Shown one piece after another: positions 1 to 34,757 of a stretch of 34,757 bases of DNA (position 1 is the stretch's first letter; each line of letters opens with the position of its first letter). Made by a program: the position numbers and the translations under genes. Below the pieces are notes generated by a model. The model did no database searches, was not told the origin of the DNA, and was given only the letters and a program-made list of their open reading frames with translations. The stretch lies in the IMG/VR virus record IMGVR_UViG_3300046517_002090, one strand, 5' to 3'. The DNA is from a virus.

Positions 1-127
1 ATAGTGCTTGTGCCATTATTAATCCCCGTCCCACCATATATAGGACTAATAATTGTTGCATTCCAAACACCTGTAGTAATAGTTCCAACTGTTACTAAAT
101 TAGGTAAAGCAGTTACAGCAGATGTAA
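1..127. repeat. Terminal overlap, copy 1 (identical to 34631..34757); circularisation signature
   Basis: Base-by-base comparison shows 1..127 equals 34631..34757 exactly. The repeat lies inside a coding sequence that stays in frame across the junction. Confidence 0.97.
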
Positions 128-1043
128 TTAAAGTACCAGAAGTAGGTAATGTGACATTAGTAATGCCAGTCGTAGTTAATGTTAATCCAAAAGCGCCACT
201 AGTCGTCAATGAACTAGCTGTATTAATGGTCCCACCAAGTGTAATAGTATTAGCATTAGAATTAGATATCCCAGTTCCACCATATGTAGGAGTAAGAGGA
301 GTAGTAAGCGCGATAACATTCCCTACTAATGTTAAAGGAGGTGTAGCACTAAGATTTGCTGCACTATTAAAAGCACTAAAAATGATAGGAGTAGTTCCTA
401 TAGTAAATGGCCCAGCCCCTGTTTCAACAAACAAATTGGCTGCATTTATAGTTCCAGCAATTATGACTGTATAAGCTCCTGATGCTACTTCGCTAGCAGA
501 TGCTTGATCAAAGTCTGTAGCGCGTGTTAAAACCCAATTACTGATACCAGATCCAATATTGGTTACTGTATATATACCATTGGTAGCCTGAGCGGCCATA
601 TCTTTAACCAGAACTCTATCATTAAGAACTGCTGCTACACTATCTAAGGTTAATGCTACCTGAGCTCCAGAATTAGTTAAAGTTGCTCCGATCCCTGCAG
701 CTCCATTATTATAGTTAGCAGTTAAAGCGACTGTGGTAGCTAAACGACAAGATGTCCTTGGAGATAATCCTGATTGCACTGAGTCTACATATTGCTTTGT
801 AGCAGCTTGCAAGCCAGTTACTGGATCTCCACTTAATATAAGAGGTCCCGTCATAGTACTTCCTGCTATATTAACAAGAGGAGGTAATGAGATTGTGGTA
901 CGATTATTCCCTGGATCATCAGTAAAAGTATAATCCACACCTACAAAATTTAGGATAGACTCAGAAGGTAATGTAATACCATTACCTTGTATAGTCGTAA
1001 TAGCTAATGAACCATTCCCTAGAAAACCCGAAAATTGCGCCAT
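1..1043 (-). CDS. Tail fibre protein (716 aa on the circle), 5' part. ATG at 1043..1041; the ORF runs off the left edge and continues at 34630 down to 33523.
   Basis: Manual reverse translation gives MAQFSGFLGNGSLAITTIQ... and ...IAGSTMTGPLILSGDPVTGLQAATKQYVDS (790-870), a classic phage tail-fibre motif. It also gives repeated TPTYGGTGISN / [11 protein letters not shown] units. Frame check: (1043-128) is divisible by 3, and codon phase at 34757 matches ORF 33523..34446. TAATG overlap with the upstream gene at 1041-1045. Confidence 0.85.
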   Translation of the reverse strand, partial: MAQFSGFLGNGSLAITTIQGNGITLPSESILNFVGVDYTFTDDPGNNRTTISLPPLVNIAGSTMTGPLILSGDPVTGLQAATKQYVDSVQSGLSPRTSCRLATTVALTANYNNGAAGIGATLTNSGAQVALTLDSVAAVLNDRVLVKDMAAQATNGIYTVTNIGSGISNWVLTRATDFDQASASEVASGAYTVIIAGTINAANLFVETGAGPFTIGTTPIIFSAFNSAANLSATPPLTLVGNVIALTTPLTPTYGGTGISNSNANTITLGGTINTASSLTTSGAFGLTLTTTGITNVTLPTSGTLITSAVTALPNLVTVGTITTGVWNATIISPIYGGTGINNGTST

Positions 1044-1378
1044 TATGTGATCTCCAATGAAACATTAATTGTAGTGCTACCACCAGACCCACTTTGGACA
1101 GCCCTAACTTGTTCATTCTGCACAAGAAATTCTAAAGTATTTTGCGAGTTCCCAGAGAAATTTGTGTTACCAAATTGATCAGTGACTACAATCCATACAT
1201 TAGGATTACTATGAGGGGCTAAAGTTTGAAATTTAATAGTAGCTCCATCAAATGTTCCCCAAATTTTAACTACAGCTTTTTTACCAGGATAATTAATACT
1301 GACAGGATCACTATTGCCATCTGTCATTTGATTAAAAAACAATAAGTAAGTATTTGCAGTAATTTGGGGAATTGTCAT
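1043..1378 (-). CDS. 111-aa small beta-rich protein, paralogue A of 31578..31913 (tail-fibre module accessory protein, function unknown)
   Basis: ORF track. Shares VKI(W/F)GTF(D/A)GATI...AP and (Q/D)(V/I)RAVQS.S.GG blocks with 31578..31913, and both are exactly 111 aa. Its stop overlaps the start of the downstream fibre gene. Confidence 0.7.
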   Translation of the reverse strand: MTIPQITANTYLLFFNQMTDGNSDPVSINYPGKKAVVKIWGTFDGATIKFQTLAPHSNPNVWIVVTDQFGNTNFSGNSQNTLEFLVQNEQVRAVQSGSGGSTTINVSLEIT

Positions 1379-1389
1379 CCTGTCACTCT

Positions 1390-1584
1390 TTATCCAGCAT
1401 TTTCTTGCGTGACTTGAGTCCTAACAATTTCGTCAGCTTCTAAAGCTTGCTTTAGATTCATGTCTACTCCTATACAATTCATATCATGAAGAATTGCAAC
1501 AAATGGAGCTGATAGTTGATAAGGTGATTGGTAAAAAACACCCAATAGTTTTTTAGCGTCTTCGTAAGATAATTTAAAATCCAT
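1390..1584 (-). CDS. Hypothetical 64-aa protein in the tail-fibre module
   Basis: ORF track. A strong SD (GGAGGG) lies 5 nt upstream of the ATG on the minus strand, and the gene is tightly packed between fibre genes. Confidence 0.6.
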   Translation of the reverse strand: MDFKLSYEDAKKLLGVFYQSPYQLSAPFVAILHDMNCIGVDMNLKQALEADEIVRTQVTQENAG

Positions 1585-1594
1585 TGATTCCCTC

Positions 1595-3466
1595 CTATGG
1601 AATTACAAAGTAATGCATAATAACAGTGCCATTTAAAGCTGTCGCAGCAGTATTATTATATATCGTCAATGTTGCTGTGCCAGAGCCTGGTACAGCAGCT
1701 ATTGTGATATTTCTTGTAGTATTAGTGCCACCATTATATGTTACTAATACTTTTGAAGTTGAAGCGATTTTAGTGTTAGTCCATGTGATAGCATACGATG
1801 CTCCACCTGCAGTATTTAAAGAAGAAGTTGTTATGACTCCATCAAGTCCACTTGCAGTAACGGCATTGGCACCTTCTGTCCCATTTACACCAAGAGTAAG
1901 TGCTATTGTAGCCGTTGCATTTACAGGATCTGGTAATGTATATGTAGTAGCTTGCCCTATAGCTGCATTAGTAAGTGTTGCTGCAAAGTTACTAGCATTA
2001 TTCAGTGCTTGTAACACGAAAGTGCCATTAGCTGCTGTGGCTGGGAATATAGTAAGTTTGCCAGCAACTCCCGATGCTCCAGCTTGAAGATTTGCGCCTG
2101 TTAACCAATTCCCTGCTGCAGTACAATAATAAGTGGTAATTACTCCAATGCCTTGGCTAACACCAGTGGCCGTAGCCACACTATCAATAGTATCAGTACC
2201 AGCCCCAAATACTTGCATAGAACTTGCACCATTGTTCATAATAGTAATGGCAAGTCCTCCAGCTGAGGCAGGTAGTTTAACACTATCACCAGCTGAAGCT
2301 ACAGTTGTCACATTATTGATTGTAGCTGCAAGTTGCAAAGCAGCTGCTTGTGTGCCACCCGCATGTGCAGTTAATGCATTAGCAAAAAGTAATGTTTGTA
2401 AAGCTCCAGAGAAACCCGTGCCTAAGCCTTCACTATACCATGCTCCAGCAGTAGTGCAGGAATATAAGCATACAGAATTAGCCATCTGAGATACACCAGT
2501 TGCAGTTGCAACGTCATCAATAGTATCAGTGCCAGCTCCGAATACTTGCATTGGATTAGCGCCATGGTTAATACAATAAACAGTAAGTCCTGCGATAGAA
2601 GTAGGTAATTTAATACTATCCCCAGCTGTAGCTACAGTTGTAATACGATTTACTTCATTAGTTAATGCAGTGGCAGATGCTTGCCCACCACCAGCGAATG
2701 CCGTAATAGTATCAGCTGCAGATTCTACTAATAAACTTCCAGATGCTAGAGTTGGATTCCCAGCAGACATAAGGAAAGTTGCACTAGCCCCAGCATTAGG
2801 AATTGTATAAGTATAAGCACCACCTTGAGCAGCATTAGTAATAGTCATTGTAGTATTGCCAGTATTGTCTACTGGCGTAAACAACCATTTACCTTTTGCT
2901 GCTGTTGTAGAGAATAAAGATAATGATCCAACAGTACCAGATGCTCCAATATTTAATGTATTAATCTGTGTACTTGCATTAGTGAAAGTCTTGCTACCAG
3001 AGATAGTTTGAGTACCAGCATCTAAAACGATATTTGCAGTTGCAGCACCTGGATCTGGAAGAGTATATGTAGTAGCTTGTCCTACAGCAGAATTTGTGAG
3101 TGTAGATTGGAAGTTACTAGCATTATTTGTCGCAATGAGCCTAAAGCTGCCATTAGCTGCAGTGGTTGGGAGTAGAACCACGCTACCTGGGACCCCAGTA
3201 AAACCTATTGTCAGTACGCCTGCGGAATAAAGAAGTGCTGCACTTGCATCAAAATCGCCAAGAGCGCTAGTTACAACTACTGAGTTGCCAGTAAGCCCTG
3301 TCCCACCACCTGCAATGAAGTTTGCATAACTCACTAAACGTGGCAAATATTGTCCTGCTTGTGCACCAGTTGTTTGCTTTTGTTGAATAACGAGTTTATC
3401 AACTGCAGCAACGCTAGTTACTGTTACGCCTTCAGCCCTTAGTAATCCTTGAATACCCGCACCCAT
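1595..3466 (-). CDS. Tail fibre / host-recognition protein (623 aa) with nested internal duplications
   Basis: T/A/G/N/S-rich. Repeated (T/A)AANG(S/T)F...NNASNF..TLTN(S/A)A.GQATTYTLPDP units and tandem AGDS(I/V)KLP...VFGAGTDTID.VATATGVSQ units. Sits after the internal virion proteins, as T7 gp17 does. Confidence 0.8.
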   Translation of the reverse strand: MGAGIQGLLRAEGVTVTSVAAVDKLVIQQKQTTGAQAGQYLPRLVSYANFIAGGGTGLTGNSVVVTSALGDFDASAALLYSAGVLTIGFTGVPGSVVLLPTTAANGSFRLIATNNASNFQSTLTNSAVGQATTYTLPDPGAATANIVLDAGTQTISGSKTFTNASTQINTLNIGASGTVGSLSLFSTTAAKGKWLFTPVDNTGNTTMTITNAAQGGAYTYTIPNAGASATFLMSAGNPTLASGSLLVESAADTITAFAGGGQASATALTNEVNRITTVATAGDSIKLPTSIAGLTVYCINHGANPMQVFGAGTDTIDDVATATGVSQMANSVCLYSCTTAGAWYSEGLGTGFSGALQTLLFANALTAHAGGTQAAALQLAATINNVTTVASAGDSVKLPASAGGLAITIMNNGASSMQVFGAGTDTIDSVATATGVSQGIGVITTYYCTAAGNWLTGANLQAGASGVAGKLTIFPATAANGTFVLQALNNASNFAATLTNAAIGQATTYTLPDPVNATATIALTLGVNGTEGANAVTASGLDGVITTSSLNTAGGASYAITWTNTKIASTSKVLVTYNGGTNTTRNITIAAVPGSGTATLTIYNNTAATALNGTVIMHYFVIP

Positions 3467-3551
3467 GACTTAACCATTTGAATATTATATTGTAAATACT
3501 CTACACTGGAGAAATATAGAAATCAAACTTAAATATCAATGGGTTATGGAA

Positions 3552-5522
3552 TTATTGTTGCACTGGATGCATAGCTTCATAGAGATTGGATAATTCTTGT
3601 AGTTGTTCGTCTGATAAATTTTTCACTTCATTAGAGCTACCAAATTGTTGTAATAATTCTTGATCGCTCAATGACTCTAGATTTCTTGAACTCGCAGGTT
3701 GTTTCTGTTGCTCAGTCTCTCCTGATTCTTCCTCTGATAGAGTTTTTAAATATTCACTTATAGAAGGCGCTAATTCTGGAGTGTCTCTAGCTATTATTGA
3801 TAATCCATGTATATGTTTAGCAGCTTGTTTTGGATTTTGCACATCTCTAGATTTAGATAACCAATTAAGAAATTTAGGAGATGTCATTAGTTTTGCAGCA
3901 CTATAGGTACTTCCTAATGTCAATGTAGTAGTGAGCGGTTTTGCTACTAAAGCGCCCAAGATGCCTAATTTAAAAATCTGATTAAATGTACCTGAAGGAT
4001 TGCCTTGAGCTTTGGTGCCTTTCATATGATCTATTGCATCAATAGTGGCACGGAATTCATTTTGTGCTTTTTCTGGCAATCCTGATAAGACAATTTCTTG
4101 TGCTTTAGGTTCTAATTTTTTAAAATTCGTTGCAAGATGTGCCCCATTAAATTCATTCTGTGGACTCATCCCCAGTTCTCTTACTAATGATTGGGAGAAG
4201 ATTTCTTTTTCTGCAGGCTTTAGGGTGCTTAATACAATATCAGCTTTTTTAGCATCTACTCTTAAATCGTTTTTAATGGTATTAAACGTCTCAGTCGCTG
4301 TTTTATTTTTTAATAAAGGTTGGATACGTTTATCAAGTTTTGTACGATATTCATTATAGAACTTATTATAACGATCGAAGTTCTTGCCAGTTTTTTCACC
4401 TTTGGAATGCGCGAAATTTTTGATATCTTCGCTTAAAGCCCCTCTTAAATGTTTTAATTCTCCTTGTGTAGCATCTCCTACACTTCCAAATGTACTTATA
4501 AGATCATCTATTTCCTTTCGTATAAACATTGCATCTCCAACAGGAATTGCCCCATTGTTTCTTTCTGCAATAGTAGCTAGTTTTTCATGGAACTTGCCTA
4601 TTGTAGAACTTTCATGCGCTTTGATGTTTTCTGGCTCAAATATAGTGGGCTTCTTAGAAAAAACCTCGGAAGTTTTATTTATTTGCATTTTTTCAGAAGG
4701 TATGATATCCTTTTCCCAGGATTGCTTTAATTTTCCTGTTAATTTATTTGCTTTGGTAATATATGTTCTCATTCCTTCTTGCGCTATACTTCCTCCAATT
4801 TCTTGAGGAATATGCCGCTCTATCTTCGCTATATTCTCGTTCGTCGAATAAATAGCATCACTAATAATCTTAGATGAACCTGGCGCTTCAGCTAGGGCAT
4901 TTTGTATGCCTTTTATAAATCTTGAATCCGAAATATCAGCGAGTGTAGGATTTAATTGCGCCTGCTCAAACGCTTTAGCTTTTTGAGGATTTATGCTGAG
5001 TGTAGAGGATAATGCTTTTCCAGCTATAGGAATAGCTTTTGCTGCGATGCTTGGGGCCATAGCACCAAGCAGTGGAGCTGCAATGCTATCCGGAGCTATT
5101 TCTCTGCCAGCTTGAAAACCGCCACCAGCAGTTGCAGCACCGACTGTTTCTTTAAAAGATTGAGGAGCTAATTTACCTAATATTGGAGCAGCTTTGCCAG
5201 CCATAGCAAATGGACCACCTGATGTTACAAATTCACCTGCAGTATCAATGCCACGTTCAAAAGCATTTTGTGGCTTTGTTAAACCTCCGGTATATTCATC
5301 GAAAGCTTCTCCTACTAATTCAGATGGAGATTGCAAAGGCTCATAACCGGCAAATCCACGAGCAGCATTCACCGGCAAATTAGCCAGATCACCTAAGCTC
5401 GCAAAGCCTTTAGCTGTTGTCTTTGCAGCACGTGCAACAGGTCTTGTGACCCAATCTTCAAATTCTTGAGATCTGATCATATCAGCTAATGTTGAAGGCT
5501 TATTGCGCATTTGCTGCTTCAT
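3552..5522 (-). CDS. Internal virion / ejection protein (656 aa, gp16-position)
   Basis: ORF track. ATGA overlap with the upstream gene. Gly/Ala-rich N-terminal region, long helical remainder, acidic C-terminal tail. The call rests on position in a T7-like order. No lysozyme/SLT motif recognised. Confidence 0.55.
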   Translation of the reverse strand: MKQQMRNKPSTLADMIRSQEFEDWVTRPVARAAKTTAKGFASLGDLANLPVNAARGFAGYEPLQSPSELVGEAFDEYTGGLTKPQNAFERGIDTAGEFVTSGGPFAMAGKAAPILGKLAPQSFKETVGAATAGGGFQAGREIAPDSIAAPLLGAMAPSIAAKAIPIAGKALSSTLSINPQKAKAFEQAQLNPTLADISDSRFIKGIQNALAEAPGSSKIISDAIYSTNENIAKIERHIPQEIGGSIAQEGMRTYITKANKLTGKLKQSWEKDIIPSEKMQINKTSEVFSKKPTIFEPENIKAHESSTIGKFHEKLATIAERNNGAIPVGDAMFIRKEIDDLISTFGSVGDATQGELKHLRGALSEDIKNFAHSKGEKTGKNFDRYNKFYNEYRTKLDKRIQPLLKNKTATETFNTIKNDLRVDAKKADIVLSTLKPAEKEIFSQSLVRELGMSPQNEFNGAHLATNFKKLEPKAQEIVLSGLPEKAQNEFRATIDAIDHMKGTKAQGNPSGTFNQIFKLGILGALVAKPLTTTLTLGSTYSAAKLMTSPKFLNWLSKSRDVQNPKQAAKHIHGLSIIARDTPELAPSISEYLKTLSEEESGETEQQKQPASSRNLESLSDQELLQQFGSSNEVKNLSDEQLQELSNLYEAMHPVQQ

Positions 5523-6688
5523 TGCATCATACTCCGACGTTGCATCTCTTTAAGAAAAGGATTTTCTTTGGATTCGTTTGCTTTGTGACCAAAAATCGCA
5601 TCTTTCCATTTATGTATATTTTCTTCATGCACTTCTAGCAAGCCATTCTTAGGATTTTCCGTGATGAAAGGATTAGCTTCTTCGAATTCTCTCCACTTGA
5701 GATCGAACTCATCTTTAGTTCCGCCAGCTTTCAGCCATTCTTGAGCGGCTTTAGCCTTTTGCAGTTGCCCTTTAGCATGAGCATCTATGGCATTAGATAT
5801 AGACATACTGCCTTTTTCAGTGTGCTCTAGATGTGGTTTTGTAGCAATAATTAAGTCTCTTCCTGAATCTGTCACACCTCTCTTTTGCTGATTCTGTAAA
5901 TTTTCAATAACTTGACTCACAGCAGATTCGAATTTTTCAGTAGCCTCAGTGGCTTCTCCAAAAACGCCTATAGCTTTACTAGCTTGGTATTTAGTGTTAG
6001 CTCCAGTGCCAGTAAACATTTTAGGAATGGCTTTTTTAACACGTCCGATATTAGTTATTACATTAGACGCAGCATTAGCTTGATCACTTAAATCTTTCAT
6101 CCACTTGTCAGTTTCTTCTACACGTCTTTTTTGCACATCAATATTAGCTTGTTGCTCTGCAGGGGTATTGTTACTAAATGGCACTGTAGGCGCAGGCATT
6201 CTATTGCCCATATTCATATTCTGTTCAGGCGCTTGTTGAGGATTTATCATAGAATTCTGAGTACCTTGCGATGGCTGCATGTTCCCTTGGCCACTTGGTC
6301 CAGCTGGACCTCGTAATCCTGGATTCTTAAAACTACCTCCTCCTGGCTCATGAGGATTAGATACCCATTGGGGCTGAGGCAATGCACCTAAAATACCAGG
6401 ATCGCTGATCCCAGCTGCTAATATATCAGCAAGACCACCACCTTTTTGTAAAATCTGTGATGCAGTATGGGCTTGTTGCATCCTTATATCTTGTTTCTGA
6501 GATTGAATATTAGTATTTTCCTGCTCTCTAAATATCTTAGCAGCCTGCACATATGCATCTTGAGGCATCATACCAGTTGCAATAAGTTGTCCTGCGATTC
6601 CTGCAGTATTCATTTGCCCAGGTCTTACGCCTTCTTCACTTAAACGCTCCTGATTTTGGTGCCAGATATCCCCTAATGAATCAAACAT
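5519..6688 (-). CDS. Internal virion protein (389 aa from ATG 6688), Q/N/G/P-rich central region
   Basis: The track start at 6700 is GTG. ATG at 6688 is preceded by SD GGAAGGTGG with 8-nt spacing. Low-complexity PGGG/QGN middle. Confidence 0.6.
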   Translation of the reverse strand: MFDSLGDIWHQNQERLSEEGVRPGQMNTAGIAGQLIATGMMPQDAYVQAAKIFREQENTNIQSQKQDIRMQQAHTASQILQKGGGLADILAAGISDPGILGALPQPQWVSNPHEPGGGSFKNPGLRGPAGPSGQGNMQPSQGTQNSMINPQQAPEQNMNMGNRMPAPTVPFSNNTPAEQQANIDVQKRRVEETDKWMKDLSDQANAASNVITNIGRVKKAIPKMFTGTGANTKYQASKAIGVFGEATEATEKFESAVSQVIENLQNQQKRGVTDSGRDLIIATKPHLEHTEKGSMSISNAIDAHAKGQLQKAKAAQEWLKAGGTKDEFDLKWREFEEANPFITENPKNGLLEVHEENIHKWKDAIFGHKANESKENPFLKEMQRRSMMQ

Positions 6689-6690
6689 GA

Positions 6691-7632
6691 TTAAAACCAC
6701 CTTCCTTGTTGTTGCATTTGTTGTGGACCATAAGCTCCTTGTTGAGGTTGCATATATTTCCCCATACCATAATTTGTATTTAAAATCTGCTGTCCAGCTC
6801 CAGCAATTCTACTAATAGTATTACCTTGTGCTGGCACACCTCCAGTATTAGTACTCCCTGATAAAATCCCATTATATAAAGGCTGTAATGCCATAGATTG
6901 CTGGAATCTTGGATCGTTTTGTATACGACCTGTGCCATTAGCAGCATCTAGTTGTTGTTGATGATAGGCTTGCTGCTCTCCGCCAAGTTGATTTAATTCT
7001 GCTGCATGTCTAAATCTAGTATCAATAGCTTGTTCTCCCGCCCTACCTTGTAGCATCCCACGCAAACCACCTAAACTTTCTCCTCTGCGTTGCTCAAGGT
7101 CTGCATATTGTCCTTGTAATTGTTGATTAGTTTCAGGATTAATTCTAGAGTTCAATAATGCATTTTGGCTACTAATTCCCTGTTTATATTTGTCAGCTGT
7201 CTTATTAATCTCATTAGCTCCAGCTTGATAGGCTTCTTCATATGGTTGATAATAATCAGCTAAGGCTTCTTTAGAAAAACCATTTTGTGAGAGATCTAAT
7301 GCTTGTTTTTGAGCCTGACTACGTTGTGCAAGTACGCCACGTTGCCACATTGGTTCATTAGGATGCGCAGCTTGTAGCGCTTGGAACTCAGGATTTGTGT
7401 CGATGTCTTCTTGAGATAGAGGATATTGTTCAAATATAGCGCGCATCTTAGGATCATTGGCATTATATCCTTGACGAGCAAGTTGTAGCATTTGGTCTTT
7501 AACTTCTTGAGGAGCTGCAGCAAAACCTTGTAATTGTACTTGTGGAGTACCTGTGCCCTTTTTTTTGCCGCCAAATACTGATAAAGCTGCAGATCCAATG
7601 CTAAGAGCTGGACCTATATATGGTAGTGGCAT
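6691..7632 (-). CDS. Internal virion protein (313 aa), Q-rich with a hydrophobic N-terminus
   Basis: ORF track. N-terminal MPLPYIGPALSIGSAALSVFGG hydrophobic segment. Call based on position. Confidence 0.55.
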   Translation of the reverse strand: MPLPYIGPALSIGSAALSVFGGKKKGTGTPQVQLQGFAAAPQEVKDQMLQLARQGYNANDPKMRAIFEQYPLSQEDIDTNPEFQALQAAHPNEPMWQRGVLAQRSQAQKQALDLSQNGFSKEALADYYQPYEEAYQAGANEINKTADKYKQGISSQNALLNSRINPETNQQLQGQYADLEQRRGESLGGLRGMLQGRAGEQAIDTRFRHAAELNQLGGEQQAYHQQQLDAANGTGRIQNDPRFQQSMALQPLYNGILSGSTNTGGVPAQGNTISRIAGAGQQILNTNYGMGKYMQPQQGAYGPQQMQQQGRWF

Positions 7633-7644
7633 AATTTTACCTTT

Positions 7645-7938
7645 CTAAAATGCGTTTAATATAATGCGTCTCCATTCTAGAGTACCAGCATTATTGATCA
7701 AAATATACTCAAATGTTGGACTTAAGACTCTGTCGTATATAACATCTTGTAACTTTACATCAGCAGAATTTATAGGTGCGACTCTATCGGTTCTAAGGCG
7801 TCCTTGAATATAATATGCTTGTAATGATTGCGATAAAGAACGTACTTGGGCTTCAAGTAATGCAATTCTACGAATAGATTCATCAGTTGTATTGAAAGTC
7901 CCTTCTAATGTATTAAAGACATCATCTTGATTAAACAT
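7645..7938 (-). CDS. Small virion-associated protein (97 aa, gp13-position)
   Basis: ORF track. Tightly packed between structural genes. Confidence 0.5.
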   Translation of the reverse strand: MFNQDDVFNTLEGTFNTTDESIRRIALLEAQVRSLSQSLQAYYIQGRLRTDRVAPINSADVKLQDVIYDRVLSPTFEYILINNAGTLEWRRIILNAF

Positions 7939-7940
7939 AT

Positions 7941-10064
7941 TTACCTCGGCGTTGTGGCTTTAAATTCTTCATAGAACTTCTCAAATCTAAATCCGAATGT
8001 ATTGCTAAAATCGAACTTATACTGACGTTGCCGTCCATTCGCACGAGTTTCAACTTTTTGTGTAAGAGCAGTAATAGGATATGGGCCAAATATGCGTGCA
8101 CTAGCTTGGCTATCATATTCCTTTGTATTAATAGACATATTAAAGAGAACTTCAGTATTAGTATCCCCGTCTACTTCTTCATTTATTGGCAATAATGCTA
8201 CGCTTGGCACGACACGTAGAATTTCTTGCATAAAATCGCCTTCAGCAATTAATGAATAATTAGATAATAAGCTACCTGTCATATTATTACCATTATCAGC
8301 AAAGTTTCCATCTATCTCATGATGGTATAAAATAGTATCTAATACCGGATCACATTGCCCAAATGCCATATATTGTGCTCTACTTATATTAGTCGGCTCT
8401 TCTGATGCAGTACGGGATAATTTACCATTAGTCAAATGTCCTTCTTGCCAATTCCATATGATATAATTATCTGGTTCTTCAGATTCATCAAATGCTGCAA
8501 ACCACCAAACTTCATTAAATGCGATCGATTTATGTGCAAAACTATGATATGCACTATTAGAGTTGATGCGATTATAAAACCATTCATTGAGCGTATTATT
8601 AGGTATAATGGTTACAACAGAGCCATTATACGCATATAGATTGCTTTGACCTGCCCAAACAACATTATCTTGCACTGAACTAGCAGCAGAAGGTCCTAAT
8701 AGACCATCTGAAGACATAACATCTTCAATAAGCCAGATTGCCGGCGCTCCTACAAAAGTCATTTTATGAACACTATTGCTTGTAAAGATTAAATGTTGTC
8801 CTTTACAATATTGACTAGCTATAAGTCTTGTAGCATTGGTGACAGTACCATTGAAGAATAGAATATTAGGATCTTTTGTCCAATTAGTTATATCGCTGGT
8901 AGATAATATATTATTCACCACCCCGGCAGCTCCGAAGACTACTATTTGGTTATTCATCACTGACACATAATTAATCGCAGTCGGAGCGCTTCCAGCAGTT
9001 TGTAATGCTGGGGCAGTAGCTACATTACCAGCCCATAAATATAACCCTCCTTGATCGCCAGGTGTAAGCACTATATTGCTGCCGAATTTATCCATAGACC
9101 AAATGCGCGGGAGTGTGAATGTACCTACAGTAGAAGGTCTAGGAGTACCATAAGTTAATGCGCCATAAAGACCCATCCCATATCCTAGTGCTTGATTATA
9201 CTTACATGCTCCTGCTAGAATTTGGCCTTGCACTGTAGTTCCTGCCCCTCCTGCAGCAGCCGCAGCAGAAGTAGCAAAGTTTCCTGAAGAATCGGCGGCA
9301 GTTGAATAATATGCATAATCATTGGCATCAAGAACTCTTATTACTGCTTCTATATTTATATCGCCCACAGCAAATCCGCCGAAAGCCACAGCGCCCAAGA
9401 TTTTTATCCTATCCCCATCTGCAAAACCATGAGCTACATGATTTACTGAAATCACCCTAGTAGCTAAAACAATGGCTGCGCCTCCTCCACTACCTGTTGC
9501 ATTCGCAATTGCTACTGCTGCATAAGTAAGTGTGCCACCTATAGAATCTACTGTTGCCACTGTAAAAGTGCCATTAGGATTGACGCCATTCAAAGGATTA
9601 GTGGCACCGGAGATTTTTATTATATCTCCTCTTTGAAATAATTTGGGAGAAATAGCTCCAAGTGTTAATGTAACTATTGAAGAGCCATTAGTTGTAGCTA
9701 ATACATCTGCAGGTAATGGTGAAAAATAGTTAGTCGATAAGCTATTCACAATCGGTGTTGTAGCTGTTACAAGAGGTGTAATGTTATATAATGAGCCTTT
9801 TGTAACGCTATAGAGTCTTGTATGCGTGCCAATTAGTATATTCTCTACACCTAGAGCATCAACATATGCCCAAATTGTGCGTGGTACACCATTTAGTACC
9901 TGACCATTTAAGAATCCAACACTATCCCAGCCACCTATTTTTTGTGGGTAATATTTATAGAAACGTATCTTATCAGCATCATTCCATTGAAAGGAGGTAT
10001 ATGCATTATCATCTTTGTTTACACCTGGTGGGATAGTAATAGGACTACGTTTCGCAGTAAGCAT
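7941..10064 (-). CDS. Large tail structural protein (707 aa), tail tubular B / nozzle-like by position
   Basis: ORF track. Size and position resemble T7 gp12. TAATG-type 1-nt overlap with the upstream gene at 10064. Confidence 0.5.
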   Translation of the reverse strand: MLTAKRSPITIPPGVNKDDNAYTSFQWNDADKIRFYKYYPQKIGGWDSVGFLNGQVLNGVPRTIWAYVDALGVENILIGTHTRLYSVTKGSLYNITPLVTATTPIVNSLSTNYFSPLPADVLATTNGSSIVTLTLGAISPKLFQRGDIIKISGATNPLNGVNPNGTFTVATVDSIGGTLTYAAVAIANATGSGGGAAIVLATRVISVNHVAHGFADGDRIKILGAVAFGGFAVGDINIEAVIRVLDANDYAYYSTAADSSGNFATSAAAAAGGAGTTVQGQILAGACKYNQALGYGMGLYGALTYGTPRPSTVGTFTLPRIWSMDKFGSNIVLTPGDQGGLYLWAGNVATAPALQTAGSAPTAINYVSVMNNQIVVFGAAGVVNNILSTSDITNWTKDPNILFFNGTVTNATRLIASQYCKGQHLIFTSNSVHKMTFVGAPAIWLIEDVMSSDGLLGPSAASSVQDNVVWAGQSNLYAYNGSVVTIIPNNTLNEWFYNRINSNSAYHSFAHKSIAFNEVWWFAAFDESEEPDNYIIWNWQEGHLTNGKLSRTASEEPTNISRAQYMAFGQCDPVLDTILYHHEIDGNFADNGNNMTGSLLSNYSLIAEGDFMQEILRVVPSVALLPINEEVDGDTNTEVLFNMSINTKEYDSQASARIFGPYPITALTQKVETRANGRQRQYKFDFSNTFGFRFEKFYEEFKATTPR

Positions 10065-10858
10065 TATACACCTACAAATATGAAGTAATTCCCTGCGAAT
10101 GCTGTTGGTTGCATATTATTATGTGGACTAGTAGCTGGTAATCCATCATTAGAAACTACACCTGAACCTCCTGCACTCGTACTGGAGATCCCAGGTGCAG
10201 TAGTCCCTTGACCAAAAGTAAAACTTGCAAGACCAGCACGAGAAGTAATAGGGTTAGGTAATTCAGCTGAAGTAAGATTATGATTCTCTTCGCCTATAGA
10301 TGATCCAATAGTACGCACTGTAAGTCCTACCCCTGCGCCTATTGCTCCTCCTACACGTCCACGCATATCAGGTAGGGTAAAAGTAGTAGATCCATCACCA
10401 TTACCAAACGGATAGGATGGAGTAAGCCCAAAAAACAATGTGTTTAATGCTGAGTAAGTAGTTCTTGAGATTGTAGCACCATCACATAATAGCCATTGTC
10501 CATGATTAGCAGCTATAGATGAATACTTATAATCTCCTATATTGAAACTATTCCCGGCTGAATTAACAGGAATAAATATATGATTAGTACTATCAATAGT
10601 ACCAACAGTTACCCAATTAGTGCCATCATATACTGCATAAACCCATGGATTAGTTGTATCATTTATCCAAAAAGTGCCAGCTTGTAATGTGGCGAACGCT
10701 GGAGGATTATTGCTCTTAAAAGTATTCATAAATGATCTAAGGAATGTATCTTGAGAAGTTAAATTCCCATTTAAAAACCCTCCCCAAGCATCTGGATCTC
10801 CTTGCACTGTTGGCAAAGTCCAGCCAAAATTCGTTGTAGGCGTACCCATATCAAACAC
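10064..10858 (-). CDS. Short tail fibre with phage tail-collar domain (264 aa)
   Basis: WLLCDGATISRTTYSALNTLF...GDGSTTFTLPDMRGRV is the hallmark of the Phage Tail Collar domain. Confidence 0.75.
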   Translation of the reverse strand: MFDMGTPTTNFGWTLPTVQGDPDAWGGFLNGNLTSQDTFLRSFMNTFKSNNPPAFATLQAGTFWINDTTNPWVYAVYDGTNWVTVGTIDSTNHIFIPVNSAGNSFNIGDYKYSSIAANHGQWLLCDGATISRTTYSALNTLFFGLTPSYPFGNGDGSTTFTLPDMRGRVGGAIGAGVGLTVRTIGSSIGEENHNLTSAELPNPITSRAGLASFTFGQGTTAPGISSTSAGGSGVVSNDGLPATSPHNNMQPTAFAGNYFIFVGV

Positions 10859-11510
10859 TCAATATATTATTATTTTGTCGTAGATTGTTTTTACGCATTA
10901 GATTTCTTTCAAAATCCATTGCAGCATTGCTATATGCGCTTGCAAGTTCCGGAGATTGTAATGTGTCATGATAGAACCGCTCCATAGCTTTCATCCGCAC
11001 AAGATCTACTGTTTCATCAGAAAACCAAATAGAAGTATCTTCATCAACTGCTGGATAGAATTCATCTTTTTGATAGTAATAGATAGTAAATGTTGTATCA
11101 CCTGCGGCTAACGGATGTATATAAAATGTATTATTAAAGATCGCATATTTTCTAGGTATGCCTTGTTCTGCAGTATTATTAAAGTAAGAAAGCACATCTG
11201 GGAAGGTTTGATTAGTAAATCCTTGTCTTAAGCTATACAAAACATTACCAATTGCAAATTGCACAGCAACAAGCGAACTAAAGTTTGCAGGGAGTGGTGT
11301 GCTAAATTCAGTATCAAAAACAGTGATAGTGGTTACTGTCTTAAATGCCCAATATAGCGAAGATTCCATATATTTAATGGCAGTAACTATGGCCCGCTGC
11401 ACAGCAGTTTCATATGTACTATTAGAGGAGCCGCCATTTAGGAGAGTGGCGCCATCTCTATTCGTATCATCTAGAATCTGTTGTGTCAGCTGGCCAAAGT
11501 TAATAGTCAT
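10851..11510 (-). CDS. Head-tail adaptor / tail tubular A-like protein (219 aa)
   Basis: ORF track. Size and position between the capsid genes and tail genes. 8-nt overlap with the downstream gene. Confidence 0.45.
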   Translation of the reverse strand: MTINFGQLTQQILDDTNRDGATLLNGGSSNSTYETAVQRAIVTAIKYMESSLYWAFKTVTTITVFDTEFSTPLPANFSSLVAVQFAIGNVLYSLRQGFTNQTFPDVLSYFNNTAEQGIPRKYAIFNNTFYIHPLAAGDTTFTIYYYQKDEFYPAVDEDTSIWFSDETVDLVRMKAMERFYHDTLQSPELASAYSNAAMDFERNLMRKNNLRQNNNILSV

Positions 11511-11522
11511 TATCTACCTATA

Positions 11523-12026
11523 TTAATTTTCATCAACACAGTAGAAGCTCACACGCATGCGAATCGTACCTGCGGTTTGAGCTGTCGCAACAGTACCTGC
11601 AAGTGTCACAACTAATCTAGGCGCAGTTCCTGAGCCATAGAGATAGTTAGTGCCAGTAGAAACAACACCCGCGGTCAAACCTTGTGCAATGTTAATTACT
11701 TGACGTATTTGGTATGTTGCTGATGTAATGCCGGTTACACCCATAGGAGCTGCACTGATAAATCTAGTAGCAAGATTTGCATCTCCTACGCTAAAAGTAC
11801 CGGTTGGTGTAGCATTAGTATCTAATACTGGGGTAATAACTTCTACCTCAGCGATACGAATGCCATTTGCAGGCAAAGCATTAGCCGGAGTCGTAAATGT
11901 GTCTCCAGTAACTACTGCACCCGCTAGAGTGTATTGGAACTCGATTGTATAGAGCATTCCAACGGATGTTCTCGCTGGAAATGAACTATCTGGCACGAGT
12001 GAAGAAAAAGCATAAGCTGTAGCCAT
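11523..12026 (-). CDS. Capsid decoration-like / head-associated protein (167 aa)
   Basis: ORF track. Immediately downstream of the major capsid gene, beta-rich, T/A/G-rich. Confidence 0.4.
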   Translation of the reverse strand: MATAYAFSSLVPDSSFPARTSVGMLYTIEFQYTLAGAVVTGDTFTTPANALPANGIRIAEVEVITPVLDTNATPTGTFSVGDANLATRFISAAPMGVTGITSATYQIRQVINIAQGLTAGVVSTGTNYLYGSGTAPRLVVTLAGTVATAQTAGTIRMRVSFYCVDEN

Positions 12027-12037
12027 AATTATTACTC

Positions 12038-13159
12038 CTATATTGAACTATAGTTAACGGAAACAATCACAGCATTATCATTGCTATTGAAGATGATTTT
12101 CTTAATTCCGAAAATCCCCATCATTGCAATACGCTGTAAATTCCCGACGTCTTGAAAATCGCTTTTGATGATAAAGCCAGCTACGTCAGCCTTCCCATCT
12201 GTATAGCCTTTCCCAAACGCAATCCCGCCAGCATCGCGGCCAGTGAAGATATTACGCCTAGAATTGGCAACAGCCGCGGAAGTCCCAGAGTCAACACCGT
12301 TAGGTATCTTGTCAGAGTTAAATACGCGAGTTTGAGAGAAGATGAACGAACGCTGCATCTCACCTTCACCACGACCAGAAGTAATCAACGCTTGTTGAAT
12401 ATCTCTGTACTGTAGAGAAGCTGAAGCATCTGTTAGCAAGTCCATATAACATTGTGTGTGTACGTAATAATGGTATTTGATTTCAGAAGTTTCAGAAAGT
12501 GGGCGTATGTACGGACGTGCTGTTTGTGCTGTAGTTTCGCAAGTCAGAATGTCCGTAAGCTTAGCAGTTGCAGTTGTATCAGCGGCTACCGCTTGGTCAG
12601 TCGTAAGTCCATTTGGTCTTATGATACGAGTTACACCACTTGTCGTAGATGGAGCAACAGCAGCATTTAGCCCTGTGATCTTAAGTCTGTCATTACCAGA
12701 ATATGCTACACCATCATAAGTAATGGTCGTTGCAGTATTGCCGGCTAGCTGATTAAACGCACCAAGAAGGCCACGGGTTTTCATCCATTCAGATTCAACA
12801 CGGTATGTATCTTCTGGAATGTCATAAAGCACACGTTGAGCATCGATTGTGTACGCAGCTGGGTTTTCCACCACAATACGTAGTTGGTCAATGTTCACGT
12901 TATCAGTGAAGTATGTAAGTGCTGATTCAAGACCTGTAGCAGATTGCATACCAAGTAAACCTTGGTCTGTAAGTCTGTTTAGGAATGAAATAGTCACGCG
13001 GTCGCCCGCGGTCTTAGATGTGTTGTCTACGCGGCGTAATGTGCCGGCTTTCATCATCTGTCCCAACATCTCAGTATCCGTAACAAAATCATAGAGGGTA
13101 CGTTCCGACCATAACTTTACGACCGATGCCGAGTTGGTATTAAACGTGGTTACTGCCAT
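12038..13159 (-). CDS. Major capsid protein (373 aa from ATG 13159), N4-gp56-like HK97 fold
   Basis: MAVTTFNTNSASVVKLWSERTLYDF... is typical of N4-gp56-family capsid proteins. SD GAGGA lies 8-9 nt upstream of ATG 13159. The track's 17-aa extension starts at a GTG inside the leader. Confidence 0.85.
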   Translation of the reverse strand: MAVTTFNTNSASVVKLWSERTLYDFVTDTEMLGQMMKAGTLRRVDNTSKTAGDRVTISFLNRLTDQGLLGMQSATGLESALTYFTDNVNIDQLRIVVENPAAYTIDAQRVLYDIPEDTYRVESEWMKTRGLLGAFNQLAGNTATTITYDGVAYSGNDRLKITGLNAAVAPSTTSGVTRIIRPNGLTTDQAVAADTTATAKLTDILTCETTAQTARPYIRPLSETSEIKYHYYVHTQCYMDLLTDASASLQYRDIQQALITSGRGEGEMQRSFIFSQTRVFNSDKIPNGVDSGTSAAVANSRRNIFTGRDAGGIAFGKGYTDGKADVAGFIIKSDFQDVGNLQRIAMMGIFGIKKIIFNSNDNAVIVSVNYSSI

Positions 13160-13395
13160 GTTGAATGTCCTCGTAAAGGTTGAAATATGTAAATATCTCT
13201 TGCCGTTCACGAGGTGGTTTACCGAGGGTACCTTAGCTCGAACCTTTTAGGGAGTTGCTTATCTCCGTTGGCTTTATCGTTGCCCAAATGCAAGTATGGC
13301 TCTGCCTATATTCCCTAACTTGGTATAAAAAGCCGGAAACAAACAAAGCTGTTATATTACAATAACTTATACATATTAAGGAATCAACAATTATA
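13160..13395 (-). promoter_or_regulatory. 236-nt GC-enriched structured leader between scaffold and capsid genes, with an SD-sequestering hairpin
   Basis: mRNA-sense CCUCGUGAA (13214..13206) pairs with UUUACGAGG (13177..13169, containing the SD). That is 9 bp including one G.U, which would be a C-A mismatch on the other strand. Additional nested stems at 13216..13244 and 13251..13266. Possible promoter TTGATT-17-TATTGT just after the scaffold stop. Confidence 0.4.
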
Positions 13396-14433
13396 TTATC
13401 TCAATCTCTCCAGCATTTTATGGAAAGACTCTGGATTGACCCCAGATAATGGATTGCCAGACTTATTCATAGCTGAAGCTATGTCAGTAGGGATATGACC
13501 AAAACTACTGTTATTGCCCAAATTACCAGTATTGGCACTACGTTCCATGTTTTTGTTGATCGCCGCGATATTCTTGGTGGGGGCGCTTTTTGAGGACGCT
13601 TGAGGTGTGTTGTAGCCATATGTTTTTGCCATTTTATAAATTGTATCTGCAGCATTTTTCCCGCTATTTAGAGAGCGTGTCAGTACATCACGTAATTTAG
13701 CTCCGACATATTCATTAGCAGTACGTTCATCACCTAACAAATCTTTTGCGATATTAAATTCTACGTCTTGAACATGCTTCATAGCTTGATGGAAATCAGG
13801 GTGTTCTTTAGCATATGCGGCCTCTTGAGCTACTACCATATTATGATATTGCATCTCTTGAGTGCGTGTTTGTGTCTCATGAGCTACATTTGCTAGTTGT
13901 GTTTTTAACAAATCTATTTCACGTTTAGCATAATTATAAGTTTCGGTATCTAATGGATCTATATCTTCTGGAGTATGAAGTGTACTTTGTTTTTGCTGTA
14001 CTTCTACTTGTTGCTGTTTCTGAATATCGGTGAGCATTTGTAATTGAGTTTGCGCACGAATACGCTCATCGCGTTCTTGGAGGAGTTGTGCCTCTATACT
14101 TTTGCGCTTTTCAAGTTCTTGATTAAGACGTGACTTGGGCACCATATGGCCTTTAACTTCAACTTCTGGCTCTACATCCAGTTCTCCGGAATCTCCGGAT
14201 AGCTCATTAGTGTCAGCGACATTAGTGTCGTCAACATCCGATGTATCCTCGGTAGTTGCGCTTTCACGCGTTGCCTGCTGTACATCTTGTGGTATTTCTT
14301 CTCTGGTATCTGCAGAATCTTGTTCGGATTCATTACTTATCTTCGCAAGCGCGGCTCTGAAATTATCTTCACTATTGAATACTGTTGCATCGAGTTGGGT
14401 TATCTTACCTTCTTGTGGTATATTATCAGTCAT
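13396..14433 (-). CDS. Scaffolding protein (345 aa)
   Basis: Sits between portal and capsid genes. Acidic N-terminus and long Q/E-rich coiled-coil region. Confidence 0.7.
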   Translation of the reverse strand: MTDNIPQEGKITQLDATVFNSEDNFRAALAKISNESEQDSADTREEIPQDVQQATRESATTEDTSDVDDTNVADTNELSGDSGELDVEPEVEVKGHMVPKSRLNQELEKRKSIEAQLLQERDERIRAQTQLQMLTDIQKQQQVEVQQKQSTLHTPEDIDPLDTETYNYAKREIDLLKTQLANVAHETQTRTQEMQYHNMVVAQEAAYAKEHPDFHQAMKHVQDVEFNIAKDLLGDERTANEYVGAKLRDVLTRSLNSGKNAADTIYKMAKTYGYNTPQASSKSAPTKNIAAINKNMERSANTGNLGNNSSFGHIPTDIASAMNKSGNPLSGVNPESFHKMLERLR

Positions 14434-14440
14434 AATTCTC

Positions 14441-16534
14441 CTATAATTGCTGATTAAATATTGCTGCTATGCGTCTATCCATTTGTTGATGAGTGAAATC
14501 TGTAATCTTAGCGACCTCAGCGGCCGCTTTAGTTTCAGTTAAGTTGATATCCGCAATCATCTTCATTGGCGTATAACGCATATTTTGCTCTTTTTCCATG
14601 GCCTCCATCGTCAATTTATATGCTGATGCAGCCTTGAAGTCAGCTTCAGTGGTGAGTAGACGTTGATTAACTGGATCTGGTTCCTGCGGCGGTGGTGGCT
14701 GGATCATAGCCTTAAGTTCTTTAACAATGGATGCATCAAATGGAGCGTATTCTAGTATAAGAGGCATTAAATCTATTGGATTTGGCTTATTAAGCATCAC
14801 AGATTGCATTTCTAGGAGCTTCATAAATGTTTCTTCCTTCTGATCAGGAGACATTGGCATCTCATCGATCACAACATCGTATTCAGCTGCGATATTATCG
14901 CGTAATAGAGGTACAAATTGCTCGTTTACCTCGCCTAGCACATTATGAATCAGTCTGCCTTCGTTATTTTCAGCGAGAACTCGTACACAGTCTATATATA
15001 GACGTGCTTGTTCCTGTAGATATGATCTTCTCGCATCAAAAAACGTACTCAGCGTAGTTAGACCTTGTTTAATTTGCTGGCGTAGGAAGCTACTATTCTG
15101 TTCTTTGGTATTCATTATACCCATAAGCTCGGGTGTAACGCCACACACAGCCATAATCTGTGCATCTGAGTATTGGATCATTTCCAAAATGCCTTGAGGT
15201 AGCGGTGGAGCTACCTTAGGCATAACTTTACCTGTAGATAAGGCTCCGGGTTCATAAACAGAGACTTGTCTAGCTTTGGTATAAGTATCTAAGAACCCTT
15301 GGAGATCAGATACAGCATCGCGTTCGATGTTGACGCCACCCTTAGGTATTGTATTTAGAAAACCTTGGTAATCCGATATCACTTGATTAAGCACCCTTTG
15401 CGGCGCTTTGCAAGCACGTAGGAGGCCAAAATCATATTGAGTGAGCTCTGAAAAGTCTCCGGTCATAAATTTCACTGAGAAGCCTTCCTGTGAGTAATTC
15501 TCAGATTTACTAACAACATTATTCCCGGTGATTATGGCACGGAAATATTTATACATGTATTGCGTGGCATAAGTAACCTTGATGCCAAAGAACTTCATAG
15601 ACTCGCGAAACTTATTATAAGCGCCTTTTTCGGTGATTGCGAATGTCTGATCTAGCTTAGGATTAAAGTTGTATTCATCAGCGTAAAATGCAATGGTGGC
15701 ATCAAGCATGGTTACAAACTCTTCGACGCCGTCCATTGTCATGATGCCACTATCCATTGCTAGCTGCATTGGATCTAAATCTTTAAAGGGATTTTCTACT
15801 TGATAGAATGGTTGCTTTTTACGCCATTGATATTCATAGACAACACCAAGTTGTTTCACAGCTAGAACTGCTTGGAAGAATTCTAGTATACGAGCGTCTA
15901 AAGCACTGGAATATATATCATTAAAGTACTCAACGCCATATTCTTGACGAATGATATCACGGTTTACTACCTTGAGACGTACCACGTAATCGCTGTCCAT
16001 CTTATTCTTGCGACGCGATGCAGGATCCCAAAATAGAAACGCAGGCATAACACGTTCTACTCTGAATTCTCCATCATGTGGCGGCTTGCTATAATCCATC
16101 AAAGTATCAGTTGCGCCAACTCCGCAGATTAGCATGTCCTGAAAAGCAAGAGTATACTCCAGATCTGCATTAGTCTTCTGTTCTATGTATTTAACGGCAT
16201 TATTGAGTACATCATTAAAGCCATTCTGCTCTTCATCATTAAGCCTAGGGATATATTTAACATTTAATCTATTCTGTATCTCGAAGCCAACTATAGACTG
16301 GATAACAGGTTTAACCCTATTGATAGTAATAATAGGCATGCCATTAGCATTCTGGCGTTCAATATCATCTTTGGTCCATTGATCGCCTTCATACATAGCG
16401 AAAGACTCGCGCACTTCGATCTCACGCCAGTCTTGTTCGATCATTAAGTTTTCATTGATGCGCTTTTCCATTTCTCTGATGATCTGTTCGTCATCTTCCA
16501 TGCCTAGCAATTCTTTGGGCTCATCAAGCAACAT
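14441..16534 (-). CDS. Portal protein (697 aa)
   Basis: Size, position, and the N-terminal motif ...FAMYEGDQWTKDDIERQNANGMPIITINRVKPVIQSIVG..., which is typical of portal proteins. Confidence 0.85.
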   Translation of the reverse strand: MLLDEPKELLGMEDDEQIIREMEKRINENLMIEQDWREIEVRESFAMYEGDQWTKDDIERQNANGMPIITINRVKPVIQSIVGFEIQNRLNVKYIPRLNDEEQNGFNDVLNNAVKYIEQKTNADLEYTLAFQDMLICGVGATDTLMDYSKPPHDGEFRVERVMPAFLFWDPASRRKNKMDSDYVVRLKVVNRDIIRQEYGVEYFNDIYSSALDARILEFFQAVLAVKQLGVVYEYQWRKKQPFYQVENPFKDLDPMQLAMDSGIMTMDGVEEFVTMLDATIAFYADEYNFNPKLDQTFAITEKGAYNKFRESMKFFGIKVTYATQYMYKYFRAIITGNNVVSKSENYSQEGFSVKFMTGDFSELTQYDFGLLRACKAPQRVLNQVISDYQGFLNTIPKGGVNIERDAVSDLQGFLDTYTKARQVSVYEPGALSTGKVMPKVAPPLPQGILEMIQYSDAQIMAVCGVTPELMGIMNTKEQNSSFLRQQIKQGLTTLSTFFDARRSYLQEQARLYIDCVRVLAENNEGRLIHNVLGEVNEQFVPLLRDNIAAEYDVVIDEMPMSPDQKEETFMKLLEMQSVMLNKPNPIDLMPLILEYAPFDASIVKELKAMIQPPPPQEPDPVNQRLLTTEADFKAASAYKLTMEAMEKEQNMRYTPMKMIADINLTETKAAAEVAKITDFTHQQMDRRIAAIFNQQL

Positions 16535-16617
16535 CTAAGTAATGATTTATATTTCAATACGTTAGAGATTATCTCACTTTTACGCATAGATCAACAAATT
16601 GTATATGTAATAATCAC

Positions 16618-16869
16618 TTAGCTATTTATACAAGTGATAAAGGCTTCTAATTGATATATTAGATCATGAGCGGTTCTAGTCATATGTTGTAGATTACAAT
16701 CATTAGCATCGACACAAGCAGATTCTAACAAATCCATGCGTTGATAAAATCTATTTAGACTACTACTAAATTCTATCATTGAGTGATTATGAGATTTCAT
16801 TTGTAGATCCAAATCTTTAACCATTCGATCTAAAAGCATTACGCGATCTCCTAAAGTTATCTCGTTCAC
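16618..16869 (-). CDS. Hypothetical coiled-coil protein (83 aa, GTG start)
   Basis: ORF track. GTGA overlap with the upstream ORF. Confidence 0.45.
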   Translation of the reverse strand: MNEITLGDRVMLLDRMVKDLDLQMKSHNHSMIEFSSSLNRFYQRMDLLESACVDANDCNLQHMTRTAHDLIYQLEAFITCINS

Positions 16870-17129
16870 GTGTTCTCTCCTGTTTTGAATTTTAATTTAG
16901 GCCTTCCAACTTTTCGTTTGCCAAGACGTATAGCTTCTGGATCTTGTTCTATAAGTTTTGCTATATAGTTTATAGCAATATCATTGCGTTCAGCTATTTT
17001 CAGACTTTCAGCAGCTACCCATTTTGTGGACTTTAGCTCAGAGTCTAAATTTTCGAAATATTCCTTCACAAAGAAGTTCTCCAACGCTTTGAGTCTAGCT
17101 TGCAGGTCTTTAATAATGGTGTTAATCAT
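16866..17129 (-). CDS. Hypothetical coiled-coil protein (87 aa from ATG 17129)
   Basis: ATGA overlap with the terL stop at 17126-17129. The longer track ORF (to 17189) would overlap terL by 64 nt. Confidence 0.5.
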   Translation of the reverse strand: MINTIIKDLQARLKALENFFVKEYFENLDSELKSTKWVAAESLKIAERNDIAINYIAKLIEQDPEAIRLGKRKVGRPKLKFKTGENT

Positions 17130-18664
17130 TTGTATAACTCGTAGTAATTTATAGTATTGTAACCGGGATATTGAATTGTTATATCGCATAGCCTGCTCAT
17201 AGCGTCAAGTAAATCATCATGAATACCAACAGGAAAAGTGGAATACTCTTGTATGACAAATTCGTCTATCACATCTATTGCCTGGTTTTTATAATTGGTC
17301 TTGTATAATAACTTAGGCAAAAAGATTTTGCGATCAGCGAAATAGGATATCAACCGTCTAATGCGATCTTCTTTAGATACTTTACCGCCGACTTCTTGGA
17401 TATGAAATCTATAGTTGCGATCATCCATAGCCTTACGCAGCCAATCAGCATCGCATTGCATGCCATATTTCTCATAAACTACTGATTTAGGCTTGTATTT
17501 CGCATGTAGCTCAAATAGCTTTTCTTCCCGTTCTCGCACATTTAATCTATCTCGCACAAGGTCAACTAAGTATAAATTACCGTCACCTCCTGCGCCCATT
17601 ACAACTATTGCTGTATAATCAGAGTCTTTACTTTTGGAGTTGGCAGGATCCACGAATATGTAATAGTTCAGCGTCCCAAAAGTAAGCGCGTCATAATACA
17701 TCAGCCATTCAGTACGGAATTCGCCACCTCCTTCAGGACTTGGGCGTTGTTGATATTGGCCTGAGAAAGCATATGAACCGACTTCATTCTTAATACGTGC
17801 AATCTCTTCATGATCTATGCGAGATGGCTGCAAGAGATCGCCAGTCTTACGTTCGACATTAATATAGCCTTTGCTTAAGATCTCGTCGCATTCTGCTATC
17901 ATCGGCAGGCAAAGATGCTCCCAGCCGCCTTTAGCAAGAAGGTGGCCCGTTAAATCATCCTCATGCAATCTTTGCATAATAACTATAATGCAACCTGTGC
18001 GTTTGTCATTGAGCCTAGTTGAAAAAGTCTGATCGAACCATGTATTAGCTGATTCACGAAAAGCTGTTGATTCGCCCTGTTTAGCGCTGACTGGATCATC
18101 GACTATTAGATATTGCGCTCCTTCGCCAGTAGCTGTGCCGCCAACACTGGTTGCGATTCTATGTCCACGCGCGCTAGTTATAAACTTACGCTTGGTATTT
18201 TGATCGTCAACTATTTGTGTGGCAGGGAAGAGATCTTTATACCATTGCTGTTGCATTACCAATCTACAGTCTTGGGCATGCTTAAAGCTTAGATCTTGTG
18301 AATAGGAAGCACACATAATCTGTTCGCCCGGATTATGCCCTAGAAGCCATGCTGGGAATGCTACATTGACAGAAATGGATTTAAGATGCCGCGGTGGAAT
18401 ATTAATAATCAACCGCTTAATATCCCCGCGTTGGCAAGCAAGCAGATACTGTGCAATCAAATCTATATGCCAATTATGTATATAGTCGGCTTCTGGAGAG
18501 ACTGTGTTAACTACTTGTTGTATAAATGGAGCTAGATAGCGTCTTAGACCATCTTTGATCATGATGCGGTCTTCAGCTATTGGCATCTTGGCTCTTAGTG
18601 GACGCGGATAATAATTGTGTGTATGCCATAGCCCAATTTCTACGTTCTTCAACATTGGTAGCAT
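17126..18664 (-). CDS. terL: Terminase large subunit
   Basis: ATPase/nuclease architecture. Includes LIINIPPRHLKS, YLIVDDPVSAK (Walker-B-like) and a C-terminal nuclease segment ...YIFVDPANSKSKDSDYTAIVV... Confidence 0.9.
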   Translation of the reverse strand: MLPMLKNVEIGLWHTHNYYPRPLRAKMPIAEDRIMIKDGLRRYLAPFIQQVVNTVSPEADYIHNWHIDLIAQYLLACQRGDIKRLIINIPPRHLKSISVNVAFPAWLLGHNPGEQIMCASYSQDLSFKHAQDCRLVMQQQWYKDLFPATQIVDDQNTKRKFITSARGHRIATSVGGTATGEGAQYLIVDDPVSAKQGESTAFRESANTWFDQTFSTRLNDKRTGCIIVIMQRLHEDDLTGHLLAKGGWEHLCLPMIAECDEILSKGYINVERKTGDLLQPSRIDHEEIARIKNEVGSYAFSGQYQQRPSPEGGGEFRTEWLMYYDALTFGTLNYYIFVDPANSKSKDSDYTAIVVMGAGGDGNLYLVDLVRDRLNVREREEKLFELHAKYKPKSVVYEKYGMQCDADWLRKAMDDRNYRFHIQEVGGKVSKEDRIRRLISYFADRKIFLPKLLYKTNYKNQAIDVIDEFVIQEYSTFPVGIHDDLLDAMSRLCDITIQYPGYNTINYYELYK

Positions 18665-18723
18665 GGACCATATAATAATATATATCCGATAAGCTCTCTA
18701 ATACTTTTGCACGTTTTGATTCA

Positions 18724-19158
18724 TCATACCAAGCCGTTATCTCCACTGGACGCCTCCAAAGCTTTGTTTTCTGCAATGATATTTTGCCTAATACGATCGG
18801 CCAACATAGTTTCTAATTCATTAAGTTGCTCAACTTGTATTGGGCCCCCGTCTTTGCCGGAGAATTCATTGCGTTCTATGTAGCCGCGATCTTTAGCGCG
18901 AGTTTTAAGGAAGAAGATAGTCGAAGATGGCACATCAGCTTTAATCTGCTTGAATAAATGACTCTCAACAAAGTCTATGACTACCTCATGAGCTTCATCA
19001 CATAATGCTTTGAATTCTGGATCTTCATGTCTCATTGCATAATACCAACTACGAGCGCAACCTAACATATTGCATGTATCTGTGACATTACCCAGATTAT
19101 CCTTCAATACTTTAGGGAATTCTTTTTTAACGATGTCCATTTTGTCAAAAAGACTCAT
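18724..19158 (-). CDS. terS: Terminase small subunit
   Basis: N-terminal HTH (GNVTDTCNMLGCARSWYYAMR) and the FFLKTRAKDRGY motif. Lies directly upstream of terL. Confidence 0.8.
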   Translation of the reverse strand: MSLFDKMDIVKKEFPKVLKDNLGNVTDTCNMLGCARSWYYAMRHEDPEFKALCDEAHEVVIDFVESHLFKQIKADVPSSTIFFLKTRAKDRGYIERNEFSGKDGGPIQVEQLNELETMLADRIRQNIIAENKALEASSGDNGLV

Positions 19159-19220
19159 TACACAAATCTCATGATATATAATATATATATCAATAACATA
19201 TCTAGGCTTAGAAGAAAAGG

Positions 19221-19382
19221 TTAATCTTCATTGATACTTAAGATAACCACAGTCCCATCATTCCATGGTCTTTCATATGCCCTATTGACTTCAAGCAACA
19301 TCCTACAATCATAATCAAATACTTTGACCAAAGTATCTGGTGGGAAGTCTTCTAGGAATTCTATTAGGGTGCCAACGTTCAT
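19221..19382 (-). CDS. Small hypothetical protein (53 aa, not in track)
   Basis: Manual translation gives MNVGTLIEFLEDFPPDTLVKVFDYDCRMLLEVNRAYERPWNDGTVVILSINED. The N-terminus resembles a common small phage protein type, and also 29503..29733. No clear SD. Confidence 0.35.
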   Translation of the reverse strand: MNVGTLIEFLEDFPPDTLVKVFDYDCRMLLEVNRAYERPWNDGTVVILSINED

Positions 19383-19409
19383 GAGTATAATAGGGTAAGT
19401 TGTATATTA

Positions 19410-19556
19410 TTACCAACCGAAAATACTAATTTGGGTAGGCATATTTTCTGGTTGTGGATGTTGTAATATATACTCGAGTGCAATGCAATATCCAATTAAG
19501 AAGCAAAAAATGCATATATAGAATACGATGCTTTTTACATTAATATTACGAAGCAT
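19410..19556 (-). CDS. Possible 48-aa single-pass membrane peptide (not in track)
   Basis: Manual translation gives MLRNINVKSIVFYICIFCFLIGYCIALEYILQHPQPENMPTQISIFGW. Hydrophobic core, weak SD. Confidence 0.2.
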   Translation of the reverse strand: MLRNINVKSIVFYICIFCFLIGYCIALEYILQHPQPENMPTQISIFGW

Positions 19557-19625
19557 CTTAAACTATTGATTATTCTGTGTATTTATTATATTGGTTATAT
19601 ATGTAATATCAATAAGGTTTTATAA

Positions 19626-19970
19626 ATGCTCGAAGCTGATATATGCCAAGAATTTTACGCGCAATACGAGGAGTTATCTTTGCTTGGACAGTTTAAATCC
19701 GATCCTTTAGTATTCCATGTGCCAAATGAACGTAGAACATCACAACAATACGGTGCTAAGCTAAAGCGCATGGGCGTAGTATCTGGGGTTGGAGATTATT
19801 GCGTGGTATACGAAGGAGGGAGAGTTGCATTCATAGAATTCAAACGAAATGCCAAGTGCAAACTATCTATTGCCCAAGAGCATTTTAAAAACAGCTGTGA
19901 AGACCTAAAAGTCCCATATTTACTCACTTATAGAGTAGATGAAGCAATAGATTTTTTAAAATCTTTATAA
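19626..19970 (+). CDS. VRR-NUC domain nuclease (114 aa)
   Basis: ...GVVSGVGDYCVVYEGGRVAFIEFKRNAKCKLSIAQEHF... matches the VRR-NUC D...E.K core. Confidence 0.7.
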   Translation: MLEADICQEFYAQYEELSLLGQFKSDPLVFHVPNERRTSQQYGAKLKRMGVVSGVGDYCVVYEGGRVAFIEFKRNAKCKLSIAQEHFKNSCEDLKVPYLLTYRVDEAIDFLKSL

Positions 19971-20037
19971 TACATGTTGCGCTTTTGACGTAATGCGCTA
20001 CAATATCTCCGTACAACGCATAAATTGGAGTAAAGAC

Positions 20038-20196
20038 ATGCGCAACCCTATATTCGATTACATCAATGATCATTTTCTTATGGACCAAAGGGATTTTTAT
20101 GAGTCATATTATAAGAATAACAATTTAAAGGAAAAGTCATACGAAGATCTTAATCCTGAAACTGGGTTAGATCCTAGTCCTGAGGAATACGCATAA
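20038..20196 (+). CDS. Hypothetical acidic protein (52 aa from ATG 20038)
   Basis: SD GGAG lies 7 nt upstream of ATG 20038. The track start at 19993 lacks an SD. Confidence 0.4.
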   Translation: MRNPIFDYINDHFLMDQRDFYESYYKNNNLKEKSYEDLNPETGLDPSPEEYA

Positions 20197-20263
20197 TGGA
20201 AATATTATTAGCTTATATCGTAATGGCATTAAGTGCTATTGCGATGACAATTTTCACATACGA

Positions 20264-20605
20264 TTAAGTTTCTAAGCGCTTAATATCACGTTCTATCGTA
20301 GCAATATCTAATTGCCAAATCTTAGGGGCCTTCCTATTAAACGGCTTAGGAGCCCCTACGATGTCGTTCTTTACATATCCCTTATCTAGAAGCCTATTTA
20401 ATGAATTCTGCACCTTAGAATGGTTTGCAGCGCCAAGAAAGATGCTTCCGGCTATACATTCCACACTTGCCGCAATAGGTGCAACGAATCCATTGCTAAT
20501 AAACATCTCCAATATCATCGCTTCAATGTGATTACATCCACAGATACGGAAGATGTCTTCATGTATGAAAATAATTCTGGTATTACGTTTATGTGTCAGA
20601 AGCAT
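20264..20605 (-). CDS. Winged-helix DNA-binding protein (113 aa)
   Basis: ...SKVQNSLNRLLDKGYVKNDIV... is a wHTH-like segment. Lies downstream of the initiator-like gene. Confidence 0.45.
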   Translation of the reverse strand: MLLTHKRNTRIIFIHEDIFRICGCNHIEAMILEMFISNGFVAPIAASVECIAGSIFLGAANHSKVQNSLNRLLDKGYVKNDIVGAPKPFNRKAPKIWQLDIATIERDIKRLET

Positions 20606-20612
20606 AAGTTAT

Positions 20613-21737
20613 CTATCGCTTTTTGGGGTTGCGGTCTGTGATGTCATTTCGACGGTAGAAATCATCTAACATGTCAGCTATCTCGTCATTTTCTGCATCA
20701 TCGATGTAATTAACTCTCTCAACGGGTTTGTGAATAATTGCCTGAGTATAAGGCGTTTTCTTCGGTAGCTCAAAGATTTGCTCAGTATGTGACTTGTAGG
20801 CTGATGCACGCGAAGGTGGATTCGATGAGCTCTTCTTGAAAGCGCATCGTCTGTGTAGAGGGATATATGCATTGCCGAGCTCCTTACGTAAAATGATTGT
20901 TGTTTTTAAATGTGGAAAGAATTGATAGGACATCTCATGTTCTGATATCCCATCTGGATACTGGAGAGCTTTAGCTTGCCTATATTCCTCAATGATTCCT
21001 TCTTGTTGCAGATATGACGGTCCTACTTGCTCGTTTAAGAACTCAAGTGTTGATCCTTTTGGCCACCAAGTCATTGGATCAATGATTTTGGGTCGTCGTA
21101 TTCGGGGAGGCTTTTTCTGCTCTGCTACTAAAGAGTCATCAGACGAAAAACTAGTGGTACTACTAATAGTTCTTCTTTCTTCTTTCTTTAAGAAGGAAGT
21201 AGAAGGGATGTGCGCAATTTTTTTGCGCGCTGGTGAGAACTTTTTAAATGGCTTATCTTCGGACCATAGACGGACATTAGGATCAACATCTAATAATGTA
21301 TAATTGTTATTGCCGGGTATGATTTGACCTAAAGGATTGCGATAGTAGGTCTGGTTGACTTCCAAATATCCAGAATCAACTAAGTCATTGAGATATAAGG
21401 TTAAAGAGCGTTTTTTGATCTGATAACCAGAAGTCTGGTAAATCCACTCCATTATATATTCCTTTGAGAAGTCTTTAGTGTTGCCTATGCCAACGTTGGC
21501 ATACATAAAGACTTGTAGGAAGTATAACTTCCGTGCTCGTTTGTTCATATGTTTATACGCCTGCAATCGTTGTCGCTGATTATAAAATGTAGATTTACTT
21601 TGTGGCTTATTACCAGAGAAATCATTGGAAATCAATGAGTTATGATCAAATGCAATGTTTGCATAATTTAAAACATCAGCTGAATTGTGATTTTGTGCTT
21701 GTGTTTGTGTTTGTGTGAGGTATGTTTTGATCATCAT
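20613..21737 (-). CDS. Replication-initiator-like winged-helix protein (374 aa)
   Basis: ...KRSLTLYLNDLVDSGYLEV... wHTH segment and a basic central linker (KKPPRIRRPK). It is the only sizeable DNA-binding ORF in the early-left operon. (ACACAA)n encodes TQTQTQAQ at the N-terminus. Confidence 0.4.
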   Translation of the reverse strand: MMIKTYLTQTQTQAQNHNSADVLNYANIAFDHNSLISNDFSGNKPQSKSTFYNQRQRLQAYKHMNKRARKLYFLQVFMYANVGIGNTKDFSKEYIMEWIYQTSGYQIKKRSLTLYLNDLVDSGYLEVNQTYYRNPLGQIIPGNNNYTLLDVDPNVRLWSEDKPFKKFSPARKKIAHIPSTSFLKKEERRTISSTTSFSSDDSLVAEQKKPPRIRRPKIIDPMTWWPKGSTLEFLNEQVGPSYLQQEGIIEEYRQAKALQYPDGISEHEMSYQFFPHLKTTIILRKELGNAYIPLHRRCAFKKSSSNPPSRASAYKSHTEQIFELPKKTPYTQAIIHKPVERVNYIDDAENDEIADMLDDFYRRNDITDRNPKKR

Positions 21738-22174
21738 TGACCTGGAAGGATATGATAGTTTAAAGGCTCCTCATGGGAGCCTTTTTGCATGAATGTTTCA
21801 CAAGATACGCATTTCAATGCATATAAGCAACAAAAATCATAGAATATAATACCTATATTTTTCAGATACTTACGCAAATCCTTAACATTACTATTGAATA
21901 TGCCAAATAGCGTACTTATTATAGTGGAATTATTTTTAGATAGATTCTCCTTATTTACTAACGACTTATCAATTCTTGTAACAACTCTATTACTAAAAAT
22001 ATTAGATTCTGCTTGCTCTGTGATGATGTTGGTGTAAAAAGGAGTCATATTCACTTCTACTTTGGTGTTGTAAGGAATTAGAGAATCGGGGGATGCTCGA
22101 GAAAAAGGTCGCTTCATGCGGCCTTTTTCTTTCCTATATATGTCTTTTCCAAAATACGCTTTCTTCAAAAGCAT
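21734..22174 (-). CDS. Doubtful ORF (146 aa) spanning an AT-rich, terminator-bracketed region
   Basis: Present in the ORF track only. Two intrinsic-terminator-like hairpins lie inside it (22102..22128 and 21762..21786). Composition is typical of AT-rich non-coding DNA. Confidence 0.25.
   Translation of the reverse strand: MLLKKAYFGKDIYRKEKGRMKRPFSRASPDSLIPYNTKVEVNMTPFYTNIITEQAESNIFSNRVVTRIDKSLVNKENLSKNNSTIISTLFGIFNSNVKDLRKYLKNIGIIFYDFCCLYALKCVSCETFMQKGSHEEPLNYHILPGQ
21762..21786. terminator. Hairpin AAAGGCTCC-TCATG-GGAGCCTTT followed by TT
   Basis: Perfect 9-bp stem and 5-nt loop. The T-run is on the plus strand and the A-run on the minus-strand side. Confidence 0.5.
22102..22128. terminator. 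Bidirectional terminator-like hairpin AAAAAGGTCGC-TTCAT-GCGGCCTTTTT
   Basis: 11-bp stem (one G.T) with A5 and T5 arms on both sides. Confidence 0.5.
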
Positions 22175-22320
22175 AGCAACTACTATTGTTATATTATATG
22201 TGACTGCAATTCGCTTTGCAATTCAGCCTCTTAGCAAAAATCGTAACTTTGCGTTCAAGAAAAACTCATAAATATTTATTGCTGTCATAATTTTTTCTAG
22301 ACTTTTTGTATAATCATTAT

Positions 22321-22461
22321 ATCTTCCAAGAACCTTTCTTTACTCCAAATTCAGTTGGGTATGTGGCCAGCTCTCATAGGTTGAATGCCACATGTGGTTT
22401 GCATAACATATTTATATGTGTAAAAAGACCCTTTCAGTGTCAGTTCTGAAAGGGTCTTTTT
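22321..22461 (+). ncRNA. Candidate ~140-nt small RNA (promoter-to-terminator unit without an ORF)
   Basis: TG-TATAAT at 22307..22314. Internal hairpin ATGTGGC/GCCACAT (22361..22393). Terminator at 22427..22461. Only 7-12 codon ORFs inside. Lies between minus-strand genes. Confidence 0.3.
22422..22461. terminator. Strong bidirectional intrinsic terminator
   Basis: AAAAA-GACCCTTTCAG-TGTCAGTT-CTGAAAGGGTC-TTTTT: perfect 11-bp stem flanked by A5/T5. Confidence 0.85.
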
Positions 22462-22509
22462 ATTTGTAGAATATATTGCTCTAAGCCAGATAATATCTTA
22501 CAATGAGGC

Positions 22510-22543
22510 TCCCTGATATGTATATAGGTAACCTTATCAGGGA
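22510..22543. other. 9-bp inverted repeat TCCCTGATA / TATCAGGGA with a 16-nt loop
   Basis: Seen directly in the sequence. Lies 3' of gene 22590..22799. No U-tract. Confidence 0.5.
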
Positions 22544-22589
22544 ACTTTATAATCCTTAACTATTGCAGAATTTGCAAGAAGACAGATAA

Positions 22590-22799
22590 TTAATCTTCGT
22601 CATATGCTCTACGTTTCCCTGGAGATGCCATTTTGACATTTTTGAGCGCAGGATTCTCACGTTTAGCCATAGGAGAAGCTTTCCTAGTAGAGGCCGCTAA
22701 TATAGCGGCAGCACGATCTTTTGGCAGGTTCTCTTTGCGCATTATAGATTTCTCGGCCTTTTCGAAGCCCATGTGTTTTTTAGCAGGTTTTTTTTCCAT
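22590..22799 (-). CDS. Small basic protein (69 aa), related to 32229..32387
   Basis: SD AGGA lies 7 nt upstream. The GF.K.E.S.......P.DRAAAILAASTRKA pattern resembles KGFSENIRREVEAGKPQKQAVAIAYSEAR of the other copy (DUF6496-like from memory). Confidence 0.55.
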   Translation of the reverse strand: MEKKPAKKHMGFEKAEKSIMRKENLPKDRAAAILAASTRKASPMAKRENPALKNVKMASPGKRRAYDED

Positions 22800-22834
22800 G
22801 AAAGATCCTATGTATTACAATGGTTTAGATAACC

Positions 22835-23029
22835 TTACAGCGTAGCTATATATTTTGCACGACGTTTTTTGAGTATTTCTGTAAATACTTTATACTCAGC
22901 TTGCTCTCTAGTAAGACGATGATCGTATTCTAAAATGGCTGCTCTCTCATCAAAAAGATATTTCTCATTATGATCTAGAAGTAGATAAAAACGCCTAATA
23001 GCTACATCTTTAAGTAGGTTGATTTGCAA
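22835..23029 (-). CDS. Hypothetical protein (64 aa, TTG start)
   Basis: SD AGAGGA lies 7 nt upstream of TTG 23029. The ERAAILEYDHRLTREQAE motif is common in small phage early proteins. Confidence 0.5.
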   Translation of the reverse strand: MQINLLKDVAIRRFYLLLDHNEKYLFDERAAILEYDHRLTREQAEYKVFTEILKKRRAKYIATL

Positions 23030-23381
23030 TAAACAATCCTCTAAAAGCCACAGAAGTTTTTACAAATAGATCAGTATCTACGAGTAACATCATGAGCGTA
23101 CGCAGCATATCTTGCAATGGAATGCCTGTTTCATCTCCTATGGGCTTTAAGATTGCCATAAGCTTGTCATTGTTCATCTCACCCCATGCTTGTTTTTGGG
23201 ACTCAATCATATCAATAATTGAATATACGATAATCGCCTTTTGCTCAAGAGTTGGAGAAGATAAGCTCTTGATATATCTACCATATTCTCCGACATTGTG
23301 GAATTTAGGTTGCTTTAGAATCTCTAAAGCTTCTTGCATTTTGTCTATGTGTTTGATTTCATTGCGGGATAATTTAGACAT
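23010..23381 (-). CDS. Hypothetical protein (123 aa)
   Basis: ORF track only. Confidence 0.5.
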   Translation of the reverse strand: MSKLSRNEIKHIDKMQEALEILKQPKFHNVGEYGRYIKSLSSPTLEQKAIIVYSIIDMIESQKQAWGEMNNDKLMAILKPIGDETGIPLQDMLRTLMMLLVDTDLFVKTSVAFRGLFIANQPT

Positions 23382-23424
23382 GTAAGCTCTAATATAGTAT
23401 ATATATCAAAAGCTTATATATTGC

Positions 23425-23459
23425 ATACGAACTGTCAAGGATTACTTAACAGTTCGTAT
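23425..23459. other. Perfect 11-bp hairpin ATACGAACTGT-(13 nt)-ACAGTTCGTAT
   Basis: Seen directly in the intergenic region between 23523..24449 and 23010..23381. No U-tract, so it could be an operator, an RNA-processing site or an attenuator. Confidence 0.5.
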
Positions 23460-23522
23460 AGTGGCTATTAACTTGTAAAAACTAACTTAATAGCTCATAC
23501 AGTAGCTAGTAACTTATAAGGA

Positions 23523-24449
23523 TTAGAATTTTACTATTTGGCCTATTGTTGATTTAATAGCGTCTACATGCATTCCTTCAGAGGGGATCTTAGAGTTCTT
23601 ATCAATGATAGTATTTATGACATTGGACTTTAAAATCTCTATAGTAACTTTTTTATCTTCTTCATTAGCAGGAATATGTAACCCTGTAACATACGCAAAC
23701 ATGTCTGTATATGTAATCCCAAGATCTTGATTGATTTCTGGTATTTTAAGATTTGTTAATTTCTCTACACACCATGTAGCACAGTTATGAGCTTTAAACT
23801 TATCTTGATCTGTTGGCATACAGAATCCAGCCATGCCTCCAAGTACACTTCCTGTTAAAATAGTTCCAGTAAATACTCCCATTCCCATAGCAGGAGCTAC
23901 AATTGCAGATCCTGGAACTATAGGGGCTCCCATGATGCCTGTTGCAAGAGCTCCAAAGCCTAATCCTAAATAGCTCAAGAATCTTCCTCTTTCATCTCTA
24001 TCCTTTAATTCAGCGGTTTTGAGAAGACTTGTATTCCCTACGACTGCATATTTTGGAGGATTAGCGATATCAAGATTGATGCTCGCTATTAATTCTGCAG
24101 CCTTTTCAGAAGAAATAGCCCATGTTTTCTGGCCTACTTGGTCTATTGTCCACTGAGCATTCTCATCACCCCATAATATAGATTTAAGTTGCCCTTCTAC
24201 TTGAGCGTCTTTGAATATAAAACGTGTATTCTGTACTACTCTACATGTGACTTCATCAGCTTCTACCCCAATTTCTTTGCGATACAATGCATTGGGTTCC
24301 TGAAGTAGAATAAAAGCATGATGTGATGTAACCTTGCTATTTATCATACTTTTTGCTGATAATTTGCAGAATGAAACTGCATGTTGAGTTTCATTAATGT
24401 CTATATTCTCATCAAAGACGCTATGAGTTAAGTTTAGTTTTGTTTGCAT
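23523..24449 (-). CDS. ORFan membrane protein (308 aa) with a central glycine-zipper TM region
   Basis: GLGFGALATGIMGAPIVPGSAIVAPAMGMGVFTGTILTGSVLGGMAGF segment. SHHAFILLQ ... KAHNCATWCVEKL is a possible His/Cys pair. Confidence 0.6.
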   Translation of the reverse strand: MQTKLNLTHSVFDENIDINETQHAVSFCKLSAKSMINSKVTSHHAFILLQEPNALYRKEIGVEADEVTCRVVQNTRFIFKDAQVEGQLKSILWGDENAQWTIDQVGQKTWAISSEKAAELIASINLDIANPPKYAVVGNTSLLKTAELKDRDERGRFLSYLGLGFGALATGIMGAPIVPGSAIVAPAMGMGVFTGTILTGSVLGGMAGFCMPTDQDKFKAHNCATWCVEKLTNLKIPEINQDLGITYTDMFAYVTGLHIPANEEDKKVTIEILKSNVINTIIDKNSKIPSEGMHVDAIKSTIGQIVKF

Positions 24450-24549
24450 AAGTATACCTATAAAATTGTTAAGACAAAATGTCTCACAACTAATTTTATA
24501 AAATTCTCAAGTAACTTACCAGAAAAGAAATGTTAAGTTTTTAAAGAAG

Positions 24550-25242
24550 CTATTCTAGTCCCCTAAATTCTTCTCCTGTTTGCAGGAGAGCTGCGTGTTT
24601 CTCTCGGAATGATTGCTTACTTGCTTGTGCGCGACCACCTATACCGCTATACTTACATAGAAATGGGGCTTCTAAGAGAGATTCTATGGGTTCTTGGAGA
24701 TAGCGAATCACATTGTCTCGATGATTTTGCTGATATCGAACATTATCTTGATATGTAGTCCACAAAATCGCAATAGTTGGCAATGGCGTTAAAATCCATG
24801 GGATAGCATCATAACGATATAATATATAAGTAGGCAAGATAACACACACTGCCCCGACTTTACCTAAAAACTGTATCAGACGAGGAAGTAAATGATTGGG
24901 ATAATTGCCAAGCACAGCATCCATACGTAATTTAGCGCGATCAGCTTCCGTTAGAAAATTCATCCACTCAGGCTCATTGACATCATGATTGATTGGATAA
25001 GTAGGATCAGACTTTACTAATTGCTCAAGATCTTCAGAGAGTTTCTTTCTAGTATGCCCCAAAACATCTGAATTTAGATCATCATTATCATATATCATGC
25101 CACGTTTTTTCCTGCATTCTCGTACTTTCTCTCGATATTGAAGCATCTGTTGTTCAAACGCTATAAGATCAAGCTTTTGATACCATTGTATATTACGAGC
25201 GCGCGTTAAAAGCTCATTTTGCGTGAATTTTCCTTCTAGCAT
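24550..25242 (-). CDS. ORFan membrane protein (230 aa), first gene of the early-left operon
   Basis: SD GGAG lies 9 nt upstream. Two predicted TM helices (GKVGAVCVILPTYILY, IPWILTPLPTIAILWTTY). Confidence 0.6.
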   Translation of the reverse strand: MLEGKFTQNELLTRARNIQWYQKLDLIAFEQQMLQYREKVRECRKKRGMIYDNDDLNSDVLGHTRKKLSEDLEQLVKSDPTYPINHDVNEPEWMNFLTEADRAKLRMDAVLGNYPNHLLPRLIQFLGKVGAVCVILPTYILYRYDAIPWILTPLPTIAILWTTYQDNVRYQQNHRDNVIRYLQEPIESLLEAPFLCKYSGIGGRAQASKQSFREKHAALLQTGEEFRGLE

Positions 25243-25264
25243 GGTAAATACTCCATATTAGTTG

Positions 25265-25293
25265 TTGACGTATTTGCTGCAAAGTAGTACAAT
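25265..25293 (+). promoter_or_regulatory. Sigma70-type early-right promoter TTGACG-17-TACAAT with the palindrome TTTGC-T-GCAAA in the spacer
   Basis: Hexamers at 25265..25270 and 25288..25293 with exactly 17-nt spacing. TATTTGC is repeated at 25271 and 25293. Confidence 0.5.
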
Positions 25294-25328
25294 ATTTGCA
25301 CTAAAGCAATATTAAAATATAGGTACGA

Positions 25329-25574
25329 ATGTCCAGAACACTAAAAGAACCGACTTCTTGTAGATCGATAAGAATGAATGCACGTACAATCAGTAGGTTA
25401 ATGGCAGCGAGTAGATATTTTTGTTGCCCACCTGGAACTTTAATATCTTTATTATTAGATGCTACCAGACTTTCAGCGATCAAGAACTCTAACATTCCCG
25501 ATGAAATTGTATCTAATTTCTACAAGGAAGTACAGGGCTATGCGGATACAGAGACATATTTATTTAAGGATTGA
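25329..25574 (+). CDS. Hypothetical early protein (81 aa; alternative start at 25374)
   Basis: ORF track. Its stop overlaps the exonuclease start region. Weak SD AGGT. Confidence 0.3.
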   Translation: MSRTLKEPTSCRSIRMNARTISRLMAASRYFCCPPGTLISLLLDATRLSAIKNSNIPDEIVSNFYKEVQGYADTETYLFKD

Positions 25575-25576
25575 TC

Positions 25577-26503
25577 ATGGCGCTTACAATACAACAACGT
25601 ATCGACCGTAGATTAGGCGTTGGTGGCTCCGATATCGCAGCTATCTTAGGCATTAGTAGGTATAGCACTCCTCTTGATATATATTTAGAGAAGCTTTCTA
25701 CAGATGAACCCCAAGATAGCGTAGATAACCAGTTTATAGAGTGGGGCAACCGCTTAGAATCAGTCATCATAGAGAAGTTTGAAGATCTAACAGGTATCAA
25801 ATGCGCTACGGGACTTGATACTTTTATTCATCCAACATATACTTATATGAGAGCTAACATTGATGCGAAGTTAATAGGTGAAAACGCTATACTGGAATGT
25901 AAAACAGCTGGGCAATTCGCTAGTAAGGAATGGTCTACACTTGGTGGAGATAATATTCCTGAGCCTTATTTACTGCAGTGCGCTTATTATGCTGAAATTA
26001 CAGAATGCACTAAAGTATATATCGCGGTACTTATAGGTGGTAATGACTTTAGAATATATAGTTATGATCGTAATCCTGCTCTTGGCAAGCTTATTGTTGC
26101 CAAGGTCGTAGACTTTTGGGAAGGACATGTTTTAAAACAAATTCCACCAGATCCCATAAATCACGAAGATGCTCTAAAATTATGGCGCACCACAGAATCA
26201 GATGAATTGAGATTAGCCACTGATGAGATTCTAGACGTACTGAAAGAAGTACGTTCTTTGAAAGCTGATAAACATAATATAGAAGTCCAACTAGGCCTAA
26301 AGCAAATGGAGTTATATAATTTCATGCAATCAGCTCAACAGATCAATTCTCAAAGCGGTGATCCATTAGTAACTTGGAAAATGCAATCTAGCAAACGCTT
26401 CGATGCCAAACGCTTTATGATCGAACATCCAGAGATGTATAATCTATACATAAAGACTTCAGAAACACGCGTATTAAGAATTAAAGGAGATAAGAATGAT
26501 TAG
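25577..26503 (+). CDS. YqaJ-family (lambda Exo-like) recombination exonuclease
   Basis: GVGGSDIAAILGISRYSTPLDIY..., ANIDAKL...ILECKTA (PD-(D/E)XK) and YLLQCAYYAEI. ATG 25577 has SD AAGGA 6 nt upstream. The track start at 25571 is TTG. Confidence 0.8.
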   Translation: MALTIQQRIDRRLGVGGSDIAAILGISRYSTPLDIYLEKLSTDEPQDSVDNQFIEWGNRLESVIIEKFEDLTGIKCATGLDTFIHPTYTYMRANIDAKLIGENAILECKTAGQFASKEWSTLGGDNIPEPYLLQCAYYAEITECTKVYIAVLIGGNDFRIYSYDRNPALGKLIVAKVVDFWEGHVLKQIPPDPINHEDALKLWRTTESDELRLATDEILDVLKEVRSLKADKHNIEVQLGLKQMELYNFMQSAQQINSQSGDPLVTWKMQSSKRFDAKRFMIEHPEMYNLYIKTSETRVLRIKGDKND

Positions 26504-27098
26504 GACTCCAAAGCAAATTGAGAGCCAAGTTGTAAAGGATTATAATGATGGAATGAAATTCAAAGACATCATCTCCAAATATCCTTTAGGGCATTCCACG
26601 ATAGATAGCATCTTAAAAAGAAATAAGGACATGGTGATTAAGAGGAAAGAGATCAATACCCCTCTTATTAGGTTTATGAGATCTTACATAGATAATGGGA
26701 TAGACGAATGCTTCATTTGGAATGGGCAAAGATTTAGAAATGGATATGGCCGCTTTGAAGTAAAAAAACGTTACTATTTAGCACATAGGATTTCATATGA
26801 GCATTACTATGGATATAAGCCATTGCCAAAAGAGGTAGTAATGCATAAATGCGATAATCCGTGCTGCGTTAACCCTTTGCATCTAGCACTTGGCTCACAA
26901 AGCGATAATATCCAAGATATGCTTAACAAAGGTAGAGCTGCTTTTGGTGAGAAGGCCAATAGAAAAAAGCTTAAAGTTGCTGATGTACTAGAGATACGTA
27001 AATCTACCGATACACAAATAGCTTTGGCAAAAAAATATAATGTTAGCAGAGCTGCTATATACAAGATTAAAGCAAACAAAAACTGGAGATACTTATGA
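26496..27098 (+). CDS. HNH homing-type endonuclease with flanking HTH modules
   Basis: CFIWNGQRFRNGYGRF...AHRISYEHYYG...VMHKCDNPCCVNPLHLALGSQSDNIQDM (HNH_3-like). ATGA overlaps with both neighbouring genes. Confidence 0.8.
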   Translation: MIRTPKQIESQVVKDYNDGMKFKDIISKYPLGHSTIDSILKRNKDMVIKRKEINTPLIRFMRSYIDNGIDECFIWNGQRFRNGYGRFEVKKRYYLAHRISYEHYYGYKPLPKEVVMHKCDNPCCVNPLHLALGSQSDNIQDMLNKGRAAFGEKANRKKLKVADVLEIRKSTDTQIALAKKYNVSRAAIYKIKANKNWRYL

Positions 27099-27937
27099 GT
27101 AATATTACAAAAACAGAAACATTTTCTTTCGTGCCTAGGAATTTAGAAGAGGCGATGAAATATGCTGAAATGATGTCTAAAAGTCAATTGGTTCCTAAAA
27201 GCTATCAGACTAAGCCTGCAGATATATTGATAGCTGTACAAATGGGCATGGAACTAGGCCTCAAACCCATTCAATCCCTGCAAAACATCGCAGTAATCAA
27301 TGGCAAGCCTTGTATCTATGGTGATGCATGTATGGCATTAGTAAAAATCCATCCTGAATTTGAAGATGTAACAGAACACTTTGATGAATCCTTGCAAGCT
27401 GCTATCTGTAAAGTAAAACGCCGCGGTCAAACCGTACATACTAGTGTCTTTACCATAGAAGATGCAAAGAAAGCCGGCTTATGGAATAGACAAGGGCCAT
27501 GGACTCAATACCCAAGACGTATGTTGCAAATGCGTGCCAGAGGCTTTGCGTTAAGAGATGCGTTCCCTGATGCGCTACAAGGATTGATACTTGCTGAAGA
27601 AGCTCATGATCATCCACGCGAAGTAGAAACTATAGGAGAATCAAAGACTTACACTTCCACTACTGAAAAACTCATCGCAAATCTAGGATCAGCAAAACAT
27701 ATGCCAATTCCTGAAGATGCAATAATCCAAAGTGACCCAACTAATGGAGTTATAGTAGAAGCTGAAATTATGCCCGAAGTCTCTCTAGCTGAACAGCTCA
27801 CTATACTTATAGATGATAAAGCGGTGCCGATAGAAGTTATACAGAAGTGGCTTAGCAAATCTGGTGTAGCTAAACTATCGGATATGTCAGATGAAGATTT
27901 AACCAAGTGCATTGCGTTTGTGCATGAGAAGTATTAA
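27095..27937 (+). CDS. recT: RecT-family single-strand annealing protein
   Basis: ...MSKSQLVPKSYQTKPADILIAVQMGMELGLKPIQSLQNIAVINGKPCIYGDA... is typical of RecT. Paired with the YqaJ exonuclease. Confidence 0.8.
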   Translation: MSNITKTETFSFVPRNLEEAMKYAEMMSKSQLVPKSYQTKPADILIAVQMGMELGLKPIQSLQNIAVINGKPCIYGDACMALVKIHPEFEDVTEHFDESLQAAICKVKRRGQTVHTSVFTIEDAKKAGLWNRQGPWTQYPRRMLQMRARGFALRDAFPDALQGLILAEEAHDHPREVETIGESKTYTSTTEKLIANLGSAKHMPIPEDAIIQSDPTNGVIVEAEIMPEVSLAEQLTILIDDKAVPIEVIQKWLSKSGVAKLSDMSDEDLTKCIAFVHEKY

Positions 27938-27948
27938 AAGAACAAACT

Positions 27949-28038
27949 GGAGAGGTGGCCGAGTGGTTTATGGCTGCAGTCTTGAAAACTGCCGTATGGG
28001 CAACCGTACCGTGAGTTCGAATCTCACTCTCTCCGCCA
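27949..28038 (+). tRNA. tRNA-Ser: tRNA-Ser (anticodon UGA), class II, CCA encoded
   Basis: Manual fold. Acceptor GGAGAGG/TCTCTCC. 3-bp D stem GCC/GGC. Anticodon stem GCAGT/ACTGC with loop CTTGAAA. Long variable arm GTATGG-GCAA-CCGTAC. T arm GTGAG-TTCGAAT-CTCAC. Discriminator G plus CCA. Confidence 0.85.
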
Positions 28039-28042
28039 AATT

Positions 28043-28480
28043 ATGGAAAAGTATATGAGTGATAATCAATATCGTCTTAATAGAAAACACAAAATAGAGC
28101 TTAGCAAATATGAATATCAATATTTACTAGAATATTTAGAAGCCATGAAGAATATCTTTTTACAATGCAAGGTGCATCCTGCAAGACTTGGCGATGTAAT
28201 AGATGTGATTCAAGCAATTAGAGCTAATACATATGAGATAGAGCAGCCGATTCAATGCAAGGAAATAATCATTGATAAAGATACTGTGAAAGCGGCCCTT
28301 CCTGAAACTGGTTATCTAAGACAAGCCCAAGTCTTAAGATTAATACCTGTAGGTAAAAGCACATGGTGGAATGGTATAAAGTCAGGTCGCTTTCCGAAAG
28401 GAGTGAATCTAGGTGGCAGGGTAACTGCTTGGAAAGTAGAAGACATTCGAGAATTAATAGAAAAGCTTAACAATCAATAA
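28043..28480 (+). CDS. AlpA-like (excisionase/regulator-type) HTH protein with an N-terminal extension (145 aa)
   Basis: The C-terminal ...YLRQAQVLRLIPVGKSTWWNGIKSGRFPKGVNLGGRVTAWKVEDIRELI matches the AlpA / prophage CP4-57 regulatory family pattern. Confidence 0.6.
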   Translation: MEKYMSDNQYRLNRKHKIELSKYEYQYLLEYLEAMKNIFLQCKVHPARLGDVIDVIQAIRANTYEIEQPIQCKEIIIDKDTVKAALPETGYLRQAQVLRLIPVGKSTWWNGIKSGRFPKGVNLGGRVTAWKVEDIRELIEKLNNQ

Positions 28481-28494
28481 CTTAGGAGATTGAA

Positions 28495-28716
28495 ATGAAG
28501 CCAAAATTTGCATGTCGATTTTATGATAATGATTCGGTAGCATATGTTAAATATACTTATACTCTCAGAGCTGGGTGTACAGATAGTTATGAAGAACATA
28601 GAGAAATCTTTTTTACACAATTAGGCTCTAATAGGACGTTTCAAAAATATAGCGAAGTGATTATAACTAAAGGCGACTATAAAAAAGCAAAAGCTAATGA
28701 GATTATAATTTTATAA
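28495..28716 (+). CDS. Hypothetical protein (73 aa)
   Basis: Strong SD AGGAG lies 6 nt upstream of the ATG. Confidence 0.55.
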   Translation: MKPKFACRFYDNDSVAYVKYTYTLRAGCTDSYEEHREIFFTQLGSNRTFQKYSEVIITKGDYKKAKANEIIIL

Positions 28717-28733
28717 TTATCAATAACTTAGAT

Positions 28734-28757
28734 CATTTTGTCGGCGCCGACAAAATG
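28734..28757. terminator. Perfect 24-bp palindrome CATTTTGTCGGC|GCCGACAAAATG
   Basis: Seen directly, 17 nt after the stop of 28495..28716. Could be a terminator or a protein-binding site. AAAATGGTTC recurs at 28786-28795. Confidence 0.5.
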
Positions 28758-28773
28758 GTTCTCCACCATCTCC

Positions 28774-28801
28774 TTGACGCCACGAAAATGGTTCATATAC
28801 T
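28774..28801 (+). promoter_or_regulatory. Promoter TTGACG-16-TATACT immediately upstream of the ankyrin gene
   Basis: Hexamers at 28774..28779 and 28796..28801. The predicted start site coincides with ATG 28808, so the mRNA may be leaderless. Confidence 0.45.
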
Positions 28802-28807
28802 TAATTT

Positions 28808-29254
28808 ATGATTCCAATACATGGGTACTTCTACATGATTGAAAAAACTCCATTAATGCTCGCTGTTACTAAAGGAGCTCTTTTTGATGTATATAATTTA
28901 TTAGAAAATGCAGTGGATATTCATACTTTTGACTTGAATGGTAATACAGCTTTACATCATTGCATTATGACTCCTCAAGGAAGCATAGGAGCAAGATTAA
29001 GTCTTAAAATCTCTGGTTTGCTCATACAATATGGCGCCGATCCAAATGATCGCAATATCAATGGGTTAAGCTGTTACGATCTATGCGATTCGAATGCTTT
29101 TAAAACTTTCATAGAAAACTTACATGAAGATTATAGAACGCAATTAGCTTCTACTAATATTCCCTTATCTAAGGTGGGTTCTAAATTACAAGGATTAGAG
29201 AATATTAAGATGTCGTCGCATCAGGAAGAAAGGATTATCTTCTTTAGTCAGTAA
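28808..29254 (+). CDS. Ankyrin-repeat protein (148 aa; alternative start at 28835)
   Basis: TPLMLAVTKGALFDVYNLLENAVDIHTFDLNGNTALHHCIM ... LLIQYGADPNDRNINGLSCYDLC are ANK repeat signatures. Confidence 0.75.
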   Translation: MIPIHGYFYMIEKTPLMLAVTKGALFDVYNLLENAVDIHTFDLNGNTALHHCIMTPQGSIGARLSLKISGLLIQYGADPNDRNINGLSCYDLCDSNAFKTFIENLHEDYRTQLASTNIPLSKVGSKLQGLENIKMSSHQEERIIFFSQ

Positions 29255-29312
29255 TGTAATTATTACATCAAGTAAAGTCCTTAATGTAATTTGGTGCGTT
29301 TTTTACATTAAG
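29254..29312. terminator. Two AT-rich hairpins sharing a TAATGTAA motif, 3' of the ankyrin gene
   Basis: ATGTAAT-T-ATTACAT (29254..29268), and CTTAATGTAA-(13 nt)-TTACATTAAG (29280..29312). Confidence 0.45.
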
Positions 29313-29450
29313 CAATAGGCCGGAATTGCACCGGCTAGATATGTCTTAGGACGGTAGGCTTGCAAAAGGGCAACCGTATCATATCTCGTTAATAGCTCAC
29401 TTTTCTTAGCCTTTCCACTTATGCGCTTCTCTGTCAGCACCGCTATTGCT
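29311..29450. ncRNA. Structured GC-enriched intergenic element (strand unknown)
   Basis: Closing helix AGCAATAG/CTATTGCT (29311..29318 with 29443..29450). Hairpin GCCGG-7-CCGGC (29319..29335). Long hairpin GATATG...ACGG...TTGC-AAAAGG-GCAA CCGT...CATATC (29338..29385). No ORF. Lies between convergent genes. Confidence 0.3.
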
Positions 29451-29502
29451 ATAGTTAAGATATACTAATTCAAGCTACTTAGGAATTATTTATGACTAGG
29501 TA

Positions 29503-29733
29503 TTATTTCTCTATTTCATCTTTAAGACTTTCTACAACCGCTTCAAAATGCGATGCACTAATAATCGTCACATACTTTCCATCACTATTAGATCCTTTGC
29601 CAAGAAATATTATGGGTTCATCATTGGCTAATATAGGCATATCTTGATCTAGCTTCTGTAGAGTCTCGATCATTCCTTTAACGGTTGGAGTAGTATTCAT
29701 TGTATTTTCTATAAGCTCAACTTGATCAGTCAT
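29503..29733 (-). CDS. Hypothetical small protein (76 aa)
   Basis: SD AGGAG lies 5 nt upstream. Monocistronic, between hairpins. Confidence 0.55.
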   Translation of the reverse strand: MTDQVELIENTMNTTPTVKGMIETLQKLDQDMPILANDEPIIFLGKGSNSDGKYVTIISASHFEAVVESLKDEIEK

Positions 29734-30049
29734 TATTTCTCCTAAATATTTAACTCTAATAATAGATTAGAGATTAGTTTCTATTCTATATACTACATCT
29801 AGCATAATACTAATATATTCGAATAGACCTCTTTACAATTATGAGCAATCTATTTCCTATCGAATTCCACTCTCACTATAAAATAACACATCTCTATATC
29901 CGAAACCAGTTGCCGAAACAGAAAGTGTGTGATACATTGCCAAAAGAGGTTACGGATACAGATATAAGCGACGCTGACTTGGATGGGTACAATCTAAGAT
30001 GCCATATGGAACTTTGGCTTATTTCATAACACTCTACAAGCTTGGCTGT

Positions 30050-30119
30050 TGGTATATAGTTTAATTGGTAGAATGGTGCTTTTGAGCACTAGATGCGAGT
30101 TCGAGTCTTGCTGTGCCAA
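30050..30119 (+). tRNA. tRNA-like gene (70 nt) with canonical acceptor, D and T arms but a shortened, non-canonical anticodon arm; identity unclear (UUU/UUG-like)
   Basis: Acceptor TGGTATA/TGTGCCA (two G.U pairs). U8. D arm GTTT-AATTGGTA-GAAT with A14, G18, G19 and A21. T arm GCGAG-TTCGAGT-CTTGC. Discriminator A. The anticodon region GGTGCTTTTGAGCACT folds only as 6 bp + UUUG, 5 bp + 6-nt loop, or 4 bp + 8-nt loop. Flanking CTGT/ACAG extends the acceptor helix to 11 bp (30046..30122). Confidence 0.5.
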
Positions 30120-30144
30120 CAGTTTTAACATTTAGGAGAAAGAA

Positions 30145-30408
30145 ATGATCGATACACATAAAGAAATTATATTTTTAGTAAAAGAACGGAAATGGAAACA
30201 AGATAAAGCTGAGGATGTTGTGAATCTTTTTCAACGTCAAGCTGAGAAAGGGTATGAGAGTTTGGCTACTAAAGCTGATCTGGCAGACCTTAAAGGAGAA
30301 ATAAAAACCTTGAATATGAAGATTACAATGTTTATGTGGTTTATCGCAATAGTAGTGGCTCTATTAGAATGTGCACCATATATCATGAAAATTGTGACTA
30401 AGGGATAA
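30145..30408 (+). CDS. Coiled-coil protein with a C-terminal TM helix (87 aa; DUF1640/XhlA-like)
   Basis: SD AGGAG upstream. ...LATKADLADLKGEIKTLNMKITMFMWFIAIVVALL... Its stop is 2 nt before the recombinase ATG. Confidence 0.6.
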   Translation: MIDTHKEIIFLVKERKWKQDKAEDVVNLFQRQAEKGYESLATKADLADLKGEIKTLNMKITMFMWFIAIVVALLECAPYIMKIVTKG

Positions 30409-30410
30409 TA

Positions 30411-30974
30411 ATGAAAATAGGCTACGCACGCATCTCCACCAAAGATCAAAACCTCGAAGGCCAAATTGAGACTTTAAAGCAAGCTGGCTGCGATAGAATC
30501 TTTAGCGAACAAGTATCTGGGCGTAAAGCCCGGATGCCAGAATTTGATAACTGTATGGCGTTTCTACGTGAGGGAGATTCTTTAGTAGTAAGGCATATAG
30601 ACCGGCTTAACCGCGGCACTCTAGAATTGCTTATGCTATATGAAGAGTTAAAGCAACGTAAGATAACGCTCATATCGGTACTGCAACCTGTGGATTTTAG
30701 TGATCCTACGCTAGGCAAACTTTTCTTCCAGATCTTTAGCATGTTCGCTGAATGTGAACATAACATTGCTTCAGAACGGAGCTACGATGGTATGATGAGA
30801 GCTAGGGAGCGTGGCGGCCCACATGGACGACCACCTAAATTAACTCCAGAAAAACAAGGTTTGCTATGTGATGCATATCAGACTAAAAAGCATACTATAA
30901 AGGAGCTAGCCCGCATGTTCGATGTAGGCACTTCAGCTATAATGCGATATACACAGGAGTTTAGACATGGATGA
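30411..30974 (+). CDS. Small serine recombinase, Gin/Hin/Cin invertase-like (187 aa)
   Basis: MKIGYARISTKDQNLEGQ (catalytic Ser motif), DSLVVRHIDRLNRG, and GRPPKLT followed by a C-terminal HTH (IKELARMFDVGTSAIMRY). Confidence 0.85.
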   Translation: MKIGYARISTKDQNLEGQIETLKQAGCDRIFSEQVSGRKARMPEFDNCMAFLREGDSLVVRHIDRLNRGTLELLMLYEELKQRKITLISVLQPVDFSDPTLGKLFFQIFSMFAECEHNIASERSYDGMMRARERGGPHGRPPKLTPEKQGLLCDAYQTKKHTIKELARMFDVGTSAIMRYTQEFRHG

Positions 30975-31224
30975 AGAATTTTCAGAAGAAGAAATTGCCG
31001 AAATAAATGAAGCTTGGGAATCAATCGCTAATGATAGAATGGGAATGGATCTTGCTATTTTATTATCAGTACAAAGTATCGCAAGATTTCAGACAAACTT
31101 GAGTATCTCTCATAAAATAATACAAATGGAAGTTTGGATGGAAGGAATAAAATGTTTACGAAATACTTTAAATCGCTCAATGCCTTCAAATCAGGAGGCA
31201 TCAGATGATCAAGAAATACACTAA
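30967..31224 (+). CDS. Highly acidic small protein (85 aa)
   Basis: ORF track. Overlaps the recombinase stop by 8 nt. MDEEFSEEEIAEINEAWE... and ...EASDDQEIH. Confidence 0.55.
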   Translation: MDEEFSEEEIAEINEAWESIANDRMGMDLAILLSVQSIARFQTNLSISHKIIQMEVWMEGIKCLRNTLNRSMPSNQEASDDQEIH

Positions 31225-31513
31225 AACACAAAAAGAAGCTCTAAATGCTTTTAAAACTTATATCACATCATTAGAATATGGATCTACCTTTGCTGCATTA
31301 GCTAGTATGCAGATCAAAATGTATACTGAAGATATGAATGATGAAGAAAGTCTAGATTTAATGAAAATATGGTGCGGCGCATTTATGGAGTTAATGTGCA
31401 ATTTAATACATGATGATTTCGAAGAGGATTTCGGATCTTTATTGGATAATATGAGTGATGCTTTTCCAGAAGATTTCCGTAAAATCTCATTGAAAGATAC
31501 AAAATTGCATTAA
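31205..31513 (+). CDS. Highly acidic small protein (102 aa)
   Basis: ORF track. D/E-rich (…EDMNDEESLDL…HDDFEEDFGSLLDNMSDAFPEDF…). Confidence 0.55.
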   Translation: MIKKYTKTQKEALNAFKTYITSLEYGSTFAALASMQIKMYTEDMNDEESLDLMKIWCGAFMELMCNLIHDDFEEDFGSLLDNMSDAFPEDFRKISLKDTKLH

Positions 31514-31551
31514 TCATGATCCATGCAATAACATTACTAGGAATGGCGATC

Positions 31552-31566
31552 ATATACTTAGTATAT
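31552..31566. terminator. Palindrome ATATACT-T-AGTATAT between convergent operons
   Basis: Seen directly. AT-rich, and lies between 31513 (+) and 31578 (-). Confidence 0.3.
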
Positions 31567-31577
31567 AAAGGCTGCAA

Positions 31578-31913
31578 TTAACCTGAAGGCTGTAATGTAC
31601 AAAATAAAGAGGTGCCGCCTGCTGAACTCGATTGTACAGCGCGGATTTGGTCGTCATAAACCATATCTTCAATAAAAAAGATTCCTGCAGCTGTTGCGCT
31701 CACAAGTGTACCATTGCGATCTTTAAGAGGAATCCATGTATTTGCTGAGAGATTTGTAGGAGCAGCAACTTGTAGAGCAATTGTCGCTCCTGCAAACGTA
31801 CCAAATATTTTAACGCAGGCTTTATGATTAGGAAAACTAAAGTTTTTCACCGCAGAATTAGCATCTGTTGTTTGTGTGTTAAACAATACGATGGTATCTG
31901 CAGGCGAAGCCAT
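31578..31913 (-). CDS. 111-aa small beta-rich protein, paralogue B of 1043..1378; last gene of the late operon
   Basis: See 1043..1378. SD AGGT upstream. Confidence 0.7.
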   Translation of the reverse strand: MASPADTIVLFNTQTTDANSAVKNFSFPNHKACVKIFGTFAGATIALQVAAPTNLSANTWIPLKDRNGTLVSATAAGIFFIEDMVYDDQIRAVQSSSAGGTSLFCTLQPSG

Positions 31914-31921
31914 TTATTAAC

Positions 31922-32167
31922 CTAATAGCGTGGATTTGTTTCTGCTTCGTCTTGTTCCATACGAGCTTGCTTGCCATTCATCTTGCGAGCATACTGGCCT
32001 TCCATAGGCTCTTTCATATTCATGACCCCACCTATATGGAATTCAGCTACTATGCCTTTTTTATAGTCATAGCTTTCATCTTTCGCAGGAGAGAAGCAAA
32101 ATTGATCTTTAATCCCCTCATGTTGATTTTTGCTAAAATTTTTGGACATATCGTAAGAACCAGCCAT
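31922..32167 (-). CDS. Hypothetical protein (81 aa)
   Basis: ORF track only. Confidence 0.5.
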   Translation of the reverse strand: MAGSYDMSKNFSKNQHEGIKDQFCFSPAKDESYDYKKGIVAEFHIGGVMNMKEPMEGQYARKMNGKQARMEQDEAETNPRY

Positions 32168-32228
32168 GGTAACCTATTGTAAATTATATTCTATTTAGAC
32201 AATAGCATTTATACGCATACAGTCAACA

Positions 32229-32387
32229 TTATTTCTTCTTTGATTTTGGCTTTGATTTACTAGCTCTAGCTTCACTATATGCTATAGCTACGGCTTGTTT
32301 CTGAGGTTTCCCAGCTTCTACTTCTCTGCGTATATTCTCTGAAAATCCTTTTTTACTCCTAGCAGCTGCACCTTTAACTAATGGCAT
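32229..32387 (-). CDS. Small basic protein (52 aa, not in track), DUF6496-like
   Basis: Manual translation gives MPLVKGAAARSKKGFSENIRREVEAGKPQKQAVAIAYSEARASKSKPKSKKK. Overlaps the upstream gene by 14 nt. Confidence 0.55.
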   Translation of the reverse strand: MPLVKGAAARSKKGFSENIRREVEAGKPQKQAVAIAYSEARASKSKPKSKKK

Positions 32388-32919
32388 TTTTATTACCTAA
32401 TTGATTGTGTAAATCTTGGAGTGATTTTTGAATATTTGGGATCTCCATCATAAAGCCTTTAATAGCTTGTATAGCCCCTTTAGTCTCCATCACGGCTGCT
32501 TGAATAGCCATTAATTCTGCTTTAGTGTTTTGCAGCTCTAGAGAAGTACTATTCTCTACTTTTGTAACACGATCATTCATTACATCCATGTGGTTTACCA
32601 GATTGGGTTCTTTTATTTCGCGTGATGAGGGATATTTTTTCTTAATTGTATGTATATGCTTTAGCCATTCAGTAAAACCAAAATTATACATAATGTCTAA
32701 TTGAGCTTCTATTGGTGGATATTCCTTCTGGCGTTGCCGTTGGTATTCTTTAGCCTTATAATCTTTTTGTGCTTGCGACCATGCTATTTCTAGATCTACT
32801 TCTGTAGGTTTTGGTAATTCATTATCTTGATGCCAATCTAAAGATTCATATGTGTCGCCACAGGAGTAAACCGATGTTGTTCCTTTGCGATACCATTCTA
32901 TTGCTCCCCATAAATGCAT
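32374..32919 (-). CDS. XkdW-like / tail-fibre-associated protein with a C-terminal coiled coil (181 aa)
   Basis: SD AAGGAG upstream. The EYPPIEAQLDIMYNFGFTEWLKHIHTIKKKYP motif resembles the YP.I..QLD..Y motif of XkdW-type phage proteins (from memory). Confidence 0.5.
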   Translation of the reverse strand: MHLWGAIEWYRKGTTSVYSCGDTYESLDWHQDNELPKPTEVDLEIAWSQAQKDYKAKEYQRQRQKEYPPIEAQLDIMYNFGFTEWLKHIHTIKKKYPSSREIKEPNLVNHMDVMNDRVTKVENSTSLELQNTKAELMAIQAAVMETKGAIQAIKGFMMEIPNIQKSLQDLHNQLGNKNAIS

Positions 32920-32931
32920 AATAATTTCTCC

Positions 32932-33504
32932 TTATGGAATTAATGAATTAGTATTTGCTTCTTCTAAGAAGATATTGGTGATTGCAGTATGACCTGTGGG
33001 ACTAGGATGCGCCCAATCTTCATATAATCCATCAAAATCTGTTGAAGTATAATAAAAATAGAAATGACAAAACCTACGATACATATCAATTACAGCAATA
33101 CTTTCTTCATATCCTATTTCTGCTAAGGCTACTAGATAAGGAGGGAATGGTGTAATTTGTGGAGTACTTCTACCTAGAGGTGGGCTAAAAATAACTGGCT
33201 CAATCCCATTAGCTTTTAATGTTTGCACTATAGATTTCATAGAAGCTTTATAAGATGCTACGGTCACACCATTATACACATCATTAGTGCCATACATGAT
33301 TACGCAACTTTTGGGACTATATGCTAAGACATCAGCACTTAATCTTGCAACCCCACCTGCAGCTGTATCGTTTGCCAATCCAGAGTTTATAATAGTGCTA
33401 AATCCTCTAGCATTACCTATTTTATAAGAGAATATATCAGTGGCACTAACTCCAGTTCTTACGCCTAAAGTGATTGAGTCGCCTAAGAATACTACTGTGG
33501 ACAT
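32932..33504 (-). CDS. SGNH/GDSL-family hydrolase (esterase/deacetylase), 190 aa
   Basis: Block I VVFLGDSITLG, block III MYGTNDV, block V DWAHPSPTGH. Lies directly downstream of the 716-aa fibre. Confidence 0.8.
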   Translation of the reverse strand: MSTVVFLGDSITLGVRTGVSATDIFSYKIGNARGFSTIINSGLANDTAAGGVARLSADVLAYSPKSCVIMYGTNDVYNGVTVASYKASMKSIVQTLKANGIEPVIFSPPLGRSTPQITPFPPYLVALAEIGYEESIAVIDMYRRFCHFYFYYTSTDFDGLYEDWAHPSPTGHTAITNIFLEEANTNSLIP

Positions 33505-33522
33505 TTTGACCTATAAATTAAA

Positions 33523-34757
33523 TTACGCATGAATCTCCTGCACTATAATAGAACTTGCGGTTCTTGGGAATCCACCAGTATTTGTATCGGTTATTGAAGC
33601 ATTAATAGCTACTGCAGCCGCGCCAGAAACTGACAAGTATTGGATTTTGTATGTTGTCGCTGATGTTGTAGCAGGCGAATCTAAGAATACAACTGTACAA
33701 CTATTCATGCCAGAAGCAGAATTCACATTACTTGAAGCAGAACCTGCAGTTCTTGAGCCAACTGATGTACCAATAGAAATTGCTGTAGAACCACGGACTA
33801 CTTGTATTATTGGTGATGTTGTTAAATTACTGGACATTTGTAAACTTGCCGTGACTAAAACGGTACTTGATGCAGATGTTGGTGTTATTGTTACTGAAAG
33901 ACCAGCTGCATCTACATATGAACTCGATGAAGTAGTTAATGGCGTTGTTAAAACCGTACTAATAGTCTGTACTACACTACCAGTAATACCATTATCCCAT
34001 GTCGCATCCCCCATCCAAAATGTATTAGCCGAAGCATTTGTACCTGAATTTAAATTTGCTACAGGGAGATTGCCAGTAACACCATTAGCTAGATTAACTT
34101 GTGCCCATGCTGGATTATTAGTAGTGCCTGTATTAGATAAATATCTCGTAGCATTAGTATCTTTAGCAAGCATCGTAAGTACATTAGTAGCTGATCCATA
34201 GATTAAATCACCTTGAGCTGCAGTTGAAGGATGGGTAAGAGTAGACCAAGTCGGTGCTGCTGTTGCTCCAGATAATAATAATTGTCCTGCTGTTGCAGTA
34301 CCTGAGAGAATTGCGCCTGCTGATCCAGTTGAATAGAATATACCACCATTACTTGCAGTAAGATTGGCATTTGTACCACCTTTTGCAAGTGGTACGAGGT
34401 TATTATAAGTAGTAGCATTACCTACACTTGTCACATCACCTGTCATATTGGCATTTGTAGTGACAGTTGCAGCATTACCTGTAATACTTATATTCCAAGT
34501 CCCAGTTGCTCCAGTCCCTGTAGTTGGTACAAGTGTAGTAGTTCCCGCTGGTAGTGTTGCATTAGTGGTTGCTGTCGATGTTAGAGTAGTACTAAAAGCA
34601 CCGCTAGTAATAAGGTTGCCACCAAGAGTGATAGTGCTTGTGCCATTATTAATCCCCGTCCCACCATATATAGGACTAATAATTGTTGCATTCCAAACAC
34701 CTGTAGTAATAGTTCCAACTGTTACTAAATTAGGTAAAGCAGTTACAGCAGATGTAA
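33523..34757 (-). CDS. Tail fibre protein, 3' part of the junction-spanning ORF. The M at 34446 in the track is internal.
   Basis: The open frame continues upstream of 34446 to the window edge in the same phase as 1..1043. The sequence is T/S/G/A/N-rich and contains [15 protein letters not shown]. The C-terminal ~150 aa is beta-rich and knob-like. Confidence 0.85.
34631..34757. repeat. Terminal overlap, copy 2 (identical to 1..127)
   Basis: Same as copy 1. The unique genome length is 34,630 bp. Confidence 0.97.

What the first reader, a model, noticed from the sequence alone, without database searches (positions are those of the whole stretch)
30046..30122. tRNA-like gene with canonical acceptor, D and T arms but an anticodon arm that cannot form a 7-nt loop
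The 70-nt element has textbook tRNA landmarks: U8, A14, G18, G19, A21, a GTTCGAGTC T-loop and a 7-bp acceptor stem. It is about 3 nt short.

Its anticodon region GGUGCUUUUGAGCACU can only fold in three ways:
- a 6-bp stem with a UUUG tetraloop
- a 5-bp stem with a 6-nt loop UUUUGA
- a 4-bp stem with an 8-nt loop CUUUUGAG

The loop sequence resembles tRNA-Lys(UUU) CUUUUAA or tRNA-Gln(UUG) UUUUGAU with an indel. Eight-nucleotide anticodon loops are the hallmark of +1 frameshift-suppressor tRNAs. tRNA-Lys anticodon loops are the target of host anticodon nucleases such as PrrC and RloC, and phage tRNAs with altered loops have been linked to evasion of such defences.

It could therefore be a nuclease-resistant or decoy tRNA, a recoding tRNA, or a degenerate or att-derived pseudo-tRNA. 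The 5' leader and 3' trailer (CTGT/ACAG) extend the acceptor helix to 11 bp. It heads the serine-recombinase operon.
Basis: partly seen in the sequence, partly recalled or inferred. Interest (0 to 1): 0.6.

Follow-up and report, generated by a model that had tools for sequence, protein, structure and literature searches.

The report
Non-decoding tRNA look-alike in phage leader
An uncultured soil phage keeps a tRNA-shaped RNA whose anticodon arm is shrunk to a small hairpin, so it almost certainly cannot read codons; related phages preserve it far better than the genes beside it, so it is a maintained RNA part at the head of an operon, not a broken tRNA or a sequencing error.

Summary
Window 30050-30119 (+) is called tRNA by ARAGORN ("tRNA-???") and Rfam RF00005 (48.5 bits; cut-off 29). 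Acceptor, D and T arms are canonical. The anticodon arm is a 5-bp stem with a 4-nt loop, 3 nt short.

It is not an assembly error. Contigs from three other sequencing runs match with no difference or gap.

It is not a decaying gene. Five related phage contigs keep it at 87-94% nucleotide identity, while the adjacent invertase gene is only 64-69% identical. All five anticodon-stem pairs vary yet stay paired. The loop reads UUUG, UUUA, UUUC, UUUU or CUUGA, so no anticodon is conserved.

Unlike the true tRNAs of these phages, it encodes no CCA. Its discriminator and trailer pair with the 5' leader, giving an 11-bp helix.

It is the second of two cloverleaf modules lying between a positionally conserved promoter and the first ribosome-binding site. 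In four relatives the first module is another tRNA look-alike, with a 6-nt loop and a 16-bp helix supported by covariation.

Best reading: a non-decoding tRNA mimic, probably a processing or stability module for tRNA-processing enzymes, like mascRNA or plant mitochondrial t-elements. A trans-acting decoy role is not excluded. The function is untested. Unchecked notes from this scan report similar elements in other phages.

The parts
29910..29938 (+). Promoter-like site: -35 TTGCCG (29910-29915), 17-nt spacer, -10 TACATT (29933-29938). The inferred transcription start is near 29945.
   Evidence: Read from the sequence. A TTGnnn-17-TAnnnT pair sits at the same distance upstream of the conserved 'CAAAAGAGG' in all seven related loci. 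The window copy matches only 8 of 12 consensus positions and was not listed by the consensus scan. The gene upstream (29503-29733) is on the other strand, so a promoter must lie in this gap if the element is transcribed. This is an inference; no RNA data exist.
29945..30035 (+). First leader module: a cloverleaf-like four-way junction. Its closing helix is AGAGGUUA with UAAC-A-CUCU. It carries three hairpins, including a 7-bp stem with a 7-nt loop. It occupies the position where relatives carry tRNA look-alike 'copy A'.
   Evidence: Minimum-energy fold. The RNAalifold consensus with L003 predicts 26 pairs, 3 of them with compensatory changes. It is not recognised as tRNA by Rfam, even at E 10.
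30037..30044 (+). Self-complementary 8-mer CAAGCUUG in the linker between the two modules.
   Evidence: Conserved in 5 of 6 loci. In L001 it is replaced by another perfect palindrome, CAUGCAUG. Meaning unknown.
30046..30049 (+). 5' leader strand (CUGU) of the 4-bp extension of the acceptor helix. It pairs with 30119-30122.
   Evidence: Invariant and paired in all six copies (pairs 7-84 to 10-81). The equivalent extension of copy A covaries.
30050..30119 (+). tRNA look-alike 'copy B' (70 nt): acceptor, D arm, mini anticodon arm, 5-nt variable loop, T arm and discriminator A.
   Evidence: ARAGORN. Rfam RF00005 at 48.5 bits. Six homologous copies at 87-94% identity. 98.7% of pair cells form standard pairs.
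30076..30089 (+). Mini anticodon arm: 5-bp stem GUGCU/AGCAC with the 4-nt loop UUUG (30081-30084). G30075 and U30090 can add a sixth pair.
   Evidence: Sequence and minimum-energy fold. All five pairs vary across homologues yet remain paired, including G-C to A-U at pair 39-49. The loop is UUUG, UUUA, UUUC, UUUU or CUUGA across homologues.
30119..30122 (+). Discriminator A plus CAG: the 3' strand of the helix extension. No CCA is encoded.
   Evidence: Sequence. By contrast, tRNA-Ser at 27949-28038 ends in GCCA and tRNA-Asn of L001 ends in GCCA.
30134..30408 (+). Ribosome-binding site AGGAGA (30134-30139) and the first ORF (30145-30408, 87 aa). The protein is a small coiled-coil protein with a C-terminal membrane helix.
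   Evidence: ORF list and translation. PHROG 3556, function unknown. There is only a sub-threshold CCDC90-like hint, in a paralogue.
30411..30974 (+). Small serine recombinase of the Hin/Gin invertase type (187 aa), the second gene of the operon.
   Evidence: Pfam Resolvase at 1.9e-36 and PHROG 125 'DNA invertase' at 1.9e-51.

Best explanation
The element is a conserved tRNA-shaped RNA that does not decode. It keeps what makes the tRNA L-shape and the acceptor/T-arm stack, and has lost what a decoder needs.

- Kept: U8-A14, A15-U48, G18/G19 with U55/C56, a 7-bp acceptor stem and a 5-bp T stem.
- Lost: the 7-nt anticodon loop, a free discriminator and a CCA end.

It is transcribed from a promoter about 105 nt upstream, as the second of two cloverleaf modules in the 5' leader of an operon. 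That operon encodes small membrane proteins and a serine invertase.

Most likely mechanism (inferred, not shown): host tRNA-processing enzymes recognise the elbow and the acceptor/T-arm stack. These would be RNase P at the 5' side and RNase Z or a similar endonuclease at the 3' side. They would cut the leader there, releasing a stable small tRNA-like RNA and setting the 5' end of the mRNA about 15 nt before its ribosome-binding site. The leader-trailer helix would hold the module in shape within the longer transcript, as in pre-mascRNA.

Shown here: the fold-compatible sequence, its conservation, the covariation, the absence of CCA and the position in the leader. Inferred: transcription, cleavage and any effect on expression.
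For: - Called tRNA by two programs.
- Contigs from three independent runs are identical, so there is no indel artefact.
- 87-94% nucleotide identity in five relatives, where the adjacent invertase gene is 64-69% identical at nucleotide level and 58-61% at protein level.
- Variable sites cluster in stems and keep pairing: 98.7% of cells are paired, and all five anticodon-stem pairs vary.
- No conserved anticodon.
- The sister module, copy A, has 7 pairs with changes on both sides (0 of 500 shuffles reach this). Six of them lie in the 16-bp closing, extension and acceptor helix.
- Copy A has A19 with U56 in three of four copies and G19 with U56 in the fourth, in place of G19-C56. A real phage tRNA-Gly in L176 has the same D and T loops.
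- True tRNAs in the same phages encode CCA; the look-alikes do not.
- The module position between promoter and ribosome-binding site is kept, while the module type is swapped. The first module is copy A in L001, L086, L096 and L098, another cloverleaf in the window and L003, and a short hairpin in L084. L096 carries a different tRNA-like with an 8-bp extension in the second position.
- Precedents: an extended acceptor stem formed by leader-trailer pairing is required for efficient RNase P maturation at mascRNA (PMC8457004). Non-canonical cloverleaf t-elements direct RNase P and RNase Z cuts that define mRNA ends (PMC1920247). Bacterial RNase P cuts mRNAs and phage regulatory RNAs (PMC4919922).
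Against: - No RNA data exist: no sequencing run on record as RNA holds the locus. Transcription and cleavage are therefore unproven.
- Pairing of the 5' leader is generally thought to hinder bacterial RNase P (my own knowledge). The 8-bp extensions in L096 would have to be opened, or cut by another enzyme.
- The very high sequence conservation of copy B goes beyond what a shape-only cutting signal should need. The D arm and the base of the helix, CUGUUGG/CCAACAG, are invariant. This could point to a sequence-specific partner.
- The host is unknown, so its set of tRNA-processing enzymes is unknown.
Confidence: 0.45

Rival explanations
1. Trans-acting tRNA mimic or decoy. After release, the stable tRNA-shaped RNA binds a host protein that recognises tRNA bodies and blocks or titrates it. 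Candidates are a tRNA-cleaving defence nuclease, a tRNA-modifying or CCA-adding enzyme, or a stress sensor. It would itself be uncleavable because the anticodon loop is gone.
For: - Sequence conservation goes beyond what shape alone requires: the D arm, T loop, first three acceptor pairs and extension are invariant in six phages.
- The loop stays U-rich: UUU in five of six copies.
- Phage tRNAs are known to counter tRNA-targeting defences (PMC10264068, PMC11464382 and PMC11555353, titles and abstracts seen).
Against: - Known phage counter-measures supply working replacement tRNAs, not dead mimics.
- Anticodon nucleases such as PrrC read the anticodon loop, which is missing here (my own knowledge).
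- The first module is freely swapped for non-tRNA cloverleafs or a hairpin. That fits a generic structural role better than a specific decoy.
- No partner gene is present in the window.
Confidence: 0.25
2. Cis-acting structured leader that is not cleaved. The two cloverleaf modules, closed by long helices that begin a few nucleotides from the transcript start, would act in one of three ways: as a 5' stabiliser against 5'-end-dependent decay, as a scaffold for a protein (Y-RNA-like, Yrn1 topology), or as an RNA polymerase modifier.
For: - The closing helix of the first module starts within about 1-4 nt of the inferred transcription start.
- The helix extensions covary, so the paired, unprocessed form is under selection.
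- D. radiodurans Yrn1 is described as a tRNA-like RNA with a 5-bp 'anticodon' stem and a 6-nt loop (PMC4201824).
Against: - No Ro/TROVE gene is present in the window.
- No Y RNA or other Rfam family matches, even at E 10.
- The GNCGAAN0-1G motif that marks YrlA RNAs (PMC4201824) is absent from the stretch read.
- A plain hairpin would suffice as a 5' stabiliser. That does not explain why D- and T-loop tertiary nucleotides are retained.
Confidence: 0.15
3. A working but unusual decoder. Either it is a +1 frameshift suppressor with an 8-nt loop (CUUUUGAG), or a Gln/Lys-type tRNA with a 6-nt loop.
For: - The acceptor U1-A72, G2-C71, G3-C70 plus G10 resembles the E. coli tRNA-Gln identity set (my own knowledge).
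- ARAGORN calls the L084 copy tRNA-Gln(UUG), using a 7-nt loop CCUUGAG.
- An unchecked note from this scan reports four-base-anticodon tRNAs in another phage (e1-5658062).
Against: - The pairs that would have to open for an 8-nt loop are kept by covariation.
- The fourth loop base is G, A, C or U in different phages, so each phage would read a different codon.
- The arm is 3 nt short overall, not 1 nt long.
- The L084 reading needs C33, three G-U pairs and no nucleotide 26.
- No CCA is encoded, and the discriminator is paired.
- The overlapping ORFs in the operon each have their own Shine-Dalgarno site and start codon.
Confidence: 0.03
4. A non-functional relic: a decaying tRNA gene or an att-site remnant carried along by chance.
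For: - It cannot decode.
- The first module of L084 looks like a deletion derivative of copy A, so module decay does occur in this leader.
Against: - Copy B is 87-94% identical where the neighbouring gene is at 64-69%.
- Substitutions avoid breaking pairs.
- Tertiary-interaction nucleotides are intact.
- The whole cloverleaf plus its leader-trailer pairing is kept, not only the 3' half as at att sites.
Confidence: 0.04
5. An ordinary tRNA that was mis-assembled, with an indel in the T-run at 30080-30083.
For: None found.
Against: - Contigs from runs X4, X5 and X7, from other samples and studies, cover 30005-30155 with 0 other letters and 0 gaps.
- Five independently assembled homologues have the same arm length, or one extra nucleotide.
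Confidence: 0.01

Closest known systems
mascRNA / menRNA tRNA-like elements at the 3' ends of MALAT1 and NEAT1 (PMC8457004)
   Same: It is a tRNA-shaped module inside a longer transcript. Acceptor and T arm are good and the anticodon arm is reduced and non-decoding. Leader-trailer pairing extends the acceptor stem. No CCA is encoded.
   Different: mascRNA is eukaryotic and nuclear. It lies at the 3' end of a non-coding RNA, not in the 5' leader of a phage mRNA. Cleavage is shown for mascRNA and not for this element.
Plant mitochondrial t-elements (PMC1920247)
   Same: Both are non-canonical cloverleafs next to mRNA ends. t-elements act as cis signals for RNase P and RNase Z. Some lie upstream of coding regions and define the mRNA 5' end.
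   Different: t-elements are organellar and there is no sequence relationship. The phage element keeps much more canonical D and T loops, and it comes as a tandem pair directly behind a promoter.
Bacterial and phage Y RNAs with tRNA-like domains (YrlA; D. radiodurans Yrn1) (PMC4201824)
   Same: Both have a non-decoding tRNA-like domain that retains D/T-arm tertiary nucleotides. Yrn1 is modelled with a 5-bp 'anticodon' stem and a 6-nt loop, and its ends leave through the acceptor side.
   Different: There is no Ro/TROVE gene nearby, no Ro-binding stem motif and no Rfam Y RNA match. The extension here is only 4-9 bp, and the RNA is part of an mRNA leader.
Leader-encoded phage regulatory RNAs processed by RNase P (P1/P7 C4 antisense RNA; cited in PMC4919922)
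   Same: Both are small structured RNAs encoded at the head of the operon, between promoter and first gene, in a temperate-style phage. C4 is an RNase P substrate.
   Different: C4-type RNAs act by loop-target antisense pairing with the downstream mRNA. No excess complementarity was found here, and Rfam gives no C4 match.
Phage tRNAs with anticodon-loop changes that evade anticodon nucleases (PMC10264068)
   Same: Both are phage-encoded tRNA-type genes whose anticodon loop departs from the host form.
   Different: Those tRNAs keep a 7-nt loop and still decode. This one has a 4-nt loop, no CCA and a paired discriminator.

Membership tests
Canonical tRNA (Rfam RF00005) | Cloverleaf with a 7-bp acceptor stem, D and T arms, conserved U8, A14, G18, G19 and T-loop nucleotides; score above the family cut-off | tested here: met
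   48.5 bits against a cut-off of 29. The landmarks were read from the sequence.
Canonical tRNA (Rfam RF00005) | 5-bp anticodon stem with a 7-nt loop carrying U33, a 3-nt anticodon and R37 | tested here: not met
   The loop is 4 nt. ARAGORN reads it as 6 nt, and the Rfam alignment deletes model loop positions. The short arm is conserved in five homologues.
Canonical tRNA (Rfam RF00005) | Free discriminator and 3' CCA, encoded as in the other tRNAs of these phages | tested here: not met
   The 3' end is A-CAG and pairs with the leader CUGU. tRNA-Ser and tRNA-Asn of the same phage group encode CCA. Post-transcriptional CCA addition could not be tested.
+1 frameshift-suppressor tRNA | Normal 5-bp anticodon stem with an 8-nt loop holding a defined 4-nt anticodon | tested here: not met
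   An 8-nt loop needs a 4-bp stem and must open pairs that covary. The fourth base differs between phages: G, A, C or U.
+1 frameshift-suppressor tRNA | A gene that needs quadruplet decoding | tested here: inconclusive
   The overlapping ORFs downstream have their own Shine-Dalgarno sites and start codons. The rest of the genome was not screened systematically.
tRNA-like processing elements (mascRNA, t-elements) | tRNA-like acceptor/T-arm stack and elbow with a reduced or aberrant anticodon arm, embedded in a longer transcript | tested here: met
   Structure. Position between a conserved promoter-like site and the first ribosome-binding site. Transcription is inferred.
tRNA-like processing elements (mascRNA, t-elements) | Cleavage by RNase P and/or RNase Z at the element's borders | not testable with these tools
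   No run on record as RNA holds the locus. Biochemistry or end mapping is needed.
Y RNA (YrlA / Yrn1) | Encoded next to a Ro60/Rsr (TROVE) gene | tested here: not met
   No TROVE hit among 40 window ORFs scanned against Pfam.
Y RNA (YrlA / Yrn1) | Ro-binding stem and the GNCGAAN0-1G motif; match to the Rfam Y RNA models | tested here: not met
   cmscan of 29700-30200 at E up to 10 gives only tRNA. The motif is not present in the sequence.
C4 / CI-type leader antisense RNA | Loops complementary to a target in the downstream mRNA | tested here: not met
   RNAduplex energies of copy B against the next 120 nt are no better than shuffles in all six phages. This is a crude test of the proximal region only.

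The most novel reading that the evidence does not exclude
Phages of this uncultured group encode a dedicated class of anticodon-less tRNA mimics, with a tetraloop-capped anticodon stem, a paired discriminator and no CCA. These act in trans on a host tRNA-recognising machine, for example by jamming a tRNA-cleaving immune nuclease or a tRNA-processing or sensing enzyme. That would be a decoy strategy distinct from the known 'replacement tRNA' strategy. The recurrence of similar non-decoding tRNA look-alikes in other phage leaders, noted elsewhere in this scan, would then mark a widespread and undescribed phage RNA class.
Probability: 0.25. Interest if true: 0.8.

Novelty: new variant of a known kind. 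Interest (0 to 1): 0.55.

Why it matters
Phage tRNA genes are usually discussed as codon supplements or as replacements for tRNAs destroyed by host defences. This element shows selection for a tRNA body that cannot decode, built into the leader of an operon and paired with a second cloverleaf module.

If it is a cutting signal, it would be a bacterial-virus counterpart of mascRNA and organellar t-elements. It would also show how phages borrow the host tRNA-processing machinery to shape their mRNAs.

If it acts in trans, it would be a new kind of tRNA decoy.

Either way, annotation pipelines should not discard "tRNA-???" calls in phages as pseudogenes. The element is small, well defined and easy to test in vitro.

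Tried and rejected
- **Cultured relatives.** Megablast of 29000-31500 against 50,697 phage records gave no match. A sensitive blastn of the element found only partial, 76-83% matches to ordinary tRNAs, for example Listeria phage tRNA-Thr. A portal-protein tblastn found matches of 31% identity or less, 29% or less where most of the query aligned. The host remains unknown.
- **Whole genome.** None is held for this window.
- **Bacterial genomes.** Two pattern scans of 185,579 species genomes found no copy. No prophage copy or host was identified.
Three invertase homologues known only from Logan assemblies (P0006, P0008, P0009) were therefore not traced to any DNA locus.
- **RNA evidence.** No RNA holder was listed among the sequencing runs. 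Expression and RNA ends could not be examined.
- **Invertible promoter idea.** The 21-nt inverted repeat 29733-29753 / 30124-30144 consists of the two divergent ribosome-binding sites and start regions. The same motif precedes other genes of these phages. No inversion joint was seen in contigs of four runs. Not pursued further.
- **Intrinsic terminator after the helix.** The U-run after CAG is not conserved: L003 and L086 differ. The scan found no terminator.
- **Antisense pairing** with the downstream mRNA showed no excess.
- **Ro/Y RNA link.** There is no TROVE gene and no Rfam match.
- **Frameshift requirement** in the overlapping 85-aa and 102-aa ORFs: not needed.
- **Shuffle control for copy B alone** is not significant (183 of 500). 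The six copies are too similar. The statistical support for covariation comes from copy A.
Full report
**1. What is in the sequence**

The window is a roughly 35-kb phage genome with about 38% G+C. It carries the following genes:
- large terminase at 17126-18664 and portal at 14441-16534
- capsid at 12038-13210
- YqaJ/RecE-like exonuclease and RecT at 25571-27937
- an AlpA-like gene and an ankyrin-repeat gene
- tail-collar and SGNH esterase genes

It has no close cultured relative.

ARAGORN finds two genes: a normal tRNA-Ser(UGA) at 27949-28038, and "tRNA-???" at 30050-30120 with a 2-nt "anticodon". Rfam's tRNA model scores 30050-30119 at 48.5 bits against a cut-off of 29, but has to delete loop positions.

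Reading the bases gives:
- 7-bp acceptor stem UGGUAUA/UGUGCCA
- U8 and A9
- D stem GUUU/GAAU with loop AAUUGGUA
- G26
- anticodon stem GUGCU/AGCAC (30076-30080 with 30085-30089)
- loop UUUG (30081-30084)
- variable loop UAGAU
- T stem GCGAG/CUUGC with loop UUCGAGU
- discriminator A30119

The nucleotides that build the tRNA elbow and core are all present: U8-A14, A15-U48, G18/G19 with U55/C56, U54-A58 and A9 with U12-A23. The element is exactly 3 nt short, all of it in the anticodon loop.

The leader CUGU (30046-30049) pairs with A73-C-A-G (30119-30122). The 77-nt stretch folds much better than shuffles (z = -4.3). The tetraloop hairpin and the 11-bp helix are in the minimum-energy structure.

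**2. Not an artefact**

One sequencing-run search found 17 soil, rhizosphere and water metagenome runs holding part or all of the locus. I laid contigs from four runs that are not flagged as the possible source. Contigs of X4 (1197 nt), X5 (655 nt) and X7 (151 nt) cover the element with no differing letter and no gap. These are assembled contigs, not raw reads, so rare variants cannot be excluded. An assembly-specific indel in the T-run is ruled out. Independently assembled relatives show the same arm (next section).

**3. Relatives**

Protein-anchored and pattern searches recovered five loci that carry copy B:

| Locus | Source contig |
|---|---|
| L001 (also L002, L087) | IMG/VR 3300020062_000005, a complete 36.8-kb genome |
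| L003 | IMG/VR 3300047312_000491 |
| L084 | a JGI soil contig |
| L086 | a 36.6-kb contig |
| L098 (also L175) | IMG/VR 3300006802_000056 |

A sixth relative, L096 (also L177), IMG/VR 3300026116_000026, has a different tRNA-like in that position.

Copy B is 87-94% identical to the window's copy in all five. The invertase gene 300 nt downstream is only 64-69% identical at nucleotide level and 58-61% at protein level in four of them. In L001 the invertase is 88% identical at nucleotide level and 99% at protein level. The RNA is therefore under much stronger constraint than the neighbouring coding sequence.

In the six-way alignment the following are invariant:
- the D arm
- the T loop apart from one R57 change
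- the first three acceptor pairs
- the 4-bp extension

The variable sites sit in acceptor pairs 4-7, in one or two T-stem pairs, and above all in the anticodon arm. Counted on the cloverleaf, 98.7% of pair cells are standard pairs. All five anticodon-stem pairs vary yet stay paired. These include a double change, G-C to A-U, in L003, and U-A to C-G in L084 after a 1-nt register shift.

The loop reads UUUG (window, L001), UUUA (L003), UUUC (L086), UUUU (L098) or CUUGA (L084).

With six very similar sequences the shuffle control is not significant (183 of 500). I treat this as consistency, not proof. The slid-partner control drops to 32-50% paired.

**4. A second module, and where the covariation support comes from**

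In L001, L086, L096 and L098 a second tRNA look-alike, copy A, lies about 20 nt upstream of copy B. Rfam scores it at 29-44 bits.
- Its anticodon arm is one nucleotide short: 6-bp stem, 6-nt loop AUUGUA/AUUGUG, or a different 4-bp/6-nt hairpin in L098.
- Its T loop is UUUGAUU.
- Its D loop is AGUGAUA in three copies. The elbow pair G19-C56 is thus replaced by A19-U56. In L001 it is G19-U56.
- A bona fide phage tRNA-Gly(GCC) in L176 has the same D and T loops. Copy A therefore descends from a real tRNA type.

On the four copies, the structure has 7 pairs with changes on both sides (0 of 500 shuffles reach that). Six of these lie in one 16-bp helix made of three parts: a closing AGAG/CUCU stem, a 5-bp leader-trailer extension that includes the discriminator, and the 7-bp acceptor stem. 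Pairing of leader with trailer is therefore selected, not accidental.

L096's second module has an 8-bp extension, read from the sequence and consistent with the fold.

In the window and L003, copy A is replaced by a different 90-nt RNA (29945-30035). It folds as a four-way junction with the same closing helix and shows three compensatory pairs between the two phages. In L084 only a hairpin remains.

**5. Context**

All seven loci share one layout, read:
- a TTGnnn-17 nt-TAnnnT promoter-like pair
- about 7 nt later the conserved CAAAAGAGG that starts the first closing helix
- module 1, a short linker, then module 2
- 14-20 nt later AGGAGA and the first ORF

The downstream genes encode one to four small coiled-coil proteins with a C-terminal membrane helix (PHROG 3556; only a sub-threshold CCDC90-like hint). 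Next comes a 187-aa Hin/Gin-type serine recombinase, followed by two small acidic ORFs.

The gene upstream of the window's leader is on the opposite strand, so the leader must have its own promoter.

The true tRNAs of these phages end in an encoded CCA: tRNA-Ser in the window and tRNA-Asn in L001. The look-alikes end in A-CAG, G-UAA or A-CAA.

**6. What it is not**

- *A frameshift suppressor.* The 8-nt-loop reading requires a 4-bp stem and opening of pairs that covary. The fourth "anticodon" base is different in nearly every phage. The only overlapping ORFs nearby have their own Shine-Dalgarno sites and start codons.
- *A Y RNA.* There is no TROVE gene and no Rfam match.
- *A C4/CI-type antisense RNA.* There is no excess complementarity to the next 120 nt.
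- *An att relic.* The whole cloverleaf and its flanking pairing are conserved, not only a 3' half.

**7. What it most likely does**

What is preserved is the acceptor/T-arm stack and the elbow, the part of a tRNA that RNase P and RNase Z use. RNase P substrate structure is discussed in PMC4919922; the point about RNase Z rests on my own knowledge. What is lost is everything needed for decoding.

The closest working analogues are mascRNA and plant mitochondrial t-elements. In mascRNA, an acceptor stem extended by leader-trailer pairing is required for efficient RNase P maturation (PMC8457004). The t-elements are aberrant cloverleafs that set mRNA 5' and 3' ends (PMC1920247).

I therefore favour a cis processing or stability module, which also yields a stable small tRNA-like RNA. 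Swapping of module 1 between a tRNA look-alike, another cloverleaf and a hairpin fits a generic structural role.

Two points count against this reading. The near-invariance of copy B's sequence suggests a specific partner. Paired leaders are usually unfavourable for bacterial RNase P. I therefore give the trans-acting decoy reading a substantial share. None of the mechanistic steps is shown.

**8. Wider occurrence**

Model R1, built from copy B, also picks up a promoter-proximal tRNA-like in a more distant 37.5-kb phage at 30 bits (L179 1501-1591). Its arm reads GCUGU-CGCA-ACGGC, a tetraloop arm, and it sits in a leader of about 300 nt. Neither ARAGORN nor Rfam calls it, so this is a weak lead.

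Earlier, unchecked notes of this scan describe non-decoding tRNA-shaped RNAs in the leaders of other phages. They are not evidence for this case, but they suggest the kind recurs.

**9. Verdict**

This is a maintained, non-decoding tRNA mimic, a new variant of the tRNA-like-element theme in a phage operon leader. Its function is untested.

Noticed in passing
window 29945-30035: A 90-nt cloverleaf-like four-way junction sits in the same leader, directly behind the promoter-like site. It is shared with L003, with three compensatory pairs, and is not recognised by any Rfam family. It occupies the slot where four relatives carry a second tRNA look-alike.
   Followed up: partly
window 30037-30044: The linker between the two modules is a perfect 8-nt palindrome, CAAGCUUG. 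In L001 it is a different perfect palindrome, CAUGCAUG. It is too short to fold on itself, so it could be an RNA-RNA dimerisation site or a DNA site for a dimeric protein. With only one variant, chance cannot be excluded.
   Followed up: no
window 29790-29805: An operator-like dyad, ATACTA-CATC-TAGCAT, lies about 105 nt upstream of the -35 hexamer of the leader's promoter-like site. It is conserved as ACTACATCTAGTAT in L001, L003, L084 and L098.
   Followed up: no
window 29733-29753 and 30124-30144: A 21-nt inverted repeat (86% complementary) flanks the 370-bp promoter-plus-RNA segment next to the invertase gene. It coincides with the two divergent ribosome-binding sites. No inversion joint was seen in contigs of four runs. 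An invertible promoter is unlikely, but it was not excluded with raw reads.
   Followed up: partly
window 27949-28480; L001 166-470: A true, CCA-encoding tRNA is followed within a few to about 20 nucleotides by an AlpA-type gene, just after RecT. It is tRNA-Ser(UGA) in the window and tRNA-Asn(GUU) in L001. The tRNA identity differs between relatives while the position is kept.
   Followed up: no
window 30967-31513 and relatives: The small acidic ORFs after the invertase overlap their upstream neighbour by exactly 20 nt in five phages. In L084 the invertase itself also overlaps the next ORF by 20 nt. Each downstream ORF has its own start codon, and four of the five show a Shine-Dalgarno-like site upstream. 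This looks like conserved translational coupling.
   Followed up: partly
L179 1395-1437 and 1501-1591 (G003, a 37.5-kb phage): The 3' part of a tRNA (T arm, acceptor strand, CCA) lies just upstream of a promoter-proximal tRNA-like RNA. That RNA has a tetraloop 'anticodon' arm and is followed by a structured leader of about 300 nt. The tRNA fragment is a possible att remnant. The tRNA-like RNA may be a distant cousin of the element studied here.
   Followed up: partly
L008 5086-5156 (-) and L014 4851-4941 (+); L009-L013, L017, L022, L027: Other RecT-carrying phage contigs hold ARAGORN 'tRNA-???' calls with 6-nt loops. A series of them also holds 91-93-nt 'tRNA-Lys(CUU)' calls about 0.7-1.1 kb downstream of RecT. 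These look like tRNAs with insertions.
   Followed up: no
window 28808-29254: An ankyrin-repeat gene is present (Pfam Ank, 4e-7). The portal protein has a weak match (26% over 179 aa) to an 'ankyphage' of Candidatus Megaira. This hints that the unknown host could be associated with eukaryotic cells.
   Followed up: no

Follow-up and report, generated by a model that had tools for sequence, protein, structure and literature searches.

Organization of the recombinase locus

The window analysed here, a stretch of viral DNA of 34,757 nucleotides, assembled as a circle, its two ends being identical over 127 bp, and it encodes at 30411–30974 (plus strand) a small serine recombinase of 187 amino acids, with a catalytic domain, a GRPPKLT arm and a C-terminal helix-turn-helix (HTH). 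The gene belongs to a plus-strand operon made up of a tRNA-like element (30050–30120), a gene for a coiled-coil transmembrane (TM) protein (30145–30408), the recombinase, two genes for acidic proteins, Ac1 (30967–31224) and Ac2 (31205–31513), and a mini-ORF of 21 amino acids (31516–31581); the tight spacing of the genes (a gap of 2 nt, then overlaps of 8 and 20 nt) is compatible with a single operon. The first-pass annotation of this DNA had grouped a tRNA-like gene, a coiled-coil TM protein and two very acidic proteins with the recombinase; all were found, at operon-like spacing, and its five genes stand although it missed the mini-ORF. The last gene of the leftward tail/tail-fibre operon (31578–31913, minus strand, 111 amino acids) marks the recombinase locus, and its stop is overlapped by the convergent mini-ORF. 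The distance from recombinase stop to tail-gene stop is 604 bp, in agreement with the earlier figure of about 600 bp.

The coiled-coil protein (87 amino acids, plus strand) has a C-terminal TM helix and belongs to a variable paralogous family, 'MIDT...ATKxDL...TM', whose members in relatives vary in number and may precede or follow the recombinase; the orthologue in relative L091 sits downstream of the acidic genes. Its matches were weak only (PHROG 3556 and DUF4407). Ac1 (85 amino acids, pI 4.3) and Ac2 (102 amino acids, pI 4.6, with a conserved C-terminal hydrophobic-His motif) are acidic helical proteins encoded on the plus strand and are paralogous (hhalign 90.7%, E 1.3e-6). The start of Ac1 overlaps the recombinase stop (ATGGATGA), an arrangement retained in nine of ten relatives compared. 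Single-sequence AlphaFold models were of low confidence for Ac1 (three-helix, pLDDT 68) and poor for Ac2 (pLDDT 52). Neither acidic protein had a match in Pfam, NCBIfam, PADLOC, PHROG or PDB, the search for homologues returned nothing beyond an identical protein, and PADLOC gave no match of note for the recombinase neighbours. The hydrophobic mini-ORF (MIHAITLLGMAIIYLVYKGCN; plus strand), which is last in the operon, is kept in L091 with mostly synonymous changes. Elsewhere the phage encodes a YqaJ/RecT recombination pair, an AlpA/excisionase-like ORF at 28043–28480 (Pfam 5.3e-7; PHROG 66) and a real tRNA-Ser gene at 27949–28038.

The recombinase is most similar to the Gin/Pin group

The motifs from which a Gin/Hin-type enzyme had been proposed (GYARISTKDQ, DRLNRG, and GRPPKLT followed by an HTH) are all present in ORF 30411–30974, and profile searches bore the proposal out: the ORF matched Pfam Resolvase PF00239 over residues 3–136 (1.9e-36) and PHROG 125 'DNA invertase' (1.9e-51), while HTH_7 matched residues 139–181 at 8.9e-4 with 19.8 bits, below its gathering score of 23.8. 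The top solved structure was Gin (4m6f, 7e-30), with an alignment that reaches residue 178. Identity to Mu Gin was 37% by BLASTP; bit scores were 107 for Gin, 80 for Sin and 63–66 for the Tn3 and gamma-delta resolvases. Catalytic residues R7, S9, D64, R65, R68 and E122 were invariant in an alignment of seven family members. A PF00239 domain with its catalytic residues and a short C-terminal HTH within 187 amino acids define the protein as a small serine recombinase; a large serine integrase of the phiC31 or Bxb1 type was ruled out by length (187 versus > 400 amino acids), and the NCBIfam XisF and CcrB models matched the N-terminal catalytic part alone, far under their cut-offs. As judged from sequence, ORF 30411–30974 is a catalytically intact small serine recombinase that is nearest to the Gin/Pin invertase group, and it is a further representative of an already known enzyme family.

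The recombinase and its position are conserved in a lineage of podophages

The recombinase was found at the same locus and in the same orientation in at least 13 contigs of ~31–37 kb, some of them partial (the window, L091, L002, L006, L009, L092, L093, L094, L171, L176, L179, L180 and L198). They come from an uncultured podophage lineage whose members have P22-type portals and genomes of ~31–37 kb. In this lineage the recombinase closes the rightward early/accessory arm, past the YqaJ, RecT and ankyrin genes, and faces the end of the leftward tail-fibre operon. Tail gene 31578–31913 has 52–80% identity in all relatives and is convergent with the recombinase operon throughout. Between the window and L091 the recombinase has 88% nucleotide and 99% amino acid identity, with 66 nucleotide differences of which 58 fall at third codon positions, and two amino acid changes; the adjoining genes have 62% and 45% protein identity. 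The disparity between nucleotide and amino acid identity points to strong purifying selection on the recombinase.

Only the recombinase and its position are constant across the 13 relatives, and these genomes vary most in the region around it, with cargo in relatives that includes toxin-antitoxin pairs, ankyrin proteins, RNA polymerase alpha-CTD-like proteins, a methyltransferase and a dGTP diphosphohydrolase-like gene. Most relatives carry an acidic partner, usually one or two and translationally coupled, and L198 has none. The five-gene arrangement that the first-pass annotation had singled out as a unit is therefore constant in other phage genomes as to the recombinase and its place, but its acidic, tRNA-like and coiled-coil TM parts vary. 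In L002 the recombinase and acidic gene are flanked by 140-bp direct repeats with 80% identity.

Further afield, the late/early junction of the distant podophages L194 (portal 64%, recombinase 42% identity) and L195 also holds a small serine recombinase. The nearest portals of cultured phages have ≤ 29% identity, with matches that include a Megaira 'ankyphage'; a search of PLSDB for phage-plasmid relatives gave no more than remote portal matches, and there were no matches at the nucleotide level in the phage database.

Two tRNA-like elements precede the coiled-coil gene

The element at 30050–30120 (plus strand) was reported as 'tRNA-???' by ARAGORN and scored 48.5 bits with the Rfam tRNA model; it is probably derived from tRNA-Gln, and the L176 version was called tRNA-Gln(UUG). 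It has no usable anticodon loop; the arm is a stem of 7 bp closed by a UUUN tetraloop or, alternatively, of 5 bp closed by a 6-nt loop, and this geometry (4-nt or 6-nt loop) is the same in all five close copies; the 7-nt anticodon loop with U33, anticodon and purine 37 of a canonical tRNA is thus lacking. Leader and trailer lengthen the acceptor helix to 11 bp (30046–30124) and CCA is not encoded. Position N of the tetraloop is G, C, A or U among relatives, and L093 has a compensatory stem change. The fold has a z-score of -4.4, with 92.6% of cells paired, five pairs changed on both sides and none of 500 shuffles equal to it. An element of this kind was detected at the operon head in eight of 12 relatives scanned, where it is the best conserved non-coding sequence near the recombinase; it was not detected in L002, L009, L171 or L198, all four of which keep the recombinase.

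A further structured tRNA-like element with a cloverleaf-like four-way fold lies upstream at 29945–30035 (plus strand), beneath ORF 29841–30029. That ORF, which overlies the element, is probably spurious, a correction to the first-pass annotation. The upstream element had no Rfam match; it is shared in conserved form by the window and the distant relative L093, with three compensatory pairs, and is homologous by position to 'tg' tRNA-like genes of L091, L006, L092 and L094.

Searches for crossover sites and inverted repeats

No crossover site of the AAACC-NN-GGTTT type had been seen by eye, and systematic counts gave the same picture: TCAAAACCNNGGTTTTGA had no matches at ≤ 3 mismatches, AAACCNNGGTTT had two at ≤ 1 mismatch (0.8 expected), neither of them paired, and gix-like half-sites occurred at chance level (11 versus 8.3 expected). 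Across the whole genome the longest non-local exact inverted repeat was 16 nt, in low-complexity coding sequence, and extended inverted pairs were all ≤ 33 nt and 70–89% complementary; no long significant inverted repeat was found in the 34.6-kb genome, nor near the recombinase in eight relatives. The tail genes are all on one strand with no oppositely oriented tail-fibre cassette, the fibre-gene repeats are direct ones only, and the plus-strand ORFs inside the tail genes overlap intact minus-strand genes, as expected if they are the antisense artefacts they had been taken for.

Dyads of the 12-2-12 form numbered six (two expected), differed from genome to genome and in no case were conserved; a 10/12 dyad at 31504 is accounted for by the coding sequence of mini-ORF 31516–31581. 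Among 10-mer dyads and repeats within 1.5 kb of the recombinase that were shared by at least five relatives (10 genomes), the tRNA-like stem was the only non-coding one, and the other shared repeated 10-mers were coding motifs. Nothing was conserved among relatives immediately upstream of the recombinase start codon, and the upstream motifs TTTCCTA and TTTCCTATAGGAAA, considered as a common site, appear to be promoter-region homology. There was likewise no motif cluster of the Tn3/gamma-delta res type common to relatives within 1.5 kb, and no transposase in the scanned ORFs. Four TTAATGTAAT-type motifs that alternate in orientation are clustered at 29246–29315 (one pair spaced by 1 bp, one by 13 bp), 3' of the ankyrin gene and 1.1 kb upstream of the recombinase; they make up four of the 13 genome-wide matches and fall within 60 bp. 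The cluster occurs at the matching position in L091, L006, L092 and L180, and 1–3 kb from the recombinase in five genomes, and is missing from L002, L009, L093, L094 and L171; it is possibly a protein-binding array.

One inverted repeat stood out. Its 21-nt arms (18/21 complementary), at 29733–29753 and 30124–30144, bracket 370 bp that hold both tRNA-like elements, and each is a leader with ribosome-binding site, the left for a leftward gene of 76 amino acids and the right for the coiled-coil TM gene. The pair is the sole genome match within six mismatches, and none of 20 shuffles reached three mismatches. It was absent from all relatives, whose best inverted matches had 6–8 mismatches, and its arms are unlike gix/hix and have no internal 12-2-12 dyad. 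The repeat was rejected as an invertase site on the grounds that it is specific to the window and has no orientation variants; the three mismatches with which contig L190 begins do not fit the other repeat arm. Third-codon identity in recombinase codons 1–20 was 0.50–0.65 versus ~0.4 elsewhere, a pattern that translation-start constraints also give.

Orientation and genome form among related contigs

All pairs of 12 related contigs were collinear within ~10 kb of the recombinase, with no inverted blocks. Collinearity also held for seven contigs of this phage that come from different samples, and the four of these that span the candidate 370-bp segment had one orientation and were 100% identical to the window at assembly level. 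Within what assemblies can reveal, inversion is excluded. The earlier suggestion that a promoter or the whole block is flipped thus retains one window-specific inverted repeat but not the orientation polymorphism.

The recombinase was the only site-specific recombinase found; the scanned ORFs included no tyrosine integrase or transposase, consistent with the initial statement that no integrase is present. Integrated copies in bacterial contigs were sought with both the recombinase and the portal, and none was seen: the best 80 of 552 relatives in GTDB species genomes included no recombinase with > 45% identity, contigs of the recombinase family were all ≤ 37 kb, and those of 86 portal relatives from a set of 5.8 billion proteins were nearly all 28–40 kb, with a maximum of 64 kb. 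Viral and metagenome contigs searched with the 3' half of the tRNA-like element for a host tRNA junction gave only phage copies and unrelated tRNA-Asn arrays. The case for a circular episome is weak: the circularity of the window may reflect just headful packaging and terminal redundancy, neither partition genes nor a lysogeny repressor were detected, and a plasmid-like state of the phage would be hypothetical. ParE/RelE-type toxin-antitoxin modules adjoin the locus in two relatives, which is consistent with plasmid-like replicons, as these often carry such modules.

Discussion

The recombinase resembles the Fis-dependent invertases Gin (Mu), Cin (P1), Pin (e14) and Hin (Salmonella) in its length (~190 amino acids in that group), Ser9 nucleophile, GRPPKLT minor-groove arm and HTH; in common with the Gin group it is phage-borne and adjoins tail-fibre genes, and this group provides its best sequence matches, although identity is only ~37–40%. 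It departs from them in that inverted 26-bp crossover sites, a gix/hix consensus and an invertible segment with alternative fibre ends are all missing here, with no orientation polymorphism in assemblies of the 12 relatives. It is also usually co-translated with acidic partner proteins, and we know of none in the Gin, Cin, Pin or Hin systems. The designation of this gene as an invertase, with the fibre-switching logic of Mu and P1, accordingly fails on its defining features, which were absent both here and in every relative; a Gin-style tail-fibre invertase role is not supported. As no member of the lineage has anything to flip, the recombinase probably does another job on the phage chromosome.

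We consider the likeliest job, at a probability of only about 0.3, to be a single-site reaction on the phage genome, either dimer resolution or cyclisation. The recombinase would act on a single site in each phage genome and recombine it with the copy that a second genome unit carries, such that circular dimers arising from replication and from the phage's RecT recombination would be monomerised or, alternatively, a terminally redundant genome would be cyclised after injection; the acidic partners might, speculatively, modulate the recombinase. The proposed job would correspond to that of Cre/loxP in P1 or of res/resolvase or Sin on plasmids, and the YqaJ/RecT pair, which would generate multimers, fits the dimer-resolution reading, as do the circular assembly, the lack of integrated copies among the relatives scanned and the toxin-antitoxin modules of two relatives. 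The likeness to Cre/loxP, and to Tn3/gamma-delta TnpR, Sin, beta and RP4 ParA, lies in this job, with one site per replicon, and the resolvases also share the protein superfamily of the recombinase. Cre, by contrast, is a tyrosine recombinase; a multi-subsite res adjoins the resolvase genes and none was found here; and the recombinase scores 63–80 bits against resolvases versus 107 against Gin, which argues against resolution. There is also no obvious need for a resolvase in a lytic phage that packages from concatemers. Dimer resolution was among the possibilities raised in the first-pass annotation, and we hold it most likely, but the search found no res- or lox-like site.

Among the alternatives, integration into a host tRNA gene is unlikely, although several features of the locus invite it. 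The int-attP region of many temperate phages is located at the junction of tail genes and early arm, and the recombinase locus occupies this usual place, with no other integrase in the scanned ORFs. The tRNA-like element at 30050–30120, as best conserved non-coding sequence and only shared dyad nearby, or the tRNA-Ser gene at 27949–28038, would serve as attP, and the AlpA-like protein encoded at 28043–28480 or the acidic proteins would set directionality. A precedent exists in the Int of the Ralstonia filamentous phages phiRSM, a serine recombinase of the resolvase/invertase type that uses as attP 13 nt from a tRNA-Ser gene adjoining int (PMC4471427); like the Int (ORF14) of phiRSM1 and phiRSM3, our enzyme is small, of resolvase/invertase type, the phage's only recombinase and adjoined by tRNA-related sequence (PMC4471427). 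Yet it has 31% identity to phiRSM1 ORF14, less than to Gin, and no integrated form was found among the best 80 of 552 GTDB relatives or the 86 portal relatives, nor any host tRNA junction in the metagenome scan. Unlike the 13-nt att core of phiRSM, the tRNA-like element is a complete structured unit, conserved as a whole and not in one half, with RNA-type compensatory changes, and it was not detected in four relatives that retain the recombinase. For the same element to act together with its tandem neighbour as a functional partner of the recombinase, whether as attP/crossover site with acidic directionality factors or as regulating or guiding RNAs, seems to us a long shot.

Activity as a true invertase on a small or cryptic segment is very doubtful. 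The segment would be the 370-bp block 29754–30123, with both tRNA-like elements and the inferred operon promoter, and its flipping would turn transcription away from the recombinase operon and towards the leftward gene of 76 amino acids. Sequence proximity to Gin, the uniqueness of the 18/21 repeat in the genome, beyond all 20 shuffles, and the nature of its arms as gene leaders, by which an intact ribosome-binding site would be present in either orientation, are in keeping with such a switch, as is the raised third-codon conservation in recombinase codons 1–20, given that Gin and Hin carry a Fis-bound recombinational enhancer in the 5' part of the gene. Against this, a repeat that is absent from every relative cannot explain lineage-wide conservation of the recombinase, its arms lack both gix/hix similarity and the internal dyad, four independent contigs of the same phage show a single orientation at 100% identity, and no pair of the 12 relatives differs by an inverted block. 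It is also improbable that the recombinase moves or reshuffles accessory cargo, namely the coiled-coil TM genes and further small cassettes, at a hypervariable 'moron' hotspot, or acts on host DNA. The accessory genes around it differ between relatives, the coiled-coil TM paralogues switch sides, and the direct repeats of L002 enclose it; in bacterial genomes and metagenomes, small serine recombinases are reported to be linked to variable defence cargo (RADS), for which mobilisation has been postulated (PMC13552941). As in RADS, the recombinase lies in a hypervariable region and shares its transcript with small accessory genes that evolve fast; unlike in RADS, it belongs to the fixed core of a phage lineage, and its neighbours match no known defence family and had no PADLOC match of note. 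What has been published is a correlation, and one for bacterial chromosomes, not phage genomes (PMC13552941). Moreover, the cassettes have no specific short bounding site, and the junctions of their rearrangements lie where paralogous genes have homologous 5' ends, so that ordinary homologous (RecT) recombination suffices to explain them.

Phage 'DNA invertase' genes are usually assumed to be tail-fibre switches. In this lineage the label is probably wrong, because a constrained enzyme is kept at a fixed locus and no member has an inversion substrate. If the recombinase resolves, cyclises or integrates the genome, small serine recombinases would have wider roles in tailed phages than those known so far, and a compact new recombinase/site pair might result. 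Should the tandem tRNA-like elements prove to be its partners, a tailed-phage lineage would combine an enzyme like Gin and a tRNA-shaped element in a non-inversion reaction; both the acidic partner proteins and the tRNA-shaped RNAs, which lack anticodon loops, merit testing in their own right.

Recombinase and operon

The ORF at 30411-30974 (+) is complete, and its product matched the Resolvase domain (1.9e-36; weak HTH_7) and PHROG 125 'DNA invertase' (1.9e-51) in profile searches. Gin was its best solved relative (7e-30, 37% identity); the Sin, gamma-delta and Tn3 resolvases scored lower, and phiRSM1 Int was 31% identical. The product is a small serine recombinase, and profile classification bears out the invertase-type signature read by eye in the first-pass annotation.

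Contigs were retrieved for seven close recombinase clusters (56-99% identity). In 13 contigs (30.5-36.8 kb when full length) the gene occupies the same locus in the same orientation, always ending the rightward arm and facing, in convergent orientation, a conserved tail-operon gene of 111 aa; a small serine recombinase is likewise encoded at the late/early junction of the more distant podophages L194 (portal 64%, recombinase 42%) and L195. The DNA is 88.3% identical to that of L091, a related uncultured phage contig, with 58 of 66 changes at third codon positions and two residue differences, and the recombinase is strongly constrained.

The stop codon of the recombinase overlaps the next gene's start in most relatives. 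The acidic proteins Ac1 (30967-31224; pI 4.3) and Ac2 (31205-31513; pI 4.6) are paralogous (hhalign 90.7%), have a common C-terminal hydrophobic-His motif and are 62% and 45% identical, respectively, to their L091 counterparts; relatives usually have one or two, and L198 none. Coiled-coil transmembrane paralogues number zero to three on either side of the recombinase, and the window's copy (30145-30408) sits downstream in L091. A 21-aa hydrophobic mini-ORF (MIHAITLLGMAIIYLVYKGCN; 31516-31581) follows Ac2 and closes the operon; it is retained in L091, where most of the changes are synonymous, and runs over the stop codon of the tail gene that converges on it. The operon layout stands as first described, except that this conserved mini-ORF had been missed and that the 'ORF' at 29841-30029 sits over a structured RNA that is conserved.

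Upstream accessory genes vary, and include methyltransferase and ankyrin proteins, ParE/RelE-type toxin-antitoxin pairs in two relatives (L002 8341-8813; L094 8527-9107) and RNA polymerase alpha C-terminal domain proteins in five (L002 9189-9593; L006 7151-7843; L009 8465-9040; L171 990-1541; L091 7898-8521), a gene that is lost from the window.

Structured elements upstream of the recombinase

The body of the tRNA-like element (30046-30124) is that of a canonical tRNA (Rfam, 48.5 bits), and the element shows RNA-type covariation over its whole length. Its anticodon arm has a 7-bp stem and a 4-nt loop UUUN, N being G, C, A or U across relatives; leader and trailer lengthen the acceptor helix to 11 bp, and CCA is not encoded. 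The element cannot decode, and possible roles are as a processing signal, decoy or protein partner. The L176 version is called tRNA-Gln(UUG); some relatives have such elements and others do not, and this one was not detected in four. Just upstream lies a second cloverleaf-like structured element (29945-30035), which the window and L093 conserve through compensatory changes; the overlying 62-aa ORF is probably not a gene. L091, L006, L092 and L094 have, in place of this second element, a tRNA-like gene whose 6-nt loop reads AUUGUA. Some 140 nt of non-coding DNA (29312-29450) share 89% identity with L091 8582-8720; this block is clearly better conserved than the sequence around it and had no Rfam match; in L091 the alpha-CTD-like gene is inserted just beside its counterpart.

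Search for an inversion substrate and recombination site

Searches with gix/hix consensus sequences were empty or at chance level, the longest exact inverted repeat between non-local positions of the genome measured 16 nt, extended inverted pairs were all weak and the tail genes all lie on one strand, in keeping with the earlier view that no invertible segment is recognisable. No inverted block was present within about 10 kb of the recombinase in any pair of 12 related contigs (consensus assemblies). By sequence comparison we could show a lineage-conserved, predicted functional recombinase without an inversion substrate.

The sole statistically notable inverted repeat pairs 29733-29753 with 30124-30144 (18/21 complementary; unique in the genome, unmatched in 20 shuffles). 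Its arms are the leaders of two divergent genes, with 370 bp carrying the tRNA-like elements between them. This window-specific repeat is the sole basis for proposing a small promoter inversion; it is missing from all relatives and has a single orientation in four independent same-phage contigs, consensus assemblies in which a minority orientation could escape, and we consider such a switch improbable.

There was no conserved sequence just upstream of the recombinase start codon across relatives, and dyads near the gene differ in each genome. Within 1.5 kb, the only dyad or repeat 10-mer common to at least five genomes was the extended acceptor stem of the tRNA-like element. A TTAATGTAAT motif cluster (29246-29315) recurs in five genomes, 1-3 kb from the recombinase, and not in others. 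Unrelated iterons occupy the upstream spacer of L009 (AACCTACCCACCCC five times, one inverted; 9361-9500) and L171 (TCCTATTTTCCTA three times; 1678-1720), and that of L093 holds a perfect 26-bp palindrome (8195-8220); any of them may be an origin, an operator or a recombination site. The dyad, repeat and upstream searches, which are insensitive to weakly symmetric or subgroup-specific sites, yielded nothing that could be named as a res-, lox- or att-like site.

Genome organization and lifestyle

The window ends share an exact 127-bp direct overlap (1-127 = 34631-34757), indicating a circular assembly with a genome unit of 34,630 bp, although terminal redundancy can also be its source. The podophage-type structural module (-) comprises small and large terminase, portal (PHROG 156, P22-type), major head protein, and tail and fibre genes, including a 716-aa tail-fibre gene that spans the window ends (33523-34757 plus 128-1043) and that the source contig carries intact. 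The 111-aa genes at 1043-1378 and 31578-31913 are paralogues (42% identical), each closing a tail-fibre sub-module; the duplication occurs in all relatives, with a third copy in L198. The rightward arm (25571-31581) encodes a YqaJ exonuclease, HNH endonuclease, RecT, tRNA-Ser, an AlpA/excisionase-like protein, an ankyrin-repeat protein and the recombinase operon. The HNH endonuclease (26496-27098), inserted between YqaJ and RecT, has a resolvase-type HTH, and the AlpA-like gene (28043-28480) comes directly after tRNA-Ser(UGA). A perfect 24-bp palindrome, CATTTTGTCGGCGCCGACAAAATG (28734-28757), with a 71% direct copy 33 bp downstream, directly precedes a sigma-70-like promoter (10/12 match; 28774-28801) that stands before the ankyrin gene, and looks like an operator. 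The window had no nucleotide match among phage records, and portal identity to the nearest cultured phages was 29% or less; a host among intracellular or protist-associated bacteria is no more than hinted at by the ankyrin genes, the G+C content of 38% and weak links to phages of symbionts.

The scanned ORFs included no tyrosine integrase, transposase, partition gene or recognisable repressor, which upholds, for tyrosine integrases, the earlier statement that no integrase is present. GTDB species genomes held no recombinase above 45% identity among the best 80 of 552 relatives. Contigs of the recombinase family were all 37 kb or shorter, and those of 86 portal relatives (26-100% identity) almost all measured 28-40 kb, with none longer than 64 kb; neither set showed an integrated copy. 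PLSDB held no related plasmid.

Possible function of the recombinase

Integration of the phiRSM type (PMC4471427) would fit the position of the locus, the adjoining tRNA-derived element and the AlpA-like gene; however, with zero integrated copies found, the tRNA-like element undetected in four relatives and its covariation being of the RNA type throughout, we regard it as unlikely. A role in shuffling cargo or in recombining host DNA (compare PMC13552941) appears similarly doubtful.

We infer that the phage genome as a whole is what the recombinase acts on, and tentatively favour dimer resolution or cyclisation of that genome, at a probability of roughly 0.3. This reading is weakened by the missing site and by the closer relationship of the enzyme to invertases. 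It is favoured because this is the only site-specific recombinase found, because some relatives carry addiction modules, and because the phage, never seen integrated and assembling as a circle, makes its own RecT; the enzyme would then serve to resolve dimers of the phage genome or to cyclise it.
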